Assembly (NCBI GenBank): GCA_963743305.1 | Contig: CAVUPH010000020.1 | Coordinates: 1 to 64,000, forward strand | Source: an uncultured delta proteobacterium | GTDB lineage: Bacteria; Desulfobacterota; RBG-13-43-22 | Reading direction: 5' to 3' | Length of the DNA stretch: 64,000 bases | Shown here: piece after piece, positions 1-64,000 of the stretch | Layout: each line of letters opens with the position of its first letter | How positions within the stretch are numbered: position 1 is the first letter of the stretch | Notes under the pieces: model-generated | Databases searched by the model: none | What the model saw: only the letters and a program-made list of their open reading frames with translations | Told to the model about the DNA's origin: nothing | Made by a program: the position numbers and the translations under genes

Positions 1-349
1 CTCGCGTCGTACGGGGTCAGAGGTACTGACAAATAAGAGAAGGAAATGGACTCCCTCTTTTGTTTCTAATTCAGCTCCTGGAAAAACGATAATGTTGGCT
101 TGTCGGGCCGCCTCTGCAAGGGCCTCGCCGGTGTGGCACCGGCTATGATCGGTGATAGCGATAACCTCGATATTATCTTTCCAGGCAGGCTCGGATTATT
201 GCAGTATGTGGGAGAGTTCGTCAGGAGAATTGAGTCGTGTTCTTTTCTCGCTTGACATACTCAAAGGGGTTTACCTGAAGGGCACAACGGTAGAACCGCG
301 CGCCGCGTGGCAGCTTCAGGGCTTCCATAATGGGGCCGGGAAGATTCAT
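1..349 (-). CDS. N-terminal PHP (phosphoesterase) domain of a TrlF/Ppl-like PHP-ATPase, runs off window, frameshifted
   Basis: Manual translation of minus strand from ATG 349 (GGAGG RBS at 356-360): MNLPGPIMEALKLPRGARFYRCALQVNPFEY... then, after indels, DNIEVIAITDHSRCH...IIVFPGAELETKEGVHFLLLF (PHP motifs ITDH, PGxE, GxH). ATPase part is outside the window and inferred from family. Confidence 0.7.
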
Positions 350-490
350 TGAGGTCCTCCTTTGTTACAGACTTTTCCTAAGCAACCCACCTAAAACGTT
401 TTGATATATCTGATTTGAGCCATCCATGAATTGCTCATTTGAGGAATAGGTGAACTTTGTCATCCGTTTATAAGGAAATTGAAAATTTTT

Positions 491-3095
491 TTAGCGATTT
501 ACTGAATTTGTTATCATCGACCAGTTTTTTCCCCTTGCCATCACAAACAGACACTTCCACCGCTTCTTTCCGCCCATAGCTCACCGACCGCCCTTTTTTC
601 TTTTGAGTCGTCGTTACTCCACAGGTGTTCTCCCTTATATTCCACGGCCAGGATCCGACCGTCTTCCAGCAGGGCCAGGAAGTCCGGATAAAAGCGGTCG
701 GAGGCGGTTTGCAGCCAAAAAGAGGTATCTTTGCGTCGTTCTAAATTCCGCACCCAATACTTAATTTGGGAGCAGACTATCCAAAAACACCGCGCACTCA
801 AATTCTTCCCCTTCGGATCGGAGTTCTCCGATAGCTTTAAAATAATGCTTCTGGAATTTAAATGATCCTTCGTAATACCAATTGGGGGAATAGGCTTCCT
901 CGGATAAAGGCAGGATCAATCCCGGACCGACCTCGGACAGGTAAAGCCTCAGAGCCAAACAATGCTTGCTGATAAGCCTTTTTATGCTGGGTGTGGCGAT
1001 ATTCTTGAATCTTGGCGGTCTATGGCATTCCGAAGGCGGAATTTTTCCCGGGCCAGTTGTTCAATAGTCAGTCCCCGTTTTTCGATCAGATCCTCGATTG
1101 ATTTATGGATAAAAAGACTGGAATAGGCCTGAGGGATATCCGGATGGTAGATTTGACGGTCGATCCAGTTGGCCAAGGCGGCCATAGTCCAACCGGCTTC
1201 ACCGGTCAGCCAGCTTATTTGCTCCTGTATTTGATGAACAAATTGAACCGCAATCATCCCCTTGTCGTCCACATCCACTTGTCCAGTGGCCCCGGACACC
1301 TTTTTAGATGGAAATTCTTCTTCCGACAGCGAAGGGTCTAATTCGGCCAGATTCCAGGGAACATCCAGAAAATGACTTTCTTCAAACAATTCCACCTGGT
1401 CGCCGAATCGAACGGCCATCAAGGGGACTTGAAAGGGATCCTTTGTTTCGAGAGGCGGATCTGTTTCTACCCGTGCACCTTGGACAGCCTGATAAAGCCG
1501 TTCGACCGCCGCTTTATCTTCCGGGAGGTCATAGGATTTGATTAAGGCCTGCTTTTCCCGAAAAGAAAATTCTCCTCCCAAAACCAGCCTGCCGGTGTTT
1601 TGCTCATAAGAAACGGCTTTTGAAGAGATGGGGGGAGCTTGGAAAAATCCGGCGAGCATGAAACCTGTTCGAACAATGGACCACGGATGGAAATAGGGAC
1701 CTGTTCAAAGGGTTTAATGAAGTCAATGGCCTCCATTCTCTGAAAACCATTCTCAATCAAGGCATCCTTTAAAGAATTGGCCGCCTCTAAAAATTTTGGG
1801 GAAGCCACAAAGGCATAGGCCCAATTCAGGGGATCCTGAGTTTTCCTTTTGGCCCCCGGAAGCCGCAGGACCCTTCCTAAAATCTGTTCGACGGCCCGAG
1901 ATGAACCCATTTCGGCCAACGAGCAAAGTATGTAGGCATAGGAACAGTCCCACCCTTCCTTCAGGGCATAGACGGTAATAATGTAGCGGATGGGACAAGT
2001 CCGAGCGAAGATATCCACGTTGTCAATTCCTGGGTTTGACCGGTGGCAATGGCGATCTCCTCTTCGGAAATTTTAAAGTCCTCGATCAGGGTTTTTTTGA
2101 CGACCTCCACGGTCAGGGTTGGTTTTGTCCTGGTTTTTGGGCTGGGCCTGGAAGAGGATAATGGGCCGTATATATTCACCGGAAATTTTTTCTTCGGCTT
2201 CGGCCGCCTTTTCTAAACTTTGCTGCATCTGAAGGGCTTCGGCAATAACCTCCTGCCAGTCTTCATGAGTCCGCAGCTTGATGGGAAGTTTAATCATTTC
2301 CTCGGCTTTCAGTTCGGCAGCCGAGACATGATGCAGGACATTACTGGCAAATAGATCTCTTTCCGGGTTATGCGACGTTTCGGGAGTAGCCGTGAATTCT
2401 ATGATGCAGGAAGGATTAAAGCGGGCCAGGGTATTGAAAGGACAGGGGGGTGCGGGCGTTGTGGGCTTCATCCATGATCACGATGGGTCTCCAAAGCCTT
2501 AGGACATTGGAGAGGGAATGGGGGATGGTTCCATCTTCTCTCTTTTCGATCAGGTCCTTCAAGTTTCCTGGATAGGCCGTAAAAATGATGTTGCAGGGCG
2601 CCGGAATCCTCATAAACCTTCCTCCCTTCCGTATCCTCCACCCGAAGAGCGGCTAAGGTGGAAATGATGATTACGGTTTCGCTCTTCGAGGGCGTTCCTT
2701 TGGATATAAAGGGCTTCGGTGATATCCATCACCCTGACCAGACCATCAAATTGATCATCGATAACTTGTCGGTAGGGATGCTCACGGTTGCGCAAGGCCG
2801 CTAAAGTCTGTTCGCGAATGGCATTGGAGGGGACCAACCACAGGCAGACGGTCTTTTCTCTTTGCAAGTAAGTCTTGGCGACCATCCCCAGGGCATGGCA
2901 GGCCATCAAGGTCTTGCCGCCGCCGGTCGGCACGCGCAGGCAAACATAGGGCAGTTCCGGCAGTTGGGGGACGGATCGGTAAGGCCTTTCGGTTTGGATC
3001 ACAAAGGCCCTTTTTGCCCCATCCTGGGTGACCAGACTCAGATAGGATTGTAAGGCATCGAGACTTCGTTTTTGATATTCCCGAAGGGGGAGCAT
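491..3095 (-). CDS. res: Type III restriction-modification Res subunit (SF2 helicase + PD-(D/E)XK nuclease), multiple frameshifts
   Basis: Consecutive ORF fragments give LREYQ, VPTGGGKT (Walker A), DEAH, LKEGWD, QILGRVLR and C-terminal FYPDF...AVEYKG; directly downstream of mod. Confidence 0.88.
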
Positions 3096-3097
3096 AT

Positions 3098-4695
3098 TCA
3101 GCTCACTTTGATATCATAGGGAATTTGTTTGAAGATGATCCTTTCCCTTTTAAGCCGGTTTTCCCCAATCCGGCAGCCCTCCCCATAAACAACCCGAGGA
3201 CCATCATGGGGAGGAAGTTTTTGAAGGAGTTCGCGGGTCAACACATTCCCGCCTTGGGGTCGTTTGTCCCCCATCACCCCATTAAACAAAAGATAAACAG
3301 CTCGCCCGTTATGAATACCAAGAAGGGGGGTATTACCCTGGGCCGGTTTGGGAATGGGGGTTCCGGTTTCGGTAAAGAACACATGGGCCGCCAGGTCCGG
3401 ATAGGCAACAGTTTCCCGGATATTTCCGGATTCGTCAAAAAGAGGTTCACCCAGTGAGCAGAAACGGAATCCCCCTCCCAGACCGGGAGTATTGTTATAT
3501 CCTTCTATGACCCGGGTCAGTCTCTGGGCGGTCACATTGCGGCAAATAGAAGGGTCCATCTCCACCAGGATAAAACGACGGTTGCCCCCATCATCTTGGT
3601 TTAACCCCAAGACAGCATGGCCTGTGGTCCCACTGCCGGCAAAAGAATCCAAAACCAGGGAATCTTTGTCGGTAGCGATTTCCAGGATACGTCGAATCAA
3701 TCGGGTTGGTTTGGGGGTAATAAAAACGGAAGCGGAATCCTCGAAGTCACAAATGGCTACCAGCTCTTTTTTGGCATCCTGGGTATGACCCACTTCTTGA
3801 TAGGTCCATAATGTTTGCGGAACAACTCCTTGTTTGACTTCGATAAAAACCTTTTAAGCTGTGGAATAGAATCCCCTTTTTTCCCCCACCAAATTCTTTT
3901 GTCTGCATCGAGTTCTCTAAATTTTTCTTCCGAATATCGCCAATATGCCCCTTTGGGAGGACCAGGGATTATACGTCCTGAAGGACATGTAATTGAATAT
4001 GTTCCTTTACTATACGGATTTCTCGCATCTAATCCACTTGGTTTCCAAGGTCCACGGGGATCATTGTCTGGATTTTTATAGGCCTTGTCCTGTTTTAAGG
4101 TTCGAGATATGAGATTTGGTCGCCATTCTTCGGCATACTTGGCATATACGATTATATAATCATGGTCTTCCGAAAAATGCTTGGCCGAGTTCTTAGGGGA
4201 ATAAACCTTTTGCCAAATCACGGTGGCGATAAAATTACGGGGGCCAAAAACCTCGTCCATAACTTTCCGGAGGGAATGGACTTCGTTATCGTCGATGCTG
4301 ATAAAGATAGCCCCATCTTCGGTCAAAAATTCCCTTAAAAGAGAAAGCCGGGGATACATCATGCACAGCCATTTGTCGTGTCTGGAAAGATCTTCGGCCT
4401 CGGCCCCGACCACCTTCCCGAGCCAATGTTTCATTTCCGGACTATTGACGGCGTCGTTATAAACCCAATTTTCGTTGCCGGTATTGTAGGGGGGATCGAT
4501 ATAGATACATTTAACCTTGCCGGCATAATAGGGGAGCAGGGCTTTGAGGGCCAAAAGATTATCGCCCTGGACCAGTAAATTTCCGCTGTCCGGGTCCCCA
4601 ACGGACAAAGCTTCTTCAGACCGCAGCAGGTGATAAGGAACCTGCCGGTGGTGGTTTAAAACCGCTTTTTTACCAATCCAATCAAGTGTAGGCAT
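3098..4695 (-). CDS. mod: Type III R-M Mod subunit, N6-adenine DNA methyltransferase (one frameshift near 3800-3840)
   Basis: MPTLDWIGK start, IYIDPPYNTG catalytic motif, HDKWLCMMYPRL, TPKP and LDSFAGSGTTGHA SAM-binding motif across ORFs 3757..4695 and 3098..3793. Confidence 0.92.
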
Positions 4696-4698
4696 AAT

Positions 4699-4956
4699 CT
4701 AAAATCGATCAATTAAATCATGCCCGCCAACAAATTTAAGGATGTAAATATAACCCTCCTGTTGGAATAGGCACCGGTATTTCTTGTCCACATAGAATTC
4801 CCAATGGTCTTTGATACGGTGAATCTTTAGGGAGGGATGTTTGGGGTTTTGGGCCAAAAGTTTCAGTTGTTTCTGAAACTTGGCTTGAACAGCTACCGGG
4901 AGGTGCTGATATCCTCTCCGGAGTGTTTCAGTGAGGACAATTTCAATCTTTGTCAT
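4699..4956 (-). CDS. RelE/ParE-superfamily type II toxin
   Basis: 85 aa basic protein with NPKHPSL..H.I..WEFYVDKKYR...VGGHD pattern; overlaps upstream small gene. Confidence 0.7.
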   Translation of the reverse strand: MTKIEIVLTETLRRGYQHLPVAVQAKFQKQLKLLAQNPKHPSLKIHRIKDHWEFYVDKKYRCLFQQEGYIYILKFVGGHDLIDRF

Positions 4957-5194
4957 TTAACCAGGCAATCGCTTGATCGACATTCCGCCCGGATACACGG
5001 ATAACCCTACCTTTTTTTAAATCTTCATCCGATTTTGCAATCTCCTCTTGTACTTGGGGAGATTCAAAAAAAGCCAATCGTTCCAATTCCTTTTGCATGT
5101 CCTTGAATTTTTTATAACTCAACTGGACGGCGCATCGCTTACCTTGCCGGTTCACGATGAATTTAACATCTTGGTCGGTTAAAACCAGCGACAT
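4943..5194 (-). CDS. Putative antitoxin
   Basis: 83 aa, upstream of and overlapping the toxin; C-terminal EIAKSDEDLKKGRV typical of RelB/Phd-like antitoxins. Confidence 0.65.
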   Translation of the reverse strand: MSLVLTDQDVKFIVNRQGKRCAVQLSYKKFKDMQKELERLAFFESPQVQEEIAKSDEDLKKGRVIRVSGRNVDQAIAWLNDKD

Positions 5195-5229
5195 AACTCG
5201 CGCCTTTCTTTCTCCTTTAATTGAGAATA

Positions 5230-5259
5230 ATTATATCATGACTTTATGCCCATGTGCAA
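5230..5259 (-). promoter_or_regulatory. sigma70 promoter for TA/R-M operon
   Basis: TTGCAC-N18-TATAAT with TG extended -10 on minus strand. Confidence 0.55.
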
Positions 5260-5277
5260 GATTTCCTGCTTTTTTAA

Positions 5278-6582
5278 TTATTTACCCTTCCCGAACACCC
5301 TCTTAAAAATCGCATCCACATTCTTCAAGGTGTGGTCCAGGTCGAACAGGGCCGCCAGCTCTTTGGGTTTCAGCCACTTCTGAATGCGGGGATCGGCGGC
5401 CAGCAGGTCTTGAAAACGATTTCCCTCTCCGGCCCAGACCTTCATCGCATTTTCCTGGACTACCTTATAGGCCTCCTCGCGGCTGATCCCTTTGCGGGTC
5501 AGGGCCAGGAGCACCCCTTCGGAGAAAGGCAGGCCGCGGGTGATCTCCAGGTTGCGCTTCATGTTTTCCGGATAGACGATCAGGTTTTTGATCAGGCCGG
5601 TCAGGCGGGCCAGCATGTAGTCCAAGAGGGTAGTGGCATCGGGGCCGATGACCCGCTCCACCGAGGAATGGCTGATGTCCCGTTCGTGCCAGAGGGGCTG
5701 GTTTTCCAGGGCCGACAGGGCGTAACCGCGGATCAATCGGGACAGGCCGGCCAGGTTCTCCGAGGCGATGGGATTGCGTTTGTGGGGCATGGCCGAGGAG
5801 CCTTTCTGTCCTTTGGAGAAATATTCTTCCGCCTCTAAAACCTCCGTCCGTTGGAGGTGTCGGATTTCCACGGCCATCTTTTCGATGGATCCGGCCAGGA
5901 TAGCCAGGGCGCAAAAAAACTCGGCATAGCGGTCCCGCTGGACGATCTGGCTGGAGGCCGGGGCGGGTTTGAGCCCCAGCTTTTTACAGACATAGGCTTC
6001 AACGGACGGGGAGATGTGGGCGAAGGTCCCCACCGCTCCGGAAATCTTGCCGACGGCGATGGTTTCCCGGGCCTGTTCCAGACGCCGCTGATTGCGTTTG
6101 CTTTCGTCGTACCAGATGGCCAGTTTCAGGCCGAAGGTGATGGGCTCGGCATGGATCCCGTGGGAACGGCCGATCATCACTGTTTTCTTATGGCGGAAGG
6201 CCTGTTCCCGGATCGCTTCCTGCAAGGCCTTCAGGTCGACCAATAAAATATCCGCGGCTTCCTTCAACAGGATGGCCATGGAAGTATCCAGCACATCGGA
6301 AGAGGTTAAGCCCAAATGGATGTGCCGGCTGGCCGGTCCCACGTGTTCGGCGACACTGGTCAGAAAGGCGATGACGTCGTGCTTGGTTTCCAGCTCGATG
6401 GCCTCGATCCGTTCCACGGAGAAGCGGGCCTTTTTTTGGATCGCGGCCAGGTCTTTGGGAGGAATATACCCCAGTCCGGAGAGAGCCTCACAAGCGGCGA
6501 TTTCCACCTCCAGCCATTTTTGATAGCGTGTTTCCTGGTTCCAGAGTTTTTCCATAATGGGACGGGTGTAGCGAGAAATCAT
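5278..6582 (-). CDS. purB: Adenylosuccinate lyase
   Basis: MISRY start, HDVIAF, GRSHGIHAEP, GSSAMPHKRNP signature. Confidence 0.97.
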   Translation of the reverse strand: MISRYTRPIMEKLWNQETRYQKWLEVEIAACEALSGLGYIPPKDLAAIQKKARFSVERIEAIELETKHDVIAFLTSVAEHVGPASRHIHLGLTSSDVLDTSMAILLKEAADILLVDLKALQEAIREQAFRHKKTVMIGRSHGIHAEPITFGLKLAIWYDESKRNQRRLEQARETIAVGKISGAVGTFAHISPSVEAYVCKKLGLKPAPASSQIVQRDRYAEFFCALAILAGSIEKMAVEIRHLQRTEVLEAEEYFSKGQKGSSAMPHKRNPIASENLAGLSRLIRGYALSALENQPLWHERDISHSSVERVIGPDATTLLDYMLARLTGLIKNLIVYPENMKRNLEITRGLPFSEGVLLALTRKGISREEAYKVVQENAMKVWAGEGNRFQDLLAADPRIQKWLKPKELAALFDLDHTLKNVDAIFKRVFGKGK

Positions 6583-6605
6583 AACAGCCTCCTAATCAAA
6601 AGGAT

Positions 6606-6684
6606 CGTCACCCCGGCGAAAGCCGGGGTCCAGGGCATTTTGGGCTCCGGGTTTCCTGGATCCCGGATCAAGCCCGGGATGACG
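6606..6684. repeat. CGTC-family REP-like palindromic dimer
   Basis: CGTCACCCCGGCGAAAGCCGGGGTCCAG ... CTGGATCCCGGATCAAGCCCGGGATGACG. Confidence 0.75.
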
Positions 6685-6862
6685 ACGAAAAAAAATGCCT
6701 AGAAGCGGAGTTCGATGTTAATTTCGTATTAACTCCCACAAAGAAACCCGTGGTGTCAACCTGAAAAATGGTCGGGTTTGATTTGACAGACCCTTCAATC
6801 CAGGTTAAGCTATCCCCTAACCGATCGAACCCTTCTTCAACCGGGAAACAAAAGGAGCAGCC

Positions 6863-9559
6863 ATGGCCGCCCGCAAACGTTCCGCCCTCATATTTTTTGG
6901 AATTATTTTTCTTCTCTTTGTTTTTGGTTCCAGCCTCCTGGGATTTTATACCGAATGGCTCTGGTTCCAATCCTTGGGCTATGCCTCGGTTTTCCTCCGC
7001 CTGTTAAATTTCAAATTCATGTTGGCCCTGGTTATGGGAGTGGTTTCGGGGCTGATTTTTTATGCCAACGGTCGGATCCTTTTTCGGCTGGCCCACCAGA
7101 CGGTTTCGGCCGGTCCCCGTCAGTTTCCCTTCACGATACCCCTCTGGCTGGAAGAAAAACTGCAGCGTTTTTTGAAACCCGCGGCCATATTGGTCGGGAT
7201 CTTATTCGGAATGGCGGCGGCCGGACAATGGGAAAACCTGCAACTTTTTCGGAATGCCCTGCCGGTCGGAACCAAGGATCCGGTTTTTCAGCAAGATATC
7301 TCTTTCTATCTCTTCCGGCTGCCTTTTTTGGAATACCTGAGAGGGTGGTTCGGCGGTCTGTGGTTCCTCTGCCTGATCGCGGCGCTGGGGATCATCATTG
7401 TCCGTTTCCAGTTTCAGTACTCCGATAAGGGCTTCAGCGTTCAACCCTGGGTAAAGAAATATTTGGCGGCCCTTCTGGGAGTTCTTTTTTTCTATCTGGC
7501 CTTTTATTTTTATCTTTCCCGTTATGATATGTTGTTTACCGGCCGGGGAGTGGTCTTCGGCCCGGGTTTTGTGGATCAGAACTATGTCCTACCGGCCATG
7601 AACCTCATGGTGATCATCGCGGCCTTTACCGGGCTGGTCTTTTTTTCATTAATGTTCAAATCGAATGGGAAGATCCTTACGGGAGTCCTGGCCGCCTTTA
7701 TCGCGATCTATTTGATCGGCGTCCAGGCCCTGCCGGGGATAGTCCAGCGTTTTGTGGTCACCCCCAATGAGATTCACAAGGAAACGCCTTACCTGGCCCG
7801 CTATATTCAAGGGACCCTGCAGGGTTTTGGGTTGGACCGGGTGGAAGAGCGCACTTTGACGGCGGCCACCTCCCTGACCCCGGCACTAATTGAAAACAAC
7901 CAGTTGACCGTCAAGAACATCCGCCTCTGGGACCATCACCCGCTTCTGGAAACCTTCAGCCAGCTTCAGGAGATCCGAACTTATTACAAGTTCCAGGCCG
8001 TGGATAACGACCGCTACCTGATCAACAATGAATACCGCCAGGTGTTGCTGTCTCCCCGGGAACTGTCCTACGCCGACCTGCCCAGCAAGGGCTGGATCAA
8101 TGAGCACCTGGTTTATACTCACGGCTACGGACTGACCCTGGGGGTGGTAAACCAGGTGACCCCGGAGGGGTTGCCGGCCCTGCTGATCCAGGATATTCCC
8201 CCGGTTTCCAAAACCAACCTGCAGGTCACCCAACCGGAGATCTATTTCGGGGAGATCGAAAACGATTACATTATCGTCAATACCCGGCAGAAGGAATTCA
8301 ACTACCCTTCGGGCGATCAAAACGTCTTTGCCAGCTATCAGGGAAAAGGCGGCATCCGCATGGGCGGATTTCTAAAAAAGGTCCTTTGGGCCATGCGTTT
8401 CGGGTCCTTTAAAATTATCCTTTCCTCGGATATCACCCCGGAAAGCCGAATTCTGTTCACCCGTTCCGTTTTTAACCGGGTCCAGAAGGTGGTACCGTTT
8501 CTCCAAGTGGATCGCGATCCCTATCTGGTTGTATCGCAGGGCAAGTTGTACTGGATCGCCGACGCCTACACTGCTTCCGACAACTATCCCTACTCCCGAC
8601 CTGTTCGCCGCCTGGGAAATTACATTCGCAACTCGGCCGTGGCGGTGGTGGACGCCTACGAAGGCACCGTGCAGTATTATATCAAAGATGAAAAGGACCC
8701 TTTAATTAAGGCTTATGCCCGGATTTTCCCGGGGTTGTTCCAACCGCTGTCGACCATGGCCCCGGATCTAAAAAACCATTTGCGCTACCCCCATTATCTT
8801 TTTAACCTCCAGGCCAATCTCTACGCCACTTACCACATGAACAATCCCCAGACCTTTTATAATAAAGAAGACCTCTGGGAAATCCCGACCAATCTGCGCT
8901 CGGGCAAGAAGGACATGGAACCGTACTATACCATCATGCGCTTGCCGGGGGAAAAGAAGGAGGAGTTCATCCTGATGATCCCCTTTACCCCGCAAAAAAA
9001 AGACAACCTGGCCGCCTGGATGTCGGTGAAGTGCGATTTCCCGGATTACGGTAAATTCGTGGTCTATCGCTTTCCCAAACAGCGTCTGGTCTATGGGCCC
9101 AAACAGATCGAGTCCCGCATCAACCAGGACCCGGAGATCTCCCGCCAGCTCTCCTTGTGGGACCAGCGGGGCTCCAAGGTCACCTTGGGAACGCTGCTGG
9201 TCATCCCTATCGAGGAATCCTTGATCTATGTGCAGCCCCTGTATATCAAGGCCGAGTCGGGACAGATCCCGGAATTGAAGCGGGTCATCGTGGCCTATGA
9301 GAATCAGATTGCCATGGAAGAGACCCTGGATAAGGCCCTGGCTCGGATCTTCGGACAGGAGGGCAAAAAGGCGAAAGAAGATAAAATCCCCGAGGCGGGA
9401 GCCGTTAAATCCGAAGGGGGAAAACCTTTGCCCGATCTAGCCTGGCAGTATTTAATGAAAGCCAAACAGGCCCTGCGGGAGGAGAACTGGACCGCTTATG
9501 GACAGGCCCTGAAAGACCTGGAGCAGTTGCTGAAGCAGATGAAGGAGGCTAAGAAGTAA
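6863..9559 (+). CDS. UPF0182 family membrane protein
   Basis: TEWLWFQSLGY, DPVFQQDISFYLFRLP, NIRLWD, QLQEIRTYY, HLVYTHGYG motifs. Confidence 0.95.
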   Translation: MAARKRSALIFFGIIFLLFVFGSSLLGFYTEWLWFQSLGYASVFLRLLNFKFMLALVMGVVSGLIFYANGRILFRLAHQTVSAGPRQFPFTIPLWLEEKLQRFLKPAAILVGILFGMAAAGQWENLQLFRNALPVGTKDPVFQQDISFYLFRLPFLEYLRGWFGGLWFLCLIAALGIIIVRFQFQYSDKGFSVQPWVKKYLAALLGVLFFYLAFYFYLSRYDMLFTGRGVVFGPGFVDQNYVLPAMNLMVIIAAFTGLVFFSLMFKSNGKILTGVLAAFIAIYLIGVQALPGIVQRFVVTPNEIHKETPYLARYIQGTLQGFGLDRVEERTLTAATSLTPALIENNQLTVKNIRLWDHHPLLETFSQLQEIRTYYKFQAVDNDRYLINNEYRQVLLSPRELSYADLPSKGWINEHLVYTHGYGLTLGVVNQVTPEGLPALLIQDIPPVSKTNLQVTQPEIYFGEIENDYIIVNTRQKEFNYPSGDQNVFASYQGKGGIRMGGFLKKVLWAMRFGSFKIILSSDITPESRILFTRSVFNRVQKVVPFLQVDRDPYLVVSQGKLYWIADAYTASDNYPYSRPVRRLGNYIRNSAVAVVDAYEGTVQYYIKDEKDPLIKAYARIFPGLFQPLSTMAPDLKNHLRYPHYLFNLQANLYATYHMNNPQTFYNKEDLWEIPTNLRSGKKDMEPYYTIMRLPGEKKEEFILMIPFTPQKKDNLAAWMSVKCDFPDYGKFVVYRFPKQRLVYGPKQIESRINQDPEISRQLSLWDQRGSKVTLGTLLVIPIEESLIYVQPLYIKAESGQIPELKRVIVAYENQIAMEETLDKALARIFGQEGKKAKEDKIPEAGAVKSEGGKPLPDLAWQYLMKAKQALREENWTAYGQALKDLEQLLKQMKEAKK

Positions 9560-9668
9560 GGCGGGTACTGGATAAAGTCGAGAAACGATGCGGATCGCCG
9601 GAGAAAAAAATTGGAATAATGGAATGTTGGAATAACCGACCTGCTGATCCCTGGAAGGGCGGCCGGCG

Positions 9669-10541
9669 TTATCCCAGGAAGGGTTCCGGCGGTGGCTCCG
9701 GAGTTTTTTCTATGCGCAGGCGGCGAACCCGGCGGCTGTCGGCCTCCAGCACGGTGATTTCCAGATCCTGATGAAAGATCTTTTCGCCGGCCTTGGGCAC
9801 CCGGCCTAAGAGATGGATGATAAACCCCCCCACCGATTCGAAATCCCGTTCTCCGATTTCCAGATTAAAATAGTTTTCCAGGTCTTCGATTTCCAGGCGG
9901 GCATCCACCTCCGCCCGGCCTTCATCCAGAGGAATTAAGCGGGGTTCCTGACGGTCGTATTCGTCCTCGATCTCTCCGATAATCTCCTCGATGATGTCCT
10001 CCATGGTGACCAGCCCCGAGATACCCCCGTATTCATCCAGAACCAGGGCCATGTGAAATTTTTGACCCCTTAATTCCTTCAGCAGTTGAACGATCTTTTT
10101 GGTCTCTGGAACGAAGACGGGCTGGCGGATCACTTCCGTTGGCAGGGATTGATCGGTGGGCTGTCCCCAGTAGAGTAAAAGGTCCTTTACATGAAGGAGC
10201 CCGATTACATTGTCCAGATTTTCATGATAGAGGGGAAGGCGTGAATGGCCATGTTTGACCATTAAATCAATAATCGTTTGAATCCGGGTGTCGGCGTCCA
10301 CGCCGACGATCTCGGTGCGAGGCACCATGATTTCCCGCACGATGGTGTCCTTAAACTCGAAGATGCTATGGATCATGTCCCCTTGTTCGGGGGTCAGGAG
10401 ACCCTGCTCTTCACCCTGGTCGATGAGTTCCTGAAAATCTTTCTCCAGGATCGATTCAGGAGTGGACTCGGATTTCTTTTTGAACAGCGACCGGACCTGG
10501 TCGATCAAACTGGGAGGGTGATCTTCTGTTGAATTGCTCAT
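9669..10541 (-). CDS. HlyC/CorC family CBS-domain transporter-associated protein
   Basis: VREIMVPRTEI, HSRLP, LDEYGGISGLVTMEDIIEEIIGEIEDEYD, C-terminal CorC domain. Confidence 0.92.
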   Translation of the reverse strand: MSNSTEDHPPSLIDQVRSLFKKKSESTPESILEKDFQELIDQGEEQGLLTPEQGDMIHSIFEFKDTIVREIMVPRTEIVGVDADTRIQTIIDLMVKHGHSRLPLYHENLDNVIGLLHVKDLLLYWGQPTDQSLPTEVIRQPVFVPETKKIVQLLKELRGQKFHMALVLDEYGGISGLVTMEDIIEEIIGEIEDEYDRQEPRLIPLDEGRAEVDARLEIEDLENYFNLEIGERDFESVGGFIIHLLGRVPKAGEKIFHQDLEITVLEADSRRVRRLRIEKTPEPPPEPFLG

Positions 10542-10552
10542 AACGATTAGAA

Positions 10553-10580
10553 ATTATACCAAATTTCTTTTCCAAGTCAA
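10553..10580 (-). promoter_or_regulatory. sigma70 promoter just upstream of corC-like ATG
   Basis: TTGACT-N16-TATAAT (TG-extended), 11 nt before ATG. Confidence 0.6.
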
Positions 10581-10674
10581 ATCCAATCTTTCCTGGTTAG
10601 TCCTTGATTTTTGAGGATCAACGGGTTAGTTTATTCAGTGCCCGGTCACGGATAGCGGCAAGAAGGATTAACGG

Positions 10675-12984
10675 ATGTTGGACCCATCCCAACCCAATTT
10701 GGAAGATCTCTTTTCACCTCAAAGCGTGGCCGTCATCGGGGCCTCGAATCGTTTTGGCAAGTGGGGCTTCAACCTGGCGGCCACCCTGCTGGTTTCCAAC
10801 TTTAAGGGGCCGGTTTATCTGGTCAATCCCCATGAAAGCCTAGTGCTGGGCCGAAGGGCCTATCCCTCCCTTAAAGATATCCCGGGAAAAGTCGATCTGG
10901 CCGTCATCGCCGTTCCGGCCCTGTCCTCCATTGCCATGGTGGAAGAATGTGGCCGTTTGGGTGTCAGGAATGTCCTCCTGGTATCCTCCAATTTTAAAGA
11001 GGTCGGGGAGGCCGGCGCCCAATTGGAAGTCCGGTTGACGGAAAAGGCCCTGGCGGGCGGGGTCCGTCTGGTGGGACCCAACACCATGGGGATGGTTTCC
11101 ACCCCAGCCGGGATGGAGATCCTATTCATGCCCCTGGGGGTGAAACCGGGCCCGGTGGATGTGATCTCTCAATCGGGGAATATCGGTCTTCAGATAATGG
11201 AATTGAGCATGAAGGAAGGGGTGGGGATCTGCCGCTTTGTCGGCTCAGGCAACGAAGCCGTCCTGGATCTGGCCGATTACCTGACCTTTTTCGGGCACGA
11301 TCCTCGGTCGAAAGTGGTGGTACTCTACATCGAAAGTGTTCGCCAAGGGGAAAAGTTTCTGGAAACGGCTGCCCGGGTCAGCCGGGTGAAACCCATCTTG
11401 GCTCTCAAGGCCGGCAAAACGGCCGCCGGGGCCCAGGCCGCCCGTTCCCATTCCGGGGCCGTGGCCCAATCCCCCCAGATGATTTCCGATCTTTTCAAAC
11501 AGGCCGGGATCGTGGAGGCCCAATCCACCGAGGAGTTGATTGACTTAGTCAAGACTTTCAGCCTTCTAAAACCCCCTGAAGGCCGACGACTGGGAGTGGT
11601 CACCCTGGGCGGCGGTTGGGGCGTGGCCACTACCGATGCGGCCGCCTTGAAAGCCTTACCGCTGGCCGCTCTTTCACCTCCGACGTTGGAAAAGTTGAAT
11701 GCCATTCTGCCGCCTTTCTGGAGCCACGCCAATCCCCTCGACCTGGCCGGGACCACCGATCGAATGTCCCACCTGGAGGTCCTGCGGATCCTTTCCGCCG
11801 GAGGTGAGGTGGATGCCCTGATTGTCCTGGGCATGCTGACCGGGGTGCGAAAATATCTGGGGCAACTTTTTCGCTGGAAGTGGCTTTTTGTAAAACATGC
11901 GCTGCGTTCCCTTTTAAACCTTCCCCGGAAGCTTTTGGCTAAAGACGCCGGCCGATCAGAGGGGAAATCCAGTCGGAAAAGCGAGAAGAGAAAACGGGGG
12001 GGCTTCCGCCTCAGAGAATTCAGGATCTGGGCGGATGGACCCTTCATGGTGGAAATCCGAAAAATCATGGCCCGCTATGGGAAGCCCATCCTGCTGGTTA
12101 CCTATCTGCCCGGAACGGCGGTAAAGATGACCCGCCGATTTCAGCAACCCATCTTTGGGAATCCGGAACGGGCGGTGGTGTCCATGAGCGGTCTGATGGA
12201 GTATGGCGGGTATCTGAACGACGTAAAACGAGGTCTGCTGGCCATTCCGCAAAGATCTCCTTTAAAGGAATCTCTTCCGGGTGACTTAAGATCGGCTGAA
12301 GTGCCGGATGAATTTCAGGGCAAAAAGATTTTAGCCCACTACGGGATAGCCATTCCCAAAAACGGGATCGCCCGGGACGAAGCAGAGGCCGTGGCCCTCG
12401 CCGGACAGATCGGGTTTCCGGCGGCCCTCAAGATACTATCCGCCGAAATCCAGCATAAGACCGATGCCGGGGGAGTATTTCTCCATTTGGAGAACGAAGA
12501 GGAAGTAACGGCCGCGGTCAATAAAATCAAAAGAAGATTCCCGACTCTCTTTCAAACGAACGGGCCGTCTTTGCTGGTGGAGGAGATGGTCGCCGAAGGG
12601 GTGGAGGTCCTTTTAGGGATGACGCAAGACCCCTATTTCGGACCCTTGCTGGTCATCGGGCTGGGCGGAATCCTGGTGGAAGTGTTGAAAGACGCCGCTT
12701 TTGCCTACGCACCGATTTCTCCCTTTCAGGCGGAAAGGATGTGGCGGTCGCTCAAAGGATTTTCCATCCTCATGGGAGTCCGGGGGAGACCGCCGGCCGA
12801 TTTTCAGGCCTTGATTCAAGCCACCGTGGACTTTTCCGGCCTGATAGAGGAAATGGGCCGTGATTTTGATTCCATCGAAATCAACCCCCTGCTGGTCCTG
12901 CCCGAGGGCCGCGGGGTCCGGGCCGTTGATGCCCTGTTTGTAGGCAAAGGCGCAGAGGGCAGAGGGCATGGGGTAGAGGCGTGA
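10675..12984 (+). CDS. Acetate--CoA ligase (ADP-forming) family, fused alpha/beta
   Basis: PQSVAVIGAS CoA-binding, GPNTMG, SQSG, RSHSGA phospho-His, HKTDAGGV and EINPL ATP-grasp motifs. Confidence 0.92.
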   Translation: MLDPSQPNLEDLFSPQSVAVIGASNRFGKWGFNLAATLLVSNFKGPVYLVNPHESLVLGRRAYPSLKDIPGKVDLAVIAVPALSSIAMVEECGRLGVRNVLLVSSNFKEVGEAGAQLEVRLTEKALAGGVRLVGPNTMGMVSTPAGMEILFMPLGVKPGPVDVISQSGNIGLQIMELSMKEGVGICRFVGSGNEAVLDLADYLTFFGHDPRSKVVVLYIESVRQGEKFLETAARVSRVKPILALKAGKTAAGAQAARSHSGAVAQSPQMISDLFKQAGIVEAQSTEELIDLVKTFSLLKPPEGRRLGVVTLGGGWGVATTDAAALKALPLAALSPPTLEKLNAILPPFWSHANPLDLAGTTDRMSHLEVLRILSAGGEVDALIVLGMLTGVRKYLGQLFRWKWLFVKHALRSLLNLPRKLLAKDAGRSEGKSSRKSEKRKRGGFRLREFRIWADGPFMVEIRKIMARYGKPILLVTYLPGTAVKMTRRFQQPIFGNPERAVVSMSGLMEYGGYLNDVKRGLLAIPQRSPLKESLPGDLRSAEVPDEFQGKKILAHYGIAIPKNGIARDEAEAVALAGQIGFPAALKILSAEIQHKTDAGGVFLHLENEEEVTAAVNKIKRRFPTLFQTNGPSLLVEEMVAEGVEVLLGMTQDPYFGPLLVIGLGGILVEVLKDAAFAYAPISPFQAERMWRSLKGFSILMGVRGRPPADFQALIQATVDFSGLIEEMGRDFDSIEINPLLVLPEGRGVRAVDALFVGKGAEGRGHGVEA

Positions 12985-13033
12985 AAGCGTGAGAGCGCGA
13001 GGGGTAAGGAGTGAGGAGTAAGGCTGATGGTGG

Positions 13034-13089
13034 TCGCAAAAAATCCCGCAGGCTGTCATTGCGAGGAGTGAAGCGACGAAGCAATCCCC
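13034..13089. repeat. Half of TCGYAAAAAG-capped GTCATTGCGAG REP element
   Basis: TCGCAAAAAATCC...CTGTCATTGCGAGGAGTGAAGCGACGAAGCAATCCCC, core identical to 14911-14947. Confidence 0.75.
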
Positions 13090-13118
13090 AATTTAGACTT
13101 CGGACGAGGATATCGGGC

Positions 13119-14686
13119 GTGAGACGAAAGAAAAGATTTATAAGCAAGGGGGGGATCTTTAGCTGGTTTCTGGCTTTGTTCCTCCTGGTTGCGGGAGCGG
13201 GTGTCGGCTGGGCAGGACCGGAAGGACGTCTGCGGATACTCTACTTGAATGATTTTCATGGATACGCGGAACCGCAGCGGCCGGTAGGGAGTTCGGAGGC
13301 CTTAGGGGGGATAGCTTATCTGGCGGCTGAGGTTAACCGGCTGCGGGCTGGACAACCAACGCTGCTTTTGGCCGCCGGAGATATGATCCAGGGAAACCAA
13401 TGGGCCAATTTTTTTCAGGGCGCCTCGGTCCTTCGGGTAATGAAGGCCATGAAGTTCGATGCCCTGGTAGTGGGCAACCATGAATTTGATTTCGGACAGG
13501 AGGTCCTGAAACAGCGGATCGGCGAGGCCGCCTTTCCCGTTCTGGGCGCCAATGTAAAGGGCCTGCCCGAAATCAGGCCCTATGTCCTGAAAGAAATCGG
13601 GGGCTGGAAGGTGCTGATCATCGGAGTAGTGACCGAAGATACCCCGGTGATGACCCATCCCCGGAACGTGACCGGCCTGGCCTTCCTTCCTCCCGCTGCC
13701 ACCATCCGGCAGATACTGAATTCGTACGCTCCGAATGCGGATCTGGTCGTTGTCCTGTCCCACCTGGGCCTCCCCGCCGACCTGAAACTGGCCCGGCAGG
13801 TGAAGGGGATCCACCTGATCGTGGGAGGCCACACCCACACCCGAATCGAACAGCCGATGAAGGTAAATGACACCTGGATTGTCCAGGCCTGGGAACACGG
13901 CAAAGTCCTGGGCTGCCTGGACCTGATGATGGCCGAGGGCGGGATTCGACTTGCCGAAGGACGATTGATCGACATCAAACCCGGGGGGGCACCGGATAAG
14001 GAGGTCTCCGCCCTGGTGGAAGAATACCAGCCGCCGGGTTAATGCCCAACTGGAGGAAGTCATCGGAGAAGCCCTGGTGGACCTGAAAGGGCAGGGCGCC
14101 CGCCGGCAGGAAACCAACCTGGGCGACGTGCTGGCCGATATTCTCCGCACTGAAACCGGAGCGGATCTGGCGGTTCTCAATGGGGGCGGGATACGGACGG
14201 ATATCCCCCAAGGTCCGATCCAGGTCAAAACGGTAATGGACGTTTTACCCTTTAACAATTTTCCGGTTGTCTTGCGTCTCAGCGGCCGGGAAATAAGGGA
14301 AGTCCTGGAACAGGGGGTTTCCGATCTGGGGGGACATGGAGGCAAATTTTTGCAGGTATCCGGAGTGCGCCTGGTCTACAGACCGTCGGCGCCCCCGGGC
14401 AACCGGGTCCAGGAAATTCGGATCAACGATCAACCTCTGGACCCGGATAAGCAGTATCTGCTGGCCACCAATGATTTCCTGGCCGCCGGGGGAGACGGTT
14501 TTTCCGTTTTTAAAAAGGCCTTCCCGGACCAGGCTTCGAATCCGGACTGGAAGACCCGAACCCGGATCCGGAAAGGTCGCCCTATACGATCGGGGGAGAA
14601 CGATTCAGGAATTGGTGATCGCTTTCATAAAAAGACAGAAAAAGGTGACGGCCTCTACGGATGGCCGGATCCGGAGCCTGGAGTAA
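13119..14686 (+). CDS. Bifunctional metallophosphatase/5'-nucleotidase (frameshifts near 14030 and 14560)
   Basis: Signal peptide, NDFHG, AGDMIQG, GNHEFD, SHLG, GGHTH; C-domain ETNLGDVLAD, NGGGIR, LQVSG, DFLAAGGDG. Confidence 0.88.
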
Positions 14687-14688
14687 TC

Positions 14689-14871
14689 ATGAAAGCCTGG
14701 GTCAATAATCAACGGGTGGATCTTTTGGAGGGGATGACCGTTCGTCATGCCTTGATTCAGGCGGACTTGGTTAAAGAGATTGAAAAAGGGAAAAAAGTCT
14801 ATGATGAATGGGGAAACGAGGCGGGTTTGGACGGGGCGGTTGAAGAGGGACAGCGCTTTGAGGTAAAATAG
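14689..14871 (+). CDS. Small hypothetical protein, possible beta-grasp (ThiS-like) fold
   Basis: MKAWVNNQRVDLLEGMTVRHAL...DEWGNEAGLDGAVEEGQRFEVK; ATG 2 nt after nucleotidase stop with GGAG RBS. Confidence 0.65.
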   Translation: MKAWVNNQRVDLLEGMTVRHALIQADLVKEIEKGKKVYDEWGNEAGLDGAVEEGQRFEVK

Positions 14872-14891
14872 AAAAGCTATGGTTGAGGGTT

Positions 14892-15019
14892 TCGCAAAAA
14901 GTCCCCAGCGCTGTCATTGCGAGGAGTGAAGCGACGAAGCAATCCCCAAAAATCAGCCGGTTCCCATTAGGGGATTGCTTCGCTTCGCTCGCAATGACAG
15001 TTTCTTGGACTTTTTACGA
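14892..15019. repeat. MITE-like element: TCGCAAAAAGTCC / GGACTTTTTACGA ends enclosing a GTCATTGCGAG REP dimer
   Basis: Terminal inverted repeats at 14892-14904 and 15007-15019; inner CTGTCATTGCGAG...GCAATCCCC / GGGATTGCTTCGCTTCGCTCGCAATGACAG. Confidence 0.8.
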
Positions 15020-15130
15020 GGTTGTCATTATTAACGGCCTCAAACTCCGCATGTAGATGCCATCTATGAGACTGTTACTAAATAATAACACCGGACTTTT
15101 TGGCTTAAATTCAAAAATAAGGAGGACTAA

Positions 15131-15613
15131 ATGCAGGTATTGATTCTTTATTACTCAAGAGGAGGAAATACCCGGAAACTGGCCGAGGCCATTGCTGAAG
15201 GAGTTAGCGCAGTGGAGGGGACGCAGGCCCTGTTGCGGAATACTAACGAGGTCACCAAGGATGATTTCGTGAATTCCGCCGGGCTGATTGCCGGGTCGCC
15301 GGTCTACTTCGGGGCGATGGCCGCGGAACTCAAGAAGGTTTTTGACGATTACGTGGGAGTTCGGAAAAAGATGGAGAACAAGGTGGGGGCAGCCTTTGCC
15401 ACCTCGGGAGATCCTAGTGGAGGAAAGGAAACCACCATGATATCCATCATCCAGTGTCTGCTGATTTACGGCATGGTTGTCGTGGGCGATCCGCTTTCGG
15501 CCACCGGGCATTACGGGGTGGCCTGCACCGGGGCCCCCGATGAAAAGATTTCCGAAAACGCCCGCCTTTTGGGGAAACGAGTGGCCGAACTTTGCTTGAA
15601 ATTGAAATCCTGA
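15131..15613 (+). CDS. Flavodoxin/WrbA-like NAD(P)H-dependent oxidoreductase
   Basis: YYSRGGNTRKLAEAIAEG, GSPVYFG, KVGAAFATSG..GGKETT; GGAGG RBS. Confidence 0.9.
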   Translation: MQVLILYYSRGGNTRKLAEAIAEGVSAVEGTQALLRNTNEVTKDDFVNSAGLIAGSPVYFGAMAAELKKVFDDYVGVRKKMENKVGAAFATSGDPSGGKETTMISIIQCLLIYGMVVVGDPLSATGHYGVACTGAPDEKISENARLLGKRVAELCLKLKS

Positions 15614-15628
15614 GAGTCGTCATTTTGT

Positions 15629-15655
15629 GCGGGAGGGGATGAACCCCTCCCCTAC
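15629..15655 (-). repeat. GTAG-family REP palindrome
   Basis: Reverse complement GTAGGGGAGGGGTTCATCCCCTCCCGC. Confidence 0.65.
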
Positions 15656-15720
15656 ATGCGAACGCTTAAGTTTTTGACCTTGAAGCCCGCTTTTTGATTT
15701 TTTTTCGTATTAGACACGAA

Positions 15721-15871
15721 TGCCCGCGGACGGGCACCCCGAAGCATGAAAAGGCTCAAAGGGTGATGCCCAAGGTTAAGACCGACTCGGTCTGAACGCT
15801 ACCGAGCTTAGAAGGCTATCGTCATACTAAACCCACATGCCCCGCGGACGGGCACCCACGAAGCATGAAAA
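15721..15871 (+). repeat. Two direct copies of GGACGGGCACCC(C/A)CGAAGCATGAAAA repeat
   Basis: Copies at 15721-15752 and 15838-15871; related copies at 52581-52621 and (reverse) 63907-63945. Confidence 0.8.
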
Positions 15872-15893
15872 TATACAGACTTGCCAACAAAGA

Positions 15894-15992
15894 CGTCATT
15901 GCGAGGTGCGGAGCGCCGAAGCAATCCCCCCGCTGGCTCCCGGGTTCCTCTAAGCTGTCGTTGGAGATTGCTTCGCTCCGCTCGCAATGACG
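15894..15992. repeat. CGTCATTGCGAG REP dimer
   Basis: CGTCATTGCGAGGTGCGGAGCGCCGAAGCAATC ... GATTGCTTCGCTCCGCTCGCAATGACG. Confidence 0.8.
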
Positions 15993-16014
15993 GGGGCTGG
16001 AGCTATTTTCGTAT

Positions 16015-16722
16015 ATGACTGACCGACCCGAAGCGATAAGACATCTTCAAGAAGAAGTCATTTCCTGCCTGAAGTGTCCCCGGCTGGTTGAATATCGTCA
16101 GGAGGTAGCTCAACAGATACCGCGGCGGTTTCAAGGCTGGTCCTACTGGGCCCGCCCCTTGCCCAGTTTTGGGGATCCCCAAGGCCGGGTCTTGATCATC
16201 GGCCTGGCCCCGGCGGCCCAAGGCGGAAACCGTACTGGGCGCATGTTCACCGGAGACCGGAGCGGTGACTGGCTTTTCGAGGCCCTGCACCGTTTCGGGT
16301 TCGCCAACCAGCCCCATTCGGAAACGGGGGATGACGGGCTGGTTTTGAAGGATTGTTATATCACCGCCACCCTCCGCTGCGCCCCGCCCCAGAACAAACC
16401 GCTGCCCGTGGAGATCGAGGCCTGCCGGCCTTACTTTCAACGGGAACTGAACCTGTTGAAAGCGGTTCGGGTCTTTATACCTTTGGGCCAATTGGCATTC
16501 AATCAGCTTTTGAAAAACCTGCGCTGGAAGGGCCTGACGCTGCCGTCGTTGAAATTCGGCCACGGGCAGGTCTATCCCCTGCCGGATGACCGGACTATCA
16601 TCGCCTCCTACCACCCCAGTCAACAAAACACCTTTACCGGGAAGTTAACCAAGGAGATGTTTTACCGGGTCTTCGAACAGTCACGGCAGTATTTGAATTC
16701 CCCGGCTCCCCCGGGAAAATGA
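16015..16722 (+). CDS. Uracil-DNA glycosylase, family 5 (UdgB-like, Fe-S)
   Basis: C..CPRL, GLAPAAQGGNRTGRMFTGDRSG, CAPPQNKP, YHPSQQNTFTG. Confidence 0.93.
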   Translation: MTDRPEAIRHLQEEVISCLKCPRLVEYRQEVAQQIPRRFQGWSYWARPLPSFGDPQGRVLIIGLAPAAQGGNRTGRMFTGDRSGDWLFEALHRFGFANQPHSETGDDGLVLKDCYITATLRCAPPQNKPLPVEIEACRPYFQRELNLLKAVRVFIPLGQLAFNQLLKNLRWKGLTLPSLKFGHGQVYPLPDDRTIIASYHPSQQNTFTGKLTKEMFYRVFEQSRQYLNSPAPPGK

Positions 16723-16777
16723 AAACGTTGAAAAAAATAATCAATAATCAATTGATAATTACTAATTGTTAACCGTC

Positions 16778-17371
16778 ATGCCCCTGGCCTTCGACAGCCT
16801 CAGCCACGGAAAAATCGCCTTCGGTTTTTTCAATATCGAGACCGACCTGCTGCTTTTGAACCGGTATTTCTTTTTCGCCTCCGACTTCTGCCTTCGCCTT
16901 GTCGAGGCGGCCGGTTCGATTCACAGAGAGAATTCGGAATGGGTCCTGGACGGCTACCGGTTGGAAGAGGAGCGGATCGGCAACCTGATGGGGGCCATTC
17001 ACGGTTTTGATTTCCGGGGATTTATCGGGGAGGTTTACCGTTTCTATCCTTTTCCGCAGGAGCCGGATGATTTCAAGCAAAACCCGGAGGGCTTCCGGGC
17101 CCGATCGGTCATGGAGCAGGTGCTGGCAAAATACGGTTCGACCGTGGCTATCCCCATTCGATTCCCGGCGGAAAGGAACGAGGTCATCATCGGAGAATAT
17201 CGTTTCACCCGGGAAAATTTCCAGGAATTGCTTTTCTACGTCTGGCGGGGAGGCTATCCCCGCTGGCGCGACGACCGGAGGCCCGATTACGTGGAGACGA
17301 TGAAGAAATCGGTGAAAAATGCGGGTGGTTTTCCCTTCGATGGAACCTGGTGGGCACAGCAGGCGGTTTAG
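16778..17371 (+). CDS. Hypothetical protein
   Basis: Uninterrupted ~197 aa ORF with host-like codon usage (MPLAFDSLSHGKIAFGFFNIETD...WRGGYPRW). Confidence 0.7.
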   Translation: MPLAFDSLSHGKIAFGFFNIETDLLLLNRYFFFASDFCLRLVEAAGSIHRENSEWVLDGYRLEEERIGNLMGAIHGFDFRGFIGEVYRFYPFPQEPDDFKQNPEGFRARSVMEQVLAKYGSTVAIPIRFPAERNEVIIGEYRFTRENFQELLFYVWRGGYPRWRDDRRPDYVETMKKSVKNAGGFPFDGTWWAQQAV

Positions 17372-17393
17372 AGAGATTTGATCTTGTTTTCCC

Positions 17394-17510
17394 TTGCGTG
17401 AGGAAGCCCAACAGTTTTTTCTGCAATCGATTCAAGCAGGGAACTGGCTGGTGACCTCGGCCGAAGTACTTCAGGAGTTGCTGCATGTGTATCTGCCGGC
17501 AGGGCGGTTG
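17394..17510 (+). pseudogene. PIN/VapC-like toxin remnant
   Basis: REEAQQFF...LVTSAEVLQELLHVYL resembles PIN-domain helix motif; lacks N-terminal IFVDTN and degrades after ~35 aa. Confidence 0.45.
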
Positions 17511-17941
17511 GTGACTAAAATTCGTGCGTACCAGACGAATATGGCCAGCAGTTTGAATTGGTTGCGGAGAAAATCGTTCAGTTGCCCGCAGGATATGTCT
17601 AACCCGAAGCAGTCCGTCCTGCCAGGGCAGGACCAGCCACTTGAGCAGTTTAGAGATTAGAACAAGGCAGTCGGCTGATGCTAAGCTCTCGTCGGCAGCA
17701 GGGGATCTCAGGAGTTTAATATCAAGAATAAAGAATTGACCCCATGTGTGTGCGTTTTTGGGGCCGACCCTAATTTCTAATTTCTCCGTTGGCGTCGTGT
17801 TCTCCCGCGTAAACCATCTGGAAGACTGGCCGCAGTTATCCAGAATCCCTTCCGGTTCCGGATTCAGGCAGGTCTTTGCACAAATTATACTTGACAATGT
17901 AAATGATATAGGCAATTATAGTCGGCGTGGAGGAGGGGCCA

Positions 17942-18397
17942 ATGAGACGCACAGTTCTTGACTTGCATCACGCAGGGGATGAGACGCATCTGCTTCGTGA
18001 GATCATGCGCACGCAGCAGGCGGCGCTCAATGTGTTCAGCCGCCAGGTGGGAATGCCGGCGGCGCGGTTGGCGCTGATGCGATTCCTTGCGATTCGCCAT
18101 CCGGAAGCCGTTGGGATCATGGAGATCGCTCGACAACTGGGCATCAATGCGGCAGCGGTCACCCGCCAGGTGAAAGGTATGGAAAGCGAACGGTTGGTCG
18201 AACGTTGTGCTGATGCCAGGGATGGCCGGCGCAACTACGTCACCTTGACCGCCGATGGCCTAAGGATTTTCGAGCAGTTGCACGAACGGGCACACGCTTT
18301 CGAGCAATCACTCAGCACCGCCATCAGCGCTGAAGATATGGCTGCCACAATACGGGTCCTGGTTCACGTACGCGCCGCTCTCGAAGCGTTGCGTTGA
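17942..18397 (+). CDS. MarR family transcriptional regulator
   Basis: EIARQLGINAAAVTRQVKGME..LVER..DARDGRRNYVTLTADG. Confidence 0.9.
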   Translation: MRRTVLDLHHAGDETHLLREIMRTQQAALNVFSRQVGMPAARLALMRFLAIRHPEAVGIMEIARQLGINAAAVTRQVKGMESERLVERCADARDGRRNYVTLTADGLRIFEQLHERAHAFEQSLSTAISAEDMAATIRVLVHVRAALEALR

Positions 18398-18606
18398 ACT
18401 TGCGACATGCCTGGATGTCAGCGCACACCATACTTGGCGTCCTCTTTATGGTATCGATTGTCTGGCATGCCATTCTCAATCGTCGCCTACTGCTCAACTA
18501 CATCCGAGGGCACGCCGCCCGTCCGGGAACAGGGCGAGAAGCTGTCGGTGCCATCGTCCTCGTCGCGGTAATGCTGTTTGTCGTGGTGAGCCACACGTTT
18601 CACTAG
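18394..18606 (+). pseudogene. C-terminal fragment of DUF4405-like membrane protein
   Basis: WMSAHTILGVLF...WHAILNRR two-His TM motif, N-terminal helix missing. Confidence 0.45.
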
Positions 18607-18654
18607 GAGCCCTATAACGCAGCCGCGCTGAGGGTGATCACCTATGGAGGCTTT

Positions 18655-19431
18655 ATGCAGATCAATAACGATATTTACCAGACCCAAGGCCACGTTTGGT
18701 GGGCAGAGGATGCCGGATTTGATGTTTCCAGCCTCAGATATTGCATGAACCCCGTGAGGTACGGGTATTTCAAGCGCAAGCTGAAGGAGCGACACCTTAC
18801 GGGCAAGACCGTATTGGACGTCGGCTGTGGTGGCGGCTTTCTGGCGGAGGAATTCGCAGGGGACGGGTTTGCCGTAACCGGTATCGATCCGGCCGCTCGT
18901 TCCATCGAAGCGGCGCGGAAGCATGCCGCCGACAACAACCTGGAGATCGACTATCGTGTGGGAAAGGGAGAAGCCTTACCGTTTTCCGACGGCTCCTTCG
19001 ACATCGTTGCCTGCTGCGATGTGCTCGAGCATGTGGACGACCTCAGCCTGGTGATCAGCGAAGTCGCGCGCACGCTGAAGACAGGGGGAGTATTCTGCTT
19101 TGACACGATCAATCGAACCTGGTTGAGTAACCTTGTTGTGATCAAAATCAGCCAGGACTGGCGCTTCACCAGTTGGACCCAACCCAATGTCCATGTTTGG
19201 GGGAAATTCATCAGACCGGCCGAACTTACTGCCGTCATGAATCGCTTCGGGCTCGCGCATCAGGAGCTGACAGGCATTTCTCCGAATAAGAATCCTCTGG
19301 CACTGCTCGCGAGTCTGCGAGCCTTAAAAAAAGGCAGGCTGAGCAACCAAGAGATGGTTGCCGCCATCGCATTATGCGAAACCGAAGATCTGAGAATATC
19401 CTACATGGGCTATGCTATCAGAAGTTCTTAG
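18655..19431 (+). CDS. UbiG-like SAM-dependent O-methyltransferase
   Basis: WW..., MNPVR, VLDVGCGGGFLAE, CDVLEHV, DTINRT, KFIRPAEL; GGAGG RBS. Confidence 0.85.
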   Translation: MQINNDIYQTQGHVWWAEDAGFDVSSLRYCMNPVRYGYFKRKLKERHLTGKTVLDVGCGGGFLAEEFAGDGFAVTGIDPAARSIEAARKHAADNNLEIDYRVGKGEALPFSDGSFDIVACCDVLEHVDDLSLVISEVARTLKTGGVFCFDTINRTWLSNLVVIKISQDWRFTSWTQPNVHVWGKFIRPAELTAVMNRFGLAHQELTGISPNKNPLALLASLRALKKGRLSNQEMVAAIALCETEDLRISYMGYAIRSS

Positions 19432-19629
19432 GTTTGACTCAAATTACAATGGCCATGGGCACTGACCTTAGTATAACTCAACAGGGAAGGGGATCTATTG
19501 CGGGGGCCAACCCAAGCGCGTCATTCCCGCGTACTTTTAATCCAGAATGGGGTCGGACCCAACGCCGTTAACTTAACAGATTTAGACCTGAAATTGAGTA
19601 TGGTCGTCATTCTGGAAGCCTGCCCGACT

Positions 19630-20080
19630 CAATGACCCGTGAGTACCAACGGCAGGTGGAGCGTTTCCGGCTCTTCGAAGCGAATATTGTCAATGTAATA
19701 CATATTGCCCTGGGCGGGGGAAGGCCTTCAAGGGCAATCTTTTGATTGACGTCGAACCCGAATTTGTCGATGGCGGCGAAGTTGAAGTGGGAGGGGATGG
19801 GTTCCCGATTGACGACTCGAGCGCCGTTCAGGGACGCCGAAAAGCAATTGGATACCAGGTCGTAATCAAACCGAACCGTGTACCGCGACCCCGCCTGGAA
19901 CGTCCCCACAGGTACGAGCGTGTCGACGGCGGGCGGTCCGGAAAACCGGATCAACCGGCCGTCGTCCAGAGAGATCAGGGTTGCCAGAGCCGGAGCCAGC
20001 GACCAGAGGAGCCAAAGAAACAGAAAACAACTCAAGGAGAGGATTCGGCGCCGGGGCGTGGGGCGGTTATTGATTTTCAT
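19630..20080 (-). CDS. Secreted hypothetical protein with C-terminal LHLPLVL tail (frameshift near 19720)
   Basis: Signal peptide; alternative frame after GLP gives QGNMYYIDNIRFEEPETLHLPLVLTGH*. Confidence 0.55.
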
Positions 20081-20120
20081 CTAAGGATTCCGTTTTCTGG
20101 ACTGCCGGCGTGAACCTTGT

Positions 20121-20188
20121 TGATTCACCCACCCCCCAACGTTCGGCTGAGCTCACGTCGAAGCCCCCCTCCCGTCGAGGGAGGGGGA
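20121..20188. repeat. CCCTCCCGTCGAGGGAGGG palindromic element with nested TTCGGCTGAGCTCACGTCGAAG hairpin
   Basis: Reverse-complement match to 55943-55982 except for the inserted hairpin. Confidence 0.65.
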
Positions 20189-20233
20189 GTTATTTCAAAT
20201 AAAAATGCGAAATACTCGGCGGGTGCTTGTGGT

Positions 20234-21888
20234 TCAAACCCCTTGGGCCTGAAAGGCCCGCCGGACGATTTCCTGGGCCTCCGCCTGGATTTGGGCCAAA
20301 TGTTCCGGCCCCTTGAAGCTCTCGGTGTAAATTTTATAAATGTCTTCGGTACCGGATGGGCGGGCGGCGAACCAGCCGTTTTCGGTGACCACCTTCAACC
20401 CGCCGATGGCGGCCTGGTTGGCCGGGGCTTTGGTCAGCTTGGCTTGGATGGGTTCACCGGCCAGGGTATCCGCGGTGATCTGTTCCGGGGAAAGCCGGTT
20501 CAAGGTATCTTTCTGGGCCGTATTGGCGGGGGCGTCTATCCTTTCGTAAAGGGGCGCGCCGAATTGTCCGGTCAATTCCTCATACAATACCCCGGGGTCC
20601 TTTCCGTTCCGGGCCGTGATCTCCGCAGCCAGAAGGTCCAAAATAATCCCATCCTTATCCGTGGACCAGACCGTCCCGTCCAGCCTCAAAAAGGACGCCC
20701 CGGCGCTCTCTTCCAGCCCGATGCCGTACTCCCCGTTTTTCAATCCTTCGACGAACCATTTGAAACCGACCGGGACCTCGGCCAGGGGCCGTTTCAGGTA
20801 GGCGGCCACCCGGTCGATGAGGCTGCTGCTGACCAGGGTCTTGCCCACGGCCGCTCGGGCCGGCCAATTAGGCCGGTTCTGAAAGAGATACCAGACGGCC
20901 ACCGAAAGGTAGTGGTTGGGGTTCATCAGGCCCACGCTGGGACAGACGATGCCGTGGCGGTCGCAGTCGGCATCGTTGCCGAAGGCGATGTCGTAGCGGT
21001 CCTTTAATCGGATCAGGCCGGCCATGGCGTAGGGCGAAGAGCAGTCCATCCGGATTTTTCCGTCTTTGTCCACGGACATAAACGAAAAAGTCGGATCGAC
21101 AACCGGATTGACCAGATCAATCTTCAATCCGTATTTTTGGGCGATGGGTTCCCAATAAGCAACGGAAGCCCCACCCAGCGGATCGACCCCGATCCGCAGA
21201 CCGACGGCACGAACGATTTCGAGATCGATTACATTTTTCAGGTCGTCCACGTAAGGGGTGATGAAGTCATATTCCCGGATCCCAGTCCCCATGAAGGGCC
21301 GAGGAATAAGGAACGCCGTTTAACCCCCCGGTTGCCTTGCTTCAGCAGTGCATTGGCCCGGTCTTCAATCCAACGGGTGACGGCGGTCTCGGCCGGCCCC
21401 CCATGCGGCGGGTTGTACTTGATACCCCCGTCATCCGGCGGGTTGTGCGAGGGCGTGATCACGATCCCGTCGCTTAAACCCTCGGACCGCCCCCGATTAT
21501 AAACCAGGATGGCATGGGAAATGACCGGGGTAGGGGTGTAGCCGTGACCAGGGGCGATCCGCACGGGGACCGCGTTGGCGGCCAGTACCTCCAGGGCCGT
21601 GGCCTGGCTGGGTTCGGAAAGGGCGTGCGTATCCATACCTAAAAATAAAGGCCCTTGGATGCCGTTGGCTGCCCGGTAATCGCAGATGGCCTGGGTGATG
21701 GCCAGGATGTGATCTTCGTTAAAGCTTTTTTTGAAGGAGGAACCGCGGTGCCCGGAAGTTCCGAAGGCGACCCGCTGGTCCGGCTGGTCATCCTCCGGGT
21801 GTTCCAGAAAATAAGCCGTGATCAAGCGGGGTACATTGACCAATATTTCCCGGGGGGCCGGCTTCCCGGCCAATGGATGCAAGGGCAT
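20234..21888 (-). CDS. pgm: Phosphoglucomutase (alpha-D-glucose-1,6-bisphosphate-dependent), frameshift near 21290
   Basis: [60 protein letters not shown]. Confidence 0.95.
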
Positions 21889-22004
21889 AAATAAGTCTCC
21901 TTAGATTTTTACATCCATTGTTTAGAGACAAATTCTCAGAACAATGGATGTAAAAATCTGAAATAGAAAATGTTTTTTGGCCAGGGTTCATTGCGGATCA
22001 ACAA

Positions 22005-22715
22005 CTAACCCTGACCCGCTTTGTCAAGAAATCCGGTCTTAAGGATTTCAACGGTCTTGTCTAAAATTGTCCGGTAAACGGCTTGAATCGTCAATCCCTT
22101 GGATTTCGGTACCTTAAAAGAGTGATCCCCGCCTTCGATGATTTCCCATTCCCAGGGCGCGGTTACTTTTTTCAGGACGTCCTCGAGAATCTTCAGATCG
22201 CAGAAAGGGTCTCGGGTGCCTTCAAAGAATACCATCGGGATCGACAAGGAATACAGGTGGGCGTCCCGGAGTTTTTCCGGATGGCCCGGCGGGTGGAGCG
22301 GGTAGCCGTAAAAAATAAGCCCTCGGACCGGAAGCCGACCGGCAGCGGCCGCTTGAGAAGCAATCCGCCCGCCCATGGATTTTCCGGCCGCCACGATGAA
22401 AGCCGGGCGATATGGGGTTTGCCGGTTCAGGAAATCAAAAGCCGCCTGCCAGGTGGCCTCCAGGACCTCCGGTTTGTCCGGCGCGGTCCTTCCGGCATCT
22501 TTATACGGGAAATTAAACCGAAGCGCCAATATGCCCGCCCGAGCTAAACCTTCGGCCAGGTAGACCAGCAAGGGGTTTTCCATATCATTTCCCGCCCCGT
22601 GGGCCAGGATGATCCCCGGGTCTCGGCCGGGTCTGAAATCAGCGGGGACGGAAATTTTAGCGGAAACCTGGTCTTGTAGCCGTACAGGGATGGATACTTT
22701 TTTTATCATCTTCAC
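22005..22715 (-). CDS. Alpha/beta hydrolase (KANL3/Tex30-like)
   Basis: LAHGAG, RFNFPY, GKSMGGR nucleophile elbow, GYPLHPPG, GTRDPF, GGDHSF. Confidence 0.88.
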   Translation of the reverse strand: MKMIKKVSIPVRLQDQVSAKISVPADFRPGRDPGIILAHGAGNDMENPLLVYLAEGLARAGILALRFNFPYKDAGRTAPDKPEVLEATWQAAFDFLNRQTPYRPAFIVAAGKSMGGRIASQAAAAGRLPVRGLIFYGYPLHPPGHPEKLRDAHLYSLSIPMVFFEGTRDPFCDLKILEDVLKKVTAPWEWEIIEGGDHSFKVPKSKGLTIQAVYRTILDKTVEILKTGFLDKAGQG

Positions 22716-22726
22716 TCTTGAGCTGT

Positions 22727-22860
22727 TCGCAAAAAGTCCCGAGCTGTCATCCTGAACCCTTCACCTGCTGTCACCTTTCGCCTGCTTGTCAATCTATTTC
22801 AATCATAAGGTCTGAGCGAAGCGAAGGATCTCGTCTTTCGGTTCAGGATAAACTCCACCT
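22727..22860. repeat. Composite TCGCAAAAAGTCC-capped GTCATCCTGA REP element
   Basis: TCGCAAAAAGTCCC, TGTCATCCTGAAC, TGAGCGAAGCGAAGGATCT, GTTCAGGATAAA. Confidence 0.6.
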
Positions 22861-22894
22861 TAATAAACCTGCAAAGCTTGAACCCTTTCGAACT

Positions 22895-23935
22895 CTAAGG
22901 GAGCGTTCCCGAATCACCGGCTAAGAGACTTTGCTCCGTATCATCCGTTTTCAGCACCTTGAAAGAAAGCCCCTCTTTCCAAAGCAGAAAAAGGCCCAGG
23001 GAAGTGATGGGGATAAAACTGACGAACCATAAAATGATGGCGTAACTTTTGGCCAGGTTCGCTTCCACCCCCATGAACATCAGGGCGGCGGCACAGGCCC
23101 AATGGAAGGTCCCGATAAATCCCGGGGCCGAAGGGATGGTCACCCCAAAGACCAGGATAACCGTTAAAAAGACGGCGGAAAGTAGGGACAAATGAATCCC
23201 AAAAGGGAAAAAAAGAAAATAACCGAGCAGAATACTGATCGCCCAAACCAGGGCCGAATAAAAAGAGATGAGGACGATATCCCGGAGGTTTCTGAGGATG
23301 CCCAACCCAAAAATAAAGGCGTCCACCTTTCTCCGGACCTTCAAGGCCAGATTGGGTGGAAAGGGTTTCAGAAGAAAATCAAACAGCCGGTTGACCCGCT
23401 GGTTATGAAAAAACATCAGCAGCAGGATCCCCAGGACCGAGAGATAGAAGGCAAAACTCAGGAGGCCCACCAGCTTGATATTGCGCTCATTGAAAAAAGA
23501 GACCTGTCCGGTCGGGAAGGGCATGAGAAAGAGTACGACCAGAAACATGACCATCACGGTAAATCCGTCGAAGACCTTTTCCACCACGATGGTGGCAAAG
23601 GAGGCCGTCCTGCTGATCCGTGCCCGACTTCCCAGAAGATAGGCCCGGACAAATTCCCCGACCCGGGCCGGCAACAGGTAATTGGCCATGAAGCCTATGC
23701 CTGTGGCGGTATACAACTCGCCCAGGGGGATGGCTTTAAGCGGACGGAGGAGGACCCCCCACCGTTTGGCCCGGATCAGGGTGGTCAACAGATTTACCGC
23801 CATCAGGGGAAGGATATAGATTAATTTAACCTGGCCGAGGATAATCCCCACCGTTTGCCAATCGATTTTTCGTAAAAAAAGGATTAGGAAAATGACGCTG
23901 ATGAGGAAACCGGCCCAATAGCTTTTTTTGCCCAT
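22895..23935 (-). CDS. Lysylphosphatidylglycerol synthase TM / flippase-like (YbhN/UPF0104) protein
   Basis: IRAKRW, GFMANYLLPARVGEFVRAY, EKVFD, PSAPGFIGTF. Confidence 0.9.
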   Translation of the reverse strand: MGKKSYWAGFLISVIFLILFLRKIDWQTVGIILGQVKLIYILPLMAVNLLTTLIRAKRWGVLLRPLKAIPLGELYTATGIGFMANYLLPARVGEFVRAYLLGSRARISRTASFATIVVEKVFDGFTVMVMFLVVLFLMPFPTGQVSFFNERNIKLVGLLSFAFYLSVLGILLLMFFHNQRVNRLFDFLLKPFPPNLALKVRRKVDAFIFGLGILRNLRDIVLISFYSALVWAISILLGYFLFFPFGIHLSLLSAVFLTVILVFGVTIPSAPGFIGTFHWACAAALMFMGVEANLAKSYAIILWFVSFIPITSLGLFLLWKEGLSFKVLKTDDTEQSLLAGDSGTLP

Positions 23936-24090
23936 ATATTATTAATAAAGCAATTCTAACAGAAAAGGCAAGGAATATGGAAACTGGATTTTCTCCGATA
24001 ATCTGGAGCGATCTTCCGGGCGATGTCGAAAGAAGGATAAAATGCCTGGTTTTCCAGATGGGGTTGAAAGGGAAGGGAGAGAATCTCGGC

Positions 24091-24585
24091 CTAGGTGTCC
24101 GAGTTGATAATCAGGATTTCCGCCTTGGACAGACGCTGGGCACGCCGCTGGCGGCCGATTAATTCCAACAGTTCATGGAGGACGGTGTTCCCGTGCTTGT
24201 TCTTCAGCAACTCCGGATGAGTGACCAGATCTCGAAGGGCAACTTCCAGGGCTTCGATCGATGTACCGGAGGGGACGGTCAAAAGAAAACGGGCTGGTGT
24301 GATTTCGATCAGTTTCAGCCAGGAAATACTCCGCAAGGCCTTGCTCGGGCCGACTACAATCAGGGATTTGCCGGGGGCCATGTTGATGAGCTCCACCGGT
24401 TTGAATCGTCCCGATCCGGTCCCTGCCACCGCCTCAGTGACCTTGACTACGGCCCGAGTCCGATCCGTGTCAATCTCGGCCAGTTGGTCCAGAATGCGCT
24501 TTGGCAGCGTCATGGTAACCGGATATCGCGGCTCAGGGAATTTAGGCGGGCGCCCACCGCTGTTCTTCCTTCCATTGGGAAACAT
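24091..24585 (-). CDS. Hypothetical protein, possible DNA-binding regulator
   Basis: N-terminal GGRPPKFPEPRYPVTMTLP (AT-hook/ribbon-helix-helix-like); divergent from lipoprotein gene. Confidence 0.6.
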   Translation of the reverse strand: MFPNGRKNSGGRPPKFPEPRYPVTMTLPKRILDQLAEIDTDRTRAVVKVTEAVAGTGSGRFKPVELINMAPGKSLIVVGPSKALRSISWLKLIEITPARFLLTVPSGTSIEALEVALRDLVTHPELLKNKHGNTVLHELLELIGRQRRAQRLSKAEILIINSDT

Positions 24586-24779
24586 ATCGAAATAATAAGT
24601 ATAAACGTAATTTATTTCAATTAAAAAATCTTTATATATTTCTTGTCATCCCTAATTATTATGTTATAATTAGTTAATTTTATATGTTTCTACGTTATAA
24701 ATCAATATATTTGTTGAGCCTATCAAGGGGAGGCTTCGGCCCCTATTTTATTCATTTTTTTTGCAAAGGAGTGGGAAAG

Positions 24780-25211
24780 ATGCCGAGAGTGAAAGTTTGG
24801 TTGGGGGTGTTCTTTTTAATCGTGTTCTTAGGACTGGCCGGTTGCAGCAGCAGCGGCAGCAGCAGTGGTGGCGACAGTAGTACTCCAGGAGTTGCTACCA
24901 ACGCGTTTGTTGGATCATGGAAGGTTACCGGTGAAGCAAACGCTTGGTTATATATCGACTCAAACAATGCTTTCGTTTGGGCAGACGTTCCGGATAAAAA
25001 TCATCCACATTTTTCCGGCTCTGGGTCGGTTGCGAACAGTACTTTTAAAGGCCCTTTCACAAACCCGGGGGTTGGTGCCGGTGATTTAGTATGTACGATA
25101 GCTGCTAATGGAGTCATGACAATTGATTTCGTTGAGCATTGGCATACTCCAGACAAACACGTGCCCTATGCCGCGACGAAGCTGAATGCCAAGTTGCCCG
25201 TTAAGCGCTAA
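24780..25211 (+). CDS. Lipoprotein, hypothetical
   Basis: Signal peptide with LAGC lipobox, Ser/Gly linker, beta-rich body; AT-richer than flanks. Confidence 0.75.
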   Translation: MPRVKVWLGVFFLIVFLGLAGCSSSGSSSGGDSSTPGVATNAFVGSWKVTGEANAWLYIDSNNAFVWADVPDKNHPHFSGSGSVANSTFKGPFTNPGVGAGDLVCTIAANGVMTIDFVEHWHTPDKHVPYAATKLNAKLPVKR

Positions 25212-25570
25212 ACCCAGGCTTAGAGAGGGTCGCCGGGTATCGGTGAAAGGGTTTTCCAGCCCGCCCCCGGGCGGGTCTTTTCCGTTTCCAACCCAGCCGC
25301 GGGCTTTCAAATTTATAAGTTCGAATTTAATTTAGAAGCTAGGGGGCAACCCCCCCCAATAAGGTCTCCAGAGATGGCGGGATTATTCCTAAAGTTTTTT
25401 TTTCGGAATTGCCCCGCCCTTATTCTTACCGGGGGTTATCAGGTGCGGACAGGGGTTAGAGCCGAAGATAGTCCCCCAGCGGAGCCGCAGGAATGGGTGG
25501 ATGTCGTGGTCCCTGTTTTGGATGAAGGGGAGATGCTTCCCCAGTCTGATGGTTTTCCGGGTGGGCCGAA

Positions 25571-27010
25571 ATGGCTGAACGGATCGCCCTGATCCCGGCG
25601 GCCGGGAGAGGGAGCCGTGCTTACCCCTACACCAAAACCATCCCCAAGGGGATGCTGAAGGTATCCGGAAAACCTTTGTTGGAGCATCTGGTGACCCTGC
25701 AACGGGACCAACTAGGGATCCAACGGATTTTCATCGTGGTGGGAACCTTGGGGGAGGCGATCCAACAGTACTTCGAAGACGGATCGAACTGGGGGGTCCG
25801 AATCGAATATCTGCAGAACGATGCCGTCCATCTGGGGTTGGCTTACTCCGTAGCTTTAGGGGAAAGGGTAGTTCATGATCCCTTCCTGCTGATGCTCTCC
25901 GATGAATATTATCAGGACACCAATCACGCCCGTCTGGCCGATATTTCCTTCAGCGGCAGTTTAGGGTATTGCGCCCTGATGGAAGAGCAGGATTGGGACC
26001 GCATCAGCCGAAATTACACGGTCCGCCTCCAGCAGGACGTCATAACCCGTCTTTTGGAAAAACCACGGGAGCGGGTGGGGGACCTGCTGGGCACCGGAAC
26101 CTTTCTTCTTTCTCCCCGGATCTTTGGGTACCTAAAAAAGGCGTTGGCAGAAAAAAAAGGCTCCGCTGATTTCATTGGGGTGCTGGATGAGGCGGTCCAA
26201 AACGGCGAGAGGCTTCAGCCGTTTTATTTAAAAGGGAAATACGTCAACATCAATGATGTCGACAGCCTGAACTGGGCTAATTCCCTGGGACGCAGCCGGC
26301 AACTGCCATCGGCCTCCCTGAGCATCGTCATCCAGTCGATGGGCATCGAGGAAGGGCTTCCCCGTCTGGCGGCTGAGTTTAATGACCTGGCCCGGGTTAA
26401 TGAAGTGTTGATCATCGTCCCCGCCGGATTAGCAAAACCCTCCTGGGTGGCCCCCCTGGCCAAGACCCGCTGGCTGGAGGCCCCAGCCGGAATCGTCGGA
26501 TTCGGCAGTTTGATTGCCTTTGGACTGGAACAAGCCCGGGGGGATATCCTGGTGGTAGTGGAAGGGTTCTACTCCTTTTATCCCGGTGACCTTTCGAAGT
26601 TCATGGCTTATCTGCCGGACGCCGACCTAGTCCTGGGCACCCGCACCACCCGCCAGCTTATTCAGCAGGGCAGCCGCATGCGGGGGGTCGTTCGGCTGAC
26701 CCATGTGGTACTAGCTAAACTGATTGAAATCCTCTGGATCAGTCACCGGATTCGTTTGACCGATGTTGGCTGTACCTACAGGGCTCTCTGGCGTGATACT
26801 TATCTGGACATCAGGGAACGGTTAAAAAGTCCCGGGCCGGAGTACGTGCTGGAAATGGACATCGAGACCCTGCGCAGCCGGAAGCGCCTCATCGAGGTCC
26901 CGGTCAGTTTTCTAAACACCCACGAAGCGCTGGCTCAGAGACATCAGCAGGCCGGCGTTTTTTTTCGGATGCTGCGGACCATCGTGAGAAAGCGTCTGGG
27001 GTTGAATTAA
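25571..27010 (+). CDS. Sugar-phosphate nucleotidyltransferase fused to GT2 glycosyltransferase
   Basis: LIPAAGRGSR..PYT..IPKGML N-domain; C-domain DLVLGTR...LTDVGCTYRA...IEVPV (Dol-P-Man synthase-like). Confidence 0.85.
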   Translation: MAERIALIPAAGRGSRAYPYTKTIPKGMLKVSGKPLLEHLVTLQRDQLGIQRIFIVVGTLGEAIQQYFEDGSNWGVRIEYLQNDAVHLGLAYSVALGERVVHDPFLLMLSDEYYQDTNHARLADISFSGSLGYCALMEEQDWDRISRNYTVRLQQDVITRLLEKPRERVGDLLGTGTFLLSPRIFGYLKKALAEKKGSADFIGVLDEAVQNGERLQPFYLKGKYVNINDVDSLNWANSLGRSRQLPSASLSIVIQSMGIEEGLPRLAAEFNDLARVNEVLIIVPAGLAKPSWVAPLAKTRWLEAPAGIVGFGSLIAFGLEQARGDILVVVEGFYSFYPGDLSKFMAYLPDADLVLGTRTTRQLIQQGSRMRGVVRLTHVVLAKLIEILWISHRIRLTDVGCTYRALWRDTYLDIRERLKSPGPEYVLEMDIETLRSRKRLIEVPVSFLNTHEALAQRHQQAGVFFRMLRTIVRKRLGLN

Positions 27011-27063
27011 TGGCACCCTGGTCCTTATTAACGGTCTCTATATTGAATTTACAGCTAATTTTT

Positions 27064-27148
27064 CGTCATCCCCGAAGGCCTTTGGTGGGGATCCAATGTA
27101 CCTTAAGAAAGGCCTGGATTCCCGCTCAGAAGCGTTGCGGGAATGACG
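27064..27148. repeat. CGTC-family REP dimer
   Basis: CGTCATCCCCG...GGGGATCCA ... TGGATTCCCGC...GCGGGAATGACG. Confidence 0.75.
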
Positions 27149-27201
27149 CTTTAGTCTGTTGTTCCAATTTTGTGACTATGGTTAACTAGATAGAATTGCC
27201 T

Positions 27202-29295
27202 ATGCGAACGGTTCGAAGGAGGCCCATCCCCGGCTGGATGATCGGGGGAGGGGGCCTGTTTTTTATAATGCTCCACTTCGCGCTTTGGCCGATGATCTGG
27301 CACTGGGTACTCCTGCCCTCGGCCCCACCCGGTAAGCCCGGATTTCGAGTGGAGTCTTACTGCTACGATCTGAATTTCAAAGCCCAGGACAGCATCAAAA
27401 TCTCATCCGCCCCGGTAGTAACCCTGGACAAACCGCTAACCTTTCTTAACGCCTATGCCGTCTGGCAGGTCCCCCAAGGGGGCATCTACCGCCTCCGGTT
27501 ATGCGGCGAGGGCCGCAATGGGACTCTTTTAGTCGACAGCCGACCGATAATTTCCTTGCCGGACCTGAATTCCTGGTCATCCGGAGAGACCCAAAAATGG
27601 TTGTCCCCCGGTCCGCATTTATTGGAATTGCGTCTAAGGAACCGCTGTCAGCCGGCCTGGCTCCGCATCGAAGCGGACGGGCCGGGACAGATCAATAAAG
27701 CCTCTCTGGAAGCCTATGAGCCTCAATGGTCATACCCGGAGGGGGGGCAGGCCTTAAGGCCGAATGATATAAACGTCCTGGATCTGGGGAATATCGAAGC
27801 CTGGCTGACCATAGTCCACGGGGGGGAATATCTCTGTTTGCTCGGGATCCTCTTGTCGGGCGGGTTAGTATTACGCCGGTTATACGTCCGATACTGGGCT
27901 GGAAATATTTTCCCCAACCGGCGCTGGAAAATTTTGTCTCTGGCCCTGGCCCTTTTTGCTTTGGCCATCAGTTGGGTTGACCATCTGGAGCATCCCATGC
28001 TTCCCATCTGGAGCGACGGCCTCGGCTACTACTCTTATCTGCCTTCCTACCTGATTTATCACGACCTCTCCATGGAGGGCCTTTATGAACCGACCCGGCA
28101 CTATGACTATCCCTCCCAGGGGCTGGACTTGCATCCCGGCGAGGGGTTTTTGCGCCATCCCGCCACCGGGCGTTATTTGATCAAATATCCCTTAGGGACG
28201 GCGGCCCTGGAGTTCCCTTTTTTCCTTCTGGGCCATTTGGCGGCCCCTTTCCTGGGATCGACTCCCGACGGTTTTTCTTGGCCCTATCAGGTGGCTATGG
28301 ATACCGCCACCACCGTCTATATGCTCCTGGGGCTGATTTTCCTGTATAAGCTCCTCAATGAATACTTCTCATCACGAATCGTTTTGATTACACTGCTGAG
28401 TCTGTATTTCGGAACCAACTTCCTCGCCTATGTCGCCGTCGAGTCGAGCTTAAGTCATGCCTATTCCTTTTGCCTGGTCTGCCTCTTTCTCTGGTTGGTT
28501 CCCCGCTGGACTGTCACTCCCTCCCGGGGGAACAGCGCGCTGTTGGGGTTGGTCTGCGGGCTGATCCCCCTGGTTCGCAATACCAACGCCCTTTTGCTTC
28601 TTTTTTTGCCGCTCTACGGAGTAACCGGCTGGGAGGCACTCAAAGAAAAAGTGCGTTTTCTCTGGCTGGAAAAAAAGCGGGTGCTGCTTTTGGTGACCGT
28701 AGCGGCCCTGGTCTTTTCCCCCCAGTTAATTATTTGGAAGCTGGCCACCGGCCGTTTTTTCGTCAGCACCTATACCTATCCCTTCGAACATTTCTATTTC
28801 CTTTCGCCCAAAATATTCAAAGTTCTTTTCAGCCCCCATCACGGCCTATTCATCTGGTCCCCCATCCTGATCTTGGCTGTCCCGGGACTCTTCCGGCTGC
28901 AGGGTCCCTTAAGGGCCTTTCGCTGGCCCATCGCGGTCTGCCTTCTTCTGCAGCTTTATCTCATCTCCAGTTGGTACCTCTGGTATTTCGGGTGGTCCTT
29001 TGGTCACCGGGCCTTTGTGGATGTCCTGGGGCTGTTTGCCATTCCTCTGGCCGGCTTTTTCAGTTCGCTACGGCGCCTTTGGGTTAAGAGAACGGTTGCG
29101 GTTATCAGCTTCTTTTTTATCGCCCTGACCTTTTATTGGTTCATCGAATATTTTCAGGGAGCACTGCCCGGTGAAATGCGCCCGAATATGACCTGGCCGA
29201 TTTATTATAAGATGGCGCGCGATCCTCAGGGGGCGCGCGAACTCTGGCGATGGCTCAAGAAGCCGGAGCTGAGAAATCACCAGCTCCACCGTTGA
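27202..29295 (+). CDS. Multi-TM GT-C-type glycosyltransferase with N-terminal PA14-like domain
   Basis: WQVPQGGIYRL..LSPGPHLLELR (PA14-like); SDGLGYYSYLPS, KYPLGTA, LFSPHHGLFIWSP, W.FGWSFGHR. Confidence 0.72.
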   Translation: MRTVRRRPIPGWMIGGGGLFFIMLHFALWPMIWHWVLLPSAPPGKPGFRVESYCYDLNFKAQDSIKISSAPVVTLDKPLTFLNAYAVWQVPQGGIYRLRLCGEGRNGTLLVDSRPIISLPDLNSWSSGETQKWLSPGPHLLELRLRNRCQPAWLRIEADGPGQINKASLEAYEPQWSYPEGGQALRPNDINVLDLGNIEAWLTIVHGGEYLCLLGILLSGGLVLRRLYVRYWAGNIFPNRRWKILSLALALFALAISWVDHLEHPMLPIWSDGLGYYSYLPSYLIYHDLSMEGLYEPTRHYDYPSQGLDLHPGEGFLRHPATGRYLIKYPLGTAALEFPFFLLGHLAAPFLGSTPDGFSWPYQVAMDTATTVYMLLGLIFLYKLLNEYFSSRIVLITLLSLYFGTNFLAYVAVESSLSHAYSFCLVCLFLWLVPRWTVTPSRGNSALLGLVCGLIPLVRNTNALLLLFLPLYGVTGWEALKEKVRFLWLEKKRVLLLVTVAALVFSPQLIIWKLATGRFFVSTYTYPFEHFYFLSPKIFKVLFSPHHGLFIWSPILILAVPGLFRLQGPLRAFRWPIAVCLLLQLYLISSWYLWYFGWSFGHRAFVDVLGLFAIPLAGFFSSLRRLWVKRTVAVISFFFIALTFYWFIEYFQGALPGEMRPNMTWPIYYKMARDPQGARELWRWLKKPELRNHQLHR

Positions 29296-29457
29296 GGAGG
29301 AATTTTTCCACGCGCGGCCAAGGAAGTGGAAGGCCGATTGAAAATTGAATTGCCGGGAGCTGATGGGTTTACCTAATACGTCCCTTTTCGTTACAAAGCC
29401 TCCCGCTGAAACCGGAAGCGACTCGTGACTATTAATCCGACTGCCATAAAAATAAAA

Positions 29458-32181
29458 ATGCGCCCCCATGATGCACTGGTTTGTTTTGGATTGGCGGTCC
29501 TGCTCGGAGTTTATTTGGTGATCCGCTGGGTCATGGCCCATTCCCCCCTTTTGGCGGAGACCTACTACGACGAGGCGGTGACCGGGAATATGGCCCTCCA
29601 TATCCTCAAGGGCGAACCCCAGCTTTTCTTCTGGGGGCAGCCGTATATGGGGGCACTGGAATCGTATCTGACCAGCTCCCTGTTTTTCCTCTTTGGACCC
29701 TCGGCCTTCACCCTCCACCTGACCGATATTCTGATCTGCGCTTTTTTGCTTTTTATGGCCTTTCGGGTCGGGACCTTGGTGGGTGGGCGTTCGGTCGGTC
29801 TGCTGGCCGCCGCTTTGTGGTCCTTCTCACCGCTTTATCTGAGCGTTATCGGATTGTTGGCTACGGGGGGGCATGAGGAGGCCTGCGCATTCGGGGCCTT
29901 TATCCTCTTCGGTATCTGTCGGCTCAGTTTCGATTTGCCGAAGGCCGCGGTTCCCCTGGCTGGTTTGATCGGGTTGCTGGCCGGTCTGGGATTCTGGTCA
30001 AGCCTCTTGTCCGGCCCCTACCTGCTGGTCGGAGGCCTCGGCCTGGCCCTGGCCCGGCCGCGATTGTTATTAACCCGGATACCCTGGGTTGGAGTAGCCT
30101 TTTTTGCACTGGGTTCCCTTCCCTTCTGGTTGTGGGAAATCCGGCATGACTTCTCCACCTTCCAGTTTTTTGAGAGCCAGGGGGTCGGCATCTTCAGTCA
30201 ATTGGCAGATCGGATTTATATCGTTCTGCGGTACTCTTTTTTCCAAACCTTGCTGGGGGACTGGTGGGACGGCCACAGCGTCTTGCCGGCAGTTCCGCCG
30301 ATTTTGGCCTGGGCGATCTGGGCCGTTTTTTATCTACCCCCCTTCATCCTTTCCCTGATCGTTATTGCGCGCTGGGGCCGAAGGATCGCTTCTTTTCGCG
30401 GCCCGCTACAGGAACCGATCGACCTGGTGGTCGCTGTATTCTGGGTTCTGGTCCTGTCCTTTTCCACCAGCGAACAGGGGGCTACCGGTTCGCTCCGCTA
30501 CACCTTGACCTTTTATACGCCCTTCCTGATCCTGACGGCGGTCTGGCTTAAGACGTTATTCTCCTTGCGGCGCTGGCTGGGCGGCGGTCTGCTGATCGTT
30601 CTCCTGGGATTTAATCTTTTTCTCCATGGCCTCTTTCTCAAGGAATATCAAAGCCTGCCCTACCGTCCCATCGCCGGGCTGATCAAGGCCCTGGAGGCGC
30701 ATCATATTCGTTTTGCCTACGCCGATAACCGGATCTCCGTGCCCCTGAATTTTGAGAGCCAGGAAAAAATCACCTGCGCCGATTTCTCCGGCCAGCGCAA
30801 TTATGATTACCTCCGGGCCGTGGATCAGGCCCCGGCCGGGGAGGTGGCGATTATCACCAATCGGGAATTGGGTAATCCCCCGCCGGAGGTCATGGCCGCC
30901 TCCCTGCAAATGATCGGCGGCAGTTCCGACCGTTTTGAACAAGGGGATTATGTGGTCTGGTATAATTTTAGAGAACCGGCCTTTCCTCTCCGGTCCATTC
31001 CCGGTAAGGATTGGCGGATTACCGCCAGTCAGAACAGCAATAATGCATCTTTAATGAAGGACCGTGACATCCTGACCGACTGGGGGGTCCTTGAAAAGCC
31101 CGGGGAATGGGTGCAGGTGGATCTGGGCCACGTCCGGAAGTTGGCCCGGGTATCCCTCCTGCCCGGGCTAGGCGTATCCAGTGAAACCTCCTCCCTCCGG
31201 CTCGAGATTTCCCGGGATGGGCGGGACTGGAGCACGGTGACCCGAGACCAGTATTTCTTAGCCGGGTTGACCTGGGTGGGAGGGCGGCCCCGTTTGGACG
31301 ACAATCCCCGAATTCAAATTAATTTCCCGGCCCGGGAAGGGCGCTATCTGCGCCTAACCAACCTTCTTCAACCGGAAGATCCAAACAAGACCTGGACCAT
31401 TGCGGAAATGTTTATCTATGAGAGTCTGGAGCATCCGGACCCACCCCGGCCGGAAGCGAAAGCGGCCTTGGCCCGGGCCGGAGAGGCCCTGGATCGCTGG
31501 ATGGATGATCCCACCGGACCCCATCCGCGTTTCCCCGGCACCAACTCGGATTTTCGAAAAAGGCAAGTCAACTGGCCGGAGGTCATCCAGTGGGCCCAGA
31601 CCGCCGTCAGCTTGGCTCCGGACTGGGAAGAGCCGCATCAGTTGCTTGGAAAGGCGCTGTATCTGGGTGGATTGGGGAGTCCGATAGTTAAAGAGGAGGA
31701 AAAGAATGGTCTGGGTTACAACAACTTGTTTTCCCGGGGTGAATTAATTAAGAAGGTCCCACGGGATCAATTCAAGGTGGTTTCAAATTTCAATAATAAA
31801 GAAGCGGGACTGGCTGTAGACGGAGATCCGTTCACCCGTTGGGGGACCCTCCGGGAGCAATCCCCCGGTATGTTTTTTCAGGTGGACCTGGGTGAACGGT
31901 ACGAGGTAAAAGGCTTTTCCCTTTTTTTGAATACCTCCATATACGATTACCCCCGAAACCTCAAAATTTCAGGATCGCCGGATGGAACCCACTGGCGGGA
32001 TATCCAGGCAACCGCTCTGGCCGAATATGCCTTGAGAAACAGCCGTTTGATTAAACAAACGACCTACCGTTTTGATCCCCTCCCGATCCGATATCTAAAG
32101 TTAAAACAAATCGGTTCGGATCCGAGGTTCTGGTGGTCTATTTATGAATTGGAAGTGCTGGAGGCTAAAACAGTGGAATGA
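29458..32181 (+). CDS. ArnT/PMT-like GT-C glycosyltransferase with two discoidin (F5/8 type C) domains
   Basis: DEAVTGNMA..FFWGQPYMGALE, many TMs; WVQVDLG, AVDGDPFTRW, FFQVDLG, WWSIYELEV. Confidence 0.78.
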   Translation: MRPHDALVCFGLAVLLGVYLVIRWVMAHSPLLAETYYDEAVTGNMALHILKGEPQLFFWGQPYMGALESYLTSSLFFLFGPSAFTLHLTDILICAFLLFMAFRVGTLVGGRSVGLLAAALWSFSPLYLSVIGLLATGGHEEACAFGAFILFGICRLSFDLPKAAVPLAGLIGLLAGLGFWSSLLSGPYLLVGGLGLALARPRLLLTRIPWVGVAFFALGSLPFWLWEIRHDFSTFQFFESQGVGIFSQLADRIYIVLRYSFFQTLLGDWWDGHSVLPAVPPILAWAIWAVFYLPPFILSLIVIARWGRRIASFRGPLQEPIDLVVAVFWVLVLSFSTSEQGATGSLRYTLTFYTPFLILTAVWLKTLFSLRRWLGGGLLIVLLGFNLFLHGLFLKEYQSLPYRPIAGLIKALEAHHIRFAYADNRISVPLNFESQEKITCADFSGQRNYDYLRAVDQAPAGEVAIITNRELGNPPPEVMAASLQMIGGSSDRFEQGDYVVWYNFREPAFPLRSIPGKDWRITASQNSNNASLMKDRDILTDWGVLEKPGEWVQVDLGHVRKLARVSLLPGLGVSSETSSLRLEISRDGRDWSTVTRDQYFLAGLTWVGGRPRLDDNPRIQINFPAREGRYLRLTNLLQPEDPNKTWTIAEMFIYESLEHPDPPRPEAKAALARAGEALDRWMDDPTGPHPRFPGTNSDFRKRQVNWPEVIQWAQTAVSLAPDWEEPHQLLGKALYLGGLGSPIVKEEEKNGLGYNNLFSRGELIKKVPRDQFKVVSNFNNKEAGLAVDGDPFTRWGTLREQSPGMFFQVDLGERYEVKGFSLFLNTSIYDYPRNLKISGSPDGTHWRDIQATALAEYALRNSRLIKQTTYRFDPLPIRYLKLKQIGSDPRFWWSIYELEVLEAKTVE

Positions 32182-32315
32182 TTAACCGGCTTTTTCGGTT
32201 CTAACCCGGCCCCTGGTGTTTTTTAATCTTCCAGGGGGCAAGGTCGACCAGGAAGGAATCCAAGGGCTCTAAGTTTGGGCCTGCTTTAAAACATGTTGGC
32301 CTCTTCTATCGTAAA

Positions 32316-34475
32316 ATGGTAGATAAAACAGGCTTCAGTTATATTCTTTACACGGTGGGTTCAATGGATGAAAAGAACAAGAAAGAATTCTCCGATCCCG
32401 GGTTAATAAGTCGGAAGAGAGATTTTCGCTGGTGCTCTAAGATCTTCCGCTGGGGTCCTTTATTGGTAGGTGTTGCCTTCTGGGTTTCAACGCCCGGATA
32501 CGCGCAGGATTTGTCCGGGGCAATCACCTCGGCGACGGCGGCGATCCAAACCAAGGCCCACCGTTTTTCGAAACTTCTGGATCAGGCGCAAAATAAAGGG
32601 ACAGTCAGGGCTATTGTCCGGCTTAAGAGCAGCTCCGTGGCGGGAGGACGCTTGTCCAGGGAAGAAGAGATTGCGGAGGAGCGGGCGGACATCGCCCGCC
32701 GGCAGGACCGGATTTTGAATGACCTGGAGGGACAACTTGTTAGAAACATAAACAAATTCAACTATATCCCCTTTCTGGCCCTGGAACTTGATTACCTGGC
32801 CCTGGCCTCACTGGAAAACAATCCCCTGATCGCCGATATCGAAGAGGACAGTTTAAGCCAACCGGCCTTAAATGAAACGATCCCCCTGATCGGAGTCCCT
32901 TCGGTGTGGTCGCTGGGGTTCGACGGCCGGGAGTTGACCGTAGCCGTGCTGGACACCGGGGTAGATTTTAGCAATCCCTACTTCTCCGGAAAGCTGGTGG
33001 GCGGGGCCTGCTTTTCCAATTCCTGCAACTCGCCGGCCGGCGTCAATTGTTCTTCCACCGCCCTCTGCGATCACGGGACCTATATTGCCGGCATCGTCGC
33101 GGCCAGCAGCGGCGGTTCCTCAAATAATGGAGTGGCCAAAGGGGCCAACATCTTGCCGGTCCAGATATTTTCCAAAACGGACTACGGAATCGAATCTTAT
33201 AAATCCGACCAGATCGCAGCACTCGACTATGTTTATGGATTAAGGAGATCCTACAATATTGCCGCCGTAAATATCAGCGTTCGCGGTGGGCTTTACCCGA
33301 ACCAGGCCTCCTGTGATGCGGACAATCCCTCTACGAAATTTATGTTTGACCTGCTGAGGTCGATCGATATTGCTCTGGTCGTCCCTTCCGGGAACAATGG
33401 GGACTCCAAACAATTGGCCTATCCCGCCTGTATTTCCTCGGCGATTAGTGTGGGGGGCACTACCAAGGGCGATCAGATAGCCGATTTTTCCAATAGCGCC
33501 GAATACCTCTCCCTCCTGGCCCCCGGGGCGGATGTCTTTTCGACCACGATTGGAGGCGGCTGGGTCCTGGGATACAGCGGGACCTCTCTGGCCGCCCCGC
33601 ATGTTTCCGGAACCTGGGCCATCCTTAAACAGGCGGCCCCCAAGGCGACCGTCGATCAGATCCTGGCGGCCCTACAGGACTCCGGGGTCCCGATTAAGGA
33701 TCCCCGTAACGGTTTGACCAAATCCCGAATCCAGGTGGATAAGGCCCTCAAGGCGCTTGATCATAACGCTCCCCAATCCCAAATGACCGCTCTGCCCACA
33801 GTGTCCACTAGCCCGTTTTCCCTATCCTGGTCGGGGACGGATGACGTGAGCGGCCTTGGCTCTTATGATGTCCAGGTCCGCGAGGGCTATGAAGGGGTCT
33901 GGAGGGATTTTCTTCTGAATACCACCACGACTTCCGCTTCCTTTAGCGGCGGTCATGGACAGACCTATTTTTTTCGGGTCCGGGCCCGGGATCGTATCGG
34001 TAACCAGGGACCCTACGGTAACGAAGAATGGGGACAGACTTTTACCACGGTCCTGACCTCACCGGCCCCGGTCCTGGTCTCCTCATACCAATACGCCTCT
34101 CCTCGGCTTTTTCAAGGGGACCAACCGCTTTTCTATACCATCCGGCTCCAAAACACCGGGAATAAAGACGCCCTGGCTTCGCTGGAAGATACCCCTCCCT
34201 CAACCCAGACCGTTTTTTCTGGAACTCTGGCGGCCACCTCGGGTCTGCCACCGACCTTCGTGGGGGGGAAGATATCCTGGTCGGGTACGGTCCCGGTCTC
34301 GGGAGAAGTGCGGGTAACCTACGCTGTCGCCCCTAAGCCGGGTCTCCCCTGGCTGACCCCACAAATCAACACCGTCCAAATATTCGGAAGCGTCCTGGGA
34401 CCCTTCAGCCGTTCAGCCGAAGTAATTCGGGCCTATGGGTTTTGGCTCCCTTTGATTATGGAGACGCCCCCCTGA
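32316..34475 (+). CDS. S8 (subtilisin-like) serine peptidase with FN3-like and DUF11-like domains
   Basis: VAVLDTGV, HGTYIAGI, SGNNG, GTSLAAPHV catalytic triad; YFFRVRARDRIGN; YTIRLQNTG; start codon uncertain. Confidence 0.88.
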   Translation: MVDKTGFSYILYTVGSMDEKNKKEFSDPGLISRKRDFRWCSKIFRWGPLLVGVAFWVSTPGYAQDLSGAITSATAAIQTKAHRFSKLLDQAQNKGTVRAIVRLKSSSVAGGRLSREEEIAEERADIARRQDRILNDLEGQLVRNINKFNYIPFLALELDYLALASLENNPLIADIEEDSLSQPALNETIPLIGVPSVWSLGFDGRELTVAVLDTGVDFSNPYFSGKLVGGACFSNSCNSPAGVNCSSTALCDHGTYIAGIVAASSGGSSNNGVAKGANILPVQIFSKTDYGIESYKSDQIAALDYVYGLRRSYNIAAVNISVRGGLYPNQASCDADNPSTKFMFDLLRSIDIALVVPSGNNGDSKQLAYPACISSAISVGGTTKGDQIADFSNSAEYLSLLAPGADVFSTTIGGGWVLGYSGTSLAAPHVSGTWAILKQAAPKATVDQILAALQDSGVPIKDPRNGLTKSRIQVDKALKALDHNAPQSQMTALPTVSTSPFSLSWSGTDDVSGLGSYDVQVREGYEGVWRDFLLNTTTTSASFSGGHGQTYFFRVRARDRIGNQGPYGNEEWGQTFTTVLTSPAPVLVSSYQYASPRLFQGDQPLFYTIRLQNTGNKDALASLEDTPPSTQTVFSGTLAATSGLPPTFVGGKISWSGTVPVSGEVRVTYAVAPKPGLPWLTPQINTVQIFGSVLGPFSRSAEVIRAYGFWLPLIMETPP

Positions 34476-34809
34476 TCACTGCCAGGCTATCCTGATGATT
34501 TTCCCGACATCAGGACCTCCAGACACTGATCTACCGACGTTTTCAGCCCCAGGGATCCGGAGTTTATTACAACAGTGGCTATTTTCCCTGCGTCTTTATG
34601 ATCGGCAAGGCGAAGGCCTTTCCCAAGGCAATGAAAAACAACTACTCGAACGCGGTGATCGATTCTCTTTACAAATTAGTACGGGCTTGACGAAAGGGAG
34701 GGCTTTTGGTAGGAAAGAACTCAATAATCAGTACGAACTTAGCCCGGGCCAGGCCGTGGCCCAACTCTGGAATTAAACGGCACTGACGGAACAAACGGAG
34801 ATAAACCCG

Positions 34810-35493
34810 ATGCCTTCCGAGTGGGATCAACATTTCAGTTCAACAAAAATCGATCACGGCATTATGGAGATCTGGGCCGGCTATTTCGTGGACTCCTACC
34901 AGAAATATTTCGGTTTTTCAAAACGCGATATAGTGCTGGATTTTGGGGCCGGGTTGGGGGATGTTTCCCAATTGATCAAGGATAAGGTCGAAAGGATTTA
35001 TTTGTATGATAAGTCGGAATTTTTCTTAGAACAATTGAGGAATAGGTTTGGCGTCTTTCCCCACCTCCAGGTAGTTCACTCGCTAGAGAACATAAAGGAA
35101 CCGGTTTCTTTAATTATTATCAACGGCGTCATCCACTACATGAAGGAAGACGAAGTTAAGAACATGTTGGGGGAGCTGAAAAGACTCTGTGACTCAAAAA
35201 CCCGAATCATTATTTCCGACATTGTCCCCCCCGGTTATTCGAAAGCGATTGACGCCATTTCCCAATTGCTGACCGGCATGAGGAAAAAATTTTTCAGGAA
35301 ACTGCTCTCCTTCATCATTACCAATATCCGGGACGATCCGAAGCTGAGCTTGAAAACGTCTTCCCTTTATCTCTATGACGAGAAGCAATTGCGACAAACC
35401 CTTTCAGGGCTGGGGTATGCCGCCCGCAAGCTGGAGAATAATTTTTCCTACTCCAAGTACCGGTATACGCTCCATTGTACCCTGAACGGTTAA
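34810..35493 (+). CDS. Class I SAM-dependent methyltransferase
   Basis: VLDFGAGLG motif I, NGVIHYM. Confidence 0.8.
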   Translation: MPSEWDQHFSSTKIDHGIMEIWAGYFVDSYQKYFGFSKRDIVLDFGAGLGDVSQLIKDKVERIYLYDKSEFFLEQLRNRFGVFPHLQVVHSLENIKEPVSLIIINGVIHYMKEDEVKNMLGELKRLCDSKTRIIISDIVPPGYSKAIDAISQLLTGMRKKFFRKLLSFIITNIRDDPKLSLKTSSLYLYDEKQLRQTLSGLGYAARKLENNFSYSKYRYTLHCTLNG

Positions 35494-35508
35494 GACGACC
35501 GCCGGAGG

Positions 35509-38187
35509 TTATCGAGGTCTTTCTGAACTCCCCTCAGATGGCCCGCCTTTTTTCCGCCGGAACGTCCAGAAGAGAAACCCCAAGAGCCAGAGCGGTGCGA
35601 TAAACAACCCGGCCACCAGCCAGGGGGCGCCAAAGGCAAAGCGGACCTGATGGGATCCCGGCCCAATCGGCAGGGCGGTCAGAAATCCATAGGCCTTGAG
35701 GATCGAGGTCTTTCGACCGTCCACCCAGGCGGTCCATCCGGGATAAGCCGCCTGGGTCATGACCAGATATCCGGGGCGTCGGGCGTTCACCTGAAGGTCT
35801 ACGTTTTCGTCTCCCCAGTGGAGGATTTTGACCTCCCCCCCCGGATCAGTCGTCATTGTGGCCGGGGTCTGGTACCCCGGAGGGGTCTCTCGAAAGAGCA
35901 CGCAACGGGTGGGGTCTTCAGAAGAGAGGGCCTGCAGGTAGGCCGTCTGGTCCTTAAAGACCGCCGCCCGGGAGACGAAAAAGGCCAGGGACTGGGGATG
36001 CTCGTTGCGGACCAGCCAACTGCGGACCGGTGTGGTCTCCAGGGTGTCGGAAACCGGACTTCCGTTGACCGAGACCTTTTCGATCCTGACCTTTCCCTCG
36101 GGCTGGGTGGAGGCCATCAGGATTTCTGAAGCGGATACGGGTCCGGCCAGGGGGATTTCCAAAGAGGCCCCTTTGGAAAGTTGTTCGAGCGTTATCGGCC
36201 AACTACCCATCAGCTGCGAGTCCTCCGCCAGTCCGATCTCCGCCACGACCAGTCCCGCGCTTTTGCCCTCGAGGCCATCAACCCGGGCTTCCAGGTTCAG
36301 TTGCGAGACCTTTTCTCCCGGGTTCAGGCGGATGGCGGCCTGGGAGAAACCGAGCAGGTCCCATCGCGACCGCCGGGCGGAAATTTCCGGGCGTCCTTTT
36401 TCTAAGTATTTCACCCCCAAGAGGCTGATCGCCCTGGGCATCTCGATCAATCTCTCCCCCCAGGCCAATTGCCAGAATCCCAGAGGATGAAGGCGTTCCG
36501 GGTAGCCGTCGATGGGGTAAAAGGATCTCACCCGATACCGGTAAAAGGCGGACTGGGAGATGTTCCGTTCCCAGGGAGTTCGAACCCCTTCAATGCCGAT
36601 CAGAATGCGGGCAGGCCCTTCCGCAGAAAGATGGCCCAAATCCCGCGCGATGCCGTCCATGGCAACGGTAACCTCGCTGGGATCCGGTCCATAGGCATTT
36701 TCACTTTTGACTATATTGAAATTGAGCCCCGCCGAAGGATAGTAAAAGACCAAATCCAGAACCACAATGGCTACGATTAAAAACTGAAGCCGGAGGCCCG
36801 TCACCCCCTCCCGGACCCTCCGAAAAACAAACCAGGTAGCAGCCAGAAATAGGATGACGCCGGTCATGGACTGAAGGATCAGGGGGATCTTCTCGCGGCC
36901 GGTAAGGACATCGAGGTGGCTGACGGCGACCAGGGAGATCATCAGCAGGAAAAGGCCCCCAATGATAATTGCCAGCCCCCGGCTGAATCCGGAGAACTCC
37001 TCGGGCTGTTTGACCGAGAGTAGTCGGGCAACCCCAAACCCGGCTAGGACCAGCAATCCCAAGGAAACTACAAAGACATAACGGCTGGGAAGGCGGAAAT
37101 ACTTGAAACCGGGCAGCACATAGACCAGGATCTTGTGGATCCCCAGGTTGCCTCCCATCATCAAAATCAAAAAGGCGATAACCAGCACCTTCCAAAAACC
37201 GGCCTCGGAACGGGGCTGGAACCCCAGGGCCGCCACCCAGGCCAGAACCAGGGGCATGATGCCTACGTAAAAAAAAGTTTCCCCGTGACCGCCCTCTAAT
37301 TGCGGAAAAAGGAAAGTATAGAGCATGCTGAAGTCGGCCGAACCGCTTTGACTGTGAATTAAAAGGCTGCGGGTGTGGCCGGCTATCACCTCAGCGGGAC
37401 CCCAAATGAGGGTGACCAGTTGCTGGGCTAACTGGGGGGCGCTGGTTAATACAAAAGAAAGGGACAGCGGCAGGTAAATACGGAAGGCCGTGGCCCAGGC
37501 CGCCCGGACCCCCGATTCTTCCGTGTCCATAACCAGCCCATAGAGGGCATAGAGCAGGACCGCCACTCCGATATAATAAAAAATTTGAGGATGGCCGCCC
37601 ATAAAACAAAAGCCCATGAAAACCCCGGCCCATAACCCTTCTCGTTTCAATCCTCGCCGGCGGGCACGTTGCAGAAATAGAAAGACGAAGGGTGCCCAGA
37701 CAAAGGTATGAACCATCATCGGCTCTACGCTTTTGATCACCACCACGCCGCAGCAGCCCATGATTACCCCCATGACCACGGCGGCGGTTCGGCCCAGGTT
37801 CAGCGATAACCCTAATAGGTAGGCCCCCAGCGCCCCCAGGGAACAATGGATGGTGAGCATCCATTGAGCCGGATTACTCCGCAGGTAGCCATCCTGCAAC
37901 AGAAAGGTATAGACCAAAGAAAGAGGGTTAAAAAGGTCGAAAAAATAAGTAGGGAAGGGTATTCCGGTGGCCTGAACGGCATCCCAGAGGACCAGTTTTC
38001 CCTGGCGTAACTGGTGATAGAAGTAGCCCCGGGCTCCGATGAGTTCGGTGAAGTCCCGCCCGTAAAACAAACCATTCAGGTAGAGCAATCGCTGCAGGAA
38101 AGGCAGGAGCACGACCAGGGCTCCTCCGAGAAAAGTTCTGCCTAGTAATTCGGAAAGTCGGTTTTTCGCTTGGGTAATGATTTTCAT
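35509..38187 (-). CDS. YfhO family membrane (GT-C) protein
   Basis: LWD...GIPF, GHPQIFYY, YVGI, FRLPSRY, C-terminal YPGWTAWVDG...GSHQVRF. Confidence 0.88.
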   Translation of the reverse strand: MKIITQAKNRLSELLGRTFLGGALVVLLPFLQRLLYLNGLFYGRDFTELIGARGYFYHQLRQGKLVLWDAVQATGIPFPTYFFDLFNPLSLVYTFLLQDGYLRSNPAQWMLTIHCSLGALGAYLLGLSLNLGRTAAVVMGVIMGCCGVVVIKSVEPMMVHTFVWAPFVFLFLQRARRRGLKREGLWAGVFMGFCFMGGHPQIFYYIGVAVLLYALYGLVMDTEESGVRAAWATAFRIYLPLSLSFVLTSAPQLAQQLVTLIWGPAEVIAGHTRSLLIHSQSGSADFSMLYTFLFPQLEGGHGETFFYVGIMPLVLAWVAALGFQPRSEAGFWKVLVIAFLILMMGGNLGIHKILVYVLPGFKYFRLPSRYVFVVSLGLLVLAGFGVARLLSVKQPEEFSGFSRGLAIIIGGLFLLMISLVAVSHLDVLTGREKIPLILQSMTGVILFLAATWFVFRRVREGVTGLRLQFLIVAIVVLDLVFYYPSAGLNFNIVKSENAYGPDPSEVTVAMDGIARDLGHLSAEGPARILIGIEGVRTPWERNISQSAFYRYRVRSFYPIDGYPERLHPLGFWQLAWGERLIEMPRAISLLGVKYLEKGRPEISARRSRWDLLGFSQAAIRLNPGEKVSQLNLEARVDGLEGKSAGLVVAEIGLAEDSQLMGSWPITLEQLSKGASLEIPLAGPVSASEILMASTQPEGKVRIEKVSVNGSPVSDTLETTPVRSWLVRNEHPQSLAFFVSRAAVFKDQTAYLQALSSEDPTRCVLFRETPPGYQTPATMTTDPGGEVKILHWGDENVDLQVNARRPGYLVMTQAAYPGWTAWVDGRKTSILKAYGFLTALPIGPGSHQVRFAFGAPWLVAGLFIAPLWLLGFLFWTFRRKKGGPSEGSSERPR

Positions 38188-38246
38188 GTCGCCTTCTTCC
38201 GTTTTTATGAAGGGCTATTGCGGATGGACTTTTTGCGGGGTCGTCT

Positions 38247-38984
38247 TCATTGATAGCCGCCCTTATGGTCCTGCGAACGAATGGTAAAAAGGTCCCTTAG
38301 GCTGGCCAGAGACTGCCTTAAAAAGGAAACAGTGGTAGGTTCCGAGAAATAGCGGAAGATGACCGGAACCTCTCGAACCGTCAATCCGAATTTTTCGGCG
38401 ATATAAATCAGTTCCACATCAAAAGTAAAGCCTTCCAGCGTCTGCCGCGGGAAAATGATCTCTTTGGCCTTTCGGCTGAACCCTTTCAGCCCGGCCTGGG
38501 TGTCAAAAATGGAAAGGCCCAGCATCTTTCTGACCAGTCCATTAAAGAGGCGGCTGCCAATATGGCGGGTGTAGATATAACCGAAAAATTCGGGGCTCAT
38601 AATGAAACGGGAGCCCGGCGCCACCCGGGTGGCGATGGCTAGGTCCGCCCCTTCTTTTAGGGTCTGGACGATCTTGCCAATCTCCGGGGGCTGGTAAGCC
38701 AGATCGGCGTCGGTAAAAACCGACAAATCTCCTTGGGCCTGGTTCATCCCAACCCGTACGGAGTACCCTTTGCCTCGATTGGTCCCGTTCCGGAGCAGAA
38801 GGACCCGGGGGTGGTTCCCGCCAAGTTCCTCCAAAATCGATGCCGTATGATCCTGGCTGCCGTCATCTACAAAAATGAGCTCGTACTCTTCCCCCAGCCC
38901 CTCCAGATAATCCACTAATTCCTGGAAGGATTCCGATATAAAGACGGCGCTATTGTAAACGGGAACGATGATCGAAAGCTTCAT
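38247..38984 (-). CDS. GT2 polyprenyl-phosphate glycosyltransferase (Dol-P-Glc synthase-like)
   Basis: SIIVPVYN, VDDGSQD, NRGKGYSVR, FTDADL, DTQAGLKGF, FDVEL. Confidence 0.9.
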   Translation of the reverse strand: MKLSIIVPVYNSAVFISESFQELVDYLEGLGEEYELIFVDDGSQDHTASILEELGGNHPRVLLLRNGTNRGKGYSVRVGMNQAQGDLSVFTDADLAYQPPEIGKIVQTLKEGADLAIATRVAPGSRFIMSPEFFGYIYTRHIGSRLFNGLVRKMLGLSIFDTQAGLKGFSRKAKEIIFPRQTLEGFTFDVELIYIAEKFGLTVREVPVIFRYFSEPTTVSFLRQSLASLRDLFTIRSQDHKGGYQ

Positions 38985-39832
38985 ACCGTCGCTTCAACGG
39001 ACCCGGAGACCGGCCGGTCCAAGACAATTTCCAAATCCTTGAGGAGTCGTTTGACTCCGGGATCGCAGAGCCCTTTCAATTCGATCGCCCTTTCCCAGAC
39101 AAAGGTGTCCTCTTTTTCCAGGAGGGTATCCGGTTTTCCGGGGTGAACCATGAATTCTGTAGTCCCCTGGGGTAACCCGCGGATGGTCCTGGTGAGCCGG
39201 GCAGCGTAATCCCGCCGACCCTGGATGGACAGCCCCCGGAAGGCGTCACTCGTGGGAAGCGGCCAGGGCCTGAGAGTCAGGAGGCGAAAGATGACGCGTT
39301 TGACCAGTGCGGGATGGGAAAGGCTCCCTTGCCAAATGGCCTCAGCCGGCCTTCTCAGCCAGGGTATGTAGTATTTGTGAGCACATCGGGCTGCCAGCGG
39401 CAAGAGCCCCGGCAGGAGATGCAGGTGATGGTGGCTATCCAGATGGGTGGGGCTGATCCCGGAATGGGAAACCCTTTGAATTTGGGCCTCCCATTCCCTG
39501 GCCACCTCCCCCCGGTCCAGTCGGCCCATCAGGAATCTTTTTAGGATCTCGCCCAAGGATGCCAATTTCCCATCCGCTCCCACCAGGCTGGGGATGCTGG
39601 AGGGAGATGAAAGGGGGGGGCCCCAGGTTAAGGTTAAATGGACGCCCACTCCCAGACCGGGTCTCTGGCGAGATAGGGCCACGGCCCGGTCGAAGTCCAA
39701 TCCCCCGGCCATGATAGAGGTGTGGGTCACGATCCCTTTTTCATGCGCTTCGAGGATCCCGTCGGTAACTCCCGGGGTAAACCCAAAATCATCGGCGGTT
39801 ACCCGAAGCCTGCGTTTGGAAGTGAAACCCAC
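38981..39832 (-). CDS. YdjC/ChbG/HpnK family carbohydrate deacetylase
   Basis: TADDFG, GVHLTL, HLDSHHHLH, EFMVHPG. Confidence 0.92.
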   Translation of the reverse strand: MGFTSKRRLRVTADDFGFTPGVTDGILEAHEKGIVTHTSIMAGGLDFDRAVALSRQRPGLGVGVHLTLTWGPPLSSPSSIPSLVGADGKLASLGEILKRFLMGRLDRGEVAREWEAQIQRVSHSGISPTHLDSHHHLHLLPGLLPLAARCAHKYYIPWLRRPAEAIWQGSLSHPALVKRVIFRLLTLRPWPLPTSDAFRGLSIQGRRDYAARLTRTIRGLPQGTTEFMVHPGKPDTLLEKEDTFVWERAIELKGLCDPGVKRLLKDLEIVLDRPVSGSVEATV

Positions 39833-39970
39833 TTTATTCCTTGCCGGTAATGATCTCGCTTGACATTTTTAATTTTTCAACTTAACTCATAAAGTCGGCT
39901 GGAGGCAAGGAAAAGATGAGCAGGAGATGGAGGAGGCCCATTGAGTCGAACCCGGGAAATCATTTTTTTA

Positions 39971-39999
39971 TTGACAGGAGAGCTCATTTGCCATTTAAT
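39971..39999 (+). promoter_or_regulatory. sigma70 promoter
   Basis: TTGACA-N17-TTTAAT. Confidence 0.65.
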
Positions 40000-40065
40000 T
40001 AAAAAAAGTAGTAAAGGTGTTCTGTTTGGCAACCCTTATCAGGGAGGTTTAAGGCAGAGAGATCG

Positions 40066-40103
40066 ACCCCATTTCCATTAGCGAGATGGGGTTTTCCTAT
40101 TTT
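40066..40103 (+). terminator. Intrinsic terminator-like hairpin within the leader of the GAF gene
   Basis: ACCCCATTTC-loop-GAGATGGGGT followed by TTTCCTATTTT. Confidence 0.6.
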
Positions 40104-40228
40104 GGGGCCTCCTTCTTCCAGGAGGGTCTCGGGGAACGAATATTTTTGTGGGATCAAAAGGATGGTGAATAATCAATCAACCCTTAGCCCAGCGGCTTAT
40201 TTGAATCCTGAGCCGGAAAGGAGAAGCC

Positions 40229-40849
40229 ATGAAAAAACAACTTCTAAACTATGAAACGATGCTCAAGGTTTCCAAGGCCATCTCCCATTCCAAGGACCCG
40301 GAAGAAGTAATCCTGATGACGGTGGAGAGTATTAAAACCGCCTTGCAGGCCAAAGGGTGTACCTTGTTCCTGATGAATCGCCAGACCAATGACCTGGAGG
40401 TGGCCGCCTCGTTTGGACTGAGTGAAGAGTATCTGAACAAAGGGCCGGTCAGCGCCTTTCGTTCCATATCCCAGACTTTGGCGGATGGGCCGGTGGCTGT
40501 TTACGATGTCACGGACGATCCCCGGATCCAATATCCGGACGAAGCCCGTCAGGAGGGGATTTCGTCCATCCTTTCCGTACCGGTCTTGGCCGGCGGTCAT
40601 ATCATCGGGGCTTTGCGGGTTTATACGGCCGAGCCCTGGGAATTCGCCATGGACGATATAAATTTCGTTCAGGCCATGGCCGCCATGGCCGGGATGGCCA
40701 TCGATATGGCCAGGCTCTACAAGGGGATGAAGGACAGCATCGAAATATTAAAGACGATGAGGGATCCCAAGACCCTAAAATCCAGAAAAAGGACCCCCCA
40801 CGAAGGGGTCCCGGTCAGTGTTCCGACACCGCTGAGTGCGCCGGCCTAA
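40229..40849 (+). CDS. Stand-alone GAF domain protein
   Basis: LEVAASFGLSEEYLNKGP, DPRIQYP..A..EGI.SILSVP, IGALRVYT; AAGGAG RBS. Confidence 0.88.
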   Translation: MKKQLLNYETMLKVSKAISHSKDPEEVILMTVESIKTALQAKGCTLFLMNRQTNDLEVAASFGLSEEYLNKGPVSAFRSISQTLADGPVAVYDVTDDPRIQYPDEARQEGISSILSVPVLAGGHIIGALRVYTAEPWEFAMDDINFVQAMAAMAGMAIDMARLYKGMKDSIEILKTMRDPKTLKSRKRTPHEGVPVSVPTPLSAPA

Positions 40850-40883
40850 GGCGAGCCGATTCAATAGGCAGCAACCAGGATGA

Positions 40884-41681
40884 ATGGAAGAAGCCATCGT
40901 GGATGCGGGGGGATCTGATCAAAGAATTCGGCCGAACAGGATCATTTGAAGATCTTCGTCAGCAATATGTCCGGATCATCGCTGCCCACCAGGTTCCTTA
41001 CGCCGAGAACATTAAAGCCTTATCCGATTGGCTGATTTATGTGTATTATGGCCGGCTGATTGCGGAATTTTTGCCCGATAAAAATGCCCGGATCATTGAT
41101 TGGGGAGGGCTGTATGGTCAGGTCACCAAAATCTTATTCGGTCTTGAGTTACCGAAACGTTTTCAACTATCTCCTGCACGACACCAGGCACTATCCTCTT
41201 TTTCGGGAGGCCTTCAACCTGCCGACACTATGGGGCCAGGACCCCAATCGTCTGGAATTGGAGGACGGGTCCATCGAGGGTTTTATTTCCTCCGGGGTTC
41301 TCGAACATGTCCGGGAGGACGGGATCGGGGACGAGCGGATGATCCTGCGAGAGATTCACCGGGTATTAAAAGCAGGGGGCTTGTTGTTTATCTGGAACCT
41401 TCCGGCCCGCTGGGGGACTTCGGAATTATTGGCCAGGGTGTTCAATAAGTGGCACCATGCGTATTGTTTCCGGCAGAAGGAGATCCGGGACCCTGTTGAG
41501 CGGCGCCGGTTTTCAAATTTTATATTGGGATAAACACAAATTCCTGCCCGGATCGGTTATGGAGTGGCTGGGGAAGAGGATCGATCCGGTCCGATTGCTC
41601 GAGGGAGACGACCACCTCTCCCACTGGTTTCCATTCAACCTACTGGCCCGGGATTATGCCATCATCGCGAAAAAAGGATGA
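40884..41681 (+). CDS. SAM-dependent methyltransferase (type 11-like), frameshifted
   Basis: IIDWGGLYG, SSGVLEHV, EIHRVLKAGG spread across three ORF fragments. Confidence 0.72.
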
Positions 41682-41755
41682 ACAGCGAACAGCGAACGTC
41701 CAACATCGAATGAAAACAAACATTCAATTAATAGTCGATGTTGGACATTCGCTGT

Positions 41756-42958
41756 TCATTTTTTAAGAATAAAATAGATCCTCCCCTCATGGCGCAGGTG
41801 CCCGGCGGCCATTTCTGCCTGAGCCCCGGGACCCCAGAAAAAATCGAGGCGTCCCGGCCCCTTGATGGCCCCGCCGCTGTCCTGGACCAGCACCCAGCGG
41901 TTCATGGGGACCCAGTAAAGAATCTGATTGTCGGGGGAGAATACCGGCTTGACCCCGGTGAACCAGGCCAATCCGCCAGAGGGAAAAATTTTCGGGTCCA
42001 TGGCCACCGACCGACCGGGGGTCAGGGGGACGTTCAGGCTTCCATAAGGCCCTCCCTGGGCCTCCTGGAAAAAGACGTAACTGGGGTTCAGGTTCAAGAT
42101 CTCATCCTGCTCAAGGGGATGATCCTTTAAGTAGGCGTAGATTCGTTGCAGGGAGACTTCTTCGGGTCTTAAAATGCCCCGGCGAATCAGCTCCCGGCCG
42201 ATCGGGAAATAGGGATGACCGTTGGTCGCCCGGTATTGGAGTTGAACGAAGGCGCCGTCTTCGAGCACCAGGCGGCCCGAACCCTGGATCTGCATGAAAA
42301 AAAGCTTCAAACGGTCATCGGTCCAATACAACTCCAGGCCCCGGCCGGCCAATTTCCCTTCCTGATCGATCTCCCGGCGGGAAAAATAAGGGAGGACCTT
42401 TCGGCCCAATAATCGTCCGATCAGCCGTTCCCCCTTGTATTTGTTGGAGAAATTCTCGAGGTCGATGGTCAGGAGGTCATCCGGTTTTTGATAAAAAGGA
42501 AAAGGAAACTTATCGGAGGGGACCCGACTGGCGGCCAGAGTAGGCTCATAATATCCAGTTGTTAAAAGAGAGGCTGATCGGTTTGGGAATACCAGTTGGT
42601 ACAAATTAAACCGGGCCTTCAATTCCCGCTCCAGGGAAGGAACATCCATATTGGTATTCAGAAGTTCCTGAAGAAGAGATAAGGTGGATCGGATTTCTTC
42701 GTTGGAAATTTCCCGAGTTCCCAGAGGATAGGTCTTTTGAGGGGAGCTCTTCTGGAGGTAGATCAAACTTTGGGTCAGGGCTTGCCGAAGGCTTTCCCGG
42801 TCGGCGTCGTCATCCAGCAGGGGCCAATCCTTCTCGGAAATCAGTTCCAGGATACAGGGCTCAGGAGAGGTTAGCGGAGGACCAACGGGTCGATAAAAAC
42901 AGGAAGACAGTTGAAAGGCAAGCAGGATTAAAAGTAACCCTTTGAAAACTCGGATCAT
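41756..42958 (-). CDS. mltA: Membrane-bound lytic murein transglycosylase A
   Basis: Lipobox LSSC, TGYYEP, FFMQIQGSG, NPSYVFF, QDSGGAIKGPGRLDFFWG. Confidence 0.93.
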   Translation of the reverse strand: MIRVFKGLLLILLAFQLSSCFYRPVGPPLTSPEPCILELISEKDWPLLDDDADRESLRQALTQSLIYLQKSSPQKTYPLGTREISNEEIRSTLSLLQELLNTNMDVPSLERELKARFNLYQLVFPNRSASLLTTGYYEPTLAASRVPSDKFPFPFYQKPDDLLTIDLENFSNKYKGERLIGRLLGRKVLPYFSRREIDQEGKLAGRGLELYWTDDRLKLFFMQIQGSGRLVLEDGAFVQLQYRATNGHPYFPIGRELIRRGILRPEEVSLQRIYAYLKDHPLEQDEILNLNPSYVFFQEAQGGPYGSLNVPLTPGRSVAMDPKIFPSGGLAWFTGVKPVFSPDNQILYWVPMNRWVLVQDSGGAIKGPGRLDFFWGPGAQAEMAAGHLRHEGRIYFILKK

Positions 42959-43161
42959 AAGGGTTTCTTTTATCCAAGTCAGGGCCAATAGTCAAACGGT
43001 AAATGCGCCCAACATTCTCCTTGTCTTTTCGTTTATTATCCATTAAGGTGTGTTTTATTTAACACAGTCCACAGAAAGTTCTACCGCAGGCATCCAGGCT
43101 CTTAATGAAAAAATTTAGTTAAATCATTTAAGTTATTTTGATGAGGCCCAAATGGTTTTAT

Positions 43162-43177
43162 TGGCACCTCGATTGCA
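43162..43177 (+). promoter_or_regulatory. sigma54 (-24/-12) promoter of lpxC
   Basis: TGGCAC-CTCGA-TTGCA, exact consensus spacing. Confidence 0.8.
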
Positions 43178-43192
43178 TATGTATCTTCTGTC

Positions 43193-44080
43193 ATGGTAAT
43201 CCATCAACGTACGATTAATCGAGAAGCCGGGTGCGCCGGAATAGGTCTTCATAACGGGAAGAAGGTCAACCTCACCTTAAAGCCGGCTGAACCGGATTCA
43301 GGGATCCGCTTTGTCCGGGTGGATCTTCCCAATTCCCCGGTTATTGAAGCCAAAAATACCCAGGTGGTGGCCACCCAATTGGCTACTTCCATCGGGTACA
43401 ACGGGTATCGAATTTCCACCGTGGAACACCTGTTAGCGGCCTTATCCGGATTAGGCATCGACAATGCCTCCATTGAACTGGATTCATCGGAGGTCCCGAT
43501 TATGGACGGGAGTTCCGGTCCTTTCATCCGTTTGCTTCATGAAGCCGGCCTGAAAAAACAAGAGGAAACAAAAAAATATCTGGTAGTTAAACGACCGGTA
43601 GAGGTCCGGGAAAACGGGAGTAAAGTCACGTTGCTCCCGGCGGATGAATTCAGGATATCATGTACCATCGACTACGATCACCCGCTCCTGCAGAACCAAT
43701 CGCTCACGGTCGCGGTCGAGGATAAATCGTTTGTTCAGGAGATCGGTTGGGCTCGCACTTTTGGGTTTCTGGAAGAAGTGGAAAGCCTCAAAAGAAGTGG
43801 TTTTGCTCAGGGCGGTTCTTTGGAAAATGCCATCGTGATCGATCGTTCCGGAGTCCTGAACGAGAAAGGGCTGCGGTTCCGAGATGAATTTGTTCGTCAT
43901 AAGATCTTGGACCTGATCGGTGATTTATCTCTGATCGGTATGCCGATCAGAGGCCATGTCGTCGCCCATAAATCCGGGCATACCCTTCATCGAAATCTGG
44001 TCCAGACGCTGCTTTCCGACCCCGCAAATTACAAAATTGTCACCCCGGTCAACGGAACGAACCCTCCTAACCAGTGGTAA
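43193..44080 (+). CDS. lpxC: UDP-3-O-acyl-N-acetylglucosamine deacetylase
   Basis: QRTI..GIGLH.G, STVEHLLAAL, EVPIMDGSS, ARTFGF, RHKILDLIGDL. Confidence 0.97.
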   Translation: MVIHQRTINREAGCAGIGLHNGKKVNLTLKPAEPDSGIRFVRVDLPNSPVIEAKNTQVVATQLATSIGYNGYRISTVEHLLAALSGLGIDNASIELDSSEVPIMDGSSGPFIRLLHEAGLKKQEETKKYLVVKRPVEVRENGSKVTLLPADEFRISCTIDYDHPLLQNQSLTVAVEDKSFVQEIGWARTFGFLEEVESLKRSGFAQGGSLENAIVIDRSGVLNEKGLRFRDEFVRHKILDLIGDLSLIGMPIRGHVVAHKSGHTLHRNLVQTLLSDPANYKIVTPVNGTNPPNQW

Positions 44081-44195
44081 ACGATCCCTTAGCCTACCCC
44101 CCCTATTTCCTTATCCCCCGCTAAAATTTAGATTCAGTTCAATAAATTTCCCGCTGCCTGCTTGCTTTTTTTCGATATTCTGATAAGATACGGCT

Positions 44196-44783
44196 ATGAG
44201 TGGGTTTTTTTCAAAAATATCAAAATATTCCTGTCTCTTAGGGGTGATTAGTCTGGTCCTGGTTTTCTCCTTGACCTCGATGCTCTGGGGTAAACAGGCC
44301 CAGATTGCCGATATTATCGTAACCAATAATCGAGACCAGTTGCTGGTCTACTTTAATACCAAGGGGTGTTTTACGCCGGATATGAACAAGGCGATCATGA
44401 GCGGCATTCCCACCACCTTTACCTTTTTTATAGAGATCTACCAACCGCGTAATTTTTGGCCCAACAAGAAATTATCCGCCGTTAAACTTCATCACACCAT
44501 CAAATATGATTCCCTGAGGGAGGAATTTAACCTCACGCTGAGTGAACGGGGAAACCAGACCTTTATTGTCAAGGAATTCTCCAAGGCCCAGGAGATAATG
44601 GCCGATGTCAGTAATATCCAACTGATTCCGCTGAAGCAGTTAGAAAGAAACAATCAATACCAACTGCGGATAAAAGCGGAGTTGAATAAGGTCACCCTGC
44701 CTCTTTATCTGCACTACATCCTCTTTTTTGTCTCCTTGTGGGATTTTGAAACCGATTGGTATGTGGTGGAATTCAACTACTAA
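44196..44783 (+). CDS. DUF4390 domain protein
   Basis: Signal peptide, AIMSGIPTTFTF, C-terminal WDFETDW; position upstream of ntrY-like kinase. Confidence 0.85.
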   Translation: MSGFFSKISKYSCLLGVISLVLVFSLTSMLWGKQAQIADIIVTNNRDQLLVYFNTKGCFTPDMNKAIMSGIPTTFTFFIEIYQPRNFWPNKKLSAVKLHHTIKYDSLREEFNLTLSERGNQTFIVKEFSKAQEIMADVSNIQLIPLKQLERNNQYQLRIKAELNKVTLPLYLHYILFFVSLWDFETDWYVVEFNY

Positions 44784-44819
44784 GCAATTGACCCCGGCTT
44801 TTATTATTGCTGCCCGCCT

Positions 44820-47066
44820 ATGGCTCAGCACCTCAAAGGATTAAAAACGGATTTCCCGGAGGAGGAAAAGGAACACCGCCGCCGAAGAAGAGAACGGATC
44901 ATCATCGTCATTACTTCGGTGGTGGTCATTGCCATAACCTTCTGGGAAACCAAGATCCTCCGCACCGAAATTCCCTTTTCCACGACCCAGCGGGTGATTC
45001 TCTTCGCCCTCATCAATATTAATATCATCCTCCTGCTGTTGTTGATCTTCTTAGTTGTCCGGAATCTTTCCAAGCTGTTCCTGGAACGAAAGCGTAAAAT
45101 ACTGGGTTCCAAAATACGTACCAAACTGGTCATGGGTTTTGTCACCCTCTCCCTGATTCCCACCATAGTGCTTTTTGTGATCGCCTACGAATTTATGACC
45201 ACCGGAATGGATTACTGGTTCACCATTCATCTGGAAAGGTCTCTCGAAGATTCTTTGGACGTGGGCAAGGCCTATTACCAATCCTCCCAGAGGGGAACTC
45301 GGACTTATGCGCAACAGATTTCCCAGGACTTGGCGCAGCCGGGCGCCTTAAGCCCCGCCAACTCCCTGGAGGTTCAGAAATTACTGCAGGACAAGCTCCA
45401 GGAATATGGGTTGTCCTGGGTGGCCCTTTACCTGCCGAACATGGAGCGACGTTTCCAGGTTGCCCGACCGGAAGCCTTTCTTGAATTTTTCAACGCCCCG
45501 TCCCTGTCCTTTATCCAAAAGGGTTTCCAGCCCTCGGGAATTACCGACATCCAATCAACACCGGAAGGGGACTTCTTCATTGCCGGAGTCCCGGTTTGGG
45601 ACAAATCGCAATCCAAAGCAGCGGCGGCCACCCTGGTGGTAGTATCCTATTTCCCCAAAACCCTGATGCGAAAAATGGACGCCATCTCGAGCGGTCTGGA
45701 AGGCTACCGCCAGATGCAGTTACTGAAGAATCCTATCAAATTTACCTACTTAATCATTCTCTCGATTGTCACCCTGCTGATTATTTTTTCGGCCACCTGG
45801 TTTGGTTTTTATTTGGCCAAAGGGATTACTATCCCCATTCAACGGCTGGCCGAGGGCACCTTCCGAGTCGCTCAGGGGGACTATAATTTTACTATCGACC
45901 TGGACGCCAAGGATGAATTCGGGCTGTTAGTCCGATCTTTTAATCAAATGACGGCCGACCTGAAGGAGGGTCAGACCGAACTGGAAAGAATCAATGAGGA
46001 ACTCCGAAAAAGCTATGAGGAAATCAACCAGCGGCGGAGGTACATGGAAACCATTTTGGCCAATATCGGGGCCGGAGTCATTTCGGTGGACGTTGTGGGC
46101 CGGATCAGCATCATCAATACCTCCGCCAAGGAAATGCTCAATATCAAAACCGAAAAAGTCCTGGGACGGCCTTATCGAGAGGTGCTCCGGCCGGAACATT
46201 TCGCCCTGGTGCAGGACGTAGTCGCCAATCTGGACGGGCTCAAGAAAGGAACGCTGGAGCGATCATTACAAGTCCCTTTGCGGGATCGGACCTTAACCCT
46301 GCTGGTAAAAATAACCATGTTACGGGACGAAGAGGGGAAATACCTGGGGCTGGTTATCGTCTTCGATGATCTGACCGAGATCGAAAAGATCCAAAAGGTT
46401 TCGGCCTGGCGAGAAGTGGCCCGGCGACTGGCCCACGAGATCAAAAACCCCTTGACGCCTATCAAGCTGTCGGCCCAACGGTTGCGGAAAAAATATTTGG
46501 ACCAATTGCCGAGCGGCCGTGATATTTTTGATGATTGCACCCAGACCATTATCAACCAGGTGGACGAACTGACCCGACTGGTCAATGAATTTTTTGTCTT
46601 TGCCCGACTGCCGGCGGTTACCTTAAGCCAAAATGACCTGAACACCCTGATTCCGGAAGTCCTGGTTCTTTACCAGGAGAGCCACAAGCACATCCGGTTT
46701 TCGTTTGAACCCGACAGCCAGGTGCCTTCTTTTATGTTGGATCGAGAACAAATCAAACGGGTGATGATTAACCTCTTCGATAATGCCGTGGCGGCCATTG
46801 AGGGCCAGGGAGAGATCTCGATAAAAACCGGCTATGATCCCCTGCTTAAAATGGCCCTTATCGAAGTGTCGGATACCGGAAAGGGCATCCCTCCACAAGA
46901 TAAGGACCGGCTGTTCGAGCCCTATTTCTCCACTAAGAAAGAAGGCACCGGGTTGGGGTTGACCATAGCCAGTTCCATCATCTCCGATCACCGGGGCCAT
47001 ATCCGGGTCAGAAACAACGAACCCCGGGGGACCATTTTCACTATTGAACTGCCTTTGGAGGTTTAA
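44820..47066 (+). CDS. ntrY: NtrY-like sensor histidine kinase (HAMP, PAS)
   Basis: GSKIRTKL, HAMP, AWREVARRLAHEIKNPLTPI, PYFSTK..GTGLGL. Confidence 0.9.
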   Translation: MAQHLKGLKTDFPEEEKEHRRRRRERIIIVITSVVVIAITFWETKILRTEIPFSTTQRVILFALININIILLLLLIFLVVRNLSKLFLERKRKILGSKIRTKLVMGFVTLSLIPTIVLFVIAYEFMTTGMDYWFTIHLERSLEDSLDVGKAYYQSSQRGTRTYAQQISQDLAQPGALSPANSLEVQKLLQDKLQEYGLSWVALYLPNMERRFQVARPEAFLEFFNAPSLSFIQKGFQPSGITDIQSTPEGDFFIAGVPVWDKSQSKAAAATLVVVSYFPKTLMRKMDAISSGLEGYRQMQLLKNPIKFTYLIILSIVTLLIIFSATWFGFYLAKGITIPIQRLAEGTFRVAQGDYNFTIDLDAKDEFGLLVRSFNQMTADLKEGQTELERINEELRKSYEEINQRRRYMETILANIGAGVISVDVVGRISIINTSAKEMLNIKTEKVLGRPYREVLRPEHFALVQDVVANLDGLKKGTLERSLQVPLRDRTLTLLVKITMLRDEEGKYLGLVIVFDDLTEIEKIQKVSAWREVARRLAHEIKNPLTPIKLSAQRLRKKYLDQLPSGRDIFDDCTQTIINQVDELTRLVNEFFVFARLPAVTLSQNDLNTLIPEVLVLYQESHKHIRFSFEPDSQVPSFMLDREQIKRVMINLFDNAVAAIEGQGEISIKTGYDPLLKMALIEVSDTGKGIPPQDKDRLFEPYFSTKKEGTGLGLTIASSIISDHRGHIRVRNNEPRGTIFTIELPLEV

Positions 47067-47156
47067 GGAAATCTCTTTTCACTCGGTTCTATCCGTGATA
47101 AAAGAGACTGCAGATCTTTGCCGGTCAGCCGGGATTCTGTTTTATCGGGGAGCTCC

Positions 47157-48536
47157 TTGCCCAAACTGGTTTTAGTAGTAGACGACGAACCGGAAATCCT
47201 GAAGTCGGTCCAGCAGATACTGCTGGACGAAGGCTATGAGGTGATCTGCGCTCGTGACGGACACGAGGCCCTTAGAAAAGCAGAAGAGGAGAATCCGGAC
47301 CTGGTGTTGCTGGACATCAAAATGCCCGGACTCGATGGGATCGAGGTGCTTCAGTGGATCAAGACGACCCATCCTCAGTTGCCGGTCATCATGATGTCCG
47401 CTCACGGCACCATTGAAACGGCGGTCAAGGCCACGAAACTAGGTGCCCATGATTTTATTGAAAAACCGCTCTCCCTGGAGCGGATCACGGTCGCCATCCG
47501 CAAGGCCCTGGACTACCGCCTCCTGGAGGAGGAAACCCTTTTCTTCCGGCAGAAAGAGGAGGCGCGTCATCAACTGACCGGTCACAGCGAACCCGTCCAA
47601 AAGCTGAAACAACAGATTGACATCGTGGCCCCCACCAGCGCTTGGATCCTCATCCGGGGAGAAAACGGCACCGGGAAAGAGATCGTGGCCCATACCATTC
47701 ACCGATTGAGCAAACGGAAGAACAAGCCCTTTGTGGAGGTCAACTGTGCCGCTATTCCTGAGGAGTTGATTGAAAGCGAATTGTTCGGTCACGAGCGGGG
47801 GGCCTTTACCGGCGCCACCAACCAAAAAAAAGGTAAATTTGATCTTTCCCATGAAGGCACCTTGTTTTTGGATGAAATCGGAGATATGAGCCTGAAAACC
47901 CAGGCCAAAATTCTTCGGATCCTTCAAGAGCAAAAATTTGAAAGAGTCGGCGGCGGGAAAACAATCGTCGTGGATGTCCGAGTGATTGCCGCCACCAACA
48001 AAGACCTGGAGCAGGAAATCAGCCTGGGGAATTTTCGGGAGGACCTCTATTACCGCCTCAATGTCATCCCTTTGGAAGTGCCGCCGCTGCGAGAGCGAAA
48101 AGAGGACTTGCCCGATTTGATCGAAGAATTTCTGAAAGAATACGCCCTTAAGACCGGAACGGATAAGAAAAACCTGGATCCGCGTTCTTATGATTTATTG
48201 AGGGAGTACGAATGGCCCGGTAATGTGCGGGAGTTGAAAAACCTGATCGAACGATTGGTAATTATGACCCCGGGAGCGATCATCGCGGCCGATGACCTGC
48301 CGGACCATCTAACCAAGAAGCCCGGGACGGATAGCCCGGGTGCCGCCGGTCCGGCCTTCTTGCAGGAAAAGGATTTCAAGGAAGCCAAGATCCGCTTTGA
48401 AAAAGAATTTATTGTCCGGAAACTGCAGGAACACCAGGGAAATATCACCCAAACCGCCGAGGCCTTGGGGATTGAACGTAGCCACCTGCACAAAAAAATT
48501 AAGGCCTACGGCATAAAGTTGGATAATGGAGACTAA
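47157..48536 (+). CDS. ntrX: NtrX-like sigma54-dependent response regulator
   Basis: REC domain, GENGTGKE, GAFTGA, WPGNVREL, Fis HTH ERSHLHKK; TTG start with GGGAG RBS. Confidence 0.9.
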   Translation: MPKLVLVVDDEPEILKSVQQILLDEGYEVICARDGHEALRKAEEENPDLVLLDIKMPGLDGIEVLQWIKTTHPQLPVIMMSAHGTIETAVKATKLGAHDFIEKPLSLERITVAIRKALDYRLLEEETLFFRQKEEARHQLTGHSEPVQKLKQQIDIVAPTSAWILIRGENGTGKEIVAHTIHRLSKRKNKPFVEVNCAAIPEELIESELFGHERGAFTGATNQKKGKFDLSHEGTLFLDEIGDMSLKTQAKILRILQEQKFERVGGGKTIVVDVRVIAATNKDLEQEISLGNFREDLYYRLNVIPLEVPPLRERKEDLPDLIEEFLKEYALKTGTDKKNLDPRSYDLLREYEWPGNVRELKNLIERLVIMTPGAIIAADDLPDHLTKKPGTDSPGAAGPAFLQEKDFKEAKIRFEKEFIVRKLQEHQGNITQTAEALGIERSHLHKKIKAYGIKLDNGD

Positions 48537-49368
48537 ACCTCGAATAATTCAGTTGGTAGTTAAGAATAATTTAATGGCCCATCGGGAGGCCCGGATCATC
48601 AAAGATCGCTTGACCCGGGAAATGGGTCTTTCTGTTTTTTGGGATGAGGAGCAGGATCCCGGCAGCGAATGGAACCCAACAGACGGACCGGCAGACCTCA
48701 TTTTAGTCCTGGGTGGGGATGGAACGTTGTTGAAGGCCGCCCGTCTTTACGGCGGCCAGGGAACACCCATCCTGGGGATCAATCTGGGGGGGCTGGGTTT
48801 TTTAACGGAAATTGCCTTGGAGGAATTCTACTCCATCCTGGAAAAAATATTCCAAGGCGATTTTCAAACGGAAACCCGAATGATGTTGAAGGCACAGATC
48901 GTCCGTCAAGACCAGGTTCTGGAGCCCACCGTTTTTCTCAACGACATGGTGATCAATAAGGGTGCGTTGGCCCGAATTATCGATCTGGAAACCAGTATTG
49001 ATAACCAGTTTCTAACCATCTACCGCGGAGACGGGTTAATCGTTGCCACCCCTACCGGTTCGACCGCCTATAACCTGGCGGCCGGGGGGCCTATCCTCCA
49101 CCCGGCCCTCCGGACCATCATCCTTACGCCCATCTGTCCCTTTACCTTGACCAACCGGCCGATTATTCTACAAGACAACTCGGTAATCGACATTCGCCTC
49201 GGGGCCAAGGCCCGAGATGTCTGGTTGACGATCGACGGGCAAATCGGCTATCCTCTGATGCCCGGAGACTTGGTCCAGGTCCAAAGGGCAACAGGGCAAA
49301 TTACGCTTATAAAATCACCCCTAAAAAATTATTTTGAAATTCTGCGCACCAAACTTAAATGGGGATAA
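48526..49368 (+). CDS. nadK: NAD kinase
   Basis: LGGDGTLL, GINLGGLGFL, ND, DGLIVATPTGSTAYNLAAGGP. Confidence 0.95.
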   Translation: METKPRIIQLVVKNNLMAHREARIIKDRLTREMGLSVFWDEEQDPGSEWNPTDGPADLILVLGGDGTLLKAARLYGGQGTPILGINLGGLGFLTEIALEEFYSILEKIFQGDFQTETRMMLKAQIVRQDQVLEPTVFLNDMVINKGALARIIDLETSIDNQFLTIYRGDGLIVATPTGSTAYNLAAGGPILHPALRTIILTPICPFTLTNRPIILQDNSVIDIRLGAKARDVWLTIDGQIGYPLMPGDLVQVQRATGQITLIKSPLKNYFEILRTKLKWG

Positions 49369-49454
49369 ATTGGATTCAGCCGATGACAGGGATGCGGCAG
49401 TTTCAAAAAAGTGAAGATCGGATCGGTTTCGGAAAAGAAGAAATAGACGATTAA

Positions 49455-50138
49455 TCAGGGTAATCGATAGTGGCGGACGGGAGCCGGTTTAAGGATTTTA
49501 ATCAGAAAAATCCCGGTGATAAACCCCCCGATGTGGGCATACCAGGCCACCGATCCTCCTTCGGTTCCGGCATTCAGGAGTTGAATGAGGAACCAGAAAC
49601 CGAGGACCAGGACGGCCGGCACCTTGATAATTCGAATAATGATCACGAAAATAAAGAGAGTGGAGACATTCGTCCGGGGGAATAAGATCAGGTAAGCCCC
49701 CAGGATGCCGGCGATGGCCCCGCTGGCCCCAATCATGGGGATGGTGGCATTAGGGTCTGAAAGGATATGGGACAGGGCGGCGAAGAAACCGGAGATTAAG
49801 TAAAACAAGATAAAGCGGAGAGGTCCGAGGGCGTTTTCGATATTATCCCCGAAAATCCAAAGGTAGAGCATATTGCTGGCCAAATGGATGAACCCGCCAT
49901 GCAAAAACATGGCAGTAAAAATAGTGAAGACGGGTGGCAAGGCGGTTACGTAGAGGAGATCTTTGGCCAGGGGATGGGTCAGGTTATAGGGGATGGCCCC
50001 ATAACGAAAGATCAAAGCTTCCAAATCGAGGGGGGGTAAGGTGAGTTGATAGACATAGACCAAGGCATTGATGGCAATGATCCCTAAGGTTATAAACGGA
50101 AAACGCTCAATAGGACTGTCGTCTTTAAGTGGAATCAT
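49455..50138 (-). CDS. Rhomboid family intramembrane serine protease
   Basis: MFLHGG..H..NMLYLWIFGDNIE, GASGA, AHIGGF. Confidence 0.93.
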   Translation of the reverse strand: MIPLKDDSPIERFPFITLGIIAINALVYVYQLTLPPLDLEALIFRYGAIPYNLTHPLAKDLLYVTALPPVFTIFTAMFLHGGFIHLASNMLYLWIFGDNIENALGPLRFILFYLISGFFAALSHILSDPNATIPMIGASGAIAGILGAYLILFPRTNVSTLFIFVIIIRIIKVPAVLVLGFWFLIQLLNAGTEGGSVAWYAHIGGFITGIFLIKILKPAPVRHYRLP

Positions 50139-50266
50139 CAGCCTTCTTCTTATTCTTTAGAAAAATAGTATTTCTTCCTGATTTTACCCATTGAATAATT
50201 CGGTCAATTATTCTTCTATCCTTTCAAGTTGCCAAGTCAAGGTTTTTTTACTCCTTTTTTTGTCCC

Positions 50267-50296
50267 TTGAATTCTCCCCCCCAATCGGGGTAGAAT
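50267..50296 (+). promoter_or_regulatory. sigma70 promoter immediately before miaB
   Basis: TTGAAT-N18-TAGAAT, 7 nt before ATG. Confidence 0.55.
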
Positions 50297-50303
50297 AAAA
50301 ATC

Positions 50304-51629
50304 ATGAAGCAAGTTCACATATCCACTTTCGGCTGCCAGATGAATGACCGGGATTCGGAACTCATGGCCCAAATTTTAGCGGAACATGATTACCAGCGCA
50401 CCGAACTTCCGGAAGAGGCAGATTTGATCCTGATCAATACCTGCAGTATTCGGCAAAAAGCCGAGGAAAAAGCCTATAGCCTGTTGGGGCGACTGAAAAG
50501 TCTAAAAACCAGGCGGCCGGATCTGATTATCGGCATGGGGGGCTGTGTGGCCCAACAGGAAGGAGAGAGACTTCTGGAAAGGATCCCCCACCTGGATCTG
50601 GTTTTTGGCACCCGCTGGATCAGCCGGCTGCCCGGGTTGGTTAAGGCCGTGGAAGAAGAAGGCCGTCGCCTTTCCCAAACCGAAATGGACCCGGCGGTTG
50701 CTTACCGGCCGTCCTCTTCGACGTTTCGATCCTCGCCGGCCAAGGCTTCGGTTACTATCATGCAGGGGTGTAACAATTATTGCGCCTATTGCGTAGTCCC
50801 CTATGTCCGGGGACCGGAGGTCAGTCGACCCAGCCGGGAAATTCTGCAAGAGGTGCAATCCTTGGCAGCTCAGGGAGTGAAAGAGGTCCTGCTTTTGGGA
50901 CAAAATGTAAACTCCTTCGACCGGCCCGGGGAAGAAGGTCTGGGCTTCGTTAAGCTTTTGGAACAAATGGAAGAGGTGCAGGGCTTGGAACGTATTCGTT
51001 TTACTACGTCGCATCCCAAGGACTTGTCGCCGGCCTTGACTCGCTGTTTCGGACGTCTTTCCAAATTGTGTGAGCACATCCATCTTCCCTTTCAGTCCGG
51101 ATCCGACCGGGTGCTGAAAAGGATGAACCGGCATTACACCCGGGATCTTTACCTGGAAAGGATCGCATCGCTCCGGGATCAATGCCCGGAGATCGCCATT
51201 ACGGCCGATGCCCTGGTCGGTTTTCCCGGGGAGACCCCCGCCGACTTTGAACAAACCCTGGAGTTAATCCAATCCGTAAAGTTTGACGACTTGTTTTCCT
51301 TTAAATATTCGGATCGTCCGCCGGCCCGGGCCAGCCATTTTCCGGACAAAATTCCGGAAGCCGAAAAAAGCCGAAGGTTATCGGAATTGCAGGGCGTTCA
51401 AAAAAAGATCACCCTGGACCGGAACCAAGCCCTGGTGGGCTCGATCCAAATCCTGCTGATGGAAGGGCCGAGTAAGAAGTCCGACCGACAGTGGATGGGG
51501 AGGACCCGGACCAATAAAATTGTTAACGTGGCGTTATCCGGAATAAAAATAGGGACCACCCTGTCGGTCAAAATCGATAAGGGGTACGCGCACTCTTTCA
51601 AAGGGACGATGATCCCTCCGCTTCAATAA
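50304..51629 (+). CDS. miaB: tRNA-i6A37 methylthiotransferase
   Basis: TFGCQMN, NTCSIR, GCVAQ, CxxxCxxC radical SAM, GQNVN, TRAM. Confidence 0.96.
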   Translation: MKQVHISTFGCQMNDRDSELMAQILAEHDYQRTELPEEADLILINTCSIRQKAEEKAYSLLGRLKSLKTRRPDLIIGMGGCVAQQEGERLLERIPHLDLVFGTRWISRLPGLVKAVEEEGRRLSQTEMDPAVAYRPSSSTFRSSPAKASVTIMQGCNNYCAYCVVPYVRGPEVSRPSREILQEVQSLAAQGVKEVLLLGQNVNSFDRPGEEGLGFVKLLEQMEEVQGLERIRFTTSHPKDLSPALTRCFGRLSKLCEHIHLPFQSGSDRVLKRMNRHYTRDLYLERIASLRDQCPEIAITADALVGFPGETPADFEQTLELIQSVKFDDLFSFKYSDRPPARASHFPDKIPEAEKSRRLSELQGVQKKITLDRNQALVGSIQILLMEGPSKKSDRQWMGRTRTNKIVNVALSGIKIGTTLSVKIDKGYAHSFKGTMIPPLQ

Positions 51630-51648
51630 GGAATTACGGGGAGGCCCC

Positions 51649-52146
51649 ATGTTACTTCGCATGAAAGTGTACGGTTTGACGATCGATCCCATGACCAATA
51701 GTCCCATCATTATACTCAAGGACTTGGAAGGGGACAAAACCCTGCCGATCTGGATCGGGTTGCTAGAGGCTACGGCGATTGCCAGCGAGATGGAAAATGT
51801 AAAATTTTCCCGGCCCATGACCCACGATTTGATGAAAAATCTATTAGACCAATTGAACATCCGAGTGGCGCGTATCGAAATTTGCGATCTGCGAGAAAAT
51901 ACCTTTTACGCCCTGGTTTACTTGGTAACCCAGGACCAAGAGCTCACCATGGACGCCCGACCCAGTGATGCCATAGCCCTGGCCCTCCGTATGCAAGCCC
52001 CTATATTTGTTGATGAAGAAGTCATTCAAAAATCCAAGGCCGTTGATCTGGGGGCCAAAGAGGAAATCCACTCCGATGATGGGAAAAAATGGACCGAAGT
52101 CCTGGAGGGTTTGGATCCGGATGACTTCGGAAAATATAAAATGTAG
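51649..52146 (+). CDS. Bifunctional nuclease (DUF151) family protein
   Basis: LPIWIG..EA, RPMTHDL, DARPSDAIALALR. Confidence 0.93.
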   Translation: MLLRMKVYGLTIDPMTNSPIIILKDLEGDKTLPIWIGLLEATAIASEMENVKFSRPMTHDLMKNLLDQLNIRVARIEICDLRENTFYALVYLVTQDQELTMDARPSDAIALALRMQAPIFVDEEVIQKSKAVDLGAKEEIHSDDGKKWTEVLEGLDPDDFGKYKM

Positions 52147-52155
52147 CCTCAGTGA

Positions 52156-52569
52156 ATGCGCTTCGCCGGACCTTTAAACCCCTTAACCCTTCCGAAACCC
52201 TGCTGGTGGTCCACGGTTCTTCCTTTTTCCCTCTACTGCCTGGTGATCTTTTATTTATCCTCCCAAACGCGCTTTATTTTCCAGCCCCCGGAGTTTTTTT
52301 CCTCGGATAAGCTATATCACTTTTTGGAGTACACTATCCTGGGGGTTCTGGCCGGTCGGGTGATCAGGGCCTATGCCTTTGATTTTCGGGGTCTATCTTC
52401 AGTGACGGTGGTCAGCTTTTTTTGTCTGCTTTATGGCGTCGGAGATGAATTTCACCAATGGTTTGTCCCGGGTCGTTTTGCCACGGTGGGCGATGTCCTG
52501 GCCGATACTGTCGGAGGCTGGGCCGGGGGTAGGCTCTATTTGATTTTTTGGCTCAAATGGGCGAGATAA
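52156..52569 (+). CDS. VanZ family protein
   Basis: DKLYHFLEY, DEFHQWFVPGR, DVLAD. Confidence 0.88.
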   Translation: MRFAGPLNPLTLPKPCWWSTVLPFSLYCLVIFYLSSQTRFIFQPPEFFSSDKLYHFLEYTILGVLAGRVIRAYAFDFRGLSSVTVVSFFCLLYGVGDEFHQWFVPGRFATVGDVLADTVGGWAGGRLYLIFWLKWAR

Positions 52570-52619
52570 ATTTTCAGACTAAACCCCCATGTCCTGGAGG
52601 GGCGCCCGCGAAGGAGGAA

Positions 52620-52712
52620 AATCCCCCCCGCCCCCCTTTTTCTAAGGGGGGAGTAGAAGGCTTTTTTCCGAAAGACCCCTCCCTTTACAAAAGGGAGGTT
52701 GGAAGGGATTTT
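52620..52712. repeat. CCCCCTTT..AAGGGGG double-hairpin element
   Basis: Near-identical direct copy at 53503-53590. Confidence 0.75.
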
Positions 52713-52781
52713 TTAAAAAAATGAAAAAGGGGAATTAGTACCAATCATACTATGTCAGCACCTTAAGATTGGGAGGACCTC

Positions 52782-53450
52782 ATGATTGATTTACACAGCC
52801 ATTCCCTGATGAGCGACGGGGCACTTTTGCCCTCGGAACTGGTGCGTCGGGCCGAAGTCCGCGGTTACCGCTACTGGGCGATCACCGACCACGCCGATCG
52901 GTCGAATTTGGACCACGTGGTCCCCCGGCTGGTCCAGGTCGCTCGGGAACTGAACCGCTACCAAATCATCCAGGTCCTGCCGGGCATCGAATTAACCCAT
53001 GTGCCTCCGGAAACGATCGGCGAATTAGCGGCGGTCGCCAAGCATTTAGGCGCCAGGCTGATCGTAGTCCACGGCGAAACCATCGCAGAACCGGTCCCTC
53101 CCGGAACGAATCGGGCGGCCATCCTGGCCGGTGTTCATCTCCTGGCCCATCCGGGCCTGATTACGGTCGAGGAAGCGCGTCTGGCGGCAGAAAAAGGGGT
53201 CTACTTGGAAGTGACTTCCCGAAAAGGGCACTCGTTGACCAACGGGCATGTGGCGCGGCTAGCACAGGAGTATAAGGCCCAACTGGTATTGAACTCGGAC
53301 ACCCACGCCCCGGGGGATATCGTTTCCCAGGAGCAGCGGGACCGGGTGGTGCAGGGCGCGGGGTTGGGAATGGATGCCCTGGAAGCAATGGATCGAGCTG
53401 CGGTCGATCTGTTTAACCGCTTGATGGAAGGACTTGAGGATGGAGTTTAA
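52782..53450 (+). CDS. PHP-domain protein (histidinol phosphatase-like)
   Basis: IDLHSHS..SDG, AITDH, PGIELTH, VHGET, LAHPG, NSDTH. Confidence 0.9.
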   Translation: MIDLHSHSLMSDGALLPSELVRRAEVRGYRYWAITDHADRSNLDHVVPRLVQVARELNRYQIIQVLPGIELTHVPPETIGELAAVAKHLGARLIVVHGETIAEPVPPGTNRAAILAGVHLLAHPGLITVEEARLAAEKGVYLEVTSRKGHSLTNGHVARLAQEYKAQLVLNSDTHAPGDIVSQEQRDRVVQGAGLGMDALEAMDRAAVDLFNRLMEGLEDGV

Positions 53451-53502
53451 TTGCCCAGGCCATTATAAACAAAAGGGTTTTAATGGAATAAACCCTCCGA
53501 GA

Positions 53503-53590
53503 AATCCCCCCTCACCCCCCTTTTTCAAAGGGGGGAACCCAAGTTCCGGAAGACTCCTCCCTTTCAAAAAGGGAGGTTGGGAGGGATTTT
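53503..53590. repeat. CCCCCTTT..AAGGGGG double-hairpin element
   Basis: Second copy of 52620-52712. Confidence 0.75.
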
Positions 53591-53611
53591 TGAAAAATTG
53601 GTAAAGGGTGT

Positions 53612-54574
53612 TCAGCCTTTGAGGTCCGCTTCGACCATTTCGCGGATCATTTCCTCAAAGGATATCCGGGGCTGCCAGGCTAAAAGACGATGGGCCTTTT
53701 GAGCGTTGCCGATTAGATCCACCGGTTCCTTTTCCCGGAAAAAAACCGAGTCTACCTGCACATAGTCCTGGTAATCCTTTCCAATACAAGCAAAGGCAGC
53801 CGAGAGCAGGTCCCGAACCGTATGGGGGACCCCGGTAGCAATCACGTAGTCATCCGGACGATCCTGCTGCACCATACGCCACATGGCCTGGGTGTAATCC
53901 CGGGCATGGCCCCAATCCCGGCAGGCTTCGAGGTTGCCCATATGGAGCTTACCGGATCGGCCTTTTTTTAGCCCGGCGACGAAAGAGGAAACCTTGCGGG
54001 TAACAAACTGCGGACCCCGTCGCGGCGATTCGTGATTGTAGAGAATGCCGCTGGAAAGGTGCAGCCCATGATGGCGGCGGTAAAAGCGGCCAAGGTGGAA
54101 GCCCGCTAATTTGGACAGACCGTAAGCCGAATGCGGATGAAACGGAGTCTCTTCATCCTGAGGGGAATGGGGCGCATCGCCGAACATTTCGCTGCTGGCG
54201 GCAAAATAGATCCGGCAGTCGTTGTTGATTTGTCGGAGGCCCTCCAGTAGGTTGTGGGTAGTATAGAGGTTGGCATGCATCATTTCTCGCAGGTTATCAA
54301 AGCCGGGGCTGACATAGCTTTCCGAGGCCAGGTGATAACACTCCTGGGGTTGTATTTCCCTGAGGACGCGAAGGGTGCTGGTCAGGGAATTCAGTTCCAC
54401 GGCGTGGAGTTGGATCCGGCCCAGGTGGGCCTGGAGATGGGCCAGGCGCATCTCTGGATTTTCCAGGGTGGCCGGACGGACGATGCCGTGTACGGCATAG
54501 CCTTTATCCAAAAGGAGCTCCGTGAGGTAGGAGCCATCCTGTCCGGATATGCCGGTAATCAAAGCCTTGGGCAT
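53612..54574 (-). CDS. GDP-mannose 4,6-dehydratase-like (divergent paralog)
   Basis: [45 protein letters not shown]. Confidence 0.88.
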   Translation of the reverse strand: MPKALITGISGQDGSYLTELLLDKGYAVHGIVRPATLENPEMRLAHLQAHLGRIQLHAVELNSLTSTLRVLREIQPQECYHLASESYVSPGFDNLREMMHANLYTTHNLLEGLRQINNDCRIYFAASSEMFGDAPHSPQDEETPFHPHSAYGLSKLAGFHLGRFYRRHHGLHLSSGILYNHESPRRGPQFVTRKVSSFVAGLKKGRSGKLHMGNLEACRDWGHARDYTQAMWRMVQQDRPDDYVIATGVPHTVRDLLSAAFACIGKDYQDYVQVDSVFFREKEPVDLIGNAQKAHRLLAWQPRISFEEMIREMVEADLKG

Positions 54575-54671
54575 AAATGAATTCCCTTTCTTTCCCCTGC
54601 AGTAATCGGCCAAGAATCCGCTTAGATTAGCAACCTCCCCCGGGCTTGTCAACCCTGTCCGGAAAAGCGGT

Positions 54672-54700
54672 TTGACTTTTAGGGCCTCCCTGATTATGCT
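54672..54700 (+). promoter_or_regulatory. sigma70 promoter before GT4 gene
   Basis: TTGACT-N17-TATGCT, 8 nt before ATG. Confidence 0.55.
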
Positions 54701-54708
54701 GGCGAACG

Positions 54709-55830
54709 ATGGGCTCCCGGTCGCTTCATATTGGCGTCATCTACGGTGGAATCAGCGAGCAAAAAGTCGGCATGGACCATTACCTGCACCAGGTCTTGCT
54801 GACCATGAAAAGGCTGGCCCCGCACCATCGCTATACCCTGATCGATCATCGGCTGCAGGCCACCGCCTTTCGGGAGCAGTTCGGACAGGTGAACCTCCCT
54901 CTCCCTGCCGGACCCCTTTCCGTCAGCCGCTGGAACCTGCTGGAAGTCCCAAAAGTCTTGCCCCAATTTGACCTGGTTTTTTCTCCCGGCCTTTACGGTC
55001 CGGCGCGGATTCCTTCGGGCGTCAAAGGGGTCATGGTGGTTCATGATCTGGTCCGCTATCTCTTTCCAGGCTTCTTCGTCTTTAACCCGGTACAGAAGCT
55101 GCTGGATCGTTGGGCCTACCCGGTCATGCTCCGAAACTACCATCATTTGATCACCGTCTCCGAATCCACCCGTGACGACCTGATCCGCTTATTCAAGGTC
55201 CCGGTTGAAAGAATCACCGTCACTCATCACGGGGCTGACCCTCAATTTCGCCCGATCAGCGACCCCTCGGCTTTTGCCGGTCTTCTCCGGAAGTATGGGT
55301 TGGACCAGCCTTTTATCCTCTTCCTGGGAACCCTGGAACCCCGTAAAAACCTGATGACCTTGTTGCGGGCCTTTGCCCCGTTGAAAGAGCGGGTTCCTCA
55401 TTCCCTGGTCCTGGTGGGCCAGAAAGGCTGGAAATGGGAGGGAATCTTTGAGGCTATTAAGACCCTCGGCCTGGAAGAACGGGTCCGTTGGACCGGCTAT
55501 GTGTCCGATGAAGAACGGGTCCTTTTTTACAATGCCGCCGATTTTTTCGTCTATCCCAGTTGGTACGAGGGCTTCGGTATGCCCCTGCTGGAAGCGTTGC
55601 AGTCCGGCTGCCCGGTGATCGCCTCCCGGGTCAGTGCTCTGCCCGAAGTAGTGGGCCAGGCCGGGTTGCTGGTCGATCCCTCCAGCCCGGAAGAAATATC
55701 CCAGGCCATTCTCCGCCTGGTCGAGGAGGGGGGACTCAAAGAACGACTCCGAGAGGCCGGACTGGAGCGAGCGAGGCAATTTTCCTGGGAGGATAGCGCC
55801 CGAAAGACGCTGGAGGTCTTTGAAGGGTAA
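54709..55830 (+). CDS. GT4 glycosyltransferase (mannosyltransferase-like)
   Basis: GTLEPRKN, YPSWYEGFGMPLLEA. Confidence 0.92.
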   Translation: MGSRSLHIGVIYGGISEQKVGMDHYLHQVLLTMKRLAPHHRYTLIDHRLQATAFREQFGQVNLPLPAGPLSVSRWNLLEVPKVLPQFDLVFSPGLYGPARIPSGVKGVMVVHDLVRYLFPGFFVFNPVQKLLDRWAYPVMLRNYHHLITVSESTRDDLIRLFKVPVERITVTHHGADPQFRPISDPSAFAGLLRKYGLDQPFILFLGTLEPRKNLMTLLRAFAPLKERVPHSLVLVGQKGWKWEGIFEAIKTLGLEERVRWTGYVSDEERVLFYNAADFFVYPSWYEGFGMPLLEALQSGCPVIASRVSALPEVVGQAGLLVDPSSPEEISQAILRLVEEGGLKERLREAGLERARQFSWEDSARKTLEVFEG

Positions 55831-55876
55831 CCGGTAATGGATAAAGAAAATAATCTTGTAGTTGCAGAGGTCAAAC

Positions 55877-56047
55877 TCGAAACCGAAATCCGAAATCCGA
55901 AACAAATCCAAAGGTTCAAAATTGCAAATGACCACACCACTCCCTCCCTCGACGGGGGGGGGTGGGGGGATTGGGTGAATCACGAGTTCCCAGATCGCTA
56001 TCGAAGTAGAGGGTGTTTCGGATTTCGAATTTCGGATTTCGAATTTA
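55877..56047. repeat. Heptamer (CGAAATC)n inverted element with nested palindrome
   Basis: CGAAACCGAAATCCGAAATCCGAAACAAAT ... GTTTCGGATTTCGAATTTCGGATTTCGAATTT enclosing 55943-55982 element. Confidence 0.75.
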
Positions 56048-56059
56048 GTCAGGTGGACT

Positions 56060-57293
56060 TTGCGCGTTGCCTTCCTCGGAGATCGTTTGGGTCTGGCCAC
56101 CGGCGGCAATTTATATGTCGCCCGGGTGGCTCAGGAATTGGTGCGTCTGGGGGTGGAGGTATCCCTTATCACGCTGGTGCCGCCCCGGGATGTCGTCTGG
56201 GATTCGGGGCTACGGGTGATTTCTCGTTCGGTCGACTTCACTTTTGGCCGTTCACCCGATAAGGGGAGGCGGTTCTCCTTTCTCCAGGCCAAGTGGGCCG
56301 CCGTCGGGGAGTTACGTAAACTGGTGCGCGAACCCTACGATATCCTCTACTCCGTAGGGGGCCCCTCCAACATCGTCAACCATCTCTGTCATTCCGGCCC
56401 ATTCCGTCCCCGGGCATCGGTAGCCGCCGTCTTTCACCTCTTCCGGCAGGCTCCTTGGTCCCGGTTTCTTTTTTCGGCCGATACCTATCGCAAGCCTTTT
56501 CAAACCATATATCATTCCTGGGGTGACCACTTGGCCAAAAAGTTCACCGTGGTCACCGTTTCCCAATACTGGCGGGATCGTCTCATCCGCCGCGGTTTTC
56601 AGCCGGATCGGGTCCGGGTCATTCCCGTAGGCGCGGAAACCGCGGATTGGCCTCGCCTCGACCCGGAGGAGGCCAAGCAGAAGCTGGGCCTGGCCGGCCG
56701 GCTGGTGGTCTACACCAGCCCCCTGCGGCTGAACAAAGGCATCCTCCAGGTCCTCCAGGCCGTCAGAAACTTAAAGGACCGTTTTCCGCAGCTTTTGGTC
56801 ATCTCCACCGGGGTAACCGACCGACAGACTCAGGAGCAGGTCCGTCTTTTCTTGATCGAAAACCGTTTAGATGATTTTTTTCGCTATGACGGCGTGGTAC
56901 CCCGGGACGAGGTCCCCTGGTATCACTATGCGGCGGATATCACGGTCCTGGCCTCCCAGGAGGAAGAAGGCTGGGGCATTTTCCTGCTGGAGGGAATGCT
57001 CTCCGGTAAGCCGGTGGTCTGCACCCCTCTGGGGGCCATGCCGGAACTGGTTGGGGACCGAGGGGTCGTGCTGGAAGGAAATACGGTCGAAGATTTGACC
57101 CAAGCCGTCGATCGACTTCTGGCTTCTCCCGAACGGAGGAAACAATTAGGACTGGCCGGCCAGGGACAAGCATTGAAATTTTCTTACCAGATCGGCCGCT
57201 AAGGCCCATCTGATATTATTTGAGGAGTTACTCAGGGGTTCGCCAAAAGCCCATCCCCAGGCCGCGGTCGAGATTAAGCCCCGGCCCCGCTGA
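56060..57293 (+). CDS. GT4 glycosyltransferase (frameshift near 57190)
   Basis: KGI, EEGWGIFLLEGM..GKPVV; C-terminus continues in shifted frame. Confidence 0.85.
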
Positions 57294-57325
57294 TAACCGT
57301 TTTCAGACTTTTTACGCGCGTATCA

Positions 57326-58195
57326 TTAAAGGGCAGGTGATTTTCGCCAAGCCTTTTGGATTTGTTTGAATAGAGGTAGGATATTCATTCGGTTACGTCG
57401 CCCGTAATTCCACCAGATCCTTTTCTGCCGGTAGAGGAGGAAGGGCCAGTAGCCCCAAGAGATATACTTGAAGAAGAAATACCAGTCATTGAAGATGCAG
57501 CTTTCCAGGTAGGCATTCGGTAAAGGGTTGCGGCTGCCCCCCTGTTTGACCATGACATGAAAGACCGAGGCCCGGGGTTCGTATTGAATCCGATGGCCTT
57601 TGCGGCGGATTTGCAGGGCGTAATCCACTTCCTCCCACAAGAAATTTCCCCAATAGTTCAAATCGAAATCCCCGACCTCCTGGAGGACATTTTTGCGGAT
57701 GGACATATTGCATCCGTACAGGGTGGGCAGCTCACAGCGCTGGTTGGTGGTGAAGTTCCGGAGATAAGCCCCGGTGCGGGTCAGGCAGGCCGCCCAGGGT
57801 TCGTTGTTTTCCTCGGCCCCTTCGTACATGATCCGGCCGTTCACGGCGCCGATGGAAGGATCTTCATAATTTTCCAGATGATGCCGGATCAGGTCGGGCT
57901 GAAAAAGGACGTCGTCATCCAGGAAAAGTACGATTTCGCCTTGGGTCTCGCGGATGGCGAGATTACGAGCGGCCGTAGTGGAAGGAGGCGATAGGGTCAG
58001 ATGCCGAATGCCCTGACCCTCTCCTTGGAGATAGGCCATTACTTTGGGGAAGGATCGCGTGCTTTGGTCCACCACCAGAATTTCCAAGGGCCGGACCGTC
58101 TGGTCCTTCAACAGACGAAGGACATGGAGCAGGGACTCCTCCCGGTTGAGGGTGCAGATGACGACGGAAACGGAGATGGAGGCTTGGTTGTTCAT
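57326..58195 (-). CDS. GT2 glycosyltransferase
   Basis: SVVICTLNR, VVDQS, ARN, FLDDD, GCNMS. Confidence 0.9.
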   Translation of the reverse strand: MNNQASISVSVVICTLNREESLLHVLRLLKDQTVRPLEILVVDQSTRSFPKVMAYLQGEGQGIRHLTLSPPSTTAARNLAIRETQGEIVLFLDDDVLFQPDLIRHHLENYEDPSIGAVNGRIMYEGAEENNEPWAACLTRTGAYLRNFTTNQRCELPTLYGCNMSIRKNVLQEVGDFDLNYWGNFLWEEVDYALQIRRKGHRIQYEPRASVFHVMVKQGGSRNPLPNAYLESCIFNDWYFFFKYISWGYWPFLLYRQKRIWWNYGRRNRMNILPLFKQIQKAWRKSPAL

Positions 58196-58341
58196 CGCTT
58201 GGTTATACCAAATACGATAAATAAAACGAATATCGAATATCGAACACTGAATTCCGATGATGACGTCCCAAGGGAAAGGCGAGCCCGCGTGCCGCCCTGG
58301 TTAGCGATATCGAACAAGGAATAATGAATGCATAAAGTGGC

Positions 58342-59613
58342 TCACTTCTTAATTCGAACTTCCGTCGTTCGATATTCTTCATTCGTATTTCCCCTGGTTG
58401 TAATCAGTTCCAGAAAAAGGGTCTCCATCTTTTCCGCCACTTTCCCGACCGTAAATCGTTCCCGGACCTTGGCCCTCCCGGCCTCGCCCATTCGCCGGCG
58501 TTGATCGGGATCTTTCAACAGCTTGAGCATGGCCTGGGCCAGGGCCGACGGATCGTCGAAGGGCACCAGATACCCATCTTCCCCAGCTTCCACCAGGGCG
58601 GCCACGGCCGGAATATTCGCTCCGATCACCGGCTTTTTTTGGGCCCAGGCCTCCAGGAAAACCACCCCGAAGCTCTCCACCGCTGAAGGCAGGGCCAGAA
58701 GGTCGGCGGCTGCCAGGAGGTCGATCTTTTCCTTCTCCGGGAAATTATCCAGAGATCGAAGTCGAGCGTCACGTCCCACCGGCAGCCGGTCCAGCAGGTC
58801 CCTAAAATAGGGACTTGTTTGACCGGCTAAAAGGAGAACCGCCCGCGGGGTTTCTTCCCAGACCCGCGGCATAGCCGAAAGCAGGGTTTCGATCCCCTTC
58901 CCCTCCACCTTCCGTCCTAGAAAAACGATCAATGGTTCGTCGGTCCAGCCCTGGCGGCGGCGGAAGGCCTGACCGTCACCGGGGATCAAGGCCTCTTCGG
59001 AGAGACCCTGTCCAAAAACTTGGATTCTCGAGGGCTCGATCCCCTGGGAAATCAGGAATTTTTTTTCCGGTTCCGTATTGGTCAGAACGGCCGAGGCCTG
59101 GGGAAAGATCCATTTCAGAATCTTCAGCAGGGATTCGTTCATCTGGGCTTCGTGAATATGGGGCTGTATTACCCAGGGGCAGCCTAAATAGCTGGCCACC
59201 TGCCAGGCATAGTAGGGGGTGGCAGTGGGAAAGGGAACGGCATAGAGGATATCCGGGTTCAGCTTTCGCGCCTTCGGGATCATTTGGGGAAGGTGGGGCA
59301 CCTGGATCCTGTACCAGAGCCTATCCCCGCCCGGCAATCGACTTCGCAAGGAGAGGGCTCCCAGTTTGGCCAAAAGGAGGCGCTGAAAAGGGCGGAGACA
59401 AACGCGGATAATCCGGATCCCTTCCCAGGTTTCTTCTTCCGGGAGGGAGGGATGAATTTGGGGACGCCGAAAATCTTCCAAGCCCAGTTGATTGGAAGTG
59501 AGCACGGTGACCCGATGACCCCTTTTCACCAACTCCCGCGAAAGCTCGAGCAGGGCCATCTCTGTCCCGCCATGGGCCGGATGGAAGAGATGGGTCAAGT
59601 TAAGGATGTGCAT
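58342..59613 (-). CDS. GT4 glycosyltransferase
   Basis: GGTE, GRKVEGKG, PSAVESFGVVFLEAW. Confidence 0.92.
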   Translation of the reverse strand: MHILNLTHLFHPAHGGTEMALLELSRELVKRGHRVTVLTSNQLGLEDFRRPQIHPSLPEEETWEGIRIIRVCLRPFQRLLLAKLGALSLRSRLPGGDRLWYRIQVPHLPQMIPKARKLNPDILYAVPFPTATPYYAWQVASYLGCPWVIQPHIHEAQMNESLLKILKWIFPQASAVLTNTEPEKKFLISQGIEPSRIQVFGQGLSEEALIPGDGQAFRRRQGWTDEPLIVFLGRKVEGKGIETLLSAMPRVWEETPRAVLLLAGQTSPYFRDLLDRLPVGRDARLRSLDNFPEKEKIDLLAAADLLALPSAVESFGVVFLEAWAQKKPVIGANIPAVAALVEAGEDGYLVPFDDPSALAQAMLKLLKDPDQRRRMGEAGRAKVRERFTVGKVAEKMETLFLELITTRGNTNEEYRTTEVRIKK

Positions 59614-60303
59614 TTATTTTGCTGGAGGGAATAGGGCGCTGATCCGTATCAGGACTTCCGGTTTTTGGGGGTGATCGGTCAAACACTTGATGACGCCGGA
59701 ATAAGACCCCTCCCGCTGAAGATTGGTGATCTTGAGTCGGTAATGACTGCCCGGGACGATGGTTTCCAATTGGGCGCCGATTTTTTCTTTTAAATTATTT
59801 TCAATTTTTAACACCTTAAAATCCTGACCGGTCGCCAGCAGGTCGATGGTTTTTTTATCAGCGTCTTGGGCGGCCGGAGAGAATTGAACGGAGGGACCCG
59901 GACGCAGCTCGATAAACGGTCGGACTTTGCCTTGAAGCACGATTTGGAAGGAAGGTTGCCGGAGGTCATTGCTGAAAATGGTGGCCTCCTTCCAGACCTT
60001 CCCTTGAAACCCCCTGAGATTGACGTTTAACGAAACTTTTCCCTCGCCCCCCGGCGGGATGACCCGGTCAAACCGGGTCACGGCGCAGCCTCAGCCGGGG
60101 CGGACGTCTTTAATTTGCAGGGCCTCGGCGCCGATATTCAATATTTTAAAATCATGACTGACGGTTTCGCCTTCACCCAATTCCCCAAAATCGAAACGGG
60201 GTTCGGGAACCTGCATTTGAACGTTGCCGGCCCAAACAATCCCGGCCCAAACCCAAAGCAGGAGCAGAACCAACCCGGCGGGCCATCTTTTTTGAATGTT
60301 CAC
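59614..60303 (-). CDS. Secreted DUF1573 (Ig-like) protein, probable selenoprotein (U71 in U-G-C)
   Basis: ORFs 60091..60303 and 59614..60081 are in the same frame, joined by TGA GGC TGC GCC; FDFG...HDF..N.G...L.I..V.PG[U]GC...IPPG matches DUF1573. Confidence 0.8.
60059..60081 (-). promoter_or_regulatory. Bacterial SECIS-like hairpin
   Basis: GUGACCCGGU-UUG-ACCGGGUCAU stem-loop starting 9 nt after the in-frame UGA. Confidence 0.7.
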
Positions 60304-60349
60304 GCTAGTGTGCCTCGTTATTCGTTGCAGGTTAAAAATACCGACTTGA

Positions 60350-61492
60350 TTAATACCCCCGCTGGCTGACTTTTTCCAGATCGGCCCGGGCCATCATCCG
60401 GGCCAAATGGTCGAATTTTACCTTGGCCTCCCAGCCCAGTTTATCCTTGGCTTTGGCCGGATCGCCAATCAGAATATCCACTTCAGTAGGGCGATAATAG
60501 ACCGGATCAATCCGCAACAGGACCGAACCAACCTCCGGCGGTTGGGCCTGTTCCAAGGGGATCGCCGGTTCCCGATGCCCGTTGGGACCGTTCGGCCGGC
60601 TGTCCCGTTCGGCCTCCAGGAACACCGAACTAATTCCCGCCAGGATCCCCACTTCGTCGACCCCTGAGCCCCGCCATTCAATCTCCAGGCCGACGGTCCG
60701 GAAGGCCGCCTCGACGAACTCCCGGACCGAATGGGTTTCTCCGGTGGCAATGACAAAGTCATCGGGCTGGTCCTGCTGAAGCATCCGCCACATGGCTTCC
60801 ACATATTCCGGGGCGTACCCCCAGTCCCGCTTGGCTGCCAGGTTGCCTAAGGTCATCTCCTTCTGGACACCCAACCGGATCCGGGCCGCGGCTCGAGTGA
60901 TCTTACGGGTCACGAAGGTTTCCCCCCGGCGAGGGGATTCATGGTTGAAGAGGATGCCATTACAGGCATAAAGGTTATAAGCCTCCCGGTAGTTGACCAC
61001 AATCCAGAAGCCATAAATCTTGGCGACTCCATAAGGGGAGCGGGGATAGAATGGAGTGGATTCGTTCTGGGGGATTTCCCGGACCTTCCCGTAGAGTTCG
61101 CTGGTGGAGGCCTGGTAAAATCGGGTCTTGATGCCCGTGTTCTTGATGGCATCCAGAAAACGGAGTGTTCCGATGGCGTCCACCTCGGCCGTGTACTCCG
61201 GGACCTCAAAAGAAACCCGGACATGGCTTTGGGCGGCCAGGTTATAAATCTCATCGGGTTGGACTCGTTCCAGTATCCGGTTCAGGTTGCTGGAATCGGT
61301 CAGGTCCCCGTAATGGGTGATAAAGGTTTTGTCGAAGATACCGGCATCACCGTACAGATGGTCGATGCGGGCGGTGTTGAAGGAACTGCTGCGGCGCAGG
61401 ATGCCATGAACTTCGTAGCCTTTTTCCAGTAATAGCTCGGTTAAGTAGGATCCGTCCTGCCCGGTGACCCCGGTAATTAAAGCGCGTTTCAT
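60350..61492 (-). CDS. gmd: GDP-mannose 4,6-dehydratase
   Basis: [58 protein letters not shown]. Confidence 0.96.
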
Positions 61493-61534
61493 AGGTTTAT
61501 TTTTCTTTCTCTGTTCTAATAATTATTTGAAGCT

Positions 61535-61837
61535 TCGCCCTCTTGGGTAGGTCCTATATCTGGTCTGGCCGCCGGGTCTGGGCGAAAGGGTTTTCCAAAG
61601 GTACTCCGGATTTCTTATCCGGGCCTAACTTATTAATTTTATATAAAACAGGCCCAAACTCCGAGACCTTTAACCCCCCTTGAGCCGGCCCTGCCTCCGA
61701 GAAGATTTGGTAACCCGGACCCGGGTTAGAACCGATAAGGCCATGTGGAAAACCCTTTCGCCCAGACCCGGCGGCCAAGAGGAGTCGATTTCTGCCTAAG
61801 ATACCGTATCTGGGTCCACCCACCCAAAAGGGCGAAC
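61535..61837. repeat. ~300 bp nested inverted-repeat element
   Basis: Perfect 32 bp IR 61566-61597 / 61746-61777 plus outer imperfect IR TTCGCCCTCTTGGGT / ACCCAAAAGGGCGAA. Confidence 0.8.
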
Positions 61838-61996
61838 AACCTATTATTTATTTGGCCTTCGGCGAGAATCCGGTTAAAGTGAATCTAACCCACCTCCGGA
61901 AAAAAATCAACTTGGAATCTCGGCCAAAAGAAAATATGATTAAGACTGACTGATGAAACCAGTTAAAAACAAAATGACACTTGAGGACCAGATCCC

Positions 61997-63706
61997 ATGA
62001 AAGAAAACCCTGCAGAACCGGGAACGGATTTCATCCGTTCCATCATTAACGATGATTTGGAAACCCATAAATACGGCGGCCGGGTTCATACCCGTTTCCC
62101 GCCTGAACCCAACGGCTACCTCCACATCGGCCACGCCAAGTCAATTTGTATCAATTTCGGCATCGCGGCCGACTATCGGGGCCTCTGCAACCTTCGCTTC
62201 GACGATACCAATCCGAGTAAGGAGGAGGTGGAATATGTGGAATCCATTCAGGAAGATGTGCGCTGGCTGGGTTTCGGCTGGGATGAGCGCCTCTATTACG
62301 CCTCCGATTATTTTGAACAACTCTACGATTTCGCCGTCCAACTTATAAAAAAGGGCAAGGCCTACGTTTGCGACCTGACCGCGGAAGAGGTCAGGCGATA
62401 CCGGGGGACCCTGACCGAACACGGAAAGGACAGTCCTTTTCGAGACCGTTCGGTCGAGGAAAACCTGGACCTCTTCGCCCGGATGCGGGCCGGGGAATTC
62501 CCCGACGGGTCCCGGACCCTGCGGGCGAAAATTGACATGGCCTCTCCCAATTTAAATCTGCGCGACCCGGTAATGTACCGGATCATGCACGCCGAGCACC
62601 ATCGCACCGGCCCAAAGTGGTGCCTCTATCCCATGTACGATTTCACCCACGGCCTCTGCGATTCCCTGGAAAAGATCACCCATTCCATTTGCACCCTGGA
62701 GTTTGAAGACCATCGGCCGCTTTACGACTGGTTTCTGGATGAACTGGAGATTTATCATCCCCAGCAGATCGAATTCGCCCGTCTGAACCTCAGCTACACG
62801 GTGATGAGCAAGCGAAAGCTCCTGCAACTGGTGGAGGAGGGTTTGGTCAGCGGCTGGGATGACCCCCGGATGCCGACCCTTTCCGGCCTGCGCCGTCGGG
62901 GGTACACCCCGGAGGCGATTCGAGATTTTTGCAACCGCATCGGGGTGGCCCGGCGAGACAGCCTGGTGGACGTGGCCCTGTTGGAACACTGTTTGCGGGA
63001 AGATCTGAATAAAAGGGCCCCCCGGGTCATGGCCGTGCTGCGGCCCCTCAAGGTGGTGCTGACCAATTATCCGGAAAACCGGGTGGAGGAGTTGGAAGCC
63101 GTCAATAACCCCGAAGACCCGTCCATGGGGAACCGCAAAGTGCCTTTCTCTAAGGAGATCTATATCGAACGGGACGATTTCCGGGAAGACCCTCCCAAGC
63201 AGTTTTACCGCCTGGCCCCAGGCCGGGAAGTCCGTCTTCGTTACGCCTATTTTATCACCTGCCAGGAGGTGGTGCGTGATGAGAAAACAGGAGAGGTAAT
63301 CGAGTTGCGCTGCACCTACGATCCAGCCACCCGGGGCGGGGACGCGCCCGATGGCCGCAAGGTGAAGGCCACCCTGCATTGGGTTTCGGCCTCCCAGGCT
63401 TTCCAGGCGGAAGTGCGGCTCTATGATCGCCTCTTCCTCAAGCCGAACCCTGGAGAAGCGAAAGAGGGGGGCGATTTCAAGGCTTCCCTGAACCCGCAAT
63501 CGCTGGAGGTTTTAGACTCCTGCTGGGTTGAGCCCGAGTTACAAGGAGCCCAAACAGGAAATCACTACCAGTTTGAAAGGCTGGGGTACTTCTGCCTGGA
63601 CGGACGGGATTCCACTCCGGGGAAACCGGTGTTTAACCGCACGGCCACCCTGAGGGATACCTGGGCCAGGATAGAAGAGAAACAGAAGAAGGGCGGCGGA
63701 AAATAA
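61997..63706 (+). CDS. glnS: Glutamine--tRNA ligase
   Basis: [47 protein letters not shown]. Confidence 0.97.
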
Positions 63707-63906
63707 CCTTTCGAGCCTCTCTCAAACGCGGAGGCTAAAGCCTCCCCTGCCCGGGATCTTCATGTTTCGTAGGTGGCCGCAGGCGGCCATGGGGGTTTAG
63801 GACGAAAACAGAACCCGGCGCCACTCAGGCATTCATCAATAATTAATAATTAACAATTGATTATTAATTATTAATGTCAAAAACTTAGGCCTATGTCTGC
63901 CCCTTA

Positions 63907-63945
63907 TTTTCATGCTTCGGGGTGCCCGTCCCTAGCATGGGGGTG
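63907..63945 (-). repeat. Copy of CCCCCATG..GGACGGGCACCCCGAAGCATGAAAA repeat
   Basis: Reverse complement matches the 15721 and 15838 copies. Confidence 0.75.
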
Positions 63946-64000
63946 CTTAATACGGAAATAGCTTTCCAATCTCACCAGCGCGAAGGCCTTCCCCCTTAGG

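Follow-up and report, generated by a model that had tools for sequence, protein, structure and literature searches.

The minus-strand interval 59614–60303 of the window (the whole stretch of 64,000 nucleotides analysed here, from an uncultured delta proteobacterium) reads as one gene, which very probably encodes an exported selenoprotein of 229 residues with two Ig-like domains and selenocysteine (Sec) at residue 71, its UGA codon being recoded by the Sec pathway. The gene product belongs to the OS_HP2 / DUF1573 family of selenoproteins, which is already published and has the motif U-G-C, and is not a new kind of selenoprotein. In the mechanism that we propose, a hairpin 9 nt downstream of the UGA would recruit SelB, which would bring Sec-tRNA(Sec), with the anticodon UCA, to the codon at 60091–60093.

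A single reading frame interrupted only by TGA

Two open reading frames are found in this interval, 60091..60303 (70 amino acids) and 59614..60081 (155 amino acids), and both lie in one minus-strand frame. An earlier note on this DNA had proposed that they are a single frame broken only by TGA and encoding 229 amino acids, and re-translation confirmed this. The frame runs from a GTG at 60303 to a TAA at 59614, is interrupted solely by the TGA at 60091–60093 and reads RPG-U-G-C-AV at that point. Decoding the TGA as U gives 229 residues with a single U at residue 71 (...KDVRPG-U-GC-AVTRFDRVIPPGG). The features of the locus are as follows.

59614..60303, minus strand: selenoprotein coding sequence, 229 residues plus the TAA at 59614–59616 (one frame with TGA as U; dN/dS; AF2 model)
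60301..60303, minus strand: GTG start codon, preceded at 9 nt by GAGG (aligned to the initial M of the orthologs L024–L026 from the same genus)
60229..60303, minus strand: signal-peptide-like segment, residues 1–25, with a basic n-region, a hydrophobic core and VWA-G (inferred from the translation)
59923..60210, minus strand: first Ig-like domain (DUF1573 / OS_HP2 domain), residues 32–127, extending across the UGA (PF07610, NF041425, genome search)
60091..60093, minus strand: TGA as the selenocysteine codon of residue 71 (of 30 homologous loci, 25 share the TGA in this column and five have Cys)
60085..60087, minus strand: TGC for Cys73, the second chalcogen residue of the U-G-C motif (column at least 90% conserved in a 29-sequence alignment)
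60059..60081, minus strand: SECIS-like hairpin with a 10-bp stem and a UUG loop, 9 nt after the UGA (folding, recoding, Sec/Cys comparison)
59632..59913, minus strand: second Ig-like beta-sandwich domain, residues ~131–224, with a conserved T-D-H-P-x-K-P-E stretch (AF2 strands, alignment consensus, Foldseek)
58342..59613, minus strand: GT4 glycosyltransferase gene downstream, its ATG abutting the selenoprotein TAA (GT4 homolog immediately downstream in the family f1 loci)
60350..61492, minus strand: GDP-mannose 4,6-dehydratase (gmd) gene, upstream context (also upstream in four relatives' loci, L024–L027)

TGA closes 635 of the 1773 frames of at least 350 codons in this genome; it is therefore an ordinary stop codon here, and the code has not been reassigned. 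When the gene was compared with three same-genus orthologs, dN/dS was 0.15–0.41 on both sides of the TGA.

The GTG that opens the second frame (60079–60081) forms the first three bases of the hairpin stem, and was thus correctly placed at the hairpin base by the earlier note. The same note's claim that this GTG has no ribosome binding site proved wrong, since the UGA and the GG that comes next make up, 7 nt before the GTG, a GAGG which a gene caller may mistake for a Shine-Dalgarno site. Generic gene callers would halt at the UGA and restart at the GTG in the hairpin base, helped by this accidental GAGG. In public databases the 155-amino-acid form is stored as a called protein in many assemblies, with 22 matches of exactly this length.

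The TGA is conserved and alternates with cysteine

We compared 30 homologous loci from the genomes of 61 relatives. The TGA occupies the same column (xPG-U-G-C) in 25 of them, including all 21 loci of one bacterial family (f1), and it is TGA rather than TAA or TAG that these relatives keep. The five other loci have Cys at this column and read CGC or CAC, in line with the statement in the earlier note that DUF1573 homologs carry C-G-C here. A further set, drawn from other families and made up of 19 Sec and 18 Cys forms, repeats the pattern, so that the pairing of TGA with Cys is seen in all five non-TGA loci and in 18 further Cys forms. In all, the TGA is shared with 24 other genomes, whose proteins are 26–93% identical to this one.

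An alignment of 29 sequences shows that the columns of C71 and C73 are each at least 90% conserved, and gives the consensus TDHPxKPE in the second domain. The conserved columns that are common to the Cys forms are N56, G58, C71, C73, P84, G85, N112 and D113. As regards a base error at the TGA, one short public contig extends over the site and has no other letter there; such contigs are short and cover the stretch in part, and the one over the TGA may derive from the source sample. No RNA data set was listed among the public runs that contain this sequence.

The same genome encodes a paralog at C6:140267-140698 that has Sec at the same column, in the motif T-U-S-M, and is without the second Cys.

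A hairpin directly downstream of the UGA is a candidate SECIS element

The UGA is followed by 9 nt, GGCUGCGCC, and then by GUGACCCGGU-UUG-ACCGGGUCAU at 60081..60059, so that the hairpin reported by the earlier note 9 nt after the UGA was recovered at 60059–60081 with its 10-bp stem. It has a G-U closing pair and a 3-nt loop, and appears in both the MFE and the centroid structures. In the SECIS of Escherichia coli, the spacing from the UGA to the minimal element is about 11 nt.

Several measures of folding were applied. A 71-nt stretch has a predicted free energy of -38.6 kcal/mol (z = -2.19), which was equalled by 6 of 200 shuffles, and when the 42 nt after the UGA are recoded synonymously, with the peptide unchanged, only 0.2% of 500 versions match the stability of the real sequence. 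The recoding test is significant only in the genus of the window and its nearest kin, most of the more distant family f1 orthologs giving fractions of 0.1–0.7. The outer 7-bp stem is 85.7% paired among 21 distinct sequences. Since the hairpins of distant Sec forms are shifted by a few nucleotides, register-free measures were used for the wider comparison, in which the stem sequences vary between lineages. An uninterrupted stem of at least 6 bp, starting 8–18 nt after the codon, is present in 34 of 42 distinct Sec forms as against 2 of 25 Cys forms, a measure that was chosen after the data had been seen and whose counts include many related sequences. In the further set of 19 Sec and 18 Cys forms, folding z-scores normalised for composition are lower for Sec than for Cys (p = 0.004), whereas raw MFE did not separate the two groups (p = 0.12).

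The prospect of a covarying hairpin in relatives, raised in the earlier note, was borne out in part. The hairpin is kept and its sequence differs by lineage, but in-register covariation was not significant in a 25-sequence alignment (the score of 0.167, as against 0.155 in shuffled alignments, was reached by 123 of 500 shuffles). A scan of 59950–60150 with Rfam at E-values up to 10 returned matches at chance level and no SECIS family.

Selenocysteine insertion machinery in the genome: tRNA-Sec and SelB, a SelD in split frames and no detected selA

The earlier note had pointed to the Sec machinery of the genome as a check on its reading. We found a tRNA-Sec, a full-length SelB and a Sec-containing SelD in split frames, but not selA. 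The tRNA-Sec gene (selC) at C6:26765-26857 reaches 75.1 bits, where the gathering score is 47, and ARAGORN also calls it tRNA-SeC (tca). SelB, at C4:27111-28997, scores 363.5 bits and covers HMM positions 1–580 of 581, the C-terminal mRNA-binding part included. SelD, at C26:75850-76774 (210 + 170 bits), has its own in-frame Sec TGA and is split over two frames; the break, near C26:76382-76407, reflects either an indel of the assembly or genuine damage.

No selA was found with TIGR00474 or PF03841 in this assembly, which is 90.12% complete, and blastn with the selA locus of the relative G002, taken with 1.5 kb of flank to either side of selA, gave no match in it. The gene is present in all five relatives tested, three of them of the same genus, and the nearest syntenic stretch, which lies about 9 kb from selA in G002, stops here at the end of contig C38. 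The absence of selA is therefore probably an assembly gap.

Contig C14 carries a 92-nt tRNA-Cys(GCA), to which the tRNA-Sec model gives 50.8 bits and which is located directly upstream of a second SelB-like ORF; this ORF scores 261.7 bits, its main match covering HMM positions 1–342 only. Such a selC*/selB* arrangement has been published, with the suggestion that the tRNA-Cys mimics tRNA-Sec (PMC5389517).

The protein belongs to a published selenoprotein family

Residues 32–127 match Pfam PF07610 (DUF1573) with an E-value of 1.5e-18 and 67 bits, against a cut-off of 26.1, and the match spans residue 71. With C in place of U, the protein scores 101.6 bits on NCBIfam NF041425, the 'OS_HP2 family (seleno)protein', which is borderline given the cut-off of 100; a genome search with the stop read through placed NF041425 at C20:59923-60210 with 94 bits, below that cut-off.

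The OS_HP2 selenoprotein family is listed in Table 2 of Zhang & Gladyshev 2007 (PMC1976440), and a listing from the following year reads 'OS_HP2 pfam07610 UxC' (Zhang & Gladyshev 2008; PMC2398784). The lists in two reviews, from 2022 (PMC9312934) and 2026 (PMC13188914), each contain a 'DUF1573 domain-containing protein' with the motif UGC. Since an OS_HP2 / DUF1573 family with a U-G-C motif has been in print since 2007, the protein is not novel. The earlier note's description of a 'hidden' selenoprotein holds for generic gene callers only; the family itself is in the literature and is covered by a curated NCBIfam model.

Fold, neighbourhood and possible function

The AF2 model has a mean pLDDT of 90.5 and comprises two continuous beta-sandwiches. 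A helix at residues 7–23 precedes the first of these, and the strands of the second domain are contained within E131–E224. Export would be through the N-terminal signal peptide inferred from the translation. Residues 70–73 form an exposed turn of the Ig-like sandwich, between the strands 62–69 and 74–78. A Foldseek search of the PDB returned only generic tandem Ig or ASH-like folds (ciliary central-pair proteins, titin, CEP192 SPD-2 and 2qsv) and no functional lead, and at the sequence level the PDB gave no match to the protein at E-values up to 1.

A GT4 homolog is immediately downstream of the selenoprotein gene in the family f1 loci and, as far as gene order indicates, an OS_HP2 - GT4 - GT2 operon is conserved within this one bacterial family, where co-transcription with the GT4 and GT2 glycosyltransferases would be expected; in the nearest relatives of this organism gmd is situated upstream. 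At ten distant homolog loci, 20 flanking frames were scanned and no recurrent partner was present; the link to glycosyltransferases is thus limited to family f1. The neighbours at these distant loci include a thiolase, a KaiC/RadA-like ATPase, a sigma-54 activator, two FAD_binding_2 proteins, two HAD hydrolases and a PAS protein, together with RNase H, T2SSE, FUR, FMN reductase, UbiD, transglutaminase and QueH; the remaining three frames matched no family. Metal-resistance or metal-transport genes were not found beside any locus examined.

The CxC / CGC redox motif mimics the active sites of protein disulfide isomerases. The U-G-C site recalls it in having two chalcogen residues with one Gly between them in a tight turn, and it is this resemblance that motivates a redox reading. 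On the modelled structure, we tentatively suggest, at slightly under an even chance, that Sec71-Gly-Cys73 may form a reversible selenenylsulfide and act as a periplasmic redox centre of the thiol/disulfide type.

Alternatively, the U-x-C site might bind a soft metal, for instance Cu(I), Hg or Zn, much as periplasmic metallochaperones of the beta-sandwich type do, with no selenenylsulfide cycling. The exposed turn of the modelled sandwich would suit such a role, and in the 2008 table several of the families beside OS_HP2 are metal-related (MerP, mercuric transport protein and a cation ATPase; PMC2398784). The T-U-S-M paralog points the same way, as its lack of a second Cys indicates that Sec does not always need a resolving Cys. 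The examined loci are nevertheless devoid of adjacent metal genes, and the strong conservation of both columns 71 and 73 fits a two-residue redox pair equally well. We regard metal binding as unlikely, though as an alternative that deserves to be kept in view.

It is distinctly improbable on present evidence that the U-G-C selenoprotein of family f1 serves a cell-surface glycan pathway as a dedicated partner in the periplasm. Were it so, the protein might reduce or carry an intermediate, or monitor the redox state of the export machinery, and this would be the first functional context for DUF1573 selenoproteins. A full-text search of a limited literature collection found no published function for DUF1573.

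Other readings of the UGA

The presence of the selC*/selB* pair raises the question of whether cysteine might take the place of Sec at the UGA, entirely or in a part of the product, for instance under selenium limitation. The tRNA-Cys on C14 resembles tRNA-Sec closely enough to score on its model, it sits directly upstream of the second SelB-like ORF, and mimicry of tRNA-Sec has been suggested for the published arrangement (PMC5389517). Its anticodon is GCA, however, and not UCA, the main match of the second SelB ends at HMM position 342, and a canonical tRNA-Sec(UCA) and a full-length SelB exist in the genome. This makes a cysteine reading very unlikely, and a site that is read as Sec or Cys according to selenium supply through this pair may be considered as a smaller side possibility.

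It is more improbable still that the locus yields two products, a 70-residue exported peptide ending at the UGA and a 155-residue protein started from the GTG at 60081 through the GAGG. The spacing of 7 nt between GAGG and GTG would allow this and the 155-amino-acid form is called in many public assemblies, but the GAGG is dictated by the U-G codons and a break at residue 71 would split the DUF1573 match. Moreover, the restart form would have lost three sandwich strands along with the signal peptide, and the Cys-form homologs are uninterrupted single proteins.

Finally, although frame breaks occur elsewhere in the assembly (in selD, for instance) and other gene breaks have been noted in the window, the idea of a decaying gene whose TGA arose by nonsense mutation or through a base error of the assembly is effectively refuted by the occurrence of the same TGA in 24 other genomes at 26–93% protein identity, by purifying selection on the part downstream of the TGA and by the agreement of one public contig at the site. 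Recoding of the UGA as Sec remains by far the best explanation of the locus.

Comparison with known systems

Because the family, the motif and the SECIS are already in print, nothing basic changes with this gene. Its value lies chiefly in annotation, in that a 155-residue fragment in public collections is corrected to one Sec-containing protein, and it supplies one more selenoprotein for a group of bacteria from sediment and soil in which Sec is widely used. Two modest additions, the family-wide link to glycosyltransferases and the paralog that has Sec but lacks the second Cys, offer leads to the function of DUF1573.

Among proteins of known structure, 2qsv from Porphyromonas gingivalis was the structurally closest bacterial entry in the PDB search. 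It shares the tandem Ig-like fold (Foldseek E-value 3.6e-9), but the TM-score is low (0.35) and the fold class alone is in common. The Cys-containing DUF1573 proteins have the same domain and the same conserved columns, with Cys instead of Sec, and the downstream hairpin is mostly absent from them (2 of 25 have one).

With the SelB-bound SECIS elements of the E. coli type (fdhF / fdnG), the candidate element has in common a stem-loop within the coding sequence directly 3' of the UGA (PMC1976440), as well as G and U within the apical loop. It differs in its sequence, in its 3-nt loop, in that no bulged U was seen and in having no Rfam match.

In comparison with the OS_HP2 / DUF1573 selenoproteins we see no essential difference, the founding members being compared through their published listings. 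The PF07610 domain, the U-G-C at the C-G-C column of homologs and the stem-loop just 3' of the UGA are all shared, as is the occurrence in former deltaproteobacteria (one database match is labelled Thermodesulfobacteriota). Particular to this ortholog group are the second Ig-like domain with its T-D-H-P-x-K-P-E stretch and the fixed place of the gene before those for the GT4 and GT2 glycosyltransferases.

A UGA codon interrupts a single conserved reading frame

On the minus strand, a frame runs from a GTG at 60303 to a TAA at 59614-59616, with the TGA at 60091-60093 as its sole interruption. Two entries of the plain ORF list are, as the earlier note proposed, the halves of this one frame:

60091..60303, minus strand, upstream half ORF, 70 aa
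59614..60081, minus strand, downstream half ORF, 155 aa

When the TGA is read as selenocysteine (Sec, U) the product is 229 residues long and residue 71 is U, within KDVRPG-U-G-C-AVTRFDRVIPPGG. Comparison with three same-genus orthologs gave dN/dS values of 0.16-0.36 upstream and 0.15-0.41 downstream of the TGA, and both halves are under purifying selection. The GTG of the second ORF does form the base of the hairpin described below, supplying its first three stem bases. The further claim that this GTG has no ribosome binding site does not hold, since the UGA and the following GG form a Shine-Dalgarno-like word, GAGG, 7 nt upstream of it, which may be why gene callers restart there.

Global reassignment of TGA was ruled out, because it is an ordinary stop in the source assembly: of 1773 frames that are 350 codons or longer, it terminates 635. 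As to a base error, one short public contig spanning 59961-60148 agrees with the window at the TGA, its three mismatches being at 60031, 60033 and 60106; it may derive from the sample from which the window itself was assembled, and therefore adds little.

Selenocysteine and cysteine alternate at the same column

A protein search of relatives gave a match in 33 of 61 genomes, and frames were read at 30 of the matching loci, with identities to the window protein from 93% down to 26%. TGA lies at exactly the aligned column in 25 loci and Cys occupies it in all five others (C-G-C in four, C-A-C in one), bearing out the expected Cys/TGA pairing among DUF1573 homologs. The motif is xPG-U-G-C in f1, the bacterial family of the window's ortholog group, and KPG-U-G-C, KGG-U-G-C, KVG-U-G-C or KAS-U-G-C in more distant relatives. 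Across an alignment of 29 sequences, conservation at columns U71 and C73 is 90% or higher. The NCBIfam model NF041425 matches 76 of 201 same-phylum genomes at an E value of 1e-10 or better, and among the matches listed 43 of 101 have an in-frame TGA; its position was checked in 20 fetched loci, where a script found U-G-C in 19, and a looser search pattern recovered it in one more (L060).

Three orthologs, L039 (G013), L048 (G011) and L052 (G020), lack the part beyond the first domain; their frames measure 145, 113 and 108 aa, and they may be truncated variants or products of a broken assembly. All three keep U-G-C and the hairpin, and in L039 and L052 the next gene is still a GT4.

A hairpin follows the UGA

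The sequence GUGACCCGGU-UUG-ACCGGGUCAU lies at 60081..60059, nine nucleotides after the UGA, and, as the earlier note described, forms a hairpin there: for a 71-nt stretch, ViennaRNA places the 10-bp stem with its UUG loop in the MFE structure as well as in the centroid. This stretch folds at -38.6 kcal/mol (z = -2.19; matched by 6 of 200 shuffles). The outer 7 bp are kept within f1 (85.7% of cells paired) and the inner 3 bp only in the window's genus and nearest kin (47.6%). No Rfam family matches the hairpin. Relatives share the TGA, in 25 of 30 loci. A formal count of in-register covariation in the hairpin was not significant (score 0.167, attained by 123 of 500 shuffles, whose mean is 0.155).

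Because the hairpin overlaps a conserved peptide, FDR-x-IPPGG, its stability was tested against the peptide's own constraint by synonymous recoding. Only 0.2% of 500 recoded window sequences fold as well. The three same-genus orthologs give 1.0-1.4%, and most other f1 orthologs a non-significant fraction of 0.1-0.7.

We then turned to other families of the phylum, with 19 Sec forms and 18 Cys forms. MFE over the 45 nt after the codon was not significantly different (Sec -14.3, Cys -12.7 kcal/mol, p = 0.12) and the composition-normalised z-score was lower in Sec forms (Sec -0.44, Cys +0.37; p = 0.004, one-sided Mann-Whitney), p-values that overstate the significance because the sequences are related. 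By a register-free measure chosen post hoc (longest uninterrupted stem, 3-9 nt loop, start 8-18 nt after the codon), 34 of the 42 distinct Sec forms have a stem of at least 6 bp, against 2 of the 25 Cys forms; when f1 is left out the counts are 17 of 25 and 2 of 25. Stem sequences vary by lineage (CUGUCUC, UUGCCUC, CACGGUU, GGUGGUCCG, CCUUGGU, CUCUGUC, UGCGCU and others), the pattern that would be expected if structure, not sequence, were selected together with the TGA.

Selenocysteine machinery of the source genome

Components of the Sec pathway were located on other contigs of the assembly:

C6:26765-26857, tRNA-Sec (selC), 75.1 bits; ARAGORN tRNA-SeC, anticodon tca
C4:27111-28997, SelB, 363.5 bits over HMM positions 1-580
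C26:75850-76774, minus strand, SelD, Sec codon AAG-U-ASKLG (loci L017, L018)

The expectation of Sec machinery is upheld for tRNA-Sec and SelB. The frame of SelD shifts by one base near 76382-76407 (…HEAG / ALLVGGHSIDD…), and the gene is either truly broken or disrupted by an indel in the assembly. SelA was not found with TIGR00474 or PF03841 in this assembly (90.12% complete). The selA gene is present in all five relatives tested, three of the same genus. The selA locus of one relative, G002 (selA with 1.5 kb of flank on either side), gave no match in the assembly by blastn. About 9 kb from that selA, the G002 sequence aligns at 91.6% identity with the terminal 586 bases of contig C38 (18951-19536), where the syntenic region runs off the contig. 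We read the missing gene as a probable assembly gap.

A separate region, C14:99573-100799 (L002, L010), carries a 92-nt tRNA-Cys (anticodon GCA, 50.8 bits on the tRNA-Sec model) with a second SelB-like ORF of 465 aa directly downstream (TIGR00475, 261.7 bits, HMM positions 1-342). Across the tRNA lies a CCG-rich ORF, by appearance a heterodisulfide-reductase relative. The tRNA-SelB pair matches the selC*/selB* arrangement that PMC5389517 describes for Syntrophobacterales and Desulfobacterales.

Glycan-synthesis genes surround the locus

The selenoprotein gene is inside a glycan-synthesis cluster at 53612-61492, with two GDP-mannose-dehydratase-family genes, three GT4 genes and one GT2 gene:

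60350-61492, minus strand, GDP-mannose 4,6-dehydratase (gmd)
58342-59613, minus strand, GT4 glycosyltransferase, its ATG directly after the selenoprotein's TAA
57326-58195, minus strand, GT2
opposite (plus) strand, two further GT4 genes
53612-54652, minus strand, second dehydratase-family gene

Minus-strand ORFs at 54694-55146 and 55189-56109 are probably not genes, as they have no Pfam match and overlap the plus-strand GT4 genes.

A GT4 homolog (56-95% identity) follows the selenoprotein gene in 17 of 18 f1 loci of relatives, the exception being L048, a locus 1887 bases long. A GT2 fragment comes next in f1 loci of sufficient length, and gmd precedes the gene in L024-L027 alone. No recurring partner was seen beside 10 more distant loci (20 flanking frames scanned).

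Fold and possible function

The read-through protein was analysed with C substituted for U (P0001). Pfam DUF1573 (PF07610) matches residues 32-127 (E 1.5e-18) and therefore crosses the UGA; a HYDIN/VesB-like Ig domain is also matched. An AlphaFold2 model from the 29-sequence alignment (mean pLDDT 90.5) begins with an N-terminal helix (7-23), after which come two beta-sandwiches spanning about 30-128 and 131-224, and residues 70-73 (G-U-G-C) form the turn joining strands 62-69 and 74-78. A PDB sequence search with the protein gave no match. Foldseek returned generic tandem Ig / ASH-like folds only, the structurally closest bacterial entry being 2qsv, of unknown function.

A literature search, mainly of titles and the starts of abstracts, yielded no assigned function for DUF1573, so the mechanism is one that we infer. 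The protein would be exported through its N-terminal signal-like segment, and the Sec71-Gly-Cys73 turn might then act as a selenenylsulfide redox centre, a role we propose tentatively. A soft-metal site at the turn is the somewhat less likely alternative, and it gains some support from a same-genome paralog that keeps Sec without the second Cys:

C6:140267-140698 (L058:368-799), minus strand, single-domain DUF1573 paralog, 144 aa, DUF1573 43.7 bits

In this paralog an in-frame TGA occupies the corresponding column of the domain, in the motif T-U-S-M, and a hairpin also follows its UGA; its NF041425 score, 53.9 bits, is below the cut-off. Similar frames of about 148 aa with TGA occur in many relatives.

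Relation to the OS_HP2 family

With high confidence, we take the observation as confirmed and the reading as a selenoprotein as supported. The description of the protein as hidden is apt for generic gene callers, which miss it: in a large protein collection, matches above 70% identity are 155-aa fragments, 22 of 43 matches (the window's own included) are exactly 155 aa, and the few full-length matches are Cys forms such as P0028 and P0041, with SCGCT. It does not extend to NCBI, whose curated model NF041425, 'OS_HP2 family (seleno)protein', was built to catch the family. This is the top NCBIfam match of P0001, and membership by score is positive but borderline, given 101.6 bits against a cut-off of 100 and 94 bits in a genome search with the stop read through.

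The result serves to correct annotation and offers two small clues to function, namely the operon with glycosyltransferases found across the family and the paralog that lacks the second Cys. OS_HP2 is already in print, and its domain and motif are those of the window protein, so the selenoprotein inference is a rediscovery of a catalogued family. Zhang and Gladyshev (PMC1976440) list it among the new selenoprotein families of Olavius symbionts, all of which they describe as having Sec/Cys pairs and stem-loops after the TGA, and a table row of their 2008 ocean-sampling study reads 'OS_HP2 pfam07610 UxC' (PMC2398784). The window gene is a further member of this family, and its novelty is low.
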